In this document: positions 1 through 64,000 of the stretch, in pieces
Position numbering within the stretch: position 1 is the stretch's first letter
Layout: every line of letters starts with the position of its first letter
Assembly (NCBI GenBank): GCA_034530875.2
Contig: JAVRCJ020000017.1
Coordinates: 32,001 to 96,000, forward strand
DNA: 64,000 bases
Origin: Nostoc sp. DedSLP01
Lineage (GTDB): Bacteria > Cyanobacteriota > Cyanobacteriia > Cyanobacteriales > Nostocaceae
Direction of reading: 5' to 3'
The notes under the pieces: generated by a model
What the model was told of the DNA's origin: nothing
Database searches by the model: none
What the model saw: only the letters and a program-made list of their open reading frames with translations
Program-made: the position numbers and the translations under genes

Positions 1-247
1 AGTTTCTATGCCACTAATGATATGTGGTAGCAAGACAGATCCAATTGTCAACTCAACTGCATTGTATGATTGGATGAATTGGTTAAAACCAGAAGATGAC
101 CTCTGGGAATGTCCAAAAGGCTATCATTTTTTTCACTACTTTTATCCTCAACTGGTTGGCGACCAGATGCTGAATTTTTGGGAACGCCACAATTCGCATT
201 TGCTGGAAGCATCTGCACTATCTTTTATTACTTCTATAAGTCAGTAA
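1..247 (+). CDS. alpha/beta hydrolase, C-terminal part (probably begins before the window)
   Basis: Frame is open back to the window start. PLMICGSKTDPIV followed by GYHFFHY resembles the acid/His region of an alpha/beta hydrolase. Confidence 0.55.
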   Translation, partial: VSMPLMICGSKTDPIVNSTALYDWMNWLKPEDDLWECPKGYHFFHYFYPQLVGDQMLNFWERHNSHLLEASALSFITSISQ

Positions 248-277
248 TTTTGAGGTGCGATCGCATTTGTGAAATTT

Positions 278-313
278 GCGATGGGGTACGTAGCTTGCCG
301 CAGTAGGCATCGC
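278..313. repeat. small dispersed repeat (SDR5-like) inserted inside a HIP1 octamer
   Basis: GCGAT(278-282)...ATCGC(309-313) brackets ggggtacgtagcttgccgcagtaggc. An intact HIP1 lies at 257-264. Confidence 0.5.
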
Positions 314-330
314 TAATTCAAATTTTCCGG

Positions 331-609
331 TCAAGCACTACGACTTAACTTATAGTTAGGAATAGACCGATTGCTAATGACTGCATAGAGAACATCTGGA
401 TCGAGGTCGGCTCCCGATGGCCATTGGATTGTGCCTACTTCCTGATTTAATTCAACCTGAGCAAAGTATTTTTCGTCTTTCAAAGGTGCAAAAACACCTG
501 TGAATCTAATCAGCTTACTTATATCAACTATCCCTTCAACTTCGTCTTCAAAACGGATATATAATTGATAATTTTCTCTCGGTTCCACAGCAATAATATC
601 TTTTAACAT
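331..609 (-). CDS. DUF2442-family protein (putative antitoxin partner)
   Basis: 92 aa with YQLYIRFEDE...GTIQWPSGADLDPDVLY, typical of DUF2442. It starts 6 nt after the DUF4160 gene. Confidence 0.8.
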   Translation of the reverse strand: MLKDIIAVEPRENYQLYIRFEDEVEGIVDISKLIRFTGVFAPLKDEKYFAQVELNQEVGTIQWPSGADLDPDVLYAVISNRSIPNYKLSRSA

Positions 610-615
610 ATTTTA

Positions 616-876
616 CTACTCCAATGGTAAGACGCTATTGAGGATTTGATTGTCTCTAGCTAATTCCCAGTTGTCCATCAATTCGCTTTGATGTAAAGTT
701 GCCCATTCTGATATCAGTTTAAAAGCTCTAGAGCTAAGTTTACCTTCTAAAATTTCTAGAGTTTCAATGCTGATAATGGCTTTTTGCTGGTTGTATCTTA
801 CATGAAAATGTGGGGGCGGATGGTCATTGTAATACATAGTGACGATCATCCCGAAAAAACGACTAATTTCTGGCAT
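616..876 (-). CDS. DUF4160-family protein (putative toxin)
   Basis: MPEISRFFGMIVTMYYNDHPPPHFHVRY and W...H..EL..NW signature. Confidence 0.85.
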   Translation of the reverse strand: MPEISRFFGMIVTMYYNDHPPPHFHVRYNQQKAIISIETLEILEGKLSSRAFKLISEWATLHQSELMDNWELARDNQILNSVLPLE

Positions 877-983
877 ACTTTAATTCTCTCCTCAGGATGT
901 ATAGGAAGGCAATGTGGGTCTGCGCTTTAACTAAGGTCTAATATGGAAGGATCGGGCAATAAAAACTTGCCATTTGGCAAAGT

Positions 984-1235
984 TTAGTTAGGAGAGTTTC
1001 TACGAGGCTTCTGATTGTACATTTCCCGCAGCTTTTGAAGATATTCCGGTTCAGTCTCAATTTTGATCCAGATATGGTGTACCAATGCTAGCCTCTGTTT
1101 GTGTTTCTCATTTGGCATTCTGCGGTCAACTCCTTGAGAAAACCAATGATTGACGGTTGTTGTCGAACAGTCACAAATAAAAGCTAGTTCTTCCCGTGAG
1201 ACATTCCACTGTCTGAGAAACTCATTGAGTTCCAT
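984..1235 (-). CDS. small helix-turn-helix (XRE-like) protein
   Basis: MELNEFLRQWNVSREELAFICDCSTTTVNHWF has an HTH pattern. ATG 1235 preferred over TTG 1295. Confidence 0.65.
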   Translation of the reverse strand: MELNEFLRQWNVSREELAFICDCSTTTVNHWFSQGVDRRMPNEKHKQRLALVHHIWIKIETEPEYLQKLREMYNQKPRRNSPN

Positions 1236-1305
1236 TTGCCGCTCGTATATGAAGTGTAAATAAGCATTTAACTCATCTAAGTGTACTTTAGTCAATCAAT
1301 ATTGA

Positions 1306-1482
1306 ATTGAGCTTGAAGCTTTAGTTGTTAGAAGAAATGATATTGCTCATGGTCAAAAAATGATAATCAAAGATATTCAAGAATATCTAAAATATGAAAA
1401 GGCAGCTGTAGAAGTAATGCATGAATTAGCTGTATCGGTTGTTGAATGTTTAGACAAAAAATTATATTTAAATAGTCCGTAG
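1306..1482 (+). pseudogene. C-terminal fragment of a HEPN-like nuclease (RxxxxH motif)
   Basis: Manual translation gives IELEALVVRRNDIAHGQKMIIKDIQEYLKYEKAAVEVMHELAVSVVECLDKKLYLNSP*. An in-frame TGA at 1303-1305 precedes it and there is no ATG before the motif. Confidence 0.6.
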
Positions 1483-1615
1483 ACAAAATCTGAGTGCAAA
1501 TACTCAGTGAGAATAAAAAAATAAAAGAAAGCATAACGAATCATTGTAGATGCGAAAGCTAGCCAAATGTTCTGGACATATCGCATCACTTATTCAATAA
1601 TTTTCAAGATTAATT

Positions 1616-2923
1616 TTAAGGAAATATTGCCAACTCAGTTTCGGGGTCAAAAAAGTGAATTTTCTCTTGATTGAAAGACAACCAAAGTTGTTCGCCAACT
1701 TTCACAAATCGCTCTGGTGGTATTCGCACTTGTAGATAATTGTTTGTAGAGTTAGGTTGTAAACCAAGTTCGGCAATCCTCACGGAGATAAAAGAATCGT
1801 TACCTAAATTCTCTACTAAATCCACTTGCACAGGGAGGTTTTTAGTAGCAGGTAGACTCAAATTTAAGTGTTCTGGACGAATACCTAAAATTAAAGTTCT
1901 CCCATCATATTGCTGTAAAGCTTTTGCCCAAATCTCTGGAAGTGTGAAACGAAAATGCGAATGAGTAATTAATAGGGGGGCATGAAATTTTACAGTAATA
2001 AAATTCATCGGTGGCGAACCAATGAACTCTGCAACAAAAAGGTTGGCAGGATGATTGTAAATTTCTAATGGAGAAGCGACTTGCTGAATTTTACCCTCAG
2101 ACATAATCGCAATCCGATCGCCCATTGTCATCGCTTCGGTTTGGTCGTGAGTGACGTAAATCGTCGTTGTCCCCAATTGACGCTGCAATTTCACAATTTG
2201 GGCGCGAGTTTCCGCCCGCAGTTTGGCATCTAAGTTAGAAAGCGGTTCATCCATTAAGAATACTTGGGGATTGCGAGCGATCGCTCTTCCTAATGCAACT
2301 CGTTGTCTTTGTCCCCCAGATAGCTGTTTGGGTAAGCGATTCAGCAATGTTTCGATTTGTAAAAGTTGAGCAACACTACGTACCTGCTCGTCCACAGCCC
2401 GTTCTTTGTCAGAAATATAACGGATTCCTTTAGGTAATTTTTTTGTCGCCCCTACCAGGAGATTTTCAACAAAATTGGGGAGTCGGGAGTGGGGAGTGGG
2501 GAGGTGATTTTCTCCATTCCCTAATTGCCGACGACGTAAGCCAAAGGCAATGTTGTCATACACCGTCATGTGGGGATAGAGGGCGTAATTTTGGAACACC
2601 ATTGCGATATCGCGTTCTTTGGGCGGTAAGTCATTTATCAAGCGATCGCCTACCCAAATATTACCTCCAGTCATCACCTCCAAACCAGCGATTAACCGCA
2701 GCAACGTGCTTTTGCCACAACCAGAAGGGCCTACCAGCACCATAAATTCCCCATCTGCGATTGTCAAGTTAATCCGCCGCAAAACATTGATGGCTTCTGC
2801 ACGTTCTCGCGTTGCATCAGCTTTTTCCCCAGATTGGAGTGGGGACTGAGTTTGTGAGGCTACAGTTTCCCCTTGACGCGGGGAAAAGCTTTTATAAACG
2901 TTTTCTAAAACAACTTCGGCCAC
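1616..2923 (-). CDS. sugar ABC transporter ATP-binding protein (MalK/UgpC family)
   Basis: GPSGCGKST Walker A, LSGGQRQR signature, DEPLSNLD, and a C-terminal TOBE-like region. Confidence 0.92.
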   Translation of the reverse strand: MAEVVLENVYKSFSPRQGETVASQTQSPLQSGEKADATRERAEAINVLRRINLTIADGEFMVLVGPSGCGKSTLLRLIAGLEVMTGGNIWVGDRLINDLPPKERDIAMVFQNYALYPHMTVYDNIAFGLRRRQLGNGENHLPTPHSRLPNFVENLLVGATKKLPKGIRYISDKERAVDEQVRSVAQLLQIETLLNRLPKQLSGGQRQRVALGRAIARNPQVFLMDEPLSNLDAKLRAETRAQIVKLQRQLGTTTIYVTHDQTEAMTMGDRIAIMSEGKIQQVASPLEIYNHPANLFVAEFIGSPPMNFITVKFHAPLLITHSHFRFTLPEIWAKALQQYDGRTLILGIRPEHLNLSLPATKNLPVQVDLVENLGNDSFISVRIAELGLQPNSTNNYLQVRIPPERFVKVGEQLWLSFNQEKIHFFDPETELAIFP

Positions 2924-2936
2924 AACTAATTATCTG

Positions 2937-2982
2937 ATTGGGAATTGGGCATAGGGCATAGGGCATGAGGCATTGGGTATTA
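2937..2982. repeat. STRR heptamer tract (ATTGGGA / ATAGGGC units)
   Basis: attgggaattgggcatagggcatagggcatgaggcattggg. Confidence 0.7.
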
Positions 2983-3106
2983 GTTTTTGGCTAATGGCCA
3001 ATGACACTTTAGCGCCCATAATACACGTTCTATCTAAATACGAAAAGTTAAAAAAATAGCTTACACGATAAAAAGCAAACTACCCTGAGTTTTAGGGCTG
3101 TCAAAA

Positions 3107-3199
3107 TAATTCGTAATTGAAAATTCATAATTAGTAGTTACGACCTCTGGGGGCTTGTACCCATTAATTACGAATTACGAATTACGAATTAGTAATTAC
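3107..3199. repeat. inverted heptamer-armed miniature element (TTCGTAA / TTACGAA arms)
   Basis: Left arm aattcgtaatt..., right arm (aattacg)x3. The core ggggcttgtacc resembles the reverse complement of ggtatacaagcccc at 32771. Confidence 0.55.
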
Positions 3200-3218
3200 T
3201 TCGTTAGGAGGTGTTGTT

Positions 3219-4475
3219 ATGACTAGCCATATACCCACTAATTCTTCTCAAGACCCCAATGTTAACCCTGCTCATGACATTGTAGACGTACAAAATACAG
3301 ATTGTTGCATTGTGGGCGGAGGCCCGGCAGGGGTGGTTTTAGCGCTGTTGTTAGCGCGTCAAGGGATTTCTGTGATGCTATTGGAAGCACATAAAGACTT
3401 CGATCGCGATTTTCGTGGCGATACAATTCATCCATCGGTAATGGAAATTATGGAAGAATTGGGACTAAGCGATCGCTTGCTAGAACTTCCCCATACCAAA
3501 ATCCGCCGTCTTAGCATTCAAACTCCTCAAGATGCTGTGACATTGGCCGATTTTAGCCATCTTAAAACCCGCTACCCATACATTACGATGCTTCCTCAGG
3601 TGAAATTTTTGGAATTCATCGCCCAAGAAGCCGAAAAATATCCGAGTTTTCATCTGGTAATGGGTGCGAATGTTCAGGAATTAATTACGGAAAATGGGGC
3701 GGTTCAAGGTGTCCGCTATCGGGGAGGTGGTGGCTGGCATGAAATTAGGGCACTCCTGACGGTTGGTGCTGATGGTCGCCACTCCCGTTTGCGTCAGTTG
3801 GGTGAGTTTGAGTCCGTTGAAACCTCACCGCCAATGGATGTCCTCTGGTTCCGCTTACCCCGTCAGCCAGAAGACCCAGAGGGAGGAATGGGGCGCTTTG
3901 GTCAAGGTCATATCATTGCTATGCTTGACCGTGGTGATGAGTGGCAACTTGCTTATGTTATTCCCAAAGGCGGCTATCAAAAACTACGGGCTGCGGGTTT
4001 AGAGGAATTAAAAAAATCTATTGTCGAAGTGGTGCCAGAATTCCAGGAACGCATTCCAAATTTACATGATTGGTCGCAAGTAGCCTTTCTCTCAGTCGAG
4101 TCCAGCCGCATCAAACAGTGGTATCGTCCAGGGCTTCTACTCATCGGCGATGCCGCCCACATCATGTCTCCAGTTGGCGGAGTTGGCATTAATTACGCAA
4201 TTCAAGATGCTGTAGTGGCAGCAAATGTACTCACCAAACCACTTAAAAGCCGACAAGTACAACTTAGCGATCTGGCAAAAGTACAGCATAAACGGGAGTT
4301 ACCCACACGTATCATTCAAGCATTTCAAACTTTTGTCCAAAAGCGGGTATTTGCCCCCGTTCTCAGTTCAAATCAGACCTTTGTACCTCCTGGGTTTTTG
4401 CGCTTGCCGGTTTTGCGCGACCTCCCAGCAAGGTTAATTGGCTTGGGTCTTTTTCCAGTTCATATCAAAACTTAA
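3219..4475 (+). CDS. FAD-dependent oxidoreductase/monooxygenase (UbiH-like, FAD_binding_3)
   Basis: IVGGGPAG, VGADG and LIGDAAHIMSPVGGVGIN motifs. An AGGAGG RBS lies upstream. Confidence 0.9.
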   Translation: MTSHIPTNSSQDPNVNPAHDIVDVQNTDCCIVGGGPAGVVLALLLARQGISVMLLEAHKDFDRDFRGDTIHPSVMEIMEELGLSDRLLELPHTKIRRLSIQTPQDAVTLADFSHLKTRYPYITMLPQVKFLEFIAQEAEKYPSFHLVMGANVQELITENGAVQGVRYRGGGGWHEIRALLTVGADGRHSRLRQLGEFESVETSPPMDVLWFRLPRQPEDPEGGMGRFGQGHIIAMLDRGDEWQLAYVIPKGGYQKLRAAGLEELKKSIVEVVPEFQERIPNLHDWSQVAFLSVESSRIKQWYRPGLLLIGDAAHIMSPVGGVGINYAIQDAVVAANVLTKPLKSRQVQLSDLAKVQHKRELPTRIIQAFQTFVQKRVFAPVLSSNQTFVPPGFLRLPVLRDLPARLIGLGLFPVHIKT

Positions 4476-4626
4476 TTTTTGCTGAGAATTTCTGAGATGC
4501 CAGAAATTAATGGTACAATTATACTACTCAAATGCAGAATTCAATGCTCATCCTAGTCAGGCGGAGGTGGCGAACAGTATCTTTAATGCTGTTCAAAGCG
4601 ATCGCTTGGCTTTTATGCTAAAAAGT

Positions 4627-4808
4627 AAGAATTCACCGATTCAGGAGTCAGAATTCAGAAATCAGAATTAAATTTGTAACTCATGGTAAATAAATCAAAG
4701 CTGAAACACTAAATCAAATTTTGAATTTTCTGGTCTTTGAGATGGCAACTCTTAATTCCCGACAAAGAATTATTCTGAGTCCTGAATTCTGAATTCTGAA
4801 TTCTTCTT
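4627..4808. repeat. miniature element with inverted heptamer arms (TCAGAAT / ATTCTGA)
   Basis: attcaggagtcagaattcagaaatcagaatt at ~4640-4668 is inverted relative to attctgagtcctgaattctgaattctgaattc at ~4772-4803. Confidence 0.55.
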
Positions 4809-4881
4809 CATATTAATTGGCACTATATAGAAAAACCCCCTCTTTTTCAATCGGCACTTTTTGCAGTCAGGAGTAATTTTA

Positions 4882-5451
4882 ATGAACAGCTGCGTTTTAA
4901 TGGCGGAAATTATTAACGAACCGCAACTGCGCTACACAGCAGATAATCTGGGAGTTACAGAAATGCTGGTACAGTTTCCTAATTCCCAGAAACCAGAAGA
5001 TCCGCCAGCGACGCTGAAAGTTGTCGGTTGGGGGAATTTAGCAACAGAAATTCAGCAAAACTATCACCAAGGCGATCGCGTTATTTTAGTGGGACGTTTA
5101 AGTATGAATACTGTAGACCGTCAAGAAGGTTTTAAAGAAAAACGCGCTGAATTAACAGTACAACAAATTCAATCTATTGGGGGTAGTTTTAATACTACAT
5201 CTTTCTCATCAAACGGAAGTTCATCTTTCGCTGAAACTCCCGCGCGACAACCATCACCATCTCGTCCGCAAGAGACAAATATTCACACTTATGAGTCGCA
5301 ACGTCCAGCACCAACACCAGCTAAAAGTCCTGTAAGCGTTACTCCTCCTCCAACCAGTTACGAACCGATATCTGAACCCACAAATTACGAGCGAAACACT
5401 TACCCACCAGTGAAACAAGAAGAACCAGATCCGGATGATATTCCGTTCTAA
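4882..5451 (+). CDS. ssb: single-stranded DNA-binding protein (cyanobacterial SSB-like)
   Basis: OB-fold N-terminus (MNSCVLMAEII...GDRVILVGRL), Pro/Ser-rich linker and C-terminal DDIPF tail. Confidence 0.85.
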   Translation: MNSCVLMAEIINEPQLRYTADNLGVTEMLVQFPNSQKPEDPPATLKVVGWGNLATEIQQNYHQGDRVILVGRLSMNTVDRQEGFKEKRAELTVQQIQSIGGSFNTTSFSSNGSSSFAETPARQPSPSRPQETNIHTYESQRPAPTPAKSPVSVTPPPTSYEPISEPTNYERNTYPPVKQEEPDPDDIPF

Positions 5452-5527
5452 ATTTGCTTGTTTAGGTGTCTTCAATTTGCTAAACATACTTAGCAAAAAA
5501 TATTACGATTACATAACGTCTCAGAAG

Positions 5528-5557
5528 TAGCCATCCTTAGGGATGTGCTATTTTTTT
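5528..5557 (+). terminator. intrinsic terminator after ssb
   Basis: tagc-catcc / ggatg-t-gcta stem followed by T7. Confidence 0.6.
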
Positions 5558-5584
5558 ATCTAGGTTTGCAAAACTTCATGATAA

Positions 5585-6793
5585 ATGACTACACCTGATG
5601 AATTAGTTACCATTTTTGACCGTATCCGCGATGGTATTCAAAACGATGGGGATATTTTGTTACTAAGGCAATGGCTGAAAAATAGTGATGGACACAATGT
5701 TTTACAAGTCGGGAAAAATATTATCAATATTGCTGATGGTAAGGATATTCATATTGGCGATCGCACTTACTATAATACAGATGCTCAAACTATTAAGGCT
5801 GTTATTCAAGAAGTATTTAAAGACTTGATTTCAAGTCTTAATATAGAAAAATTACCTCAAGAAAATTCTGCCCAAGCTAATTTATTAGCTCGAACTAAAA
5901 AGAAAGATTTAGTAACAAAAACTAACTTACAAAATGAAAAAAATCCTACTTCAGGAATCCCAGCTATCACCAAGTTTGAGTTTGAAGTAGTAACTTTAGA
6001 TATTCAAGGAATAGAAACTAAACTTTGCCTGAAGCAAGCTGATTATTTTATAGAAAATCTCCCAGACGATTTTATATTAGAAATGGTTTCTATTGCTGGT
6101 GGTAAATTTCAAATGGGCGCACCTCAAGATGAGCCTGAATCACTTGAAGATGAACGTCCCCAGCACATAGTTACTTTAAAACCCTTTTTTTTGAGTAAAT
6201 ATCCTATTACTCAAGCACAGTGGAGAATTATTGCAAATCTCCCCAAAATTAATCGCCGTCTTGAAGTGGAGCCATCTTGTTTTAAAGGAGATAACTTGCC
6301 CGTAGAAAGAGTTTCTTGGGATGATGCACAAGAGTTTTGTGAGCGGCTTTCACGAGCAACAGGAAGAAAATATCGCTTACTTAGCGAAGCTGAATGGGAA
6401 TATGCTTGTCGCGCTAAAACATCAACACCATTTCATTTTGGCAAAACAATTACACCGAATTTAGCAAAATATTTTGTACAAAATGAAAACATTAATAGTA
6501 TTTCTCCCCAGCAGACAATAGAGGTTGGCAGTTTTCTACCCAATGCCTTTGGAATATATGATATGCATGGATTAGTTTGGGAGTGGTGTGAAGACTGCGA
6601 ACACGAAGACTATCAAGACGCACCATCAGACGGTAGTTCTTGGGTAAATAATGGAAATTCGGAATATAGAATTTTGCGCGGAGGTTCCTGGGATTCTCCT
6701 GCTCATCTGTGTCGTTCTGCATCTCGTTTTTCAGAAATGGCAAGCGTTACTGATAGTAGATTTGGTTTTCGGGTTGTCTGTTCTTCAATATAA
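5585..6793 (+). CDS. EAD10-like N-terminal domain fused to an FGE-sulfatase (SUMF1-family) domain
   Basis: C-terminal FGE motifs GGKFQMG, YPITQAQW, LPVERVSW, RLLSEAEWEYACRA, DMHGLVWEWC, RGGSW and GFRVV. The N-terminus IFDRI...LRQWL...QVGKNIINIADGKDIHIGDR resembles cyanobacterial effector-associated domain 10. Confidence 0.85.
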   Translation: MTTPDELVTIFDRIRDGIQNDGDILLLRQWLKNSDGHNVLQVGKNIINIADGKDIHIGDRTYYNTDAQTIKAVIQEVFKDLISSLNIEKLPQENSAQANLLARTKKKDLVTKTNLQNEKNPTSGIPAITKFEFEVVTLDIQGIETKLCLKQADYFIENLPDDFILEMVSIAGGKFQMGAPQDEPESLEDERPQHIVTLKPFFLSKYPITQAQWRIIANLPKINRRLEVEPSCFKGDNLPVERVSWDDAQEFCERLSRATGRKYRLLSEAEWEYACRAKTSTPFHFGKTITPNLAKYFVQNENINSISPQQTIEVGSFLPNAFGIYDMHGLVWEWCEDCEHEDYQDAPSDGSSWVNNGNSEYRILRGGSWDSPAHLCRSASRFSEMASVTDSRFGFRVVCSSI

Positions 6794-6803
6794 ATTTAGT
6801 CAA

Positions 6804-9800
6804 TTATGGTGTAATTAATTGAATGATTCTTGCTTTTATGTCTTCGATAGACAATGAATCAGAAACTTGTATACTTGTCTCTCGACGGATTTGAACTTTG
6901 GAATTTATCAATGACCTGCTACACTGCTTTCTATAAGGATGAGAAAGCCAATTCCAACTTCCTACAATAGCAAATTTAGTATCACAGACCAAGATTTTTT
7001 CATTAGTCCCTCTACTTTCTATAAATGTTTTTTTGCCTAAACGATTTAAATATGAACCTGGATACTGACAAAACAATTCCTCCAAATTCTTCTCAATCTC
7101 TACGTCGTTGCCATCGTTTTCTTCACTACTTTTACTACCATAAATAAGTCTAACTTTAACTCCTTTTTCTAAAGCTGAAACAATATCATTTACAAACCGT
7201 TTTGATTCATCATCGCGAATCCAAGGCGTAACAATTGCCAATTCTTCTTCAGCTTGCTCAATAGCGTCTCTAAAAACTTTTAAATGGTCACAATCATAAA
7301 TTAGGGTAGCTCCAGGCTGAGGCTGCGGAATTTCAGCTTCAGATTTGTAATCTAAAATATCTCCATATTCCCGAATGTGTTCAACAAGCTGACGAGTAAG
7401 CTTACCTTTTTCTAACCTGTAAAGGTTCCCAACTAAAATAAACAGTTCTTTGGCTCTCGATACGGCAACATTGAGTAGATTTGGGCGATTGTTAATCCAG
7501 TTAACATTATCTTGTGTTCCACATACTTTTGTAGATAAGATAATGACCTTTTTCTCAGAACCTTGGAAAGTATGAATTGTCCCCACAGATTTTGCATCTA
7601 ATCCAGAGAATTTTTGAGTTAGATATTCTCTCAAAGCCCTAGCATGAACGTTAAAAGGTGAAATAACACCGATATTTTGTAATGAGTAACCTTGCTTTTG
7701 CAAGTGCTGGATTACATCACCCACAGCAGAAACTTCTTCTTCATTAACATTACGGCTAATACTTCCCTCAACATGGTAAGCAACTAAGTTGGAGTTTACT
7801 AAAGAAGTAACTGGTGGTGTTTTTACCTCTAAACCATACTTAGCAATAGCATTACAATATTCAATTATGCTAGGTTGACAGCGGTAATGTTCAATTAAAC
7901 AAATACCTTGACCTTGATCATTATCTTCTCCACTTGCTCCAGCAGCGCGGTGATAAGTAGTCGCGCTATATTCTTCCTCTGGACTGTAACGGTGGTAATC
8001 AATTTCAGTTAATCCTGTGTCAAGAAAGGCTGTTTGGCGGTATTCATCCCGTCTTTGGTTACTGAGAGTTATTACAGGCTCTATTTGTAGGGGGTCACCT
8101 ACAATAATAGCTTTGCGCGATCGCACTAATAATGGAAAAGTCTTGTGCAGGTCAATCATTCCCGCTTCATCTACAATTGTGCGGTCAACACATTCCTCAA
8201 CCCAAGGGAGTATATTTCTGATGGAAAGTAATGTACTTGTAATCACAGGAAAAAATAAACTCACATTTTTAATATGTTCGTTCAGATTTTCTGCCATCTT
8301 CTTTTTATCTTTCCAATTTCCTCCAGCAAGAACATTTGAATATAATTCCAAAGAACCTTTTACCCGCTCTTTATAACACAGTGCTTGCTGAGTCAGAAAT
8401 TTCCGCGATAACTCAAATAGCTCTTGCTGCTGGTTATGAAAATTTTGATGAAAATAAGCATAAAAATCTTCTAGAGGAGTAGCCAACCTATTTTCTAAAA
8501 AAGTTAACTCTCTACTTGCTTTGTCTCTTTGTTGCTCTGTACTCGCTATATCTCCAGAAAGTTCTTTTAATCTGTTTTGTATAGTCTTTAGCTCATCCGC
8601 CTTTGTCAATCGTTCACTAACTAACCATGCTTGTTGAATTAAATCATTGCGAGTTTCAATAACTTTTACAGGAAATATAGTGTTCACAGTGTTTAAGATT
8701 GCTGGTTGGCAAGCTTCGGCCGTTTTTGTCACAATCTGTTTTTCTGTTCTGCCAGAAAACCAAAGTAATATCTTCTTCCACCAAGAGATTTTTCCTTCAG
8801 GTAGCCGCATCTTAGCAGTATTTAGTATTACTTCAAGTTGTCTATAAGCTTCTACTGGAAGTTGGTCATAGTCGGATAATTGTCTTGCTCGTCTCTGAGA
8901 ATTACTTTTAGCAGTTAATATTTCTTCTAAATACTGTTCAAGTGCTTGTATTTTTTCTACAAGTTGAGTAAGTCGTTCTTCATCTAAAGTTCTTTGACGA
9001 CGTTCTTCTAAAAAATTTGACTCTTCAAACTCTAATTCATTTTTAATCTGTTTGATTTTCTGTATTAAAGTATTCAAATAAGTTTGATCGAAACGATTTA
9101 TTTGTAAATAATCAAGCGCTTGCTGTAAATCTTCTAAAGCACCTCCAGGAGATTGGATATTAAATTTACTTCCTCCTTTAAGATAAAGAAAATCATGTTC
9201 TAAGGATTCATCTTTTAACCAATCATCTAGCTTTTCAATAACATTTTCAACTGCTTTATTATTGGTACTACTAATAACGGTTAAATTATTGATGTCTTGG
9301 TTACTTTCAATTAGACGGAGTGCGCGTTGCACTACCTGTTGAGCAATGAGGTGAAGGATGAGGGTAGTTTTCCCAGAACCTGGTGGCCCTTGAACAGCGG
9401 TTATCGGTTCGGTTTGGGCGTGTTTTAATGCTGTTGATTGCGAGTTAGTCGGTACATTGGTTGGGAAAGCACCCATATAAGTAACTTCGTGTTCTGGAAG
9501 TCGAGGTACACCGAACAAATATTCATAAGCTGGATGTTTTGGCTTCAACCAATTTTTTGAGCCTGACTTGATTTCTTTTAAGTCTTGCTTGAGATTCCTA
9601 GAATATATTGCTCCTGTAAACGCAAACAAGTATGGCTGTCGTTGAATTTGGTAGCGCGATCGAGGGATGCTAACGTTTCGCATCCACTCCTCATAAGTCT
9701 GAAATTCTTGCCCAAATGTAGTTTCAAGAAATCGTCGCAGTCCATCTTGGGTAATCAACCGCTCACGTTGTTCGTCATCTAATCCCAGGAAGGTAGCTAG

Positions 9801-10175
9801 GTTATTTCCTGCTTCCATCAGTTTTAATTCGTCGAGACTCCACCCTGCTTCTCGATACTCTCCTTTGAGAATAGATGTAACATCCAAACTAAACAGAGGA
9901 CAAAAATAAGATTTTTTATTGTCTACATCAATAAATTGGGGAAAAGACAACGCCCATAAAGTTTCCTGTTGACTTTGTTGCTCTTTGGCAACTTTTTGTT
10001 GCAGTTCTAAAAAAATGGTTGGTTCAATGAATACATGGTCACTTACTAGCTTTATACCACGCTGTTTTACTGTATCTTGACTAGCTGCTTCAATCCTAGC
10101 GTTACTGTAATCATCCAAAGCAATGTAATCGAACCAAGCATTGAGAATTGCATCTACTTTGCTAGCTGCGTTCAA
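6804..10175 (-). CDS. SF1 (DNA2/NAM7/Upf1-like) helicase with a coiled-coil insert and C-terminal PLD-like domain
   Basis: QGPPGSGKTT, IVDEAG, VGDPLQ, HYRC, GVISPF, TIHTFQGSEK and NVAVSRAK. The C-terminus has IVTPWI and TNEKILVCD...GSWNW. TTG start with a GGAGG RBS. Confidence 0.88.
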   Translation of the reverse strand: MNAASKVDAILNAWFDYIALDDYSNARIEAASQDTVKQRGIKLVSDHVFIEPTIFLELQQKVAKEQQSQQETLWALSFPQFIDVDNKKSYFCPLFSLDVTSILKGEYREAGWSLDELKLMEAGNNLATFLGLDDEQRERLITQDGLRRFLETTFGQEFQTYEEWMRNVSIPRSRYQIQRQPYLFAFTGAIYSRNLKQDLKEIKSGSKNWLKPKHPAYEYLFGVPRLPEHEVTYMGAFPTNVPTNSQSTALKHAQTEPITAVQGPPGSGKTTLILHLIAQQVVQRALRLIESNQDINNLTVISSTNNKAVENVIEKLDDWLKDESLEHDFLYLKGGSKFNIQSPGGALEDLQQALDYLQINRFDQTYLNTLIQKIKQIKNELEFEESNFLEERRQRTLDEERLTQLVEKIQALEQYLEEILTAKSNSQRRARQLSDYDQLPVEAYRQLEVILNTAKMRLPEGKISWWKKILLWFSGRTEKQIVTKTAEACQPAILNTVNTIFPVKVIETRNDLIQQAWLVSERLTKADELKTIQNRLKELSGDIASTEQQRDKASRELTFLENRLATPLEDFYAYFHQNFHNQQQELFELSRKFLTQQALCYKERVKGSLELYSNVLAGGNWKDKKKMAENLNEHIKNVSLFFPVITSTLLSIRNILPWVEECVDRTIVDEAGMIDLHKTFPLLVRSRKAIIVGDPLQIEPVITLSNQRRDEYRQTAFLDTGLTEIDYHRYSPEEEYSATTYHRAAGASGEDNDQGQGICLIEHYRCQPSIIEYCNAIAKYGLEVKTPPVTSLVNSNLVAYHVEGSISRNVNEEEVSAVGDVIQHLQKQGYSLQNIGVISPFNVHARALREYLTQKFSGLDAKSVGTIHTFQGSEKKVIILSTKVCGTQDNVNWINNRPNLLNVAVSRAKELFILVGNLYRLEKGKLTRQLVEHIREYGDILDYKSEAEIPQPQPGATLIYDCDHLKVFRDAIEQAEEELAIVTPWIRDDESKRFVNDIVSALEKGVKVRLIYGSKSSEENDGNDVEIEKNLEELFCQYPGSYLNRLGKKTFIESRGTNEKILVCDTKFAIVGSWNWLSHPYRKQCSRSLINSKVQIRRETSIQVSDSLSIEDIKARIIQLITP

Positions 10176-10318
10176 AATTACCTCCAGGTTGCGCTACTGG
10201 TTTGAGTTTTCTATGTATTATTACTAGTTAACTGGGATACTAAAAAAAATTACGCTGAAATATATACTTTTTTTAGACATGGGTAGTCATCACTCATTCT
10301 TCTATTCTTTTGCACCAG

Positions 10319-11302
10319 TTATTTGTTGTAATTACCACCAATATGAATATCACCAGCTTTCTCAATATTTGTAATGTTATTTGCCACTTGCTTACCTATG
10401 AATTGACCAATTTTGTAAATCTTTTGCGTTGCTTCATCTTTGGCTTCATCCCATCCTTTATCAGGTAAACCTTTGCCGCCCCGAAGTTTAGCAATTACAA
10501 AATCTCCTGCATCCATATCAAAATGCGGAGTTTGTTCGGCATTACACAGCTTACGCGCACTTTCAGGTACAGTTTTTCCCAAATAATTCATTAAATTAGA
10601 AACCCGAACTTCTGTATCTCCAGGCTGATTCCCAGCACCTTGCAAAGCTTCCAAAAAATGATAAGTATAGATGCTACTTGATTCATCTTTTATCCAAGAT
10701 TTTTGCTCAGCTTTTGAAGAAGTAAAAACTACTCTCCCTTCACCTTGTTTTAAATCATCAATTAAAACTTTAGATGGAGCAACTCTAATAAAATCTTCAA
10801 ATTCTTGTTCTAGTTCTAAATCAGCCTCTTTAGAAGTTGCCATCCCAGCAGCATGACAACTATCAATCACAACCAATAAACGTTCTGCCTTTATTTGTCG
10901 TAATGCATCTGTGAAAGTTTCTGCCGCTAGTGCAGAAGTAACAATTTGATTAGGCTTAATATCATGTTGTGCTAAATAATAATGTTGTGTTTTTTTATCT
11001 AAAAACCCATGCCCTGAGTAGTAAACAAACACAGTAGCATTGCGATCGCTAGCTGATTTTTCTTTTAACCAGTTTAATTCATCTAAAATTCCCTTCTTAG
11101 TTGCACCTTGATTATTTAAAACTCGAATATGCTCTTTATCATTAGGATAAGCACATAATTCAGTATCAATTAAAGCAGTATAAATTGCCTGAGTATCTTT
11201 TACGGTTACTGGGAGTGACAATGAACTATAACGTGACTCGCCGACACCAATTAATAATGCATAACCGTGAGTAAATGTATTGGTCACTTTTATATCAGCC
11301 AA
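10319..11302 (-). CDS. caspase-like (peptidase C14) protease with a short C-terminal RHIM-like tail
   Basis: YALLIGVG, catalytic dyad YYSGHG / IDSCHA, and SIYTYHFLEALQG. Ends NNITNIEKAGDIHIGGNYNK. Confidence 0.88.
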   Translation of the reverse strand: MADIKVTNTFTHGYALLIGVGESRYSSLSLPVTVKDTQAIYTALIDTELCAYPNDKEHIRVLNNQGATKKGILDELNWLKEKSASDRNATVFVYYSGHGFLDKKTQHYYLAQHDIKPNQIVTSALAAETFTDALRQIKAERLLVVIDSCHAAGMATSKEADLELEQEFEDFIRVAPSKVLIDDLKQGEGRVVFTSSKAEQKSWIKDESSSIYTYHFLEALQGAGNQPGDTEVRVSNLMNYLGKTVPESARKLCNAEQTPHFDMDAGDFVIAKLRGGKGLPDKGWDEAKDEATQKIYKIGQFIGKQVANNITNIEKAGDIHIGGNYNK

Positions 11303-11342
11303 TTAAATGAATTCTACTTAAGTAATTATACAGGCAATATTT

Positions 11343-11999
11343 TTATCTATCTAAATTTAACAAAGTGTTAACTAAATCACTAGCAATGACAACATAAACA
11401 CCATTAACGTGATTGCTAGCAATATCTACATTACCCTTGGTAAAGCAAAGCAGTGCAGTCACCCACCGCGCATTTTTTAAATGTTTTACTTCTTTAGCTT
11501 GGCCTTTAACTTTGCTAATTAAATCGCCTTCGTTAAAATCAAAAGTACTTTTGCCGTAGCGTTTACGCAGACAATTATTTTCATAAACTTTAGTACCACC
11601 GTGAGACTTGACGTCAACTACATACCAGTTGCCTTGAGGTGAATGCAACACTACATCTGCATCTCCCCATCTCTGAATTCGGAGGTTATATTCTATTTGC
11701 CATCCTTGATGTTGCAAGGGACGTAGTAATGTCGCTACTTCAGTTTCAGCCTTAGCACCACGTTGAGCATCACCTGCTCTTTTCATTAAATATTGTCCTT
11801 TACAAAAGGAGTAGCACGAACCTACTAATCCCCCAAGCAAGAGCAACATTCCCACAAAAGAAGTACTTAAAATACTGAATAATAGTACTGTTCCCGTCAA
11901 AACAACTATTGCAAAAGCATAACTGAGCATCGCAGACTGGCGACGTTCTTTAAACAATTTACGGATTTGTTCTCCCGGATGTTTTTTTCGTCGTGGCAA
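11343..11999 (-). CDS. NERD (nuclease-related domain) protein with two N-terminal hydrophobic helices
   Basis: Two TM-like segments, then GAKAETEV, GDADVV and VVDVKSH (PD-(D/E)xK-type NERD pattern). Confidence 0.8.
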   Translation of the reverse strand: MPRRKKHPGEQIRKLFKERRQSAMLSYAFAIVVLTGTVLLFSILSTSFVGMLLLLGGLVGSCYSFCKGQYLMKRAGDAQRGAKAETEVATLLRPLQHQGWQIEYNLRIQRWGDADVVLHSPQGNWYVVDVKSHGGTKVYENNCLRKRYGKSTFDFNEGDLISKVKGQAKEVKHLKNARWVTALLCFTKGNVDIASNHVNGVYVVIASDLVNTLLNLDR

Positions 12000-12213
12000 G
12001 TTATGTAAATACTGAAACTATGAAAATAGAGGATACCATAAGGTTCGCAATTTCCAATCCTAACCAGTCACACATCGCAGATGCATATATTATTGTGTAC
12101 TTTCAGCAGTGAAAAAACTGAGAAACAATGCAAAAGTTAAAATTACTGACATCTACATCAAAACTACTGTTAAAATCCAAATAATTTTCAGTTAAAACTC
12201 CTACTCGACTCCT

Positions 12214-14100
12214 ATGAGAGAAACTGTCCTAGAGGTTCGCAATCTACAAGTTGAATTTCCCGGTGATGGCAATATCGTCAAAGCTCTGGATGGTATTTCC
12301 TTTGAATTGCGTCGAGGTGAGACTCTAGGAATAGTAGGAGAGTCAGGAAGCGGAAAATCAGTGACATCCTTGGCGGTAATGGGTTTGTTGCAGGCTCCTG
12401 GTAGAGTAGCTGGCGGTGAAATTTGGTTTCGTCCTCAAGAGAACGCCAACCCCATCGATTTGGTAAAACTGTCGCCAGAGGAAATGCAGTTACATCGTGG
12501 TGGCGACATCGCCATGATTTTCCAAGAACCGATGAGTTCGCTCAATCCAGTTTATGACATTGGGTTTCAGCTAACAGAAGCGATAATGCGGCATCAAAAC
12601 GTTTCAGCCGCCGAAGCAAAACAAATTGCGATCGCAGGTCTGCAAGAGGTCAAACTATTACCTAGCGATGAAGAACTCCAGCAGCAATTTATCGAAACTT
12701 GGCATCAAAACAACGCCAACTCATCGAAACCAGATACGCAAAAGTTGGCACAGTTGGTTAAAGAACACAAAGAAGCGATGCTAAAACGCTACCCACATGA
12801 ACTTTCTGGAGGTCAGTTGCAGCGGGTAATGATTGCAATGGCGATTTCCTGCAACCCATTAATATTAATTGCCGACGAACCAACCACAGCCTTAGACGTG
12901 ACGGTGCAAGCAACAATTTTAGAGTTGTTGCGAGAATTGCAGCAAAAGCGTGACATGGCCATGATTTTCATTACTCACGACTTGGGACTAATTTCGGAAA
13001 TTGCCGACCAAGTAGCAGTAATGTATAAAGGCAAAGTTGTAGAATCTGGCGCTTCTAACCAAATTTTTAGCAATCCCCAACATCCATATACTAAAGGTTT
13101 AATAGCCTGTCGCCCCACACTCGAGCGCCGTCCCCAAAAATTACTCACTGTTTCCGACTACATGAACGCACAAGAAACAGAAACGGGACAACTAATAATT
13201 CAGGAGAAACAACCCGCACAACCTCCACTAGTGACTAGCCAAGAGATTTCTGCAAGATTGGCAAACTTAAATGAGAAGGAACCCTTGCTAGAAGTTCGCA
13301 ACTTAAAAGTTGGTTTTCCAGTACGCGGGGTATTTGGTGGAACAAAACGCTACAGTATGGCAGTTAATGGCGTTTCGTTTAATGTCAAACCAGGCGAAAC
13401 AGTGGGATTGGTGGGAGAATCTGGTTGCGGTAAAACCACCCTTGGTCGAACCTTGCTGCGATTAATTGAACCGATGGGCGGTCAAATTATCTTTGAAAAA
13501 CAAGATATTACCAACCTCAAAGGAGAACGGTTACAAAAACTGCGGCGGGAAATGCAAATAGTCTTCCAAAATCCTTTTAGTTCCCTTGACCCACGGATGA
13601 AGGTTGGGGACGCAGTGATGGAACCATTGTTAATTCACGCTGTTGGTAAGACAAAACAACAACGCCGCCAACGCGTAGCCGAACTTTTAGAACGGGTAGG
13701 TTTAAGCGCTGATGCAATGAACCGCTATCCTCACCAGTTTTCTGGCGGTCAACGCCAGCGGATTTGTATAGCGCGTTCTTTGGCATTAAATCCCAAATTT
13801 ATTATTTGCGACGAATCAGTTTCAGCTTTGGATGTGTCGGTACAAGCGCAGGTGTTAAATCTGCTGAAAGAATTACAGTCAGATTTTCAGTTGACTTATA
13901 TTTTTATTTCTCACGATTTGAGTGTAGTGAAATTTATGAGCGATCGCATTTTAGTCATGAATCGCGGTCAAATTGTCGAAGAAGGCACAGCCGAAAGCAT
14001 TTACCAAGAACCAAAACAAGAATATACACAAAAATTAATTGCCGCAATTCCTACGGGTAGTCCCGAACGCGTGCGAAATCGCCAACTTAAGGCGTCATAA
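12214..14100 (+). CDS. peptide/nickel ABC transporter ATP-binding protein (fused DppD/DppF type)
   Basis: Two ATPase domains: GESGSGKS / YPHELSGG / DEPTTALD and GESGCGKT / YPHQFSGG / DESVSALD. Confidence 0.92.
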
Positions 14101-14101
14101 A

Positions 14102-14205
14102 CAATTCGCAATTCGCAATGACGCTCCTTCTCTGCGAGACGCTACGCGTAGCTTGTTTCTCCGTAGGAGTACGTCGCTAACGCTGCGCTAACGCAATTCG
14201 CAATT
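14102..14205. repeat. nested small dispersed repeats embedded in CAATTCG heptamers
   Basis: caattcg units at both ends enclose cttctctgcgagacgctacgcg, gcgtagcttgtttctccgtaggagta and cgctaacg x2. Confidence 0.6.
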
Positions 14206-14218
14206 ACATTAGTTATTT

Positions 14219-14992
14219 ATGAATAATATTTTGAGAAGCAATAATTGGAATACTTCGCTTTATGAAGATAAACACGCCTTTGTTTGGGAATATGGCGAAG
14301 ATTTATTGCAATTACTCAATCCTCAGCCAAAAGAATTAATTTTAGATCTCGGCTGTGGTACCGGACAGTTGACCGAAAAAATTGCCCAAACTGGTGCTGA
14401 AGTATGGGGAATTGATAGCGCACCCACAATGATAGAAAAGGCAAGAGAAAACTATCCTCATATCCGGTTTGATGTTGCCGATGCAACAAATTTTCAAGTT
14501 GAACAGCCCTTTGATGCTGTGTTTTCTAACGCTGTGCTGCATTGGGTGAAACAAGCGGATAATGCCATTGGTTGTATCTATCAGGCTCTAAAACCTGGAG
14601 GGCGTTTTGTGGCAGAATTTGGTGGTAAGGGAAATGTAAAAGCGATCGCCATAGCTTTATCCAATGCTTTAGAAGCAATTAATATACCAGTAAAAGACCG
14701 AAACCCTTGGTATTTCCCCAGCATTGGCGAGTATGCCACCTTATTAGAACAGCAAGGCTTTGATGTTATCTATAGCGTCCTATTTTCTCGTCCAACTCCC
14801 TTAGTAGAGGGAGAAGCAGGTATGGCAAATTGGATTAAGATGTTCGCCAGCAGTTTTTTAACAGGACTATCTGACGAGCAACAAATACAAGTAATTCGCG
14901 TCGTGGAAGAATATCTTAAGCCAACACTTTATCAACAAGGAAATTGGACAGCAGATTATCGAAGAATTCGCATCGTTGCAATTAAACTGTAG
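14219..14992 (+). CDS. class I SAM-dependent methyltransferase (Tam-like)
   Basis: ILDLGCGTG, FDAVFSNAVLHW and LKPGGRFV. Confidence 0.9.
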   Translation: MNNILRSNNWNTSLYEDKHAFVWEYGEDLLQLLNPQPKELILDLGCGTGQLTEKIAQTGAEVWGIDSAPTMIEKARENYPHIRFDVADATNFQVEQPFDAVFSNAVLHWVKQADNAIGCIYQALKPGGRFVAEFGGKGNVKAIAIALSNALEAINIPVKDRNPWYFPSIGEYATLLEQQGFDVIYSVLFSRPTPLVEGEAGMANWIKMFASSFLTGLSDEQQIQVIRVVEEYLKPTLYQQGNWTADYRRIRIVAIKL

Positions 14993-15176
14993 ATTGTGCG
15001 AATTTTAACTAAAATTAGGGTGTAGGGAAAGGAAGCAAAGAATAATATTTTTATATACGCTGACTCAAAATTAATAAAGGTGTAATGCTTTACCAAAATC
15101 TATGGTTTGTAACCCTTAGAAATTACCCTACACCCTTGAGTTTGGCTTGTTTTTTAATTACGAATTAATATCAGTT

Positions 15177-15734
15177 ATGAATATACCTAAATTTTGTGTA
15201 GACTTGAAGCGGCTTATCCTAAGGCATCGCCAGACATCATTTGTATTACTAACAACCATTAGCCTCACAAGTTTATTAGTTCCACCCTCACTAGCACAAA
15301 CACTCTCCATACCATCGCCTTCTAGTGCACCTTTAGAACTAGATTTATTGTCGAAGCAAACAGGCAATATAATCACAGCTACCACCATCAACCTATCACA
15401 ATTAACCGTTCCTAGCCTATGGTGGGCACAACAAAATGCTGAGAAAAAGCTATTAGATAATTGGATAGCATATCCAGCTGTTGAAAAAGAACCTGCCCGA
15501 GTTGATTTGATAGTCAATCAGCAGATTTGGAGCTTATTAGATTATGTACAGCGCTATGATTTTGTGAATCGTTTAGGTAGCACTGCCCGTAACTTTGGTT
15601 ACAATGTTCGCGTATTCAATTATCAAAAAGAATCACTAGCAACCTACACTTGTAACTTTAGTATTAGTCCAGCTTTATGCAGTATCCAAATGGCTAGTCA
15701 GAACAAGATAGGATTAGGGCGTTCTTTGGAATAA
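15177..15734 (+). CDS. hypothetical exported protein
   Basis: Open ORF with a hydrophobic signal-like N-terminus. Start uncertain (TTG 15147 or ATG 15177). Confidence 0.65.
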   Translation: MNIPKFCVDLKRLILRHRQTSFVLLTTISLTSLLVPPSLAQTLSIPSPSSAPLELDLLSKQTGNIITATTINLSQLTVPSLWWAQQNAEKKLLDNWIAYPAVEKEPARVDLIVNQQIWSLLDYVQRYDFVNRLGSTARNFGYNVRVFNYQKESLATYTCNFSISPALCSIQMASQNKIGLGRSLE

Positions 15735-15784
15735 GTCGAGAGTGAAGATTGTCTAGGCTTTCTAGCAATGAATGATATTAAAGT

Positions 15785-16465
15785 ATGCTCCGACAAATTT
15801 ATCATTTTTGGTTGCACCATATACATCCTCGTTTAGCTACCTTAATTGCCACAATTGGTATTGTTGGACTTACTACTTGTCTGCTGATTCTTTTTCTTTT
15901 AGCAAAACTTGCTGAAGAGGTTTTGGAGCGAGAAGCCTTCGCATTTGATACAAGTTTTTTGTTATGGCTACATCAATTTGCCAATCCAAATTTAGATAGT
16001 TTAATGCTGTTTATTACAAATCTTGGCAATCCAAGTACTGTGGTTATAGTTGCAACTCTGACTTTCTTATTACTTTGGTGGCAACGTTATCGAGAAGAAG
16101 CGAAAGTTTTTGTATTTGTTTGCTTGGGAGCATTAATTTTAAATACAGAACTAAAGTTATTTTTTTCTAAACCTCGCCCTGAACTGTGGGATCGCTTGAT
16201 TTCTGAAACATCTTTTAGTTTTCCCAGCGGTCATGCACTCGGTTCTATGGTGCTTTATGGTTTTATTGCTTACGAGTTAGCAACTCACTATCCTCAATTT
16301 GCTAAAGTTATTTACACTTTAGTAGTTATTTTAATTGCTGCGATCGGTATCAGCCGCTTATATTTAGGAGTCCATTGGCCTACTGACATAATTGCAGGTT
16401 ATGGAGTTGGTTTTTTGTGGCTAATGATATGTATTACGATGCTTAAATTGCAAAGATTAAGGTAG
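15785..16465 (+). CDS. PAP2-family membrane phosphatase
   Basis: KxxxxxxRP, SFPSGH and SRLYLGVHWPTD motifs. Confidence 0.92.
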   Translation: MLRQIYHFWLHHIHPRLATLIATIGIVGLTTCLLILFLLAKLAEEVLEREAFAFDTSFLLWLHQFANPNLDSLMLFITNLGNPSTVVIVATLTFLLLWWQRYREEAKVFVFVCLGALILNTELKLFFSKPRPELWDRLISETSFSFPSGHALGSMVLYGFIAYELATHYPQFAKVIYTLVVILIAAIGISRLYLGVHWPTDIIAGYGVGFLWLMICITMLKLQRLR

Positions 16466-16529
16466 GAAAAGTGAATTGATTAAATTGCACAATCATTCAT
16501 GCTGTTGACCGTAGACGGTTAACAATAGA

Positions 16530-16663
16530 CCAATACGGTTCAGTTAAGGAATTTATCTGTTCAGGTAAGCAGAGGGAGCAGAGGAGGCAGAGGAGGCAGG
16601 GGGAAAGGAAAATACCAAACCTTTTCCCTTTTCCCTTTTCCCTACTTCTGCAAGAAGTCTAAT
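16530..16663. repeat. MITE-end-like sequences plus purine/pyrimidine tandem repeats
   Basis: caatacggttcagttaag (related copy at 40453), gcagaggag units, (ttttccc)x3 and acttctgcaagaagt palindrome. Confidence 0.45.
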
Positions 16664-16722
16664 GTAGAGGCGGTTTCTAATCCTCTGCTCGCGTGTTGAC
16701 TTTTCCCTGCCTCTTTGCGCGA

Positions 16723-17880
16723 TTAAACCTTAATTTTGGCAAACAAAGATTCGTATTCTTTGGTTGCTGATGGAGATAAGGGAAGTAAAAATTCGCTTTT
16801 ATCTAAAACTGAAGCATCGCTTTGTAATAAACTCCTTAATGGCTTTTGAATTTCAGAAGCAACAATATTTGTAGAAATTGGCGAATTACTTTTGGTGAGT
16901 AGAGAAATTTGCCTGGCGGTGCTTGGTTGCCAACAAAAATTAATCCATTGGTTTGATAAAGTATTTGCTGCCACACCTGCCGGACGCACCCACAAGTCTG
17001 CCCAAATTGCTGTTCCTGATTGAGGAATAACTGCCGCCAATTGCGGATAAGCTCCTAGAATTGGCAATATATCGCTTGACCAACCAACAGCTAGCCAAGT
17101 GTCTCCCATAATTAGAGGTTCTATGTAGTTAACAGAACTGTAGAACTTTACTTGTTGATTTAATGCCTGTAATTCCTTTTCTAAGTCTGATACTTGGTCA
17201 AGATTTTCTGTATTGTAAGATTTTCCTAGTTTCTTTAAGACCAAGCCAATAACCTCTCGTGGTTGATTGGGTAGAGAAATACGCTGCTGTAACCCATCTC
17301 GCCACAAATCGCTCCAATCTTGAGGCGTCCATCCCAATTCTCGCAGCTTGTCACGATTATAAATAATCGCTGTGCTACCCCAGCGATAAGGCGCACCCCA
17401 AACTTTTCCTTGAGGATCTAGATTACCTTGGTCGTTGCGCGTTACTAATTTTCTCCACCTTTCATCCAAAACAGACCACTGCTTTAATTGGTTTCCTTGT
17501 AACTCTTGGAGTGATTGAATCAATTTCTGCTCGATAGCTGCTTTTAGCCAATAATCTCCCAATGTGACTAAATCCGCTGTAGCTGCTTTTGAGTCTTGCC
17601 TAAAAGGAATAAACCGAGTCCATCCTTGTTCGTCTGTAGCTTTTGACTTCTGCTGCCAATCTTTTAATTGACCGAATAATTCCTGTATCTGTGCCACAGG
17701 AGCAAACTTCAATTCCACTTTTTGCTGCAAACCTTTGTGGAATTCGTTAACTACCTGCCCTGGTATAGAGCCTTTTAATAACTGTACTTTTAGTTGAGCT
17801 TGGTTGTTTCCACTACAGCCAAAAAGCAGCTGTGAAACTGTCAGTGTACTTGTACTTAGTAAGAAAGACCGTCGATCCAT
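16723..17880 (-). CDS. extracellular solute-binding lipoprotein (PotD/polyamine-like)
   Basis: Twin-arginine MDRRSFLL, lipobox LFGC, PYRWGST and AIWADLWVRP. Confidence 0.8.
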   Translation of the reverse strand: MDRRSFLLSTSTLTVSQLLFGCSGNNQAQLKVQLLKGSIPGQVVNEFHKGLQQKVELKFAPVAQIQELFGQLKDWQQKSKATDEQGWTRFIPFRQDSKAATADLVTLGDYWLKAAIEQKLIQSLQELQGNQLKQWSVLDERWRKLVTRNDQGNLDPQGKVWGAPYRWGSTAIIYNRDKLRELGWTPQDWSDLWRDGLQQRISLPNQPREVIGLVLKKLGKSYNTENLDQVSDLEKELQALNQQVKFYSSVNYIEPLIMGDTWLAVGWSSDILPILGAYPQLAAVIPQSGTAIWADLWVRPAGVAANTLSNQWINFCWQPSTARQISLLTKSNSPISTNIVASEIQKPLRSLLQSDASVLDKSEFLLPLSPSATKEYESLFAKIKV

Positions 17881-18235
17881 TGATTTTGGATTTAAGATTT
17901 TTAATTTATACCTATATTAAGCAGAGATTCACACAAATTGGCTGTCTGAAAAGTTATAGTTAGAAAATTTCAGCATTTTTTGTTGGTAATGACGATAAAT
18001 CTGAACATTTACCTCAATTTAGCTAGCTTTTATGCAAATGGCTACATCAAGATTAAATTATCTCAATAATTTTGCTGGCTAGTACTGATGCTAAATCTTT
18101 ACTTAATATTTAGAAGTAATGATTTAAATGTCACATTGCCACAAAAAATATGAATACTTAAATAAATCATAAGTATAGTTAAGATTGACAGTAAATTGAA
18201 TAACATAGAAAAAAATATGCCAATGAGGGTAATGA

Positions 18236-18610
18236 ATGGAGCCATTACAAAAGCAAATCCTGATTTTGAGTCAAAAACTGGATGCCCTCTGCCAAGTCAT
18301 TGAGCAACTTGACATTAAAGTAGCTCAAACTTATTCAGAGTGTTCTTTAGCGAATACACAAGCAAAAGAAAATTATCAAGAAAATAGCGGGTTTGGAGGT
18401 AACCAGTTAAAAGGACGTATTAGTTCAAATTCAGAAATGGAACACAAAGACGTCTTAACAGATGGCGCTTATATAGACATGCATCGTCAAGGTGGAGATA
18501 ATAACTTAACACCAGAAATTCAAATACAACGACTAACAGCGCAATTAACAGCAGCTTACAATCGTATTGCTGCCTTAGAAGAACAATTACTTAGAGAAAG
18601 AATTCATTAA
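18236..18610 (+). CDS. hypothetical coiled-coil protein
   Basis: Clean ORF with C-terminal LTPEIQIQRLTAQLTAAYNRIAALEEQLL, recognised as a conserved cyanobacterial motif. Confidence 0.75.
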   Translation: MEPLQKQILILSQKLDALCQVIEQLDIKVAQTYSECSLANTQAKENYQENSGFGGNQLKGRISSNSEMEHKDVLTDGAYIDMHRQGGDNNLTPEIQIQRLTAQLTAAYNRIAALEEQLLRERIH

Positions 18611-18639
18611 TTGAGTCAATATTCATGAGTTCAACTATT

Positions 18640-18665
18640 AACCGGAACTTAAAAAGTTTCCGGTT
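18640..18665. terminator. hairpin between convergent genes
   Basis: aaccggaactt...aagtttccggtt imperfect inverted repeat. Confidence 0.45.
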
Positions 18666-18668
18666 TTG

Positions 18669-19892
18669 CTATTGGTAATTGACTAAGCTCAGCCTTTCAA
18701 GTTGGGCTTCGATCGCTGCTAAAAGTTGCTCTTGCTGCCAATCTTGCCTCAGATGGGCAGCTATACAAGCTGCCCCAGCACCCACACCTTCTTTAACAAA
18801 GCCCTGCTCGTAAGCTCTCAGTTGGGGATAACAAGAATTACTAAAGTTGAGAGTAGTTGCTAATAAAGGAGGAGCTGTTGCAATCACAGTTGAACTACCT
18901 TTAGTTAAACTCAGAGCTAAGTCAACAGTAGCGCCGGTAGGATCTTCTGCCACCCACCGCGTTGTACCTACAACTACTTCTTCTGGCTGCCATGATAAAG
19001 CGTAAGCTTGAGCGATCGCACTCATTAGCGCATAAACCGCTAGCATTTGCGTCCCTCCAGCCAGCAGAACACCACAACTACGACTAGCAGCGATCGCCAT
19101 TCCAGCCACCACTACCTGCATCGGATCGCCCACACCAGCAACCAGTTTTAGAGGGTCAAGAGAATTTTGAATTTTAGATTTTGGATTTTGGATTGAAAAT
19201 TGGGATTCGATCTCCCCCTGCTCCCCTGCTTCCCTGCTCCCCTGCTCTCCTGCTCCGATCCTCTCCAATCCAGCTTGCACTAGCGCCCACTTTTGCGCGT
19301 GGTTACAAACAGGGTGGCTACTGTTAACTTTTCCGGCAGCTTCTATACCTAAACCAGTTAAAATTGCCAAAGCAGTTGTAGTGCCTCCAACGACGCACTC
19401 ACTAATAATCAGATATCCCTGTTGAATATTGGCAGCAAGGCGTTCTCCCCAAAGTAGCCCTTGTTCGAGCAAATAATGTACCGTCGTGATTTCCATAGCA
19501 GTGCCACCACTTAAACATTTAGCAGGAGCGCCACCCAAATCGATCGCTGGAACAGCGGGAGCCAGCGGTAAACCAGCATTAAACAAATGCACTGGTATTT
19601 TTAGCGACTCCAAAACAGCACGAGAAATCAACACAGGCGAAGCCCCAGCTGCCAATGGTGGTAAGGAATATTGCGGCTGATGTTCCGCACCGTAGTATAA
19701 AAACTCGGCATCCGCACAAGCAGTATATTTCCGATCCTCTGGAGTGCGACCGGCTGCTGAAATTCCTGGAATTAAACCAGTTTCAGTAAATCCTAAAACA
19801 CAAGCAAAAATCGGTAGAGAACCACGATACCGTCGCAGCCATTCTTCACCCTGTTCTTTTTGGGTATAAATACGAATTTGAGAATTGGGCAT
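18669..19892 (-). CDS. cobT: nicotinate-nucleotide-dependent phosphoribosyltransferase CobT (TIGR00303-like)
   Basis: IPGISAAG, ECVVGGTTTA, LLAGGTQM and GFVKEGVGAG. Start uncertain (ATG 19892 or TTG 19919). Confidence 0.85.
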   Translation of the reverse strand: MPNSQIRIYTQKEQGEEWLRRYRGSLPIFACVLGFTETGLIPGISAAGRTPEDRKYTACADAEFLYYGAEHQPQYSLPPLAAGASPVLISRAVLESLKIPVHLFNAGLPLAPAVPAIDLGGAPAKCLSGGTAMEITTVHYLLEQGLLWGERLAANIQQGYLIISECVVGGTTTALAILTGLGIEAAGKVNSSHPVCNHAQKWALVQAGLERIGAGEQGSREAGEQGEIESQFSIQNPKSKIQNSLDPLKLVAGVGDPMQVVVAGMAIAASRSCGVLLAGGTQMLAVYALMSAIAQAYALSWQPEEVVVGTTRWVAEDPTGATVDLALSLTKGSSTVIATAPPLLATTLNFSNSCYPQLRAYEQGFVKEGVGAGAACIAAHLRQDWQQEQLLAAIEAQLERLSLVNYQ

Positions 19893-20083
19893 GGGAGATG
19901 GGAAGGCAGGGGAGGACAAGGGGCAAAGGGCAAAGGAGGCAGGAGGCAGGGGGCAGGGGGCAGAAGGCAGGAGGCGGAGGAGGCAGGAGGCAGGAGGAGG
20001 CAGGGGGCAGAAGGCAGAGGAAAACTAATGACCAATGACTAATGACTGATGACTAATGACTAATGACTAATGACTAATGACTA
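19884..20083. repeat. purine-rich GGCAGGA/GGCAGGG tract plus TGACTAA heptamer array
   Basis: About 130 nt of almost pure purine with ggcagg units, followed by several tandem tgactaa copies. Confidence 0.85.
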
Positions 20084-20818
20084 TCCTTCATAATCCATGA
20101 GGACTTGTACCCAGTGGGGTGGGCGGGGAATGGGGTTGCCCAGGCGGTCAAAAAGCAGCCATGCTGTGAGGTGTACTACAAAAAGGTAAATAAAGTTATT
20201 AAGTACAATTAAAGCGATCGCGCCTATTTGAATCAAAAATACGCTGGGAGTGGTTAATAAACTCAGCTTTAGAAATATCCACTCGATAAATTCACTCACC
20301 TGCGTAATTACATAAATCCAGAGGTCTTCACCTGATAATAAAGACAATAACCACAATCTAAAAAAGACTCCTAAAGTACCTAACAGCGTACCCAAGGTTA
20401 TAGAAATCAACCAAGGAACGCGACGACGATACCAGGCTGCACCCAAAAGCACGCCCATAAAGGCGTAGGGCATGACAAATAGCAAACTGCGGGCTGGGCC
20501 CATCAGTACCGTCAACAGTAACCCAGAAGTCAGTGCTGCCATCCATGCTGCTCGTTTGTCCCAACGAAGATAAACTAGGGCAATGGGTATGGGAAAAAAT
20601 ATCCGCAAAACTGGCCCCAAGGGAAAATAAAAATTAATAAACCAAATCAAGCTAGCAGTACTGGCTAAAAAGGCTGTTTCCACCATTCTTAAGGGGGCAT
20701 CAGCTTTGAGTTGAGGACGGCTTAACTCTTGTTTATCTAACCAACGATCCGCAGGAGTTTCAGATTCCGGGGATGGCTCTTCCTCTGGCTCATCTGGCAG
20801 AGAATTTAAAATACTCAT
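20081..20818 (-). CDS. DUF2232-family membrane protein
   Basis: MVETAFLAS...FPIPIALVYLRW and multiple TM segments. It lies between the crp-like gene and cobT. Confidence 0.8.
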   Translation of the reverse strand: MSILNSLPDEPEEEPSPESETPADRWLDKQELSRPQLKADAPLRMVETAFLASTASLIWFINFYFPLGPVLRIFFPIPIALVYLRWDKRAAWMAALTSGLLLTVLMGPARSLLFVMPYAFMGVLLGAAWYRRRVPWLISITLGTLLGTLGVFFRLWLLSLLSGEDLWIYVITQVSEFIEWIFLKLSLLTTPSVFLIQIGAIALIVLNNFIYLFVVHLTAWLLFDRLGNPIPRPPHWVQVLMDYEG

Positions 20819-20831
20819 ATTCTGACAAGTT

Positions 20832-21497
20832 TTAAACTATCATCCTTTCCAAGGCCGACATATCGGGAATACAGATAATGTCTTGATCCCGTTTAATCAA
20901 GCCTTTTTTTTCTAGCCTTGTCAAGACTCGCGTTACTGTTTCCCGTGCCAGCCCACTCAAACTACTCAATTCCCGATGAGGTAAATTCGGAATTTCGGTT
21001 CCTGTTTGCCCTTTTTTTCCCTGTCCTTCTGCCAAAAACAGCAACGTATCTGCTACCCGCGACTGACTATGAGATTCGCGCAAACGTAAACGCCGATTCA
21101 CTTGCTGTAAACGCTCTGCCATTAGTTTTGCTAATCGCAGTCCTGCCAAGGGTTCCATTTTCAGTAAATTGCTAAAATCTGAAGCTGGCATACTGCCAAT
21201 TACCGTTGGGGTTAGGGTAATCACATCAGTGGTTCGCCGTTTTTCGCTCAAAACTGCCATTTCACCAAATAATTCCTCTTTGCCAAGAATATTTAGTGTT
21301 ACCTCTTTCCCTTCTAAATTATAAGTACGAATTTTTACCCATCCCTCTCTGATAAAATACACAGCACCACCCCAGTCATTTTCTAGCACGATCACTTGAT
21401 TAGCTGGGTGAGTGCGGGTTACGAGATGGGTAAGGGCTGTTTCCACAACTGCTTCTGGCAAACCCTCAAAAAAGGAGGGCACATATCGGTCTTCCAT
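20832..21497 (-). CDS. Crp/Fnr-family transcriptional regulator
   Basis: cNMP-binding domain (LFGEMA...RTTDV) and HTH ELSSLSGLARETVTRVL. Confidence 0.92.
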   Translation of the reverse strand: MEDRYVPSFFEGLPEAVVETALTHLVTRTHPANQVIVLENDWGGAVYFIREGWVKIRTYNLEGKEVTLNILGKEELFGEMAVLSEKRRTTDVITLTPTVIGSMPASDFSNLLKMEPLAGLRLAKLMAERLQQVNRRLRLRESHSQSRVADTLLFLAEGQGKKGQTGTEIPNLPHRELSSLSGLARETVTRVLTRLEKKGLIKRDQDIICIPDMSALERMIV

Positions 21498-22042
21498 TAG
21501 GACATTTTTTTAGCTGCTATATATACACGAAAGACAAGAGCATTTTTTTAAGCGTCAGCAATCAAAGCACAGCCACCTTTCAACAATAAAAATAACCTAT
21601 GCTTTACAAAAAAGCGATCGCAGAGTTTTTCTAAACAATTTTTACATATACGTTTAAATAAAGTAAAAGTTCTGCAAAACTAGTTTATAGCCTGCTGAAG
21701 TATTACTTAGGGGCTAGCTGTACTGCAAACTTGATTACTCTTGATTACTTAAGAATAAACCAAACAACATTTATCATACTCAAGCCAGTAAATTATTGCT
21801 CGCATATTTCTAGCGGTTTTGAGCAATCAGGCTAAGCTTGTTGAATAAACACTGATTGAAGATTGCCACTCCTCCCAGTAATCCATAACATAATGACAGT
21901 CACAAGTCCAACTAGCGGCTTTTGCAACTCAAAATGTATCCTATGGCAGATGCTGTTGCTAGCTTGCTTCCCTGTAGGGATAAGGTGATTGTAAAGTAAT
22001 TGTCACAATAGTTGACGTACAGTTATAGCTAAGGTAAAAAAA

Positions 22043-25000
22043 GTGACTTCCAGTGCAGATGAAATTCAAAGACTGATCGCAGATATTGACAACTTGCTTG
22101 CCAGTGGTGGGAAGCGCGTGTCTAGATTTCTGTCTGGCCAGGGGCAAGAACCTAAAGAAGTTTTAGAAAGGATTCGCGGCTTTTTGGCAAAGCTACAAGA
22201 GAAAGAAGCATTAGATAGCGGTATCCAAAATCAGTCTTTGAGAGAGCAGCCATCCCCTTTGTTAACAAAATTGAGCGATCGCAGTCAAGATCGCCTTTTT
22301 CTACCACCATCCGACCCCACTCAAGAATACAGTAGCTCTGAAGCAGAACAATTAAAAACTGATTTTTCCAGATTAATACAGCCTTTACGGGCTGAATTAG
22401 AAGGGCTGTTGCAAGAACGAGCCGCCCTAGTACAAGAAATTCGGCTCTTAGAGCAAAAGCGATTGCAAAACTACTCCTTAGCGCAGCAGTTGACAAATCA
22501 AGAGCAGACAATTACCGAGTTTTTACAGGTACTCATGAGCCGCCTGGTGCCAACTTTGACGCCCATTGTCGGACAAACTTCGCCAGAAAGCGATCGCCAA
22601 AACTCAGAACCAGTATCTTTTACAACCCAACCTTATTTAGAATCACCAGACCGCGTACAGCGATTAAACCAGCTGGCTCAAGATTTAGACCAACGTTTAC
22701 TCTCGCTAGATGGGACTGTGAATGTTGTCTTTAACGCTTTGCAACGCAACATTAACACCTATTACGAATCCCTATCCCAAGCACTCGCAAGAATGCATAG
22801 CCAGGGAATGCAGGGCGAACAGTTGATGGCTAGTTTTCTCAACAATTTGACCCAGTATTTGCAGCAACAATCGCCTAGTTCTCCATTCTCTTTCCTGGGA
22901 ATAGAAACTGAAACATCACTTGCATCAGAACCTCAATCACCTGATATTAATGCTGAAGCTTCCCTCCAACTTTTAGATTTGATACAGCCAGACAAAACTA
23001 ATGCTGAGCAACAGAATACTAGTCTGACAGAAGATTTTGATGCAGTGCTGTTGCAGCTTGGCTTAGACCCGTCACCATCTTCTGAAAATGAGGCTGAATT
23101 ACCAGAAGAAATTTCTGCATTAATAGCTGATGAAGTAGACCAACTTTATGCGAGTTTGTTTGGTACTAGTAATGATTCATTAGCTGCTGCTACAACTTCG
23201 CCATCAACTTTAGACATCCCTGAAGAGACGCCTGTTGTCTCTCCAACACTAAATTTGGAAATCCTGGCATCTGATACTTTTTTTGCACAGCCGAATGCGG
23301 GTATTTCTAATGTAGGCAATGCTCAAGCTGCCTCAGAAACTATAGATTCACAAGAAGGATTATTTTTTGCAGAGGATACTGGGCAAGCCTCAGCACCAGA
23401 AATTTCGGCAGCGAACAGTTTGCCAATACAACTCGAAACCGAACTAGAAGTTGATGAAATAATTAATAATTTAACTGATTTATTGCCTGATGGAGTTACT
23501 GATGGGGAACTTCAGGAAGTACAGCCCACTGTGAGTAATGCCATAACTACACCAGCGATCGCTCCAGAAATATTAGAAATTACTTTGGCAAAGGCTATCG
23601 AAGGTGTCGCCACAGATGACACAAGCGATTCTCAAGAACCTTCTTTAGATAACTATATTCCAGCTTCGCCACAAGAAAATTTACTTTCTGTAGAGTCAAA
23701 TCAGGCTCCTGTCATTCATGATATTTCTTTAGATGAACAACAGTTGCAGCAATTAGATCGGGACTTGGCTAATTTTGACCGGCAGCTAAATTCTGAGTTT
23801 GAACCAATTACAAACTTAGATGTAGTTCCTGAATCTATTAGCGAAACTCAAGACACAATTCCTACAATTTTTCCCGAACAACCCTCGGAAAATCTCGAAA
23901 TAACAGCAAACACTTTCGCAATTCCTCAGGTAGAAACTGACTTATATATAGAGCCAAAAACTGAAAAAAAAAATCAACAAACATCTCGCGTTTCAGAAAG
24001 TTATGTACCCCCGACTTCCAACTTAATCGACAATAGAGAAGTTTCATCCAATATTCTAAAATCAGTCTGGTATTTAGGAATTGATTTGGGTACAACAGGA
24101 ATTTCCGCTGCATTATTAGATAGTTCTTCTTTGGTTGTACATCCTATCTACTGGTCAACAGAAAATTCATCGACAACAACTTCTTTCCAGCAATCATTTC
24201 GTTTACCAACAGAAGTTTATCTGCCCATAGCTTCTATACCCCACAGCGAACATGAAAGCAACGAAACGCACGAGCAAACAGCACCGGCGGCTGTTGCCAG
24301 AGATAAAAATCCTGCCCCAGCCAGAGCGACAGGAGATTCAACAAATAATCTTTACTCGGCACAGTTGAAGCCTTATTTACAATTAGCCATTCCTTACAAG
24401 AGCGAAAAGCAAAAATGGGAACCTGTTTTACAATTAAATGAATTCTCGGCAGGGCCGTTAATTTGGGTTGTACGATCGCTCTCGAAATTATTGTTAACTC
24501 TCAAGTCAGACCGAGGTAGTACCACTCCTAGTTTAATTGCTGCCGCTGTTGGAATTAGCGAAGAAAGTTTTCCTCAAATTCTTAATAATATTGCTGGTGT
24601 AATTTGCACTTGTCCATCTAATTGGTCAGAACAATATCGCTTCAACGTTAGAGAAGCTATACTCACTAGCAAACTTGTCCAACACCCCCAGCAAGTGTTT
24701 TTTGTCGAAGAAGCGATCGCTAGTTTACTCCCAGAACTAGATACTGCTAAGGGCGAGCAAATCAAATTAAAATTAAGCCCAGAACAAGATTCTCATCCGG
24801 CAAAAACTACCGAAAATTCCTTTGTCGGCAATACCCTCGTCATTAATATTGGCGCAGCTGCTACAGAAATGTTGTTGGTAGATGTACCAGAAAGCTTGGG
24901 GCAATTGACATACAGTGATTTCATGCTCCACAGTTTTGCATACTCTGGCAAGGGAATCGAACAAGACATTATCTGTCAGCTACTTTTACCACCTAAATCT

Positions 25001-25987
25001 CGGCGAACGCGCACAGAAACCCCAAGTCAGAACAAAACTGCCACTACTAATCCCTGGCAATGGCAACCCTCAATTCCTGGCTTAGACCAAATGCATTGGC
25101 AGAGTTTGGGATTGGAAGAATTAGAACTACCCAGAGTCGGCGAACCCGATATTAAGGCTCGGATTCGTCTCCAACAGCGTCTAGAAAGTTCATTGCTGGG
25201 ACAGGCTGTATTAGATGCAGCATTGGCTCTGAAGCTGATTTTACAACACCAAGACTCCTTCACCTTGGAATTAGGCGATCGGCAATGGATTTTAGAGCGC
25301 CGGGACTTAGAAAGCCAAGTATTTATTCCCTTTGTTCGCCGCTTAAACCGCGAACTCAACAAATTATTAGTAGCTCGTGGTATTCCCACAGAAGCAATCA
25401 ATCAAGCTATCCTAACTGGTGGTGTAGCTTCTGTCGGAACCGTGAACCGTTGGCTGCGGCAAAAACTCCCCAGCGCTAAAATTATTCAAGATTTGTATCT
25501 CGGTGAAAACGGCGCTCCTAATTGCAGTCGAGTTGCTTATGGTTTAGCGATGCTACCTTTGCATCCCCAAGTATTAGATATACCCAGGCAACAATACACT
25601 GATTATTTCCTGTTTACAGAATTGCTGCGCGTGCTACCAGATAGACCTTTATCTTTTGGTGAAGTTATCCAGTTATTTGAAAGTCGCGGGATCAATACCC
25701 GCACTTGTCAGCAACGCTTGCTGGCATTTTTGGAAGGTGAATTACCATCGGGTTTGATACCTTCAGTCACAGACTCAAGCTGGCTGACTCACAGTTCTCA
25801 GGAAAATCTTGACTATCAGGCGATCGCCGCTACACCACTTTTTGATAAGCAAGGCAGTCTTACCTATCGTCCCAATTCCCAACAACTTACATCTTTGCGC
25901 CGCTACCTAGACGCTATTAAAGCTAGCAATCAGCAATCACTAGAGGAACCATATACTGTAAATTTCGCTCTAGAGGTTCATAATTAA
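22043..25987 (+). CDS. large protein with an N-terminal coiled coil, acidic linker and C-terminal Hsp70/actin-like ATPase fold
   Basis: YLGIDLGTTGISAA, EEAIAS, TLVINIGAAATE, AILTGG and VAYGLA motifs, in Hsp70-like order. Confidence 0.7.
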   Translation: MTSSADEIQRLIADIDNLLASGGKRVSRFLSGQGQEPKEVLERIRGFLAKLQEKEALDSGIQNQSLREQPSPLLTKLSDRSQDRLFLPPSDPTQEYSSSEAEQLKTDFSRLIQPLRAELEGLLQERAALVQEIRLLEQKRLQNYSLAQQLTNQEQTITEFLQVLMSRLVPTLTPIVGQTSPESDRQNSEPVSFTTQPYLESPDRVQRLNQLAQDLDQRLLSLDGTVNVVFNALQRNINTYYESLSQALARMHSQGMQGEQLMASFLNNLTQYLQQQSPSSPFSFLGIETETSLASEPQSPDINAEASLQLLDLIQPDKTNAEQQNTSLTEDFDAVLLQLGLDPSPSSENEAELPEEISALIADEVDQLYASLFGTSNDSLAAATTSPSTLDIPEETPVVSPTLNLEILASDTFFAQPNAGISNVGNAQAASETIDSQEGLFFAEDTGQASAPEISAANSLPIQLETELEVDEIINNLTDLLPDGVTDGELQEVQPTVSNAITTPAIAPEILEITLAKAIEGVATDDTSDSQEPSLDNYIPASPQENLLSVESNQAPVIHDISLDEQQLQQLDRDLANFDRQLNSEFEPITNLDVVPESISETQDTIPTIFPEQPSENLEITANTFAIPQVETDLYIEPKTEKKNQQTSRVSESYVPPTSNLIDNREVSSNILKSVWYLGIDLGTTGISAALLDSSSLVVHPIYWSTENSSTTTSFQQSFRLPTEVYLPIASIPHSEHESNETHEQTAPAAVARDKNPAPARATGDSTNNLYSAQLKPYLQLAIPYKSEKQKWEPVLQLNEFSAGPLIWVVRSLSKLLLTLKSDRGSTTPSLIAAAVGISEESFPQILNNIAGVICTCPSNWSEQYRFNVREAILTSKLVQHPQQVFFVEEAIASLLPELDTAKGEQIKLKLSPEQDSHPAKTTENSFVGNTLVINIGAAATEMLLVDVPESLGQLTYSDFMLHSFAYSGKGIEQDIICQLLLPPKSRRTRTETPSQNKTATTNPWQWQPSIPGLDQMHWQSLGLEELELPRVGEPDIKARIRLQQRLESSLLGQAVLDAALALKLILQHQDSFTLELGDRQWILERRDLESQVFIPFVRRLNRELNKLLVARGIPTEAINQAILTGGVASVGTVNRWLRQKLPSAKIIQDLYLGENGAPNCSRVAYGLAMLPLHPQVLDIPRQQYTDYFLFTELLRVLPDRPLSFGEVIQLFESRGINTRTCQQRLLAFLEGELPSGLIPSVTDSSWLTHSSQENLDYQAIAATPLFDKQGSLTYRPNSQQLTSLRRYLDAIKASNQQSLEEPYTVNFALEVHN

Positions 25988-26288
25988 GGTTAGTACTGCT
26001 ACGCAAAAGTCACAAACAGCCACATTGTAAGTCAAGTTGTTTTTAATCAAAAAATAGCTTGCTATTATAACATTAGTTTTCCAATTTGACAGCACAATAC
26101 TATAAATTTACAATCTGGCTGCCTAATTGAAAGATTCTGTAAACTTTATATTTTCAGTTTTTTTCTCATTATACTTTTGTGTATATTAGCACTCAGTAGT
26201 AGAGGCAAAAACATTCAAAATTGAGAAGAATTATGTCTATGTCTAGACTACTGCTACAAAAATTACTGTTGTAGAGAAGTTAGCTCTT

Positions 26289-26936
26289 GTGATTTATTCT
26301 TGTTCCCTTGATTGCTCGCAACAGCCCTCGCACCCTTCAACTATAAGCTTGACAAAACGATTAATTGATATAGTTGGAGCCATTTTCGGGCTAATTATTA
26401 CATTTATGGTGGCAATTCCTGTAGCAATTGTTACCTTAATTTACGACCCCAATCCAATATTTTATTCTCAAATTCGCTGCGGTTTAAATGGAAAGCCTTT
26501 CCGGATATGGAAATTCCGGTCTATGGTTATGGATGCCGATAAATTCAAGCATTTAGTTACAAACCAAGCTCAAGGTCACATCTTTAAATCTGTTGACGAT
26601 CCTCGAATTACTCCTGTGGGTAAATTTTTGCGACGTACTAGCTTGGATGAATTACCCCAATTTTGGAATGTTTTGTTAGGGGACATGAGCTTAGTAGGTA
26701 CTCGTCCACCCACTCTTGATGAAGTCAAGCATTACGATCCACACCATTGGGATAGATTGCGAGTCAAACCAGGCATTACTGGAGAATGGCAAGCTAATGG
26801 TCGTTCTAGCATTACAGACTTTGAAACCATCGTCAAGATGGATATGGATTATCAGCATAAATGGTCTGTAACTTACGACTTGAGTCTGATTATGAAAACA
26901 ATTTGGGTAGTTTTGAGAAAGACTGGTGCTTATTAG
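26289..26936 (+). CDS. sugar transferase (Bac_transf, phosphoglycosyl transferase)
   Basis: KRLIDI, KFRSM, DPRITPVGKFLRRTSLDELPQFWNVLLGDMSLVG and KPGITG. Confidence 0.9.
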   Translation: MIYSCSLDCSQQPSHPSTISLTKRLIDIVGAIFGLIITFMVAIPVAIVTLIYDPNPIFYSQIRCGLNGKPFRIWKFRSMVMDADKFKHLVTNQAQGHIFKSVDDPRITPVGKFLRRTSLDELPQFWNVLLGDMSLVGTRPPTLDEVKHYDPHHWDRLRVKPGITGEWQANGRSSITDFETIVKMDMDYQHKWSVTYDLSLIMKTIWVVLRKTGAY

Positions 26937-26988
26937 ATTTAGTCATTAGTTTTTTCGGCTTCCCGGCGTCTCCTTATCTCTACTTTCT

Positions 26989-27825
26989 TCAGCCCTTGAC
27001 GCCGCTACCAGTTTCCGTGGGTACAATGTAACGTTGTAAAAAGAGGAAGAGTAATAAGACTGGAGCGATCGCAATTACTGAGCCAGCTGCTACCAACCGC
27101 CAATCAAGAGAAAATGTCCCGGCTAGCTTGGCCACTCCCAGAGGAAGAGTGTATAAATTTTCGTCTTGAATGACAATTAAAGGCCACAAAAAGTCACTCC
27201 AAGCCCCAATAAATACAAAAATAGCTAAAGTTACTAATGCTGGGCGAATTGCTGGTAACATCACGTGCCACCACAAACCCAACTCGGAACTGCCATCCAT
27301 ACGGGCAGCTTCTTCTATTTCTTTGGGAACGCCCATAAAAGCTTGGCGCAACAGAAAAATCCCAAAAGCAGAAGCTAAACTAGGAAAAATCATTCCTAAA
27401 TAGGTGTTTCTCAAGCCCAACTGGACTGTCAAGATATAAAGAGGAATCATCACGATTTGGAAGGGGATCATAATCGTAGAGACAATCGCCACAAAAATCC
27501 AGTCTCGCCCGACGAATGATAACCTTGCCAAAGGATAAGCGGCTAAAGCGCAAAACAGCAGATTTAAGCCCACAGTCAGCACAGACACCAAGGCGCTGTT
27601 ATATAAATATTGTCCAAAAGGTAAAGATTGCCAAACACTAGAAAAGTTATCTAGTGTGGGCGATGCAGGCAATAGCTGTGGCGGCGACTGCAAAATATTT
27701 TCCGTAGGTGATTTCAAGGCTGTACTAATCAGCCACAGTAAAGGAAATAGCATCACCAATGCGATCGCTCCTAATAGGACGTACATTAGTAGAGTTTGCG
27801 ATCGTGATTTTTTCGAGTTCAGCAT
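26989..27825 (-). CDS. carbohydrate ABC transporter permease (MalG/UgpE-like)
   Basis: EEAARMDG EAA motif and six TM segments. ATG 27825 preferred over TTG 27903. Confidence 0.9.
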   Translation of the reverse strand: MLNSKKSRSQTLLMYVLLGAIALVMLFPLLWLISTALKSPTENILQSPPQLLPASPTLDNFSSVWQSLPFGQYLYNSALVSVLTVGLNLLFCALAAYPLARLSFVGRDWIFVAIVSTIMIPFQIVMIPLYILTVQLGLRNTYLGMIFPSLASAFGIFLLRQAFMGVPKEIEEAARMDGSSELGLWWHVMLPAIRPALVTLAIFVFIGAWSDFLWPLIVIQDENLYTLPLGVAKLAGTFSLDWRLVAAGSVIAIAPVLLLFLFLQRYIVPTETGSGVKG

Positions 27826-27899
27826 TTGATTAATAACTTGCGAGTTTTGGAAATATAAATTTTTGAATTGATAATTTTTTAATTCATTATTTAATAGTG

Positions 27900-28496
27900 T
27901 CAATTGGAATTAAGAAATGTTTCAATACTCTTAGTAAGTAGCTGCCTTTCTTCATAGCTAAAACTTCTATAACATTCATTTAGAGGTAAATTCTTGCCTG
28001 ATACTGATTTTAGATTAAAGCGATAAACTTTACCATCTTCACCATCACCTTCTTCTATTTGTAAACCTACAATTTGACTTAGTGGATATTCAATTACTTG
28101 AGTACTGAACCATTTGTAATTATTTATTTTTATACTATTAGATTCTTTATCAAAAGTGTAATTGCTAAATGGAACAACTGCTAAAATCAACAAAGTGATT
28201 ATAAAAAATAAAATTGCTATGCCATAAGCTTCAAATAACATTTCCGTCGTTAAATCTGGAATAAAAAATACAGAAATTATTAATAATATTGCTATTGTTA
28301 AAGGAAATACCGCAAAAAATAAACTCAAAGTTCTAAAAAATACAATTCTAATTTGAAATATAAGTCTTGTAGAAGTTTGTTCAAAAATTTCTATGTCTGG
28401 GCGAACAAAAGGCAAAAAGAATATAATTAACATCAAGCCGAACGCAATCAAAGAAAAAATCCAGCCAGCAAATTGAGAAGATACATTTTGTAGCAT
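27900..28496 (-). CDS. hypothetical membrane protein
   Basis: AT-rich ORF with 3 TM segments and a soluble C-terminal domain. Confidence 0.6.
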   Translation of the reverse strand: MLQNVSSQFAGWIFSLIAFGLMLIIFFLPFVRPDIEIFEQTSTRLIFQIRIVFFRTLSLFFAVFPLTIAILLIISVFFIPDLTTEMLFEAYGIAILFFIITLLILAVVPFSNYTFDKESNSIKINNYKWFSTQVIEYPLSQIVGLQIEEGDGEDGKVYRFNLKSVSGKNLPLNECYRSFSYEERQLLTKSIETFLNSN

Positions 28497-28526
28497 AAAA
28501 AAGAATCGATCGCTTTTTTATAATCA

Positions 28527-28638
28527 TAGGTTTGGTTGAGGAAGGCCGTAAGATCCCGCAGGGTAAACCAAAATTTTTCCTGGGTTATTAGGTTTCACTT
28601 TATACCACTTCCTAAAAGGCAACTACAAGCCAACCTAC
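28527..28638. repeat. REP-like element carrying an SDR-like insert
   Basis: taggtttgg...ccaaccta inverted ends. The internal cccgcagggta resembles the 3' ends of the repeats at 14146-14171 and 21958-21982. Confidence 0.4.
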
Positions 28639-28759
28639 GCAGTTTACAGTATTGAAGCATAACGCATCGTCACAAGTTCAAGGTGCGTTGTCGTACAGCG
28701 CAACGCACCCTACATCTCTAATTTATTCTCAATTGTGCTTTCTACAGTTTTCACTAAAA

Positions 28760-29773
28760 TTATAGTGGCGAATCATTAACCTCTGCATAAGGTTGTGGTT
28801 CGCGTAGGCGTTTGGCAATATGTTCTCGTCGATGTTGTGCTAGTTCGCTATAAAGCCTCTTGCGAGAAAGATTCACACTTCCAACAGGCTCATGTTCTAG
28901 CAGTGTATGCCAAGGGCTAAACATTGTACCCTCATCTAAACGTTTGCGTTCCTCAAAGTCAAATTTCTGGCTGGGAATGCGGATAGTTGCAACTTTAATA
29001 AATGGTGAATCTGCTTCTTGCCATTCTTTAACGAGGTCTTCAATTGGCGTTTTTTCATCATCAACAAAAAACTGAATCAAGAAGTCAAAATATACTTCTC
29101 CACCAGTCAAATGGTTGACTATTGCTTCCCGCAGATAGTTTTCAGATTCAGGAATTGTTTCTGGAGGTTGTTCGATTTGTTGAGATTTTACAGACAATTT
29201 AACAATGCGCTGCCCAAATTTAAACGGAGCCATACTCCAATACTGAATCAAAAGCGGATTGCCTACCTTCTGGCTACCAATTTTTTGTAACAAAGCAAAA
29301 GCATAACCAAGTTCCTGTAACCTTTCTTGGCTCAGTTGTCCGCTACCTGCTTTAAAGATATCAGCGTAGTCACGAATATCTTTAGTAAAGAAAGTAGGAT
29401 AATTGTTGAGTATAAAATCTTGAGTTTTTTCTTCATCATCTAATACTTTTTGCCCCTCTACATTCATTACCTTAATGGCGATACCGCGAACATCAGGTTT
29501 GGTATCGGGGCTAAATTGGCCGCGCTTTTCCGGCGCACCACCACTAGAAAAACGAATCCAAGCAGGATAGGTCTGGGGTGTTTTGAACAAACCTACTTTC
29601 AAGTTTTCAGGAAGATTCGGTTCGATAATAAACTCCGCCCAAAGCAGCCCGTGACTTTTACTATGAATTTGCCGCAGGTCTGGGCCTGTTCGTTGTTGAG
29701 CTTGCAGGCTACTTGCTACAATCTCATCAATCATTGCTGATTGCTCGGTGGTAGATGATACTGGGTTACTCAT
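28760..29773 (-). CDS. small catalase-related heme protein
   Basis: Distal His (IHSKSHG), WIRFSS, DVRGIAIKV, QDFILNN, FSPWH and proximal RxxxY (RKRLY). Confidence 0.82.
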   Translation of the reverse strand: MSNPVSSTTEQSAMIDEIVASSLQAQQRTGPDLRQIHSKSHGLLWAEFIIEPNLPENLKVGLFKTPQTYPAWIRFSSGGAPEKRGQFSPDTKPDVRGIAIKVMNVEGQKVLDDEEKTQDFILNNYPTFFTKDIRDYADIFKAGSGQLSQERLQELGYAFALLQKIGSQKVGNPLLIQYWSMAPFKFGQRIVKLSVKSQQIEQPPETIPESENYLREAIVNHLTGGEVYFDFLIQFFVDDEKTPIEDLVKEWQEADSPFIKVATIRIPSQKFDFEERKRLDEGTMFSPWHTLLEHEPVGSVNLSRKRLYSELAQHRREHIAKRLREPQPYAEVNDSPL

Positions 29774-29811
29774 GAAAAATATCTAATGATGTTTCTACAC
29801 ATCCTCAACCT

Positions 29812-30387
29812 TTAATCTTTCACCGTCAACCCAGTTTCAGTTAAGATATTTGTTAATGGTTTATCCCAAGGTTCGATAGGTAGCTCAGGTAAATAGGCAA
29901 AATCAAATACAATTCCTACAGTGGGCTTTGTCAACCACTCTGGCGAACTAAGTAGGCGATCGTAATATCCTCCGCCATAACCAAGACGATATCCTTGATA
30001 ATCGCAAGCTACACTGGCAATCAAAATTAAATCTACTTCTGTAGGGTCTAAGGTTGGCGCGTCGGGATGAGGTTCAGTAATGCCATAAGCGCCACTTTGT
30101 ACGGGTTCGTGAGGCTGCCAAATGTGCCAAGAAAGGGATTGATTTACGCAGCGAGGAAATCCCCAACGGTATTTGGTATTTGTAAATAACGGGCTGAGGT
30201 CGGGTTCTTGACGAAAGCTAAAATAAGCGAGTATTGTTTTGGCTTGAGCGAACAAAGCAGAGTTTTGTAAATGAAAGCAAATGCGATCGCTTTTTTCTCT
30301 CCACTCTCGGACGCACATTGATTGCCGTGTTTTGAGTAAAGTGCGGCGTAGTTTTGCTTTATTTAGTTGATGATTAACTGTGTCCAC
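29812..30387 (-). CDS. 5-formyltetrahydrofolate cyclo-ligase
   Basis: KAKLRR, YGITEP and GYRLGYGGGYYDRLL. GTG 30387 chosen as start. Confidence 0.88.
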   Translation of the reverse strand: MDTVNHQLNKAKLRRTLLKTRQSMCVREWREKSDRICFHLQNSALFAQAKTILAYFSFRQEPDLSPLFTNTKYRWGFPRCVNQSLSWHIWQPHEPVQSGAYGITEPHPDAPTLDPTEVDLILIASVACDYQGYRLGYGGGYYDRLLSSPEWLTKPTVGIVFDFAYLPELPIEPWDKPLTNILTETGLTVKD

Positions 30388-30405
30388 AAAAATTTGCTCA
30401 AAACA

Positions 30406-30432
30406 TTTAGGGTGGGCATTGCCCACCCTAAA
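30406..30432. repeat. REP-like perfect palindrome
   Basis: tttagggtgggca-t-tgcccaccctaaa. Confidence 0.65.
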
Positions 30433-30433
30433 A

Positions 30434-31378
30434 TTATGCAGCGTGTTGGCGATACCACTCAATGGTATTCTTTAGCCCTTCCTCAAAGCTAACTTCAGCA
30501 GTGAAGTTAAAAGCAAGCTTTGCACGTTCGGTATCTAAGCAACGCCTGGGTTGACCGTTAGGCTTATCAGTTTGCCAAACAATCTCACCCTTAAACTCCA
30601 TCAATTTGCAAATCAGAGTCACTAAATCATGGATAGAGATTTCATAACCCGTTCCCAAATTCACTGGTTCTGATTCGTTGTAGAATTGGGTGCCCATAAC
30701 AATCCCTCGCGCTGCATCAACAGAATACAAAAACTCGCGAGTCGGACTACCATCGCCCCAAACCGGCAGTTCCTTTTGTTGTTGAACTTGGGCTTCGTGA
30801 ACCTTGCGAATTAACGCTGGAATCACATGAGAACTTCTAGGGTCAAAATTATCTTCCGGCCCGTATAAATTCACAGGAAGTAGGTAAATACCATTAAAAC
30901 CGTACTGCTGGCGGTAAGACTGCAATTGTACTAAAAGCGCTTTTTTGGCAATTCCATAAGGGGCGTTAGTTTCCTCTGGGTAGCCATTCCATAAATCATC
31001 TTCTTTAAATGGTACCGGAGTAAATTTCGGATAGGCGCAGATAGTACCAACACAAGCGAATTTTTCTACTCCCCCTTGATAGGCAGCATGAATTAGCTGG
31101 GTTCCCATAATCAAGTTGTCGTAGAATAACTCTGCGGGTTTCTCTCGATTTAGACCGATGCCGCCAACATGAGCTGCTAAATGGATAACGATATCTTGCT
31201 GGTCAACTGCGCGCTGGCAATTTTCCCAAACTCGCAAATCGCAATTGTGCGATCGCACTACTGTAATCTTCTCCCTATCAGCTCCTGCCTTACACAGTTG
31301 GTCTATTACCTGACGACCGAGAAACCCTGACCCGCCAGTGACGAGAATGCGTTTATTTTTTAGTTCTAAGGCGGTCAT
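30434..31378 (-). CDS. fcl: GDP-L-fucose synthase
   Basis: [23 protein letters not shown] and [10 protein letters not shown]. Located downstream of gmd. Confidence 0.93.
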
Positions 31379-31401
31379 ATTTTTTTCCTCTGTGGCGGGA
31401 A

Positions 31402-32481
31402 TTAGAAGTGCAAAGCACCCAATTCTTGACGAAGAGTAGCAATGTCACGTGGAAATTGCGAACCATTACCATTGGGTGAAGTGTAACCTAAGGCTTGCAG
31501 GTCTGCTTCCACCATTAAACCAACTAGTTGTTCAAATGTTACTGATGGTGTCCAGCCTAAATTCTGCCGCGCTTTGCTAGAGTCGCCAATCAATAACTCT
31601 ACTTCGGCAGGACGCAGATAACGTTCGTCAAATTCGACATAATCTTGCCAATTAAGATTGACATAACCAAATGCCAACTCTAAAAATTCCCGCACTGAGT
31701 GGGTTTCACCAGTTGCAATTACGTAATCATCTGGCTGGTCTTGCTGCAACATTAGCCACATTGCTTTTACGTAATCTTTGGCATAGCCCCAATCTCTTTT
31801 GGAATCGAGATTTCCCATGTAAAGCTTTTTCTGCTTTTTGGCGACGATGTTGGCAACTGCCATCGTAATTTTACGCGTTACAAAGGTTTCACCGCGACGT
31901 GGCGATTCGTGGTTAAAAAGTATACCGTTACAAGCAAATAAATTGTAAGATTCGCGATAATTTACTGTTTGCCAGTGGGCATAGACTTTGGCGCAAGCGT
32001 AAGGACTGCGGGGATAAAATGGTGTTGTTTCACTTTGCGGGATTGCTTGTACCAAACCGTACATTTCTGAAGAGCCAGCTTGGTAAAACCGCACTTGGAT
32101 TCCGGTACGGTGCTGGTAGTCTCGAATTGCTTCTAACAAACGTAGGGTTCCCATTCCCACAGAGTCTACGGTATATTCTGGTGAGTCAAAGCTGACTCTA
32201 ACATGGGATTGAGCGCCGAGGTTATAAATTTCTACTGGTTGTACTTCTTCTAATATGCGTCGCAGTGTTGTTCCGTCTGTCAAGTCTCCGTAGTGGAGGA
32301 ATAACTGCACGCCTTCTTTGTGAGGGTCTTCGTAAATGTGATCGATGCGGTCTGTATTGAAGGTGGAAGTTCGGCGAATTATACCATGAACTTCATAACC
32401 TTGTTCTAGCAAATACTCACTCAGATATGAACCATCTTGACCGGTTATACCAGTTATTAATGCTCGCTTTCTTTGCGTCAT
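31402..32481 (-). CDS. gmd: GDP-mannose 4,6-dehydratase
   Basis: [25 protein letters not shown] and [17 protein letters not shown]. Confidence 0.97.
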
Positions 32482-32770
32482 TCTCTATGATCCCTTATTG
32501 CCTTTGATTAAAATGTTACAGTCGATCTGATACAACCTAGCAGGTAATTGCTGAATTGCCTAATGGTAAACCTACCAGTTCTAGTCGAGCTTATAAATTT
32601 TAAGTAATTAAATATACTTAATAAAAATTTATTGAGGAAATTAAGATTTAAATTTTATTATATTAATATTTTTGAAATTATTTATATTTTCTTAAAATTA
32701 CTCGCTTTTTGTGAATATTTCATAAAGTAAATTTAATTTTATAAATCTTTGCTACTGACCTCAAAAAAAA

Positions 32771-32853
32771 GGTATACAAGCCCCTAAATTTATTTGTGGG
32801 ATTGTAATGCGTGAATTTTGCCCCGTTCGCCTAGCCGATCGCACAGAAGGGGC
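32771..32853. repeat. miniature element end plus SDR-like insert
   Basis: ggtatacaagcccctaaatttatttgtgg. The gcccc...ggggc hairpin encloses gttcgcctagccgatcgcacagaag, similar to the reverse complement of 14127-14148. Confidence 0.4.
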
Positions 32854-33034
32854 TGACTATTTTTGTATTTTGATAAAGGTCAGGAAATAAATTGCCAAAA
32901 AAATTTATACTGCGTTGTCTTTAGTGAAAACTGAATAACTGTTGATTTAATCAATAAGAAGTAGTGCCGAAATTGAAGTAAGAATTAGTATTTAGGGGCA
33001 TTGCCTGCCCCACACAATCAGCCCTAAAAATTAC

Positions 33035-33796
33035 TCAATATGCTCCATTATTCTTGGGTAAAATGACCACATCAACAGTTTTTAAAATGATCCATAAATC
33101 GAGCCAAAGATTCCTACATTTTACGTAATACAGGTCTATTTGGACTCGCCGAGGATAGGGAATGTCATTACGCCCAGACACCTGCCATAAGCCAGTAATT
33201 CCCGGACGGATTGTTAAAATCTCGTCAATGTGATAACCGTATTTTGGTAGTTCTTCTGCTACTAATGGGCGAGGACCGACTACACTCATATCCCCTTTTA
33301 AAACGTTCCAAAACTGGGGAAATTCGTCTAGGCTAGTAATTCGCAAAAACTTACCAATTTTCGTAATCCGCGGGTCTTGTTTGAGCTTAAAACTGCTTTC
33401 AAATTCTTGTCGCAACTGAGGCGATGTTTCCATCATTTGCACGAGGATTTCGTCTGCATTGCTGACCATTGTTCGGAATTTAATGCAGTTAAAAGGTTTG
33501 TAGTTTTTCCCCACCCGTTCCTGAACATAAAAAATCGGGCCTTCCGAACTCAAAGCAATCAGTAAGGCCAAAATTAAGTAAACAGGGAAGAATAAAATCA
33601 ACACTGACAGCGAAAACACTATATCGAATAGTCGCTTGGCAAACTCTCCGTTTAAACCCTGAAAAGATAAACCTTTAGGTTTAGTTTTAGGTGTCTTCGT
33701 TTTTTTACCGTGTTTTTGGAGAGTACGCGTAGACCCTCTAGTGTCTTGCCGTACACCTCGTTTGCCGGAGAGGAGTGAGCTCTGGGCAGTCATCAT
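33035..33796 (-). CDS. undecaprenyl-phosphate sugar phosphotransferase (RfbP-like)
   Basis: KRLFDI, KFRTM, DPRITKIGKFLRITSLDEFPQ and PGITGLWQVSGR. Confidence 0.9.
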   Translation of the reverse strand: MMTAQSSLLSGKRGVRQDTRGSTRTLQKHGKKTKTPKTKPKGLSFQGLNGEFAKRLFDIVFSLSVLILFFPVYLILALLIALSSEGPIFYVQERVGKNYKPFNCIKFRTMVSNADEILVQMMETSPQLRQEFESSFKLKQDPRITKIGKFLRITSLDEFPQFWNVLKGDMSVVGPRPLVAEELPKYGYHIDEILTIRPGITGLWQVSGRNDIPYPRRVQIDLYYVKCRNLWLDLWIILKTVDVVILPKNNGAY

Positions 33797-33893
33797 ACTC
33801 CTTAATAATCCACACCACACATAGTCCCAATCTTAAAGCCAAAATGAGATGCTTCTGGGGTTAAATTGCCAAAAGCCTAAAAAAATCAATCTC

Positions 33894-35048
33894 TCAACCA
33901 AGACCATTATTCCAAAAAGGTCTTTTTTCGTAGCACTTGTTTACAAAATCTAAATAACGATCTGCAAAGACTTGCGGCGAAAACTGCGCCGCGTGCGATC
34001 GCATATACTCAAAATTGAACGAACCTTGATATGCTTCAAATTTTTCTACTGCCTCCACTAAAGCTGCCTCGGTTTGTGTATGGAAGAATATACCTGTTCC
34101 TGTATCGACGTCAGAACGAATATCTCGCACTGTTTCTAGAGCACCCCCGGCGCCATAAGCAATTACTGGCGTACCGCAGGCTTGTGCCTCTACTAAGGCA
34201 ATACCAAAATCTTCACAAGCTGCATACACAAACGCTTTAGCGCTAGCCATATATTTTTTTACCACATCGTCGGGTTGCCATCCAAGTATCTGGATATTTG
34301 AGTTTGCCATTTCGCGAATCTTGTTCATTTCATCTCCTGTACCAATTACTACTAATGGTCGTTTGAGTTGATTAAAAGCTTTGACAATCAACGAAACTTG
34401 TTTGTAACTTACTAGACGGGAAACTGTGAGGTAAAAATCGTCTTTTTCCTGAAAAAATGGAAATTCGCTAGTATTCACAGGTGGGTAAATAACTGTTGCT
34501 TCTCGGCGATAGCAACGCCAAATCCGCCGTGCTGTATGCTGTGAGTTGGCAATGAAGTAGTCAACACGATTGGCACTCAATACATCCCACTGGCGCAAAC
34601 GATGTAATAAATATCGTGTTACCCACCCAGGTAAACCATTACCCAGCTTGCTTTGACGTAGATAATCAAAGGTTAAGTCCCAAGCGTAGCGCATAGGGCT
34701 GTGACAGTAGCAAATATGCAACTGATCTGGAGTGGTAAGTATTCCCTTAGCAACAGCATGGGATGAAGACAGAATTACGTCATAATGCCGCAAATCCATT
34801 TGTTCGATTGCCAAAGGCCACAAAGGCAAGTACTTTTGTATACCGTTACGAGCAAATGGCAGCTGTTGAAGAAACGTCTTGCCAATTTGACGTTTGTATA
34901 AATAACTTTCAGGGTTAATGGATTCAAAATCGATGAGGGCATACAAATCAGCATCAATGTGATTCAAAATTTCCCGTACAACGAGTTCAGAACCACCTGT
35001 GGCTTTGGGTGTCAACCACTCATGAACCAGAGCATATTTCAAGGGCAC
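33894..35048 (-). CDS. glycosyltransferase family 4 (mannosyltransferase-like)
   Basis: ALVHEWL...GGSE, YCHSPMRYAWD and EDFGIALVEAQACGTPVIA. Confidence 0.9.
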   Translation of the reverse strand: MPLKYALVHEWLTPKATGGSELVVREILNHIDADLYALIDFESINPESYLYKRQIGKTFLQQLPFARNGIQKYLPLWPLAIEQMDLRHYDVILSSSHAVAKGILTTPDQLHICYCHSPMRYAWDLTFDYLRQSKLGNGLPGWVTRYLLHRLRQWDVLSANRVDYFIANSQHTARRIWRCYRREATVIYPPVNTSEFPFFQEKDDFYLTVSRLVSYKQVSLIVKAFNQLKRPLVVIGTGDEMNKIREMANSNIQILGWQPDDVVKKYMASAKAFVYAACEDFGIALVEAQACGTPVIAYGAGGALETVRDIRSDVDTGTGIFFHTQTEAALVEAVEKFEAYQGSFNFEYMRSHAAQFSPQVFADRYLDFVNKCYEKRPFWNNGLG

Positions 35049-35207
35049 AGCTAACTTGTAATGAATGGAAAATAGTTAGGGAACTGATGAGGTTAACTGA
35101 AAAGTTTCCCGTTGCGATCGACTAATGGGAACCGCCCCAGATTAAAGCCAAAGACGCAATCTTTTCTTCAGAGGTTCCAGATGGATCCTGCAACCTGATA
35201 ACCTCAG

Positions 35208-35334
35208 ATTGGGGCATCGGGACTGGGTACTGGGTACTGAGTATTGGGTACTGGGAAAACTCTTCCCTAATTATTCCCTAATTACTAGTCCCTAGTAGCT
35301 AGTTCCTAATCGCCAGTACCCAGTTCCCAGTCCC
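35208..35334. repeat. inverted STRR arms (ACTGGGT / CCCAGT)
   Basis: gggactgggtactgggtactg... pairs with ...ccagtacccagttcccagtccc. Confidence 0.6.
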
Positions 35335-35366
35335 TTAAAGAAAACTGACGCAGGAATGGGAAAGAT

Positions 35367-36305
35367 ATGCGAATTCTAATTATGGGTGGTACTCGGTTCA
35401 TTGGCGTCTATTTGACTCAACTACTAGTGGAACAAGGACATGAGGTGGTGCTGTTTAATCGCGGAAATCGTCCAGCGCCTTCTTTACAGGGAGTAGGACA
35501 AATTATAGGCGATCGCACTGATACTACCCAATTAAAAGCAAAATTATCACAGGAAAATTTTGATGCGATTTTTGACAACAACGGACGAGAACTCAGCGAT
35601 ACTCAACCGCTAGCGGAGATTTTTCAAGACCGAGTGCAACATTTTGTATACATGAGTTCGGCGGGAGTGTATCTTAAATCCGACCAACTTCCCCATATTG
35701 AAGGCGATGCAGTAGATCCGAAAAGTCGGCATTTAGGTAAGCATGAAACGGAAGCTCACCTGGCTCAATCAGGATTGCCTTTTACTTCGATTCGTCCGAC
35801 TTATATTTACGGGCCGCGTAATTATAATGACTTAGAAAGCTGGTTTTTTGACAGAATTGTGCGCGATCGCCCGATTCCTATCCCGGAAAATGGGTTGCAT
35901 ATCACTCAATTCGGTCATGTCAAAGATTTAGCTCAGGCAATGACCCAAGTTTTGGGCAATCCACAAGCAATAAAGCAAATTTATAATATTTCTGGCGATC
36001 GCTTTGTGACTTTTGATGGTTTAGCTCGTGCTAGTGCTGTAGCGGCTGGGAAATCACCCGATGCTGTAAAAATTGTCCATTACGACCCGAAAAAATTTGA
36101 TTTTGGCAAGCGCAAGGCTTTTCCAATGCGGGTACAGCATTTCTTTGCTTCGGTGAATAAAGCACAAACAGAATTAAACTGGCATCCAAAATACGATTTG
36201 ATTTCTGGATTGCAAGATTCTTTGGAGAATGATTATTTAGCTTCTGGACGGGATAAAGCCGATATTGATTTCTCTGTAGATGAGGAAATTTTAAAGGCTG
36301 TTTAA
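35367..36305 (+). CDS. NAD-dependent epimerase/dehydratase family protein (CSP41b-like)
   Basis: ILIMGGTRFIG, SSAGVY, RPTYIYGP and KAFPMRVQHFF. Confidence 0.88.
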   Translation: MRILIMGGTRFIGVYLTQLLVEQGHEVVLFNRGNRPAPSLQGVGQIIGDRTDTTQLKAKLSQENFDAIFDNNGRELSDTQPLAEIFQDRVQHFVYMSSAGVYLKSDQLPHIEGDAVDPKSRHLGKHETEAHLAQSGLPFTSIRPTYIYGPRNYNDLESWFFDRIVRDRPIPIPENGLHITQFGHVKDLAQAMTQVLGNPQAIKQIYNISGDRFVTFDGLARASAVAAGKSPDAVKIVHYDPKKFDFGKRKAFPMRVQHFFASVNKAQTELNWHPKYDLISGLQDSLENDYLASGRDKADIDFSVDEEILKAV

Positions 36306-36551
36306 TTTTGAGGTTTGTTGACTGCTGACACTCAACAGTCAACTCCACTACAAACCAATTAACTACTAGTCCTCGTCAGGGTTAATGCCCAATTCCCGCA
36401 GCTTCCTACCTGGGAAAGACGCGATAAATTGTATTTTTAGCTTTTACTGTAACAGGAATGAAATTTTATCTATTAGTCAGGCAAACTTTTTGGTAAATTG
36501 CCTCAAAGTTAGTGAAATTCGTTTTTGACAATACTATTCTTGGTTGAGCGA

Positions 36552-37430
36552 ATGAGCCAGGTTTTACAATCTACACTCCAAAATATTTTAGAAGCCCGTG
36601 CCCGCTTGGGTGAAGGGCCAATCTGGGACTCGAATAAAAAGCTGCTTTACTGGATAGATATTTTTAACCATCGAGTGCATGAATTTAACCCTGAAACGGG
36701 GAAAAATCGCTTCTTTGATGTGGGAGATACGGTAGGTGCGATCGCCATAGCAGGTACAGATAGATTAATTATTACGCTGCGCCATCATCTGGCATTCCTC
36801 AACACCCAGACAGGCAAAGTTACACCCATTTTGGAAATTGAAGGACATCTCGAAGATAATCGTCTCAACGATGGCAAATGTGACCCCCAAGGTCGCTTTT
36901 GGTTCGGCTCAATGTCTTCTATAGAAAAACCTGAAGCTAGCCTTTATCGTTACGACACTGATGGTTCATTACATGTAATGGAAACGGGATTGACTATTTC
37001 TAATGGCTTGGGCTGGAGTCCCGATAAAAAAATATTTTACTTGGCTGATTCTCCAAAACAAAAAATTTATGCTTATGACTTTAATTCAGTAACAGGAGAT
37101 ATTACTAATCGCCGGGTTTTTGTTGATTTCACTCATGAATCTTTTTATCCAGATGGGTTGACGATAGATAGTCAAGGAAATATTTGGTCAGCTATGTGGA
37201 ATGGATGGTGTGTGATTCGTTTCAATCCGCAAGGTGAAGAGATTTTGCGGATAAAACTACCCGTTCCACTGGTAACGAGTTGCACCTTTGGCGGCGAAAA
37301 TTTGCAAACACTCTACATCACCACTGCTTCAGTTGACCTCAGCCAAGCTGAGATTGATAAAAGCTTTTACTCAGGTGATTTATTTGCGTTCCAAAGTGAT
37401 GTTGCGGGATTACCTAGCTATAATTTTTAG
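36552..37430 (+). CDS. SMP-30/gluconolactonase/LRE family protein
   Basis: LGEGPIW, RLNDGKCDPQGRFWFG, SNGLGWSPD and PDGLTID. Confidence 0.92.
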   Translation: MSQVLQSTLQNILEARARLGEGPIWDSNKKLLYWIDIFNHRVHEFNPETGKNRFFDVGDTVGAIAIAGTDRLIITLRHHLAFLNTQTGKVTPILEIEGHLEDNRLNDGKCDPQGRFWFGSMSSIEKPEASLYRYDTDGSLHVMETGLTISNGLGWSPDKKIFYLADSPKQKIYAYDFNSVTGDITNRRVFVDFTHESFYPDGLTIDSQGNIWSAMWNGWCVIRFNPQGEEILRIKLPVPLVTSCTFGGENLQTLYITTASVDLSQAEIDKSFYSGDLFAFQSDVAGLPSYNF

Positions 37431-37542
37431 AAATTAGACTTTGGCTTACTTACGGACTAATTTTTGAATTTGCAACTGCAATTGTGGAGTTTTCAGAAAT
37501 TTCAAATAAAAAAATCTCAATTCTATGTAGCATTTTTTGATT

Positions 37543-38079
37543 TTACTTTGCATTTAAAGGCGTATTTTCTCTAGTTGGATTTTGTGGTATGAGGTAAATT
37601 AACCCAGATATTAATGTCAAAGCAACAGAAATCCAAAAAGCAATTAAAGACGGAATTTGCCAGACTTCAGGTAATGGCGCAATCAAAAGTGCGATCGCCA
37701 CTATTTGACTTACTGTTTTGAGTTTACCCCAAATGTTTGCCCCGGTAATTGTTGTTTGATTTACCCGCCAACCAGCGATCGCCAATTCCCGCGCTAAAAT
37801 CAAAAACACTGCCCAAGCTGGGATTTTTCCTAACTCTACTAACACTAGCAAGGGCGCTAATACCAAAAATTTATCTACCAAAGGGTCAAGAAACTTACCC
37901 AAATCGCTAATTTGGTTAAGTTTTCTTGCTAAATAGCCATCCAACCAATCGGTCAACGCCGCCACTAAAAAAATCGCCAAACAGAACCACCTAGCCTCAG
38001 AGGTAGGGTTGTACAAACCGTATAGCAAAAATGGTACGCCCAGCAGACGAGAAAAAGTAATCCAGTTAGGTAAAGTCAC
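37543..38079 (-). CDS. pgsA: CDP-diacylglycerol--glycerol-3-phosphate 3-phosphatidyltransferase
   Basis: LPNWITFSR and TDWLDGYLAR...GKFLDPLVDK (CDP-alcohol phosphotransferase motif). Confidence 0.92.
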   Translation of the reverse strand: MTLPNWITFSRLLGVPFLLYGLYNPTSEARWFCLAIFLVAALTDWLDGYLARKLNQISDLGKFLDPLVDKFLVLAPLLVLVELGKIPAWAVFLILARELAIAGWRVNQTTITGANIWGKLKTVSQIVAIALLIAPLPEVWQIPSLIAFWISVALTLISGLIYLIPQNPTRENTPLNAK

Positions 38080-38099
38080 GATTTCGGTTTAGAAATTAT

Positions 38100-38663
38100 C
38101 TATAACTTTAACCAACCAAATAATTGCCCTAATGTCAAATGTAAATCGCTGACTAAATCGGGTACTGGCAAAATATCTTCTTCGTTCTCTAAATAGATTG
38201 GTTGTTGCCGAGGCGGATACACTAAAATACCATCTTCTTCTGGATCAATTAACCAACCTAAGCGAGAGCCATGATTTAAACAATGTAAAATGTTTTTGGT
38301 AACTTTTGTGGTACTTTGTTCGGGTGAGAGGATTTCAATTGTCCAATCTGGATATGTATTGAACGCATTGGCGATATTACCTTTTTCATCGATAGGAATT
38401 CGTTCCCAAGCGAATACTGCAACATCTGGAACAGTAGAACGTCCACCAAAGGTACAGCGTAATTCTGGAAAAGCTAGGGCAATTTTTGTAGGTTCTGTTA
38501 CATGATTAACCGCATTAGCCACTTGCAACTGGAGTCTGCTATGTTTACCTTGAGGAATATGTTTTTGAAAAATTTCACCATCTACATATTCACTGGCTGG
38601 TTTAGTTTCTGGTAATTTTAAAAAGTCCTCTAAAGATATACGGCGAGTTGGTGTTTTAATCAT
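38100..38663 (-). CDS. Uma2-family (DUF820) endonuclease-like protein
   Basis: LPETKPASEY, PELRCTFGGRSTVPDV, PDWTIEILSP and GWLIDP. Confidence 0.9.
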   Translation of the reverse strand: MIKTPTRRISLEDFLKLPETKPASEYVDGEIFQKHIPQGKHSRLQLQVANAVNHVTEPTKIALAFPELRCTFGGRSTVPDVAVFAWERIPIDEKGNIANAFNTYPDWTIEILSPEQSTTKVTKNILHCLNHGSRLGWLIDPEEDGILVYPPRQQPIYLENEEDILPVPDLVSDLHLTLGQLFGWLKL

Positions 38664-38788
38664 AATGTTTTCCCGATCGTATTTAAACGTAAGTTTAGCT
38701 GAAATCAAATGATTTGACAGAGCTTAGTTAGTTGTTGGTTGATTGTGCAAATTTGAGAGTTCGGATTGGTTTTTCTAAAAATTGAGAC

Positions 38789-38891
38789 TATAGGAATCCT
38801 ATTTAATTTATAAAACTACTTGTAGAGGGAGGGAGTAGGGAATTGGGAATGGGGAGTAGATTTATTTGTAACTCCTAACAGGATTGCTATA
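38789..38891. mobile_element. MITE-like element with TATA-bounded imperfect TIRs and an internal STRR
   Basis: tataggaatcctatt ... aacaggattgctata, whose reverse complement is tatagcaatcctgtt. Interior gggagta/gggaat heptamers. Confidence 0.55.
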
Positions 38892-39007
38892 TTATTTGAT
38901 TTTTGAAAAGATTTGTAGGCGAAGGGCTTTCAGCATATTTTTTTTAAAATGGCGTAAGTATCATTTGTATGGCACGATCTGTATTTCAAGATCATCTAAA
39001 CAATACT

Positions 39008-40423
39008 ATGACTGACAATATAGATTTTCGCATCGAACGGGATTCGATGGGCGATCGCCAAATTGCTAGTAACGTTTATTACGGTATTCAAACGCTACGG
39101 GCAATCGAAAACTTTCCTATTAGCGGTATTAAGCCTCTACCTACTTACGTAGATGCTTGTTTGCTAATTAAAAAAGCTACGGCAATTGTCAACGGAGAAC
39201 TCAATTGCATTCCTCAAGATATTAGTCGGGCAATAGTCCAAGCGACTGATGAAATCTTAGCTGGGAAGTTGCGCGAACAATTTGTTGTGGATGTTTATCA
39301 AGCGGGTGCTGGAACTTCTCACCACATGAATGTCAATGAAGTTCTGGCAAATCGTGCCTTAGAAATTCTTGGTGACGAAAAAGGCAATTATAAACGTGTT
39401 AGTCCTAACGACCACGTTAACTATGGGCAGTCTACCAATGATGTGATTCCGACGGCAATTAGGATTGGCGGTTTATTGGCACTTGCTCATACGTTACACC
39501 CAGCTTTAGAAGAAGCGATCGCTGCCTTAGAAAACAAAGCTGTAGAATTTCAAGATATCGTCAAATCTGGCAGAACTCACTTACAAGACGCTGTACCTGT
39601 GCGCTTGGGTGAAAATTTCTGGGCTTGGGCGCAAATCCTCACAGAACACCAAAACCGGATTTACACCGCCTCGGGAGATTTGATGGTGCTGGGTTTGGGA
39701 GGTAGTGCAGCCGGAACGGGGTTGAATACTCATCCTCTTTATCGCGCCCGTGTTGTAGAAGTTCTCTCCGAATTAATTGATACTCCCCTAGAACCTGCAC
39801 CCCACTTGATGGCGGCTATGCAAAGTATGGCACCATTTGTCAACGTTTCCGGTGCTTTGCGGAACTTAGCGCAGGATTTAGCCAAAATATCTCATGATTT
39901 GCGGTTGATGGATTCGGGGCCAAAAACTGGTTTTAAAGAAATTCAATTGCCGCCAGTGCAACCGGGTTCCTCAATTATGCCAGGGAAATACAACCCAGTG
40001 ATGGCAGAAATGACGTCAATGGTATGTTTTCAGGTGATGGGTTACGACAATGCGATCGCTCTTGCCGCCCAAGCAGGACAATTAGAATTGAATGTCATGA
40101 TGCCGCTGATTGCCTATAACCTGATTCACAGCATCGAAATTTTAGGTAATACTATCGCTGCCCTTACCAAACGTTGCATCCAGGGAATTACAGCCAACAA
40201 AGAACGTTGTCTAGCATACGCCGAAGGCAGTTTAGCTTTAGTAACTGCACTCAATACTCACATTGGTTATTTAAATGCCGCAGCTGTCGCCAAAGAATCT
40301 TTAGAAACTGGTAAATCTCTACGCGAGATTGTTCTGGAACGAGGATTAATGAGTGAAGCAGATTTAGCTACAGTGTTAAATCTGGAACAAATGAGTGCTA
40401 TTTTACCTTTGAGTCCAGAATAA
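39008..40423 (+). CDS. aspA: aspartate ammonia-lyase (fumarase/aspartase superfamily)
   Basis: RIERDSMG, GAGTS, QSTND, GRTHLQDA and GSSIMPGKYNP signature. Confidence 0.8.
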   Translation: MTDNIDFRIERDSMGDRQIASNVYYGIQTLRAIENFPISGIKPLPTYVDACLLIKKATAIVNGELNCIPQDISRAIVQATDEILAGKLREQFVVDVYQAGAGTSHHMNVNEVLANRALEILGDEKGNYKRVSPNDHVNYGQSTNDVIPTAIRIGGLLALAHTLHPALEEAIAALENKAVEFQDIVKSGRTHLQDAVPVRLGENFWAWAQILTEHQNRIYTASGDLMVLGLGGSAAGTGLNTHPLYRARVVEVLSELIDTPLEPAPHLMAAMQSMAPFVNVSGALRNLAQDLAKISHDLRLMDSGPKTGFKEIQLPPVQPGSSIMPGKYNPVMAEMTSMVCFQVMGYDNAIALAAQAGQLELNVMMPLIAYNLIHSIEILGNTIAALTKRCIQGITANKERCLAYAEGSLALVTALNTHIGYLNAAAVAKESLETGKSLREIVLERGLMSEADLATVLNLEQMSAILPLSPE

Positions 40424-40511
40424 AAACACATCGATTACAAAACAATATCAGTCAATACGGTTTAGTTAATTTGACGTATTGACACCATTCACCACTCTTA
40501 ATTTATTATCT

Positions 40512-41483
40512 ATGCACACCCAAAAATCATCTGTCAGCCTAATTCGGGCTACCTCCTACGAACGAGAGGCTTTACGAGAATCTTTAATTACACTACTCGA
40601 ACCTTTTGGAGGAATGGCAGCATTTGTGAAAAAAGGCGATCGCGTTTTACTCAAACCAAATTTACTCACAGGTGCGCGTCCTGGTAAAGAGTGTACCACC
40701 CGTCCTGAAATAGTTTACGCAGTTGCCCAAATGGTAATTGAAGTTGGCGGAAAACCATTTTTGGGTGATAGTCCGGCTTTTGGCAGCGCCAAGGGAGTAG
40801 CAGTGGCAAATGGCTATCTGCCGATTTTAGAAGAACTCAACGTTCCCATCATCGATTTTCACGGCCAGCGTTATCAAACTGTGAGTGAAAATTTTAACCA
40901 CCTGCGGCTGTCTAAAGAAGCGATGGAAGCAGATGTCGTAATTAACCTACCCAAAGTTAAATCCCATGCCCAATTAACATTAACGCTGGGGGTAAAAAAC
41001 TTGTTTGGTTGCGTCCCCGGTAAAATGAAAGCTTGGTGGCACATGGAAGCCGGAAAAGATGCCAACAGATTTGCCCAAATGTTAGTAGAAACTGCCAGGG
41101 CAATTAATCCTAACTTAACGATATTAGATGGCATCATCGGTCATGAAGGTAACGGTCCTAGTAACGGTGAACCTCGACAACTGGGCATCTTAGCAGCTGC
41201 ATCAGATATATTTGCCCTAGATAGAACAATGGTGGAAATCCTCAATGTTCCTCCCGAACAAGTGCCTACAATTGCAGCTTCCCAAAGTTTAGGAGTTTGT
41301 CCAGAACTTGCTGCCATAGAATTTCCCCATTTAAACCCTGACTTATTAAAAATAGAAGATTGGCGGCTACCAGACAAATTAATGCCCATTGATTTTGGTA
41401 TGCCACGGGTCATTAAATCTACGTTTAAGCATCTTTACACCCGATTTATCAAAGAACCAATGAGTGTTTACGCAAGAAATTAG
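40512..41483 (+). CDS. DUF362-domain protein
   Basis: RVLLKPNLL, INLPKVKSH, LGVKNLFGCVPG and DGIIGHEGNGP. Confidence 0.85.
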   Translation: MHTQKSSVSLIRATSYEREALRESLITLLEPFGGMAAFVKKGDRVLLKPNLLTGARPGKECTTRPEIVYAVAQMVIEVGGKPFLGDSPAFGSAKGVAVANGYLPILEELNVPIIDFHGQRYQTVSENFNHLRLSKEAMEADVVINLPKVKSHAQLTLTLGVKNLFGCVPGKMKAWWHMEAGKDANRFAQMLVETARAINPNLTILDGIIGHEGNGPSNGEPRQLGILAAASDIFALDRTMVEILNVPPEQVPTIAASQSLGVCPELAAIEFPHLNPDLLKIEDWRLPDKLMPIDFGMPRVIKSTFKHLYTRFIKEPMSVYARN

Positions 41484-42352
41484 GAACTAGGGTAGATGGG
41501 GAAAAAAAGAAGCAGGAGAAGCAGAGGAGGAAAATGCGATCGTGGTTTTCGGTTTCAAAATTGGATAATTTAAATTCTGGAATTCTTTGGCCTCTAGCTT
41601 TTAACTCCTGAGTACTCACTTTCTATACCCAATCGCAATTGCAAAATGCAAACTTCGTTACAGCAATTTCATTTATTAACAAAGTAACCTGTAATTACCC
41701 TCCGATTGCTTAACCAAACCGTCCTAGTTACTATTAGTGGCGGTTTTTTTAATCAATTTATTTTTTTAAAAAAATAATCTCAGGAATCTTTCCAAGTTAG
41801 CTTTAGTACATCTAATAAACTTAAAAGAAATTTAATGTTTTGTTTGCTAGCTCAATCTTAAATATTTATTAAATAATCTATCTTAAAAAGAAAAATGTTA
41901 TCCAAAACTAATGAAAAACTTAAAATTTTTCAGTAAAATTACTGTTATGAATTATAGTGCGCTTAGAAAAGAATTGATAAAATAACTTATATGGAAGAAA
42001 CTTTCAAAATCTCTCTTATTGGTCGATTCTAAGATGATGTTTGGAAAGTAAAAATACAGACTCAAAGTCGCTCATTGTAAAAGAGAGGCTTGAAAACGAG
42101 CGTTATATTGTAAGAAAAAGCGTAGGGAAGTTTGGTTCTGAGGCTTATAGAATACTTTGAGAACGCCTCCTAATTAAGTAGACAGAACAGTGTCATGTAA
42201 AATATTAAAAACAGCAGATGTATACATCTAATTTCAGCAACTAAAGCTATAACAAGAGATGCATGAATATTAGTTATTGATACGTTTGCAAATTAAACAT
42301 TTACCTGATTCTTCAACAACCGAGTACAGTAAATCAGCAACAGGAAAATAAT

Positions 42353-43879
42353 TTGGGAGAAAGCTTTTTGAATATCACCAATCAACAACAGCAAGCTACT
42401 CCTATAAAAGAAGAAGATTGCTATCAGGCAATTATGCCTTTAGATGGAGAACAGCAAAATCTACCTCAACAACTACAAATACTTCAGCGGCTAATTCAAC
42501 TCTCAAACCAGGGCATAATGCCTTTAAACAACTTATTAGAGCAGATAGCACAAGAACTTTATGATGCTATTGAGAGCGCTGACTTTTGTTTTTTGTTGTT
42601 ATACAATTTTCAAACTAAACAGCTAGAATTATCTGCAAAAGCTGGGATAAATGTAGACAAATTTTATTTTACAGTAATAAATACTAATACTAAATTTTTG
42701 ATTAAAAATTGCCAACAAAAAATAACTCATTTCCCCTTGGAAGAAAATAATTATTTATCGCTACTCTATCAGGTATTCGGCACAGGTATTTCCCAATTAT
42801 TTCAAAAAATTCAAGAAAATATAGAGAATATTACTGAAAACTTCATTGTGCCATCATGTATGCCACTGTGTACATCTTGTTTCACCCCGTCATCAATCTA
42901 TGCCATACCAATAGAGTTAAAACCAGCAGAAAGGCTGGGAGTACTGGTAATTGGTAACTGGGAAAATCCTGATGTATTTAATATTGTTGTTCAAAATCTT
43001 TTGAATACAGTTGGTGAATTAATAGCGATCGCTATTAATAATGCCAGAACTGCTGCACTTTTAGCAGAGCACGAACAACATATAGCTAGACAAAATGAAA
43101 TTATTTTACAGCAAAACCGCGAACTGGAAAAAATTCAACACGAAATTCAGCTGAAGAATCTGCAACTTTCAGAAGTAGAGGAGTTAAAATCCCGATTTTT
43201 AGCCACTACATCTCACGAATTACACACACCTCTAAACGTTATTTTAGGGTTATCACAGGTACTCTTGCGCCAACACAACTCTAACTTATCCGACAAACAA
43301 ATAGATATGGTGCAGCGTATTTATAATAACGGCGATCGCCTACTAGAAGTAATTGACGATATGCTCGACTTTGCCAAAGTAGAAGCTGGCCATCTAACTT
43401 TACAAATACAAGAATTTGATTTAGCAGATTTAATATTGAAAATTGTAGCCGAACACCGTTCTTTAGCAGAAGAGAAGTATTTAAAATTGCAAGCAGACGT
43501 TAATTTAGAAGATGCCATAGTGATGAGTGACATCCCCCGTCTTAAACAAGTTTTAGTCAAATTATTATTAAACGCTATTAAATTTACAGAAAGTGGTAGT
43601 GTAGAAATTAAAGTATGGGAAATTTCTACAGAAAGAATTGCGATCGCAGTTCAAGATACTGGTATAGGCATAGCCGAATCTGACCTAGCATGTATTTTTG
43701 AGCAATTCCGACAAGTAGATCAAACTACTACTCGTAAGTATGGCGGTATTGGTTTAGGTTTAGCAATTACCAAATCGTTAGTAAAGATGATGCAAGGAAC
43801 GATTAGCGTTAGTAGTAAAATAGGTGAAGGTTCCAACTTTTGCATCGAATTACCCAGGCAAATAAAATCTGGGCGATGA
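42353..43879 (+). CDS. GAF-containing sensor histidine kinase
   Basis: N-terminal GAF-like region, SHELHTPL H-box, NAIKFT, DTGIGI and GIGLGLAI. Start uncertain (TTG 42353 or ATG 42434). Confidence 0.88.
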   Translation: MGESFLNITNQQQQATPIKEEDCYQAIMPLDGEQQNLPQQLQILQRLIQLSNQGIMPLNNLLEQIAQELYDAIESADFCFLLLYNFQTKQLELSAKAGINVDKFYFTVINTNTKFLIKNCQQKITHFPLEENNYLSLLYQVFGTGISQLFQKIQENIENITENFIVPSCMPLCTSCFTPSSIYAIPIELKPAERLGVLVIGNWENPDVFNIVVQNLLNTVGELIAIAINNARTAALLAEHEQHIARQNEIILQQNRELEKIQHEIQLKNLQLSEVEELKSRFLATTSHELHTPLNVILGLSQVLLRQHNSNLSDKQIDMVQRIYNNGDRLLEVIDDMLDFAKVEAGHLTLQIQEFDLADLILKIVAEHRSLAEEKYLKLQADVNLEDAIVMSDIPRLKQVLVKLLLNAIKFTESGSVEIKVWEISTERIAIAVQDTGIGIAESDLACIFEQFRQVDQTTTRKYGGIGLGLAITKSLVKMMQGTISVSSKIGEGSNFCIELPRQIKSGR

Positions 43880-43940
43880 GATAGCGATGTTCAAAGAGAA
43901 TTTAAAATTTAGGATTAATTAGTTTAGCGAAGCACAAACT

Positions 43941-44828
43941 CTATTCCTGCTTCCTTTCTGCTATTCTCAGTTTAGCAGAACGCGATCGCGGATTATTCGC
44001 AATCTCCTCTTCAGTTGCAGTAATTGGCTTTTTTGTCAAGACTTTTAATAAAGGTGAATTTCTCAAACTATGTTTCACCAAACGGTCTTCTAGACTATGA
44101 AAACTGATAATCGCAATTTTGCCACCAGGTAGAAGGGCGTTTGGTGCTTTATCCAAAAAAGTTTCTAAGGATTTTAACTCATCATTAACCGCAATTCGCA
44201 GAGCTTGAAAAACACGAGTAGCAGGGTGAATTCTACCATAACGGTATTTGGGGGGAACACAACCTGCGATCGCTTCAGCCAACTCAACAGTTGTATGAAA
44301 CGGACGGCGTTCGATGATGCGTCTAGCAATGCGCCGCGATAATCTTTCTTCACCGTAGTGAAAGAAAATGTTTGCTAATTCGGCTTCATCCCAATTATTA
44401 ATTACATCAGCAGCGGTTAGCGATCGCCCCCGATCCATTCGCATATCCAAATTCCCAGCTTGGCGAAAGCTAAAACCCCTCTCTGGCCGGTCTAAATGGT
44501 AAGAACTTACCCCTAAATCCGCAAGAATACCATCGAAAGTATTAGGGGGAAACTTGTAAGCAGCAAAATTGTTATAAATGAATTGCACGCGATCGCCAAA
44601 CTCAGCTAATTCTTTCCTCGCTGCTGCTAAAGCATCCTCATCTTGGTCAATGGCCGTTACTCGCACATCCGCAGCAGCTTCTAAAATCAGACGACTGTGA
44701 CTGCCACCGCCTACCGTCGTATCAAGATAATGACCTCCTGGAGATACCGCTAGACCTGCGATAACCTCCTGCGGTAACACTGGTAGATGGGAAAATACTG
44801 GTTCTTCAATAGCTAGCTGACCATTCAT
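43941..44828 (-). CDS. rsmH: 16S rRNA (cytosine1402-N4)-methyltransferase
   Basis: [29 protein letters not shown] and [10 protein letters not shown]. Confidence 0.96.
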
Positions 44829-44929
44829 GAGACTCAGGGCAAAAAACCATAGATGAACCTTAATTATGTATTCTTTTGCTTGTGTCTTTGTACGTTCGTA
44901 GTTAAAAAATAGTTTTTGAACCTAAAACA

Positions 44930-45008
44930 TATAGCGGTTTTCAATTGAATTGAATACATATCCTTGAAAATCAAATCATTGTAGGGGCGCACAGCTGTAC
45001 GCTCCTAC
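44930..45008. repeat. MITE-end-like sequence plus REP-like palindrome
   Basis: tatagcggttttcaattg at 44930. gtaggggcgcacag/ctgtacgctcctac hairpin at 44981-45008. Confidence 0.5.
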
Positions 45009-45033
45009 TGAAGTCTACGCAAATGCAAATGTG

Positions 45034-46941
45034 CTATTTTTTACCTTTTTTGTGGTAAATCATCGAATTTGGTATTACCTTTAATTTTTTCTCCATATTT
45101 AAATGGCTATTTAAAATAAAAATGAATACATTACCGAGAAATTCGTTTTCCTGTAACAAGCTGTTTACAAGTTTAGAGTGGTCGGGTTCCTGAATACCTT
45201 CTAAAAAGGTAACTTCTCGCTTCAAAGCTAGAACATAAAGTGGTTTCTCAGGAAAATATTGCAGATTTTTTTGAACTAAGTAAGCACTTATTACTTGCGG
45301 GTAACGAGATAGCTGGTGACGAAGCTTGTTTACCTCTATATCTGAGGCAGTATGAGGTTCAAATTTATCCTTTTCTCTCACATTTGAACGCTCTTGCTGT
45401 GCTTTCAAAATTAAATCATAATAACTTTCGGCACGTTGTAGATAAGATTTAGCCTCATTTACTTTTCCTTGTTTTTGAAGAAAAGAGTAAATTATCTGGT
45501 AACCTTCTAGAACTATATCTGAGTTTTCTTCTATAGCCCTTTCAATATATTCTATTCCGGCTGCATTCTGTTGTCTTATTAATATTTGTCCTAGTAAATA
45601 ATTAGCTGAGGTATGATGAGCATCAAGATGAATAATCTCTTTTAATAGTGGTATAGCTGCTTCTTCACCTTCAAAATTAAATGTCAAAAATGCTCTTTCA
45701 GTAGCTTCTTCTGGGGATAGCTCTTGTTTTTTATATTTATTATTTAAATCTTTTAATGTAGCTAATAAATTTTGACGTTCAATATATTTTTGTCGCCAAG
45801 GTGCTGCTATTTCTTCTCGCCAGACTTGACTAAAGTACTCAATAAAATTCTCTAGTTTTCTATCTAAAAATTTTTGGGCGGCGCTTGTTTCAACTGGTGG
45901 AAATATAGCTTCTTCCTGAATGTTGGAGATATATTTTAATGCTTTTAGCCTATCTGCCAAACAAGGATGAGTATCCGCATTGTTAGTTTTCTGCTTTAAG
46001 GCTTCCATTAGATAAATACTTGTGATTTCCTGATTAAGCCTCTGACTTAAAGCCTGTTTCATGGCTGTAAAAGTCATTCTTGGCGGTTCAATTTCTGTCT
46101 CTACTTGTTTATAGATACCAGACCAAAAATATCTTTGGATAAATCTAGCTTTGACCTCAACATTTATCAAAGTTTCAGCAACATTTTGTTCTCCAGTTAG
46201 CTCGACAGCACATCTATCTGCTTCATATTCGTTCATCCGTGCCAAGACAAAAGAATAGGCATTAAAAAACGGAACGTACCATATCAAAAAACGCTCAAAA
46301 ATTGCCCATGATACTTGATTGCCACTTTCTCGTAGCCCTTTAATAATGCGGTACCAAGTTTCACGTTGGCGATAAATCCAACCATGAAAACGACTGTGAT
46401 TTCCTGATAAATGTCCCAGTTCATGGGCTAACACAGCACGAAATTGTTCGGGTGACAGTGCTAGCATTAGCGGTAGACCCAAAATTAAATAATTTTGCTG
46501 CCATCCCAGCAAACCTAAGCGTGGTCTTTGGACAACCGCTGCATTAAAATCATTCGTCAGTAAGATGTGGTGAAAACGTGGAGCTTGTAACTTGGATGAG
46601 ATTTCGTTAGTTAAAGAATAGAGATTGGGTACATCCTTAGGGTACAGTGGTAAACCTGTAGGAGGAGGAAAAGAAACCCAAAGCGATCGCACTAACACCA
46701 ATGCAAACGCTACCAAAAACAAAAGAGCTTTTACAGATGAAGCATGAACTGAACGAGCGTTAAGCATCAAAAAGACAATACCTATCAGCAAAGCCAACGT
46801 TACAGCTAAAACCAAAAATATATACACGTAGCCCAAAGTAGCCAAAAAAGCAACGTGCAATTTATAAAGACGCGGTTGTTTATTAGCAAAAACTTCTAAC
46901 TTCTGAATTAGGCTATCAAAATGCTCTTGGGTGAAGGTCAT
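45034..46941 (-). CDS. M48-family zinc metallopeptidase with TPR-like C-terminus
   Basis: N-terminal TMs, FNAAV, VLAHELGH (HExxH), EYEADR and THP...RL. Confidence 0.88.
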   Translation of the reverse strand: MTFTQEHFDSLIQKLEVFANKQPRLYKLHVAFLATLGYVYIFLVLAVTLALLIGIVFLMLNARSVHASSVKALLFLVAFALVLVRSLWVSFPPPTGLPLYPKDVPNLYSLTNEISSKLQAPRFHHILLTNDFNAAVVQRPRLGLLGWQQNYLILGLPLMLALSPEQFRAVLAHELGHLSGNHSRFHGWIYRQRETWYRIIKGLRESGNQVSWAIFERFLIWYVPFFNAYSFVLARMNEYEADRCAVELTGEQNVAETLINVEVKARFIQRYFWSGIYKQVETEIEPPRMTFTAMKQALSQRLNQEITSIYLMEALKQKTNNADTHPCLADRLKALKYISNIQEEAIFPPVETSAAQKFLDRKLENFIEYFSQVWREEIAAPWRQKYIERQNLLATLKDLNNKYKKQELSPEEATERAFLTFNFEGEEAAIPLLKEIIHLDAHHTSANYLLGQILIRQQNAAGIEYIERAIEENSDIVLEGYQIIYSFLQKQGKVNEAKSYLQRAESYYDLILKAQQERSNVREKDKFEPHTASDIEVNKLRHQLSRYPQVISAYLVQKNLQYFPEKPLYVLALKREVTFLEGIQEPDHSKLVNSLLQENEFLGNVFIFILNSHLNMEKKLKVIPNSMIYHKKGKK

Positions 46942-47473
46942 AGATATGTATCAGCTTGATAAAACTGTAATATAGCTGACACGATATCTTTATCGCTTAC
47001 GTAAAAACTCAGAAGTAGATCGCCATTCTTGAAAAGAGGCATCTTCTTGAGTAATTAGCGATCGCATTATTCTCCGTATCCCCTTATCCCAGCGCTATGA
47101 GATAAAAAATTCTGGTGCCTTAATTAAGTGCATATCTAGCTTCCATATAATAGTTGAAGAAGTGCAACAAAATGAAACATCAAGTAAAATCCCTCCTCTG
47201 TCACCCCCCTCTCAAACTTACCCCTGTATAGGCAATACATGTAGAGGAGTTTCTCTAAAAGTATTGCCCCTAAAAGGCTGTCAAATAGAAATTGACAGGT
47301 TCGGGCTGATGTCAGGATATGGGAAAATTTTATTCTCCGCGTCCTTGCGTTTCCCCAACCCCGCTTCAATCCATGACAGACCTTACCTTGGTATGACAGA
47401 CAAGATAAATTGGGTCTAGTTGGCATCTTAGCGGTTCGATTCAAAATTGTCACAACGGGAGAACACTAAATCT

Positions 47474-48658
47474 ATGACCAGAATAGAAACCCGCACTGAA
47501 CCGATGGTGCTAAATATGGGGCCACACCACCCCTCAATGCACGGGGTTCTGCGGCTAATTGTCACCTTGGATGGCGAGGATGTCGTTGACTGCGAACCGG
47601 TTATTGGCTACCTGCACCGGGGAATGGAAAAAATTGCTGAGAACCGCACTAACGTTATGTACGTCCCTTATGTTAGTCGCTGGGACTACGCTGCGGGAAT
47701 GTTCAACGAAGCTGTCACCGTCAACGCACCAGAAAAGCTGGCAGGTGTAGCAGTCCCCAAACGCGCTAGTTACATCCGCGTCATCATGCTGGAGTTGAAC
47801 CGCATCGCCAATCACTTGCTGTGGTTTGGCCCCTTCCTCGCTGACGTTGGCGCTCAAACTCCCTTCTTTTACCAATTCCGCGAACGGGAGATGATTTACG
47901 ATCTGTGGGAAGCCGCCACAGGTTACCGGATGGTGAATAATAACTACTTCCGCGTCGGTGGCGTGGCAGTTGATTTACCTTATGGTTGGGTAGATAAGTG
48001 TCTGGAATTCTGCGATTACTTGATACCCAAAATTGATGAATACGAACGCTTGGTAACAGATAATCCCATCTTCCGCCGCCGCGTTGAAGGTATCGGCACT
48101 ATCACTCGTGAAGAAGCAATTAACTGGGGACTTTCCGGCCCCATGTTACGCGCATCCGGTGTGAAATGGGATTTGCGGAAAGTAGACCATTACGAATGCT
48201 ACGACGACTTCGACTGGGATGTACAATGGGAAACTGCTGGTGATTGCTTCGCCCGTTACGTAGTGCGGATGCGGGAAATGCGCGAATCTGTGAAGATTAT
48301 TCGCCAAGCAATCAAAGGACTTCCTGGCGGCCCTTACGAAAATCTCGAAGCCAAGCGCCTAGCCGCAGGTAAAAAGTCTGAGTGGGACGCTTTTGATTAT
48401 CAGTACATTGGTAAAAAAGTTTCCCCCACCTTCAAAATTCCCAAGGGTGAAATCTACGCCCGTGTAGAAAGTGGCAAAGGTGAACTGGGAATTTATCTGG
48501 TAGGTGATGATAACGTCTTCCCTGCACGCTGGAAGATTCGGGCAGCAGACTTCAACAATCTCCAAATTCTCCCACATTTACTGCGTGGAATGAAAGTTGC
48601 AGATATTGTAGTCATTCTTGGCAGTATTGACGTGATTATGGGTTCTGTAGATAGATAG
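47474..48658 (+). CDS. ndhH: NAD(P)H-quinone oxidoreductase subunit H
   Basis: [25 protein letters not shown] and C-terminal IMGSVDR. Confidence 0.98.
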
Positions 48659-48683
48659 AAAATATCAATCTCAGTACTTTTTG

Positions 48684-48720
48684 AGAGCAGTTGCACTGTG
48701 GTGTAACTGCTCTATTTTTT
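48684..48720 (+). terminator. intrinsic terminator after ndhH
   Basis: agagcagttgcac / gtgtaactgctct stem followed by atttttt. Confidence 0.75.
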
Positions 48721-48765
48721 ATAACAGGAGCCTGATATGCTAATCCGAATTAAGTAGCAAATATC

Positions 48766-48781
48766 TGTAACTCAGAATACA
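48766..48781. promoter_or_regulatory. candidate NtcA-binding site
   Basis: TGTA-ACTCAGAA-TACA is an exact match to TGTA-N8-TACA. Confidence 0.35.
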
Positions 48782-49068
48782 GAAAAAACTATTATGTAGG
48801 GTTATTAATATATCTGTTAAAAAAATATAAAAAATGTTAGAAATATGGCTCATAAATATATAAACTATTTAATTATTAATTAATGATTACAATTTTTAAA
48901 AAATATAAACTATTAATATTTAATTATGAACTAACCGCAATAGTTGACTAGGATGATGTTAGGTTAAAATTGAATTGCTCTTATCAATTGAGATATATAT
49001 TGAAGTAAAAGTCTGATAAATTACTATATAAATGCCGACAGTATTTACTTAGTCGTAATTTTAGAAAC

Positions 49069-49605
49069 GTGCAAATTCATCCTTACTCAGAATCTAACCA
49101 GAGCCAGAATCGCCGCGAACAGGGTTTGGAAAAGTTGCTCGATCGCCTTGTCAGAAGGATACAACGGGATGAGTTAGTCCGGCAGACAATGAATCAACTT
49201 AGAGAATACCTGCAAGTAGATCGGGTAGTTCTGTATTATTTTTACGAACGATGGCAAGGGCAGGTAACTTTTGAATCTTCCAATTCTAGAGAATTATCGA
49301 TACTAGGTTCTACCGGGCCGGATAATTGTTTTAACGATGAATATGCTGCTTTATATTTGGCAGGACGAGTAAAGGCGATCGCTGATATTGAATTAGAGCC
49401 AATGGAGTCTTGTCACAGAGATTTCCTCCGCAGTATGCAAGTTCGCGCCAACCTTGTAGTCCCAATTGTGATACCTAGAGGATTATGGGGATTGTTAATA
49501 GCGCATCACTGCCAAGGAAGTCACCATTGGTCGCCATTAGATATGGAAATGATGCAAACAGCAGCACAAACTTTAGCCACAGACCATAATATTTTAGACA
49601 GTTAA
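49069..49605 (+). CDS. single GAF-domain protein
   Basis: LQVDRVVLY, DNCF, CHRDFL..MQVRANLVVPI and LWGLLIAHHC. Confidence 0.85.
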   Translation: MQIHPYSESNQSQNRREQGLEKLLDRLVRRIQRDELVRQTMNQLREYLQVDRVVLYYFYERWQGQVTFESSNSRELSILGSTGPDNCFNDEYAALYLAGRVKAIADIELEPMESCHRDFLRSMQVRANLVVPIVIPRGLWGLLIAHHCQGSHHWSPLDMEMMQTAAQTLATDHNILDS

Positions 49606-49684
49606 GCGCTGTACTTTTAAATGGTATAAAGTGAGGTAGAGAAGATACTCGCCAGCGCTGATTCTTCGATATAGGAGAAAAACT

Positions 49685-50074
49685 GTGAAATTTGGTTATA
49701 CAGTAATCTGGGTTGACGATGTAGTTAAGACTGTTGAGTTTTACGAAAAAGCTTTTGGCTTAGTTCGTCGTACTGTCCGAGATATGGGGCAATTCACCTG
49801 GGCTGAAATCGAAACCGGAAATACCACATTAGCTTTTTCCTCGACTAGCGAAGCACAGAAATTATTTCCTGGTGGCTTTCATCCCAACGAGGCCACACAA
49901 CCACCGACATTAATCCAAATATCATTCATGACTCCTGATGTCGGCGGCGCTTATGTAAAAGCGATCGGAGCAGGAGCCAAACCATTAGATCCCCCTAAAA
50001 CCCAACCTTGGGGACAAACAATAGCTCGCGTCCGCGACCTTAATGGCGTACTGGTGTCATTGGTCAGCGGCTAG
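49685..50074 (+). CDS. VOC/glyoxalase family protein
   Basis: VDDV..TVEFYEKAFG and QPWGQTIARVRDLNG. An AGGAG RBS precedes the GTG. Confidence 0.88.
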   Translation: MKFGYTVIWVDDVVKTVEFYEKAFGLVRRTVRDMGQFTWAEIETGNTTLAFSSTSEAQKLFPGGFHPNEATQPPTLIQISFMTPDVGGAYVKAIGAGAKPLDPPKTQPWGQTIARVRDLNGVLVSLVSG

Positions 50075-50109
50075 TACGATTCCTATATGTGTAAGTCCTA
50101 GATACTTAC

Positions 50110-50973
50110 CTAACCAACTTCTAAACTTGTCACAGCAAATACACGATTTATAGGCAAGTTAGGAATTTCTTTACTGTACATCCGAGCGACTTCAGAGACT
50201 GGCTTCATCCGGTAACGTTGAGCCAGCTTAGTCGCTTCTGAATTAGCATCTGGCACATCAAGAAACACTGGAGCATCAGAAGCAAAAGCAAGCAAGGCGA
50301 GTAAGAGTTGTTCGGCAATCTGTTCATCGTCAGCATTCAACGGCCCAATTCGGAAACCTATGTGGCTTTTGCGGATGACTCCATAACCAACAACACGCTC
50401 ATCTCTAACAACTCCTAAAGCAGAACTGTTTGGTTGCTCGATCCAAAGTTTTAGAAACTGCTTGCGCTCAGCCGGAAAAAGCTCTCGGTCGTAAGCAACT
50501 AAGCGATCGAAAGGCACAGTTTTGAGTTCTACAATGCCGTCCGGCGCAACGCCGCCGCCTACAGCCTGATAACGAATATGACGGTAGGTGATTTGAAAAC
50601 CTGATTTCTGGTAATTCGGTTGTTGAGCAACCACTCCATCTATGCTTATGTTACGCTCAGTACCAAGATAAGCCATTGCTGCCCTCCACATTTTCATGCC
50701 AAAACCTCGCCCACGAAACTGGGGTTTGACAATATAAAAGCCAATAACGGCAAAGTGCTTAGAGTAAGCAACAGCAGAAATACTTGCTACAAGTTCATTG
50801 TTCAATTCCCCCACGAAAAAACCGCATCGATCGGCTTGGTAAAAACATTCAGCATCATAAGTTCCCGGATTCCAGCCTTCAAATGCTGCCCAATCAATTA
50901 CCAAATCTAATTCTGACCTCTTCATTGGTCGAACTGTAAAATTGTCCATTGTCATTGGTGCGATCGCGGTCAT
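50110..50973 (-). CDS. GNAT-family N-acetyltransferase (YitH-like two-domain)
   Basis: EGWNPG, YIVKPQFRGRGFG and RIGPL. Confidence 0.88.
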   Translation of the reverse strand: MTAIAPMTMDNFTVRPMKRSELDLVIDWAAFEGWNPGTYDAECFYQADRCGFFVGELNNELVASISAVAYSKHFAVIGFYIVKPQFRGRGFGMKMWRAAMAYLGTERNISIDGVVAQQPNYQKSGFQITYRHIRYQAVGGGVAPDGIVELKTVPFDRLVAYDRELFPAERKQFLKLWIEQPNSSALGVVRDERVVGYGVIRKSHIGFRIGPLNADDEQIAEQLLLALLAFASDAPVFLDVPDANSEATKLAQRYRMKPVSEVARMYSKEIPNLPINRVFAVTSLEVG

Positions 50974-51233
50974 AATATTTTATTGTGGAGTGATAAAACA
51001 GTAGGACTTACATATTGATAAATTAGCGTAGATGTGTAGTAAGCGATAATGAGAAAGGTCATACTCTCCAATTAGCCGATCGCTAATCACCAGTGCCTTG
51101 GGAACATGGATAATATCTATGTTGCTCAATTTGGGGTTCAAAGTATCAGAACCACTAGCAAGGCATTAACTGCCAAGTGTGACTTGAACACTTACACTTT
51201 TTTTCTCCTGGCGGAAACAAAATTGTCTGGGAA

Positions 51234-52298
51234 TTATTTAACAAATATTAATCCACTATATAGCTGAAAAGCTGGATCCCAATTAGTCTCTTCTCTACGA
51301 TATAGGTGAATATGAGATTTAATTTGGCTCAGCATTTCTGTTTGATCTAATGTTGTATCTGCAAAGGATGTGAAATCTGACCAAGTTTTGACTTGAGGTA
51401 GTTGTTGGTCAATCCAATTTGATAAACTATTCCAATTAATTCTGATTGTATTTTGGCTAGCTTGAGAAATAATTTCTAAACCTTGTTGAAATTCATACTC
51501 GCTATCGCACAGTCGCAGAATACAATGTCTACCTGGTAGGTGTAAATCGCAAAACTGAGCATAGTCTTGTGTTTGAGTTTTCCATTCCAGCTTCCGACGA
51601 GCATCAACATCTACAACTTGTTCAAAAATTGGCAAAAGTCCTACTACTCGTGCTGTAACTTCTGACCAATTAAAAGTTAAAGAACCGAGTTGGTTTGCTT
51701 GATTGCAACAAACAACAGTAGCTTTTTGTTGAGATTCTGAAAAATATTTGACTTGAAAAACTTGAATTTGTTGAATGGCTTTTATTGTTGTCCAAAAACA
51801 GGGAATACCAGCTTGTTGTAGCTGTTCGCCGTAAAATTTTAGTTCTCCCACTTGTCCGGTGCGGTATAGTCTCCAGCCACGACTCGGTAGCAACAACCGT
51901 GCGCTGTAAGGATCGATTTGCATAATCTCGGCAAATTTTCGAGATGCTTCTGTTTTAAGTTCGTTATTAAGAGGTTCTAAAACTAGTACGCCAAGTTCGA
52001 TGTTGCTGGGTTCCGATATTGCTTTAGCAATAGCTCTTTGTCTTTCTTCTTGCTCAATTTCTTGCAGGCGCCACAAAGCTTGTCGTGCTAGCGTCACGAT
52101 TCTAGTATTCCTCGTATCTCGCAGCAGTTGCCGATAAATTTTTTCCGCATCTTGGTACTTGCCAGATACTTCATGCAACCGACCGATATAAAATTGCACC
52201 CAAGGATGTTCTGGCGATTCTTTTTGCAGCTGTTTGAGTAATTTAGCAGCTGTTTGATAGTCTTTATTGTCAAAGGCGATCGCAACTTGCTCAATCAT
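51234..52298 (-). CDS. TPR-containing hypothetical protein
   Basis: N-terminal TPR-like helices (DYQTAAKLL..., YQDAEKIYRQLL). ATG 52298 preferred. Confidence 0.75.
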   Translation of the reverse strand: MIEQVAIAFDNKDYQTAAKLLKQLQKESPEHPWVQFYIGRLHEVSGKYQDAEKIYRQLLRDTRNTRIVTLARQALWRLQEIEQEERQRAIAKAISEPSNIELGVLVLEPLNNELKTEASRKFAEIMQIDPYSARLLLPSRGWRLYRTGQVGELKFYGEQLQQAGIPCFWTTIKAIQQIQVFQVKYFSESQQKATVVCCNQANQLGSLTFNWSEVTARVVGLLPIFEQVVDVDARRKLEWKTQTQDYAQFCDLHLPGRHCILRLCDSEYEFQQGLEIISQASQNTIRINWNSLSNWIDQQLPQVKTWSDFTSFADTTLDQTEMLSQIKSHIHLYRREETNWDPAFQLYSGLIFVK

Positions 52299-52351
52299 GT
52301 TTAAATGCACCCTAGAGAAATATCTCACATTCTGCGTGAGCTATAACTCAT

Positions 52352-53080
52352 TTATACTTCACAAGCTGCGGTAATCAAGGATAATGCTACCACTGGCGCT
52401 GTCACTGCTCTGAGGATACGACGACCAAGGGAAACAGGTTGAAATCCAACTGCGATCGCATTTTGAACTTCTTGCTTTGTCCATCCGCCTTCTGGCCCGG
52501 TAGCGATGACAATTGTTTCTTGTTTTTTATTTTGTAAACAATCTCTTAAATGGGGAAATTCACCACGAGCCACACAAATATATTGCTGGCTATTCACCAA
52601 TGATAAATTACTAATGGCTGATGACAAACCTGTGCTAAAAGTAACAGGTTCTAAAATTGTTGGTACTAAGGAACGTTCTGATTGTTCGGCGGCTTCTGCG
52701 GCGATGCGGCGCCAGCGTTCGAGTTTTTGGGGGCTGGGATGAAGCAAAGTGCGATCGCTCAATACTGGTGCAATACAAGTTACTCCCAATTCGGTACAGC
52801 AGCGCACGATTTCATCGAATCCATTGCCTTTGGGCAACGCCACTATCAGCGTAATCGATATAGGTAGCTCAGTTTCTACTGAGATGGATTCTAAAACTTG
52901 TGCTTGTTCCCCTGCTAACTGTACCAACCATGATTTTCCTTTACCGTCCATTGCAATAAAGCGATCGCCTTCACGCAAGCGCAACACCCGCGTCAGATAA
53001 TGTTGTTGTTCTTTAGCCAGCAAAATTTGTTGTTGTTGGAGTTGGGAAGGAGCGATCGCAATTCTTTGCAGTTGAGACAT
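52352..53080 (-). CDS. rsmE: 16S rRNA (uracil1498-N3)-methyltransferase
   Basis: HYLTRVLRL, TELGV, EAAEQSER, GPEGG and LGRRILRA. Confidence 0.95.
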   Translation of the reverse strand: MSQLQRIAIAPSQLQQQQILLAKEQQHYLTRVLRLREGDRFIAMDGKGKSWLVQLAGEQAQVLESISVETELPISITLIVALPKGNGFDEIVRCCTELGVTCIAPVLSDRTLLHPSPQKLERWRRIAAEAAEQSERSLVPTILEPVTFSTGLSSAISNLSLVNSQQYICVARGEFPHLRDCLQNKKQETIVIATGPEGGWTKQEVQNAIAVGFQPVSLGRRILRAVTAPVVALSLITAACEV

Positions 53081-53094
53081 TTTTTTTGAATAAA

Positions 53095-53736
53095 CTACTT
53101 TGCTGTAGACATCTGTTGTCTAACCCAGCTACGGAAAGCACGAGTGGCTGCTATTTGTCCTATTTTCTTGCTTTCTTGGATAAATCGCGGAATTTCTGTC
53201 ACCAGAACGGGTGCAAAAGTTGGGCTAGTTTCACTCTGCGAATATTGCCCATTATTAAGGGTGTAAATTCTCAACACAGTTCCGTTATACCGCCAAAATT
53301 CTGGAACTCCCATTGCAGCATAAAGAATTAACTTATTTATTTTGGATTTGGAATATTCTACTTCTAATAACAAGTCTGGTGGTGGATCTATATTCAGGTC
53401 AATATTTTCTTTGTTACGGACTAAGAATTCATTTTGAATATAAAAACTACTGTCAGGTTCGGCTGCTTGCTCTAAATCATCCCGCGTCATAGTCAATGAA
53501 CCAGCGCTTTTAACTTCTAAACCAAATTCTTCGCACAACACAAGAACAAAACCCTCAATCAGACGGTTTGAATTCTCGTGCGGCATCAGCGGGTTCATAA
53601 TTTCTACTATTCCGTTGTCATAAGCTAGCCTTTTATTTCTCTCACATCCCATATCTGCCAGCATCGCTTTGAACGTTTGCCAGCTGATGTTTTGCAGCAC
53701 ATCCCTAGTTTCTGCCAATTTTGCTGTGCTTACCAT
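53095..53736 (-). CDS. Uma2-family endonuclease-like protein
   Basis: ISWQTF, EPDSSFY, PPDLLLEVE and GVPEFWRY. Confidence 0.9.
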   Translation of the reverse strand: MVSTAKLAETRDVLQNISWQTFKAMLADMGCERNKRLAYDNGIVEIMNPLMPHENSNRLIEGFVLVLCEEFGLEVKSAGSLTMTRDDLEQAAEPDSSFYIQNEFLVRNKENIDLNIDPPPDLLLEVEYSKSKINKLILYAAMGVPEFWRYNGTVLRIYTLNNGQYSQSETSPTFAPVLVTEIPRFIQESKKIGQIAATRAFRSWVRQQMSTAK

Positions 53737-53790
53737 AGTTCAGTTTTCCTGTGGATGTGTTGCCTAACTATAAATTAGGACTTATGCGAG

Positions 53791-53824
53791 AGAGACACAG
53801 ATAAATCTATCTGTGTCTCTTTTT
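53791..53824. terminator. 13-bp perfect hairpin downstream of sir
   Basis: agagacacagata-aatc-tatctgtgtctct. The T-run lies on the + side. Confidence 0.55.
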
Positions 53825-53850
53825 AATTCCATTATCTTCAATTTTCCAGC

Positions 53851-55764
53851 TTACGAAAGATTCTGGAAGTAAACCTCTAAGGCTTCGGTTACCAACTGAG
53901 TCATTGGCTTACCTTGGCTTTCGGATACTTCCTTCAACTTACCGTAAATATCAGCTTTCAGATTTACCCGATGGCGCGATTTGTTTGCACTATTAAATGT
54001 CCCAGGTTCGTAAGTGGCGCTAAATTCGCGGATGGCATCCAAACCAACGCGATCGCAAAAATCACCAAAGCTTTCTTTCGATTTCTTTGATTTCTTAAAG
54101 TAGACAAAGATTGGCTCTAGGACGCTTTCCAAGTCGTTATGGTGCAGCTTATCCACGTAAGGTTGTGCCAGTCGCGTCTGATTTGGCGTACCCCCCAACC
54201 ACAATTGGTAACTTTCTGGGGCGCTACCCACCAAACCCAATTCTGCCATGTAGGGACGAGCGCAGCCGTTAGGACAGCCTGTCATTCTTACTACAAAATG
54301 TTCTTTTTGTAAACCCACTTTATTTAATAAACCGCGAACTCGCTGTATAATCCCTGGTATTGCGCGTTCTGATTCGGTAATTGCCAAGCCGCAGGTAGGT
54401 AAAGCTGGGCAAGCCATTGAGTAGCGTTCTAAAGGTTCGATTTTACTAGCGTCAGAAACGACACCGTGACGGCTGAGAATTTCGTCGATGGTTTCTTTAT
54501 TAGCTGGTTCGATATCGTAAAAAATCAAATTTTGGTGGGGAGTCAAGCGGATGGGCAAGTTAAATTGCTCGACAATTTCCCGTAAAGCGGTTTTCAGTTG
54601 AAACGAACCTTCATCTTTGATGCGACCATTGTCAATGGAAATTCCTAAAAATAGCTTGCCATCGCCTTGTTCGTTCCAGCCCAGGAAGTCGTGATATTTG
54701 AATTGTGGCAGTGATTTGAAGGGCGTGAGTGGTTTGCCAAAGTATTTTTCCACTTGGTCGCGAAATTTATCTACACCCCAATCATTGATAAGATACTTTA
54801 ATCTGGCGTGACGGCGGTCAGTGCGATCGCCATAATCTCTTTGGGTGGCTACAATCGCTTTCACTATGTCGTAAACATCTTCTTTGGCTACATAGCAAAT
54901 TGGATCTGCAAGCCTAGCGAAAGTTTCTTCTTTATTGTGCGTTCTGCCTAAGCCACCGCCAGCAAAGACATCAAATCCTTCTAATTCTCCCTTCTTATTG
55001 GTAATTACCACCAACGTTAGGTCTTGAGAATATAAATCTATCGAATTATCTCCCGCTACAGTCACGCCAACTTTGAACTTGCGGGGCATGTAGTGAGTGC
55101 CGTAAATCGGTTCTTCGTTATCGTGAATAATTGTGCCATTGCCATTGCGCGATCGCGCTGCCGTCACCTCTGGATTTTCAGCACTAATTGCCTTTTCGCC
55201 ATCTAACCAAATCTCGTAATAAGCACCTGTTTGTGGTGAAAGCAAATCAGCAACATTTTGGGCATATTCCCAAGCATACTGGTACTCTGGGCGATTTTTG
55301 AACGGCGCTGGAGGAGCCATCACGTTGCGGTTAACGTCGCCGCAAGCCGCCAAAGTCGAACCCAGGTTATTGACAATGGTGGCAATTGCTGTCTTCAGAT
55401 TCTTCTTTAAAATTCCGTGCAATTGGAAACCTTGGCGAGTAGTGGCTCGTAATGTCTGGTTACCATACTCATCAGCCAATTTATCTAAAGCCAGATACAG
55501 CTGCGGCGGTACCAAACCACCAGGGTTTTTTGTCCGCAGCATAAACTGGTAATCTTTCTCCTGTCCCTTAGTGCGGTTGTCGCGGTTATCCTGTTGATAA
55601 GAGCCGTGAAACTTCAACAGCTGCACAGCATGTTCGCTAAAATGAGTAGTATCTTCAAGAAGCTCAGTTGCTACAGGTTCGCGTAAAAAATTACTATTCT
55701 CTTTAATTACTTCTACTTTAGAAGGCTTACGGCTAGCGACGGGGGAAGGAGCAGTATTAACCAT
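53851..55764 (-). CDS. sir: ferredoxin-dependent sulfite reductase
   Basis: [31 protein letters not shown] and TGCPNGC siroheme/Fe-S ligands. Confidence 0.95.
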
Positions 55765-56082
55765 TAGAGTTGTATAGGATTCTCAATAAAGCATTCGTGG
55801 ACGCCGAAGTAGCAAGATTTTATCGTTTCGGCTGATTGATCCCCGGTAATCCGGCCGGAATAATGAGGAATATTTTGATTTTAACACGCCAAAAGTCGGC
55901 TTTTTCAGTAATGTAAGACTTAACAAAAGCTGCTCTTGAGAGTGCCGAGTGCTGAGTAAAGTATAGAGTGATTGAAGGCTCTGAAGTTCACCTTGATGAT
56001 TAAAATTAATTAATTTAACGGCAAAATAGTTTGTTCTCGATAACTATAACAGTTTTGAGTTGACTGAAGTACGCGCAATAAA

Positions 56083-56108
56083 TAGGGTAGCACAGTTGTG
56101 CTACCCTA
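56083..56108 (-). terminator. perfect hairpin (REP-like or terminator) downstream of the beta-barrel gene
   Basis: tagggtagcaca-gt-tgtgctacccta, followed by TTTATT on the minus strand. Confidence 0.55.
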
Positions 56109-56230
56109 CTGTCAATATTTATTCTCAGTCAGATGATAATGAGGAAGTTTGTTTTCACTCACCTATGAGTCGCAGCTAAGGTTTGCTTGAATCTAAACTT
56201 TAGTTGGCTGAAGAATATTTTGGTAATTTT

Positions 56231-56773
56231 TTATTTGAAGCTATAGCCAATACCAGCGTTGATACTAACAGCAGGAGTATCGCTATTTTGATAAGCATTA
56301 ATTCCTACTTTAGTATTAGTATAGACGAGGAAATTTTTAGCAACTTCCGATTCAACACCAGCGCCTAATACGACTGCATCTTTGTTACCTATAGGAGTTG
56401 GCGAACCATCTTTTTCTACAAAAGAATAACCACCAGTTAAATATGCATTAGTTTTATTAGCAATGGGTACATCTAAAGAAACTTCTGGAATAATGGCACT
56501 GGTTTTATCGCTCCAAAGAACATTTCCCCGTGCAGAAAAAGGTGTATTTCCTAATTTCAAGCGACCTGTGACATTACCACCAAATTTCGCATCATCGTTG
56601 GTACCTGGCTGTCCGCCGCTGGTGACGCCAGCTGCAATACCAGCACCAACATAACTAGCATCAGTACCCTTTTTGGTTTCGGCAGATGCTTGACCTGGTG
56701 ATAGAAGAACAGGAGCAACTACTAAAGAAGATAATGCAGAAATTGTGAGAACAGACTTGAGTAAGCGTTGCAT
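56231..56773 (-). CDS. small outer-membrane beta-barrel protein
   Basis: Signal peptide, SYVGAG, alternating beta strands and C-terminal GIGYSFK. Confidence 0.75.
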   Translation of the reverse strand: MQRLLKSVLTISALSSLVVAPVLLSPGQASAETKKGTDASYVGAGIAAGVTSGGQPGTNDDAKFGGNVTGRLKLGNTPFSARGNVLWSDKTSAIIPEVSLDVPIANKTNAYLTGGYSFVEKDGSPTPIGNKDAVVLGAGVESEVAKNFLVYTNTKVGINAYQNSDTPAVSINAGIGYSFK

Positions 56774-57164
56774 AATTTTGACAATTTTTTGTATTGTTTA
56801 CTGTTATATTCCCAGTCGAAAGCTGAGTAAAAATGTTCCAGATAATTCTGGAATTTTCTTAAGTAGCTGTTGCGATCGCTGCACCAGAGTTAAGGAGTAA
56901 TTAAATGAATAACTTGGAACAAAATGTTATAATTACGCTTACTTTTTCGAGGTTTTCAGTTTTTATATTTAAAAAGAGACGCTTTGAAAAGTGGCATAGG
57001 TATGGGAACTAAAAATTAGCTGTAATCCAGTCAAACAATAGTCAATCACATGACTTTATCCGAGCTGTTCGCAGGCGATCGAAAAGTAGCATGTAGCATC
57101 TGTGTCAACAAGCGAGAGAGTAAATCTATAAACTTAATTTTTAGCAATTATTGGAGATTAAATA

Positions 57165-58106
57165 ATGCTAACCGCTGCAAAAACGTTGTCTGGTTTGATG
57201 GGTTTATGTGTCGGTGATGCATTGGGTGTGCCAGTGGAGTTTACTAGCCGTGCAGAACGAATTAAATCTCCAGTGACAACAATGTTGGGTTATGGCACAT
57301 GGAATCAACCGCCGGGAACTTGGTCAGATGACAGTTCTTTGAGCTTCTGCTTGGCAGAAAGTCTTTGTAGGGGGTATTCGCTGGAAGCCATAGCTAATTC
57401 CTTCTGGCGCTGGTACAAGGAGGCTTACTGGACTCCCCGAGGCGATGTCTTTGATATCGGTCAAACGACTCACACAGCGCTGATGCGGTTGAAACAGGGA
57501 GTTGTACCCCATCAAGCGGGGGGGAAAGTTGAAAATACTAATGGCAATGGTTCGTTGATGAGAATCTTGCCAATGGCTTATTGTCATAGAAACTTAACTT
57601 TAGGCGAATTGATAGCGCGGGTGCATGATGTTTCAGCGATTACTCATGCCCATGCGCGATCGCAAATGGCCTGCGGCATTTATATTAGTATTGCAGTTTG
57701 CTTGTTAGAAGGTGCTGACCCCCAAACCGCTTATCTCCAAGGATTACAAGATATCCAGCAAATTTATTCCGTCCGAGAATTTTTATTAGAAAAGCCGCAT
57801 TTTGGCAGGGTTTTCAGCGGTGAGATTGCCAAATTACCAGTAGAAGAGATTAATTCTGGTGGCTACGTGATTGATACCTTAGAATCATCCCTGTGGTGTT
57901 TGTTAAATAGCTCGTCTTATTCTGAAGCGGTACTCAAAGCTGTTAACTTAGGCGGAGATACAGATACTACCGCCGCCGTCACAGGAGGGTTAGCCGGAAT
58001 TTACTACGGCGTAGAAAATATTCCCCGACAATGGATAAATCAAATTGCCCGCAAACAAGACATTATCTACTTGGCAGAACGTTTTGCTAGGGCTGTTTAT
58101 AGTTGA
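57165..58106 (+). CDS. ADP-ribosylglycohydrolase (DraG/ARH family)
   Basis: GDALGVPVE, WSDDS, GNGSLMR and GGDTDT. Confidence 0.93.
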   Translation: MLTAAKTLSGLMGLCVGDALGVPVEFTSRAERIKSPVTTMLGYGTWNQPPGTWSDDSSLSFCLAESLCRGYSLEAIANSFWRWYKEAYWTPRGDVFDIGQTTHTALMRLKQGVVPHQAGGKVENTNGNGSLMRILPMAYCHRNLTLGELIARVHDVSAITHAHARSQMACGIYISIAVCLLEGADPQTAYLQGLQDIQQIYSVREFLLEKPHFGRVFSGEIAKLPVEEINSGGYVIDTLESSLWCLLNSSSYSEAVLKAVNLGGDTDTTAAVTGGLAGIYYGVENIPRQWINQIARKQDIIYLAERFARAVYS

Positions 58107-58205
58107 GGGGAGTAGGGAGTAGGGAGTGGGGGAGCAGGGGAGACAGGGGAAAAGGTTAAAGGGAAAAGGTAAAAGGAATAAATTTAATCTTTCCCCTTTC
58201 CCCAT
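58107..58205. repeat. STRR/purine-rich repeats between convergent genes
   Basis: gggagta x2, ggggag units and ggaaaagg units, pairing with tttccccttt. Confidence 0.65.
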
Positions 58206-58230
58206 TCTAATGCCCGATGCCTTATACCCA

Positions 58231-59235
58231 TTAAACAGTAGACAAAGAGTAAACTTGCCCATCAATTAACAATCGCGTAATTCCCTTGGCTTGGAGATGA
58301 GTACGAGCCTTATGGAGCATTTTACTATCAGGAACTTTAATCACGCGATCGCGTTTGGTAGAGAAGCGCTTGGCTACGCGATGATTATCAAAGACGGGTA
58401 AAGTTCTTTGCTGGGTTTCTAGGTTGGGAATTTGCCCTAAATCTCCAAAGTCCTTGAGAGGCCGGGTAATTAATTCCGAGGAACGGTCAATCACCAAATA
58501 GCAAGTTTTCGGCAAAGGAGCTGCCGATAGTGGTAAAACTTGAACTGATGCTTCACCTGGTCTGCGTCTTGTGACTAGAGGCCTTGGTTCGTCAAAATCA
58601 TCTTCCTCCTCGTCATCTTCCTCCTCAAAATCATCATCTTCTAAATCATCATCTTCTAGATCGTCCAAATCTTCTGACTCGTCTAGCAAGTCTTCTCCCA
58701 ACATCTGTGCTATGACAGTTACCTCTGGACGCTCATCCTTGAGTATGGGGCTAGGGATACTCGCTATTTCCAGCGGTTTTGGTTGTGGAGTTTCTGATTT
58801 TTCTGTGACTCGTAGCTTTGGTTTTTCCGTCGCTGAGGTGCGCCGCCGTACCCGTCTGCTAGCAGCTGACTCGTCGTCGTCATCGCCAGCATCTTCTGAG
58901 TAGGGTTCTTGTTCTATTACACGACGTACCTGCGGTGGTTCAATTTCTACCACTTTCGGCTGGCTGTCGCTAGGTGGAACTTCGATTTCTGGCTCTGGTT
59001 GACTCAGCAGCGGTAACTGCTCGTAGCTGACCTGTGCCCTACCCTCAGGAGTTCTAGCAGCCCGCTTTAAAGATACCAAGTATTCATACTCGTCTTCAGG
59101 CAAAGTGCTTTTGAGCAGGCGACTAATTGTCGAGTTACTTACGCCATAACGGTCTGCCAAGGTTGAGGTTGTTTCGGCACTTTCTCGATATAACTTGAGA
59201 ATTTCTTGTTTGTCAGAATCTGTTAGTTTTCTCAC
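58231..59235 (-). CDS. hypothetical protein with N-terminal HTH, acidic linker and folded C-terminal domain
   Basis: LADRYGVSNSTISRLLK HTH, a D/E-rich tract and LPKTCYLVIDR...LPVFDNHRVAKRF. GTG 59235 preferred. Confidence 0.75.
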   Translation of the reverse strand: MRKLTDSDKQEILKLYRESAETTSTLADRYGVSNSTISRLLKSTLPEDEYEYLVSLKRAARTPEGRAQVSYEQLPLLSQPEPEIEVPPSDSQPKVVEIEPPQVRRVIEQEPYSEDAGDDDDESAASRRVRRRTSATEKPKLRVTEKSETPQPKPLEIASIPSPILKDERPEVTVIAQMLGEDLLDESEDLDDLEDDDLEDDDFEEEDDEEEDDFDEPRPLVTRRRPGEASVQVLPLSAAPLPKTCYLVIDRSSELITRPLKDFGDLGQIPNLETQQRTLPVFDNHRVAKRFSTKRDRVIKVPDSKMLHKARTHLQAKGITRLLIDGQVYSLSTV

Positions 59236-59256
59236 GGTAGATACCAAAAATCTTTG

Positions 59257-60108
59257 CTAAGCTCGTTTTCGTGTACTGGTACGCCGCGTTCGTCTCAGTG
59301 ATGCGTCATATTCTAGGGCAGCGCCCATACCAAATAACACTCCACTAAACACCCAAAACACTTCTAATATCTCCCCGCTTTGATAATTGGGCCCTTGGGC
59401 GTATTTGAACCACATATCTGCAATGTAGAGCGAAAAGGCTGCTGCGGCAATCATTCGCCAAGACTGGGAAACTCTTCCTCCCCAAAAAGCTAATAGTAGA
59501 GTGGTAGCAATAATTAACAAAACTACGTCGCTAACTACATAAAACCAATTCAAAATAGCGACTAACAGTTCTGAGGGTGTTCCCTGTTGCATGGAAATCC
59601 ACCATGCTAACAAACTACCGAATAGAGCAATTGCTAACACAATTAGCCATTGCCATTTTTCCAGATTGATTCGCCTGGAAGCCACAGCTAAAATCATGCC
59701 TGCGCCTAATAACAGATAACTCAATACAAAAAATATATCGCCTAAAGACACATCCGGTTCTTCTTTTAAAACTATTTCCGTGTACCCGAAAATTATTCCT
59801 CCAATGAAATAGGAAAGCATACCTAAGCCAATGGAGAGCCAAACATTCCGGCCACTGACGATTTGCGGACTAAGCCAGTTTCTCAAGCATAAGATACCAG
59901 CGCCCAAATAAGCTAAAGCTTCAAAAATATTTGTGCCAATCACATACCACTCGGCTCGGCTTTCTATGCCATCGGCTCCAGGAATTTTGGCACTAAATAG
60001 CAAAAAGTATAACAGTGCCAGTACTGCCCAACCAATATTAGCCAAAACAATGTTCTGAGTGTTGAAAATGGTTTTAGAAACCAAGGAGTTGTCGTAAGAG
60101 TTATTCAT
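59257..60108 (-). CDS. multi-pass membrane hypothetical protein
   Basis: About eight hydrophobic segments and a basic C-terminal tail. Confidence 0.7.
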   Translation of the reverse strand: MNNSYDNSLVSKTIFNTQNIVLANIGWAVLALLYFLLFSAKIPGADGIESRAEWYVIGTNIFEALAYLGAGILCLRNWLSPQIVSGRNVWLSIGLGMLSYFIGGIIFGYTEIVLKEEPDVSLGDIFFVLSYLLLGAGMILAVASRRINLEKWQWLIVLAIALFGSLLAWWISMQQGTPSELLVAILNWFYVVSDVVLLIIATTLLLAFWGGRVSQSWRMIAAAAFSLYIADMWFKYAQGPNYQSGEILEVFWVFSGVLFGMGAALEYDASLRRTRRTSTRKRA

Positions 60109-60245
60109 AGGGCTTGACTATGTAGATGCACTCTGGCAGTATTTTGAGTTAAGGATTGTATAGTTAGTACTGTGTCTGCTAAGTAATACACAATCTGACA
60201 CTAAAAACAAGTACCAGCAGTAGTAAATTTTGAAAATTTTCCAGA

Positions 60246-60908
60246 CTATTGCCATAGTTTACCCACTGCTGATTGATTTAGCCAACTGATAAACAGCGAT
60301 CGCTCGGCTTCTGGCATGTCTTCTAACTTATAAATCACTTGTTTGGTAAAATTGGCATTGCCGAAATATGACTTGCCCAATCGATGCAATTCTTGCAAAA
60401 GGATAACTACGTGATTTTCTTGCCAAGGAGGTAGTTTGGTTGCAAGCAAAGGATTGTTAGAGATCAAAGATTTAACTGTTTCTGGAGGAGATGCTTGGGG
60501 AAATTGCTTTTGCTGAAATACCTCGGCAATATCTTTCTCAAATAATGCAGCTTGCCTAGCACCCAAAAACTCTTCAATGTCGATAGAAACACCTTGCAAC
60601 AGCAAAACAGTGGCTTGGATCAAAATCCCTGTTTTGCCTTGATTACCACCCGTGTCATTACCCAACTGTTCTAAACGGATTTTACCCCAAACGCTAAAGC
60701 GTTCGGGTTCTTCCAGTAAAACACAGGCTTTACCCCGGTTATCCGTTAATTCTCTCCATAAGGCTCTAGCTTCTTCTTCTTGACTAGCTTTGAAGACACT
60801 AATCAAGCGAAAAGTCTGTCCTTGATAATCTAAAATCGGCACCTGCTGATCCTTTTTTGGGTGCTGAATGCTTGAGATTTCAACATCCTGCCGTTTGAGA
60901 ATAAACAT
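60246..60908 (-). CDS. Npun_F0813-like conserved cyanobacterial protein
   Basis: MFILKRQDVEI...YQGQTFRLI...GKACVLLEEP. A GAGGAG RBS lies upstream. Confidence 0.7.
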   Translation of the reverse strand: MFILKRQDVEISSIQHPKKDQQVPILDYQGQTFRLISVFKASQEEEARALWRELTDNRGKACVLLEEPERFSVWGKIRLEQLGNDTGGNQGKTGILIQATVLLLQGVSIDIEEFLGARQAALFEKDIAEVFQQKQFPQASPPETVKSLISNNPLLATKLPPWQENHVVILLQELHRLGKSYFGNANFTKQVIYKLEDMPEAERSLFISWLNQSAVGKLWQ

Positions 60909-61267
60909 GGCACTAGCAAATAACTCCTCACAGGGGCATTCTTAATATGGAATATATAATGGCATTTGGCAGCATCGCCAAGGCTGAAATTACCTAGCGT
61001 GCTGTGAAAATGAGCAAAGCCGAGCGATCGCTAGATGCTTTATTAGACTAAGCTGCCTAGAAGGACTCGGCTGAGGGTAGACAACCCCTTGACAACACAA
61101 TATCTCTAACCAATACCCCATCTGCTTCGTTTTTAGTGTACATTGAATAACTAGCGACTTGGATCTTAGCCTTGCTAGTGATAAATCTGCAATTTTTGAT
61201 TGCTTCTAAGTCGAGGAAAACGATATAATATTTTAGATGACTCTTTTGGGAGCCATTATATTATTTT

Positions 61268-61340
61268 GGGCGCGTAGCTCAGTGGATAGAGCAATTGCCT
61301 TCTAAGCAATTGGTCGCAGGTTCGAACCCTGCCGCGCTCG
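61268..61340 (+). tRNA. tRNA-Arg(TCT)
   Basis: GGGCGCG/CGCGCTC acceptor stem, AGCTCAGTGGATAGAGC D-arm, ATTGC-CTTCTAA-GCAAT anticodon arm and GGTTCGAACCC T-arm. CCA is not encoded. Confidence 0.96.
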
Positions 61341-61471
61341 TTTTAATCGATTAGGGTAAAAGAGGCGATAAACCCCCTATAGATAATCTTTGACGATTTT
61401 TAATTGCGATCGCGCCAACAACTTAACGCTATTTCTGCTACCAGAAAAGTGGTGTTTTAAAGTTGTCTGAC

Positions 61472-62338
61472 TTAGCTAGGTAATTCTTCGATATTTTTCT
61501 CCTTAAGAATTTTTTCACGTTCCAAATTGATGACTTCAGGTGATAAATGAAATAATGTTTCCAAACTTATCTTACCTTCAGTATGTAAAAGTTCTAACCA
61601 ATTTGATGCTGACTCTAAAATTTGCTTGCCAATTCTTATTTGAAAGCTAAACTTTTCTTCAACTACATCAAAAATCAAGAAAAGCGATATCTTTTGCCAA
61701 ATTTTTTGAGTTGAAGCTACTACCTTCAAAGAAGTGACAAGTTTTCCTTGTTCTGGTACATGAAGTGCTAAATCTGAAGCTTGAATATTTTTTTGGATTT
61801 CCTCAAGCGGTAACAGCGAAATATCAATTTTATTATCAAAATTTATAAAGTCTGCAATATCGGGTAAATTTATTGCTGTTTCGTTTAATGATTCAAATTG
61901 AAAGGTTAGCGTGTTGCTCAAAGTATCTGTAATAGCATTAAGCTGTACGGGATATGGGGGTTGTGGTACAGAACCTTTTTCATAAAATGAACGTCCTTCC
62001 GGAGTAACTGTAATTGGCGATGTTGCTGATAGAGTTTGTAAAGAGCGAAGATTTGTAGTAGTACTGCGGATGAATACAGGATCGAGCGCAAGTACAGAAG
62101 CTAATTCCTCTTCTGTTGGCGGAGGTTGAAATTCAATTGCTGCGCGAATAATAAATTCTTCAAGTACGTTAAACTGGCGGGGTTCTTTGATGTTTACTTC
62201 TACAGGAGTTTGGTGCAAGCTATAGCGAAATTGACGCGCTGCTAAAACTGATAAATTAGGACTTTTTGCCTCAATTTCCTTGACCAAATTTTTCAGATTA
62301 TCATCAATTGGTTTAGCAGAAGAAGCAAGAGACATCAA
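61472..62338 (-). CDS. hypothetical protein with a possible winged-helix segment, downstream of a helicase
   Basis: FNVLEEFIIRA...ELASVLALDPVFIRST...ITVTPEGR. Confidence 0.7.
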   Translation of the reverse strand: MMSLASSAKPIDDNLKNLVKEIEAKSPNLSVLAARQFRYSLHQTPVEVNIKEPRQFNVLEEFIIRAAIEFQPPPTEEELASVLALDPVFIRSTTTNLRSLQTLSATSPITVTPEGRSFYEKGSVPQPPYPVQLNAITDTLSNTLTFQFESLNETAINLPDIADFINFDNKIDISLLPLEEIQKNIQASDLALHVPEQGKLVTSLKVVASTQKIWQKISLFLIFDVVEEKFSFQIRIGKQILESASNWLELLHTEGKISLETLFHLSPEVINLEREKILKEKNIEELPS

Positions 62339-62373
62339 CGAAACCTCTATGTGGACGCACGATTTTGAAAACG

Positions 62374-62970
62374 CTATTTTTGAAGTGCCTGCTGAAAAGT
62401 TTTGATGGCATCAACATGATTCACCATATTAATGCAGCGCAACAACAAATCCAGATCGATGTTTTTTACTTCCTCACTACTGGAAATTTTTTCATAGTGA
62501 AGCGTGTTGCCCTCTTGACGCAGGCGATCAACTTCTAACACGCCATCTTCCCAGAACCAGACTTCAGGAATTTTGAGACGCTTGTATGCCTCTAGTTTGT
62601 TGATACCGCCACTGGTAAATACCACTTCAATCGCTAAATCAGGACGCACTCGACCAGGAGCAAGTTTATATGATTCATCTGCCTCTCGCTTCACAGCACC
62701 CGCTTCACTTTCTAAGGTCATGGAGCCAGTTGGGGTAAAGTCAAACCCTGCTATGAGCAGATAAAGTTCTAACAATGCAGCAATTCTCTTTTTAACAGTT
62801 TCGTGTGGTTCTCCAGGCATTCTTCTGATCTCCAAAACACCATCTAAAAAAGACAGCCGATATCCTGGGCGGTCTAATAACTGCTCAATGGCTTTGAATT
62901 CTCTCCAAGTCAGTCCCTCAAATAAAAGGGGTGATTCTTTTGTGGGTGTAGTAATGGCTGCTGTAGTCAT
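62374..62970 (-). CDS. Uma2-family endonuclease-like protein
   Basis: LTWREF, EADESY, PDLAIEV and IPEVWFW. Confidence 0.9.
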   Translation of the reverse strand: MTTAAITTPTKESPLLFEGLTWREFKAIEQLLDRPGYRLSFLDGVLEIRRMPGEPHETVKKRIAALLELYLLIAGFDFTPTGSMTLESEAGAVKREADESYKLAPGRVRPDLAIEVVFTSGGINKLEAYKRLKIPEVWFWEDGVLEVDRLRQEGNTLHYEKISSSEEVKNIDLDLLLRCINMVNHVDAIKTFQQALQK

Positions 62971-63107
62971 AAAAATCTCCAGTCTGTTTCTAAATCAGAA
63001 ATAATCAGTTTTGGAGGTCAATTTATTAATTATAATGGGTTTCAAAAATATTAAAAATTACTTTTTATTTCCTAAGCATTGAATTTATAATAAAAGCTAT
63101 TTTAAAC

Positions 63108-64000
63108 TTAGAGAAGTTGAGAAATATCAACAAAACCATTATGCAGACTAACAATATTTGAAACTTCGGAATACATACTTCCCACTTTACCTGGTTGATT
63201 GGTAAATAAATCATGACAGCCAACAATTAATAGCAGTTCTTGAGCGCGGGAAAAAGCAACATTCACCCGTTCTGGTTTCTTAGCAAATCCCACGTCTCCT
63301 TTATTATTGTTGCGAACCATACTCACAATTACAACAGGTCTTTCCATGCCTTGAAATCTATCTACTGTACCAGTACGAATTTCTAGAGAAGGGAACAGTT
63401 CAGATTGCAGTCGCTCATCAATTTTTCTTAATTGAGCGCCATAAAATGTAATTACAGCGATTTCTTTTTTTGGTTCCCCATTAGCAACGTAAGAAGCCCA
63501 AGTTTTCTCGAACTGCTGACATAAATGTTCAATCGCATCAATCTCTAGAGTATTAAAGTAAGAAGTTCCTTGACGTTCTTCTAAAAATTTCTTTTCTATA
63601 GGCGTTTTTACCCAGAGAATATGGTGAGATTCTTGGATGATTTCACCTGCTAAATTATGTGCGCGTTTTTTATCTGGTTCCAAAATTCCAGATTCTAGTT
63701 TACCCTCATAAAATTGATTGATTGCACCCATAATGTAGGGATGCATTCGATATTGTGTAGTCAGCATTTGCTTGATGCTTTCGTCAGCAGATTCAAACTG
63801 ACTTTTAAATAGTGATTCTTCTAAAAATTGGAGTTCGTTTCGTGTATTGCCAATTGTTTGGGCCACTTCTTCTAAAGTGCTAGTATCGAGCATCGGTGGT
63901 AATTGTCGATGGTCGCCTACCATGACTAATTTTTTCCCTTTCAATGCTGGAATTAGTAATTCTGGGGGAGTACACTTACTAACTTCGTCGATAATAACAA
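63108..64000 (-). CDS. SF1 DNA2/NAM7-like helicase, C-terminal part (continues beyond the window)
   Basis: Frame is open to the window end with VIIDEVSK, then VGDHRQLPP, QYRMHP, TVDRFQGME and NVAFSRA. Confidence 0.88.
   Translation of the reverse strand, partial: VIIDEVSKCTPPELLIPALKGKKLVMVGDHRQLPPMLDTSTLEEVAQTIGNTRNELQFLEESLFKSQFESADESIKQMLTTQYRMHPYIMGAINQFYEGKLESGILEPDKKRAHNLAGEIIQESHHILWVKTPIEKKFLEERQGTSYFNTLEIDAIEHLCQQFEKTWASYVANGEPKKEIAVITFYGAQLRKIDERLQSELFPSLEIRTGTVDRFQGMERPVVIVSMVRNNNKGDVGFAKKPERVNVAFSRAQELLLIVGCHDLFTNQPGKVGSMYSEVSNIVSLHNGFVDISQLL

Follow-up and report, generated by a model that had tools for sequence, protein, structure and literature searches.

Mokosh defence depends on a PLD active site (10.1101/2022.05.11.491447), and in NucT the H124N substitution abolishes activity but leaves binding of single-stranded DNA at about 2 nM (PMC5714352). 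According to PMC7159879, EADs are coupling adaptors, and neighbouring copies of them are alike. BASS systems are known to use CHAT proteases as effectors (10.1101/2020.01.06.895854; 10.1101/2024.11.07.622273), and in protease-effector modules, proteases fused to sensors, FGE domains included, release latent effectors (10.1101/2025.11.14.688446). We analysed a four-gene block in a 64,000-nt stretch of the Nostoc sp. DedSLP01 genome (the window, to which all coordinates refer). Judging from its sequences, we lean slightly towards reading the block as a Mokosh-like helicase whose dead PLD domain serves as sensor or decoy, with an FGS protein relaying to a caspase through a shared motif.

Gene layout and conservation across relatives

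The block consists of the following features.

5532..5545, plus strand: terminator-like hairpin 3´ of ssb, the left border of the block
5585..6793, plus strand: EAD10-linker-FGS (FGE-sulfatase/C-type-lectin fold) gene, 402 aa; predicted relay or receptor
6804..10175, minus strand: helicase-PLD gene, 1123 aa; Upf1-like SF1B with coiled-coil insertion and C-terminal pseudo-PLD, Mokosh type II-like
10319..11302, minus strand: caspase-like (C14) protease gene, 327 aa; His98/Cys149 dyad intact
11343..11999, minus strand: TM-NERD gene, 218 aa; hydrophobic N-terminal segment and NERD PD-(D/E)xK nuclease; probable accessory

All four ORFs are intact where a preliminary description had placed them, between ssb with its terminator on one side and a peptide ABC ATPase gene on the other, and both flanks were confirmed. 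The spacings it had given as 10 bp (FGS/helicase), about 140 bp (helicase/caspase) and 40 bp (caspase/NERD) were measured as 10, 143 and 40 bp. The domains it had named were all recovered with Pfam: EAD10 (2e-29) and FGE-sulfatase (7e-52) in the FGS protein, AAA_11/AAA_12 (~1e-20) and PLDc_2 (1e-9) in the helicase, Peptidase_C14 (2e-20) in the caspase, and NERD (1e-11). The genes had also been called visibly AT-rich; their GC content is indeed lower than that of the genome, but only modestly (36.5% for the block versus 40.9%), and ranks at the 6th to 22nd percentile among the 4357 genome ORFs of at least 200 aa. A promoter scan was uninformative, with 24 sites against an expected 23.1.

A comparison of neighbourhoods, as the preliminary description had suggested, revealed that these genes co-occur across genera and at many chromosomal sites. 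We detected a convergent FGS gene at 53 of 55 helicase loci, including 40 of the 42 located away from the ssb site; of the two loci without it, one lies at a contig end (L143) and the other keeps both genes only as a truncated remnant (L147). For the PLD-less sister clade of the helicase, most of whose loci adjoin parA/parB, an FGS neighbour was seen at 0/11. The caspase was present at 34/55 helicase loci and NERD at 25/55, with some of the 21 caspase-less loci cut by contig ends and three carrying fusions in its place; within one set of 301 family genomes, the caspase lay no more than 10 kb from the helicase in 25 of the 42 genomes that have the helicase. All four genes were together at 22/55 loci, of which 11 lie away from the ssb site (11/42), and one further four-gene locus was found on extending the edge. 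The fixed core is helicase plus FGS, while the caspase and NERD are variable, which corrects the proposal of a single four-gene system. The FGS and helicase genes are convergent, on opposite strands, and are thus not co-transcribed, and their conserved adjacency does not by itself show contact.

The opposite case, in which four genes with no relation to each other entered the hotspot between ssb and the ABC gene in separate events and never occur together elsewhere, is extremely improbable. The site is variable and partial derivatives exist, one retaining only NERD (L168, 93% identity) and one with FGS and NERD beside a broken caspase (L169), but the four-gene and helicase-FGS combinations at other sites contradict it. 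Since the helicase, FGS and caspase recur across genera and sites, independent insertion fails for these three; NERD alone could still have arrived in this way. The NERD protein retains its catalytic residues (D113/D129/K131), has an N-terminal hydrophobic region (residues ~22-65) predicted to be a membrane segment, and was found in 13 of 127 genomes of the same genus. It is likely an accessory component.

The helicase and its PLD-fold domain

Two parts of the helicase-PLD protein are referred to below.

6807..7307, minus strand: PLD-fold domain, with Asn1058 (codon 7002-7004) at the catalytic His position
8376..9086, minus strand: predicted long coiled coil (residues 364-600), from the structure model and column conservation

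The helicase model (pLDDT 87) retrieved SETX, IGHMBP2 and Upf1 with Foldseek, and the helicase motifs, ATP-binding site included, are intact here and invariant in 68/68 homologues. The coiled-coil insertion belongs to the protein's most variable parts, and residues 1-240 gave only leads below 0.9 in the ESM Atlas (DUF4011/AAA_11 N-termini). The protein matches the PADLOC profile for MkoC across residues 243-1087 (E 4.4e-99), and D1065, GSxN and E1099 of the PLD domain are retained, as would be expected of an ordinary Mokosh type II protein whose PLD is active through an altered site, for example His1079, and whose neighbours are island passengers. We consider this very unlikely. The helicase-PLD lacks the active nuclease site HxK(x4)D of Mokosh type II, with the nucleophilic His found in 0/68 homologues and replaced by Asn in 66, and the Lys replaced by Arg in 46/68; the same His substitution is the one that kills NucT activity. 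His1079 is invariant in 68/68 homologues, but so are C962, H964 and C1085, and the four residues together look more like a site that may bind metal. The near-obligate FGS partner would also be left unexplained.

The PLD domain is therefore predicted to be catalytically dead throughout the clade, and with the catalytic His missing it should be struck from the nuclease effectors, among which the preliminary description had placed it. One caution comes from a poxvirus PLD-family protein, which also has Asn at this position and is reported to retain lipase activity; Asn need not mean inert.

The motif shared by the FGS protein and the caspase

The shared motif lies in these features.

5690..5770, plus strand: β-rich second half of EAD10 in the FGS protein (residues 36-62), the receptor-side copy, found with the caspase-tail HMM
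6080..6778, plus strand: FGS domain (residues 166-398), from Pfam
10322..10417, minus strand: caspase C-terminal tail with the effector-side EAD10 β motif (EAD10 positions 35-63, E 0.004)

GTG 11287 (322 aa) is a likelier start for the caspase than the upstream one, as record P0001 agrees and a Met at position 6 is near-invariant. Its His98/Cys149 dyad is invariant in 55/55 sequences, and the fold was confirmed by Foldseek; alignment against PDB sequences gave no match. The tail has low confidence in the monomer model and is likely disordered. An orthologue tail matched Pfam EAD10 with an E value of 5.5e-6, and an HMM of the caspase tails, searched against the 17,523 ORFs of the genome, found FGS residues 36-62 (iE 3.9e-5) and, besides the caspase itself, no other protein. 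Two components of the locus thus carry EAD sequence, the FGS protein a full EAD10 and the caspase the β half, with the motif at the C-terminus of the effector and near the N-terminus of the receptor.

The same arrangement recurs in relatives, where 54 of 58 tailed-caspase loci also encode a protein that carries the motif close to the N-terminus. Over 17 distinct tight pairs, which represent a handful of independent events, tails scored higher with their own partners (44.8) than after shuffling (36.8 ± 2.0, p 5e-5); three of the 17 were mismatched in a core residue and one in length, and loosely linked pairs matched weakly (p 0.046). In the caspase tree, long-insert variants of the motif are spread over several branches. 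The gene order also points to a functional link: in L117, L120, L124 and L126, 28-71 bp separate the caspase from the helicase's own EAD10-FGS gene downstream; L095, L098 and L138 have a caspase-FGS fusion facing the helicase (adjoined by an α/β-hydrolase in the first two); and in L111 a ProA-related papain-like domain is fused to FGS.

The motif is enriched in N, G and I and depleted in P and L; the Q enrichment and K depletion of BASS are not seen. Its core has His here where many relatives have Gln. Pfam RHIM matched one of 11 motif stretches without significance (E 0.29), and by eye the motif is in register with several C03-class entries of the published BASS set, a class that we infer to be BASS3; the core string does not occur in the portion of the BASS dataset text that we searched. 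These data bear on whether the coupling could instead be ordinary EAD docking within the same system, in which the tail adds a β-strand to a folded EAD10 one to one and no amyloid-like polymer forms. This we regard as quite possible, if doubtful. The tail is, after all, the second half of a catalogued adaptor, the description of EADs as coupling adaptors with similar neighbouring copies fits, and the RHIM match is not significant. Against docking, the caspase has the bare β motif only, at its extreme C-terminus and unstructured in the model, the receptor copy sits near the N-terminus as in BASS, and by eye the motif is in register with the C03 entries.

A second alternative is that two modules share one defence island. 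One would be a stand-alone helicase-FGS pair that might, for instance, use ATP to strip phage complexes; the other would be a mobile EAD10-caspase(-NERD-305 aa) module served by NLR receptors, with its caspase an orphan here. The helicase is missing from 24 of the 58 tailed-caspase loci, which mostly have NACHT, NB-ARC or MoxR systems beside the caspase, making the caspase a promiscuous mobile module. In addition, the ssb-pepABC site is occupied by two different helicase lineages and holds other cargo or nothing in 7/7 of the helicase-less relatives examined. Away from the ssb site, a 305-aa gene accompanies the caspase at 28 of 45 loci; the gene is missing from 13/13 ssb-site loci and from the DedSLP01 genome, and the caspase may therefore lack its usual target here; the 305-aa protein matched nothing in Pfam, NCBIfam, PADLOC or PDB sequences and fell into unnamed Atlas clusters only. 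We nevertheless judge the two-module explanation rather unlikely, as helicase-linked FGS proteins carry the caspase-matching motif at 40 of 53 loci and a fused protease at four, this genome has no other motif carrier, and most ssb-site relatives have kept the caspase intact.

Two other roles for the FGS protein were rejected. Formylglycine-generating enzymes need two Cys in the C-terminal stretch; the FGS protein has one, and all NCBIfam models of the enzyme score far under their cut-offs. Targeting by a DGR was discarded because the assembly holds no second copy of the FGS 3´ end that could serve as template repeat and the C-terminal VR-like region has nearly the same column conservation as the core (0.80 versus 0.82); a retron-type RT query also found no match in the genome.

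Proposed pathway and comparison with known systems

The loss of the PLD His, together with the motif shared by FGS and caspase, suggests a defence that likely switches on a protease rather than cutting nucleic acid. In the sensor-relay reading that we prefer, the helicase would travel on single-stranded RNA or DNA that arises in an infection, with its dead PLD binding without cutting. The FGS protein would bind either the helicase in its engaged state or a phage factor that the helicase has caught, and then cluster. Its EAD10 β motif could template the disordered caspase tails into a stacked β-sheet of BASS/RHIM type, and stacking would activate the caspase by proximity. Cleavage of an effector by the caspase would follow, with the membrane-tethered NERD nuclease as a possible substrate at this locus, and would end in arrest or death of the infected cell. 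The preliminary description had an FGS or helicase sensor driving protease and nuclease effectors; the FGS-caspase link, visible in the shared motif and the fusions, supports the protease arm, but the PLD drops out as a nuclease. A bolder version, which we think unlikely, is an NLR-free death pathway of filamentous bacteria in which the nuclease of this entire cyanobacterial Mokosh clade has turned decoy and is guarded by FGS in the manner of plant NLRs, and a RHIM-like amyloid seed leads to the caspase, which in turn would release membrane-tethered NERD as a DNase.

Caspases have long been proposed as drivers of programmed death in cyanobacteria, and their activators are mostly not known; this pathway, if true, would supply a concrete upstream trigger. 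It would also mean that a nuclease-helicase defence has changed from cutting nucleic acid directly to signalling through a protease. The idea that EAD10 is an amyloid-like motif would become directly testable with two 25-residue peptides from the genome's only carriers, and with no other EAD10 proteins in the locus this is an unusually clean test case.

The combination had not been recognised as a named system, and our literature search likewise found no description of it, with BASS Table S2 and logos and the eLife source data as places that could list motif pairs or this neighbourhood; the helicase-PLD, though, does have a named closest relative, Mokosh type II. The two share a single gene with the helicase N-terminal and the PLD C-terminal, and here too the helicase is Upf1-like with an intact ATP site. 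They differ in that the PLD catalytic His required in Mokosh type II is Asn across this clade, and in that Mokosh type II is a stand-alone gene, whereas this clade has a near-obligate convergent FGS and frequently a caspase and NERD (10.1101/2022.05.11.491447). Unlike in protease-effector modules, no MBL, hydrolase, Pepco or EACC1 gene was identified at this locus (10.1101/2025.11.14.688446), and unlike DGR-diversified FGS proteins, this one has no template that we could find and a conserved VR-like region.

Compared with BASS and Bab/Agp, the receptor here is FGS rather than an NLR or TGP protein, and the effector is a C14 caspase rather than a Bell domain (10.1101/2024.11.07.622273). The FGS and caspase genes are 3.5 kb apart and convergent, where a BASS NLR receptor is adjacent and usually collinear; an adjacent NLR receptor for the motif was seen in relatives and not at this locus. 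The core has His instead of the BASS3 Gln, and the motif stops a few residues past the core. The similarities are a β-prone motif of ~22 residues at the effector C-terminus and receptor N-terminus, as in BASS3/RHIM-like and Bab/Agp pairs (10.1101/2020.01.06.895854; 10.1101/2024.11.07.622273), and, as in BASS, an N/G/I-rich, P/L-poor composition; the core tetrad, of φ-Q/H-φ-G type, may be a further likeness (10.1101/2020.01.06.895854).

The remaining comparison is with systems centred on EAD10 and FGS, as covered in the relevant passages of PMC7159879 and PMC8195603, which do not mention this helicase pairing. This locus is without their STAND, MoxR-vWA or GTPase core, its NTPase being an EAD-less SF1 helicase, and its caspase bears only the β half of EAD10, C-terminally. 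No EAD on an NTPase core (STAND, VMAP, iSTAND or GTPase) was found in this genome, although one occurs in relatives, as EAD10-NACHT-HEAT in L071. In common with those systems, EAD10 is fused N-terminally to FGS and an effector next to it carries a copy that matches, the components include caspases and FGS, and the hosts are filamentous cyanobacteria (PMC7159879, PMC8195603).

Gene content and setting of the block

All four ORFs named in the preliminary description were intact, with gaps of 10, 143 and 40 bp, and Pfam recovered the domains ascribed to them.

5585-11999: the block, comprising EAD10-FGS (plus strand; EAD10 and an FGE-sulfatase domain of C-type-lectin fold, FGS), helicase-PLD (minus; AAA_11/AAA_12 and PLDc_2), caspase (minus; Peptidase_C14) and TM-NERD (minus; NERD)
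5452-12213: variable slot between ssb and the peptide ABC ATPase gene, which at loci L074-L080, L168 and L169 is empty or holds other cargo (genes for 585-609, 368 and 95 aa) or deletion derivatives of the block
7307-6807, minus strand: helicase residues 962-1085, in the PLD-fold domain

The block, previously called visibly AT-rich, is indeed low in GC (36.5% versus 40.9% for the genome) but not extreme, each gene falling in the 6th-22nd percentile for GC and the 0.6th-16th for GC3 among 4357 ORFs. The named close homologues belong to Nostoc and allied filamentous cyanobacteria. One copy each of the helicase and NERD is present in the assembly, while the caspase has one paralogue (52% identical, without the C-terminal tail described below) and FGS has four. 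Elsewhere in the genome, contig C4 carries a cluster of three FGS-domain genes (119730-128806; 604-1008 aa) without the tail-like motif, and distant SF1 helicase matches (24% identity) lie at C4 16815-18041 and near 95183-96004 of C17, at the window end. Occupancy of the ssb site proved variable among relatives, as had been thought worth checking: all seven helicase-less relatives examined had other cargo or nothing there, and two helicase lineages have taken the site.

The helicase, its PLD domain and its FGS neighbour

The helicase matched MkoC of Mokosh type II (PADLOC, E 4.4e-99). Its predicted model (pLDDT 87) contained an N-terminal domain, two RecA domains with a coiled coil (residues 364-600), and a PLD fold, with Foldseek matches to SETX, IGHMBP2, Aquarius and Upf1. 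In an alignment of 68 homologues including the query, picked from 120 listed, Walker A and B and the SF1 motifs that follow showed no variation. The proposal that the PLD domain is a nuclease effector found no support in this alignment; the catalytic His was found in 0/68 sequences, its position being occupied by Asn in 66 and by Glu or Asp in two, and the motif Lys was Arg in 46. An invariant HxK(x4)D is described as the catalytic motif of PLD nucleases (10.1101/2025.07.10.664194), and PLD active-site mutation is reported to destroy Mokosh defence (10.1101/2022.05.11.491447). In H. pylori NucT, the His-to-Asn protein is inactive, yet still binds ssDNA at ~2 nM (PMC5714352). The best PDB match of the block domain was a NucT chain that also has Asn at this position. 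Given the absent His, and given that the same change abolishes NucT activity and spares binding, the domain is predicted to bind nucleic acid without cutting it. As a caveat to such inertness, a poxvirus PLD-family protein that likewise has Asn at the His position (PDB sequence comparison) reportedly keeps lipase activity. Invariant C962, H964, H1079 and C1085 suggest a putative metal, possibly zinc, site in the domain.

Full-length helicases are patchily distributed (14/91 same-genus genomes, 42/301 in the family and 7/401 across the phylum). We mapped 55 helicase loci, L110 being a near-duplicate of L125. A convergent FGS gene adjoined the helicase at 53; of the other two, L143 is cut by a contig end and L147 keeps a remnant of each of the two genes. 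The caspase was present at 34 loci and NERD at 25, with a distant NERD at three more. The neighbourhood recurs, as the preliminary description proposed to check, with all four genes co-occurring at 22/55 loci, 11 of them among the 42 away from ssb, and at one further locus on extending its edge. An independent count in the 301-genome set placed a caspase match ≤10 kb from the helicase in 25 of the 42 helicase genomes, among the matches listed. The sister clade (L099-L109), in plasmid-like neighbourhoods beside parA/parB or relaxase genes, encodes ~960-aa helicases that have no PLD and still match MkoC at ~1e-82; no FGS neighbour was found at any of its 11 loci. FGS presence therefore tracks the pseudo-PLD, in a single evolutionary contrast. 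At L071 (4985-11366), and similarly at L097, L130-L132 and L148, the helicase is separated from an EAD10-NACHT-HEAT gene by genes for a retron type XIII-like reverse transcriptase (PADLOC 9e-141), an HNH protein and the small partner of the latter.

The constant theme is that the FGS facing a pseudo-PLD helicase bears a protease or adaptor. It is fused to a caspase in L095, L098 and L138 and to a relative of anti-phage ProA in L111, carries EAD1 instead of EAD10 in L133, and has a caspase immediately upstream of the helicase's own EAD10-FGS in L117, L120, L124 and L126. Alpha/beta-hydrolase genes were seen immediately upstream of helicase-facing protease-FGS fusions in L095 (12889-14088), L098 and L111 (6080-7537). 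FGS has been described as a lectin fold that binds invaders and brings in effectors (PMC8195603), and FGE-like domains as STAND sensors (PMC13581612). No sign of DGR diversification was found in FGS, which fits a conserved and possibly self ligand, perhaps the helicase.

The caspase, its tail and its candidate substrates

The caspase has a caspase/paracaspase-like fold, and its His-Cys dyad is invariant in 55/55 sequences. Its last ~25 residues, kept in nearly all homologues among the matches listed, resemble FGS residues 36-62 and match positions 35-63 of Pfam EAD10 (E 0.004 for this caspase and 5.5e-6 for an orthologue; 10/11 stretches match). Searched against 17,523 genome ORFs, a tail-only HMM gave two significant matches, one to the caspase itself and the other to the N-terminus of FGS (iE 3.9e-5), with the third-best at 1.2. 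Among 58 tailed-caspase loci remaining after removal of 6 duplicates, 54 had the motif near the N-terminus of a protein, the partners including EAD10-NACHT-HEAT, NB-ARC-TPR and WD40 proteins and MoxR systems. At L139 (5520-6866), a CHAT protease with the motif C-terminal lies upstream of a large EAD10 protein, beside a helicase. Cognate tails and partners were more similar than shuffled ones (44.8 versus 36.8 ± 2.0, p 5e-5) across 17 distinct pairs ≤35 bp apart, which are non-independent kin that a tree reduces to a few events; ten looser pairs gave p 0.046. Long-insert tails had long-insert partners in 5/6 cases and Phe-core tails Phe-core partners in 4/4, with three standard tails also paired with Phe-core partners.

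In the literature, EAD10 is a coupling adaptor of mixed alpha+beta structure (PMC7159879), and amyloid signalling in antiphage defence has been demonstrated for Bab/Agp (10.1101/2024.11.07.622273). Entries of bacterial amyloid signalling sequences (BASS) such as C03_s050 and C03_s111, a class that is probably BASS3, can be aligned by eye with the common form of the caspase tail, keeping its register (PMC8086366 supplement, part 1 of 241). N (2.6x), I (2.5x), H and G are over-represented in the motif, P and L are under-represented, and the tail has pLDDT <50 in the monomer model. Set against this, Pfam RHIM gave no significant match to the motif stretches, and the composition showed neither Q enrichment nor K depletion. 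Amyloid-like coupling is thus plausible, with plain beta-strand docking of the motif as its main rival.

A conserved 305-aa protein is encoded directly upstream of the EAD10-tailed caspase at 28/45 loci away from ssb (for example L151:4374-5291 and L170:1410-2327), and in L093 (7122-8753) the two form one fusion protein. It had no Pfam, NCBIfam, PADLOC or PDB family and is a candidate caspase substrate or effector; effectors released by FGE-fused proteases have been described (10.1101/2025.11.14.688446). Its gene was found neither at the 13 ssb-site loci nor in this genome, which would leave NERD as the only local candidate substrate in the block. NERD, which keeps its catalytic residues behind a hydrophobic N-terminus, is accessory, given its patchy occurrence in 13/127 same-genus genomes, once alone at the ssb site.

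Proposed mechanism and relation to known systems

We propose that the helicase would sense or trap invader nucleic acid, FGS would pass the signal on, the shared motif would bring caspases into a cluster, and proteolysis would lead to arrest or death. That this chain forms one system, each binding step of which we infer, seems to us slightly better than an even bet. No published description of the helicase/FGS/caspase combination was found in the article text covered by the literature search. With no catalytic His in its PLD, the block falls outside Mokosh II, and with no NLR it falls outside BASS systems in the strict sense. Its front end resembles Mokosh and its back end EAD/BASS-coupled death systems, uniting a helicase of predicted dead PLD and its lectin partner with an EAD10-tailed caspase in a genome that has no other carrier of the motif.
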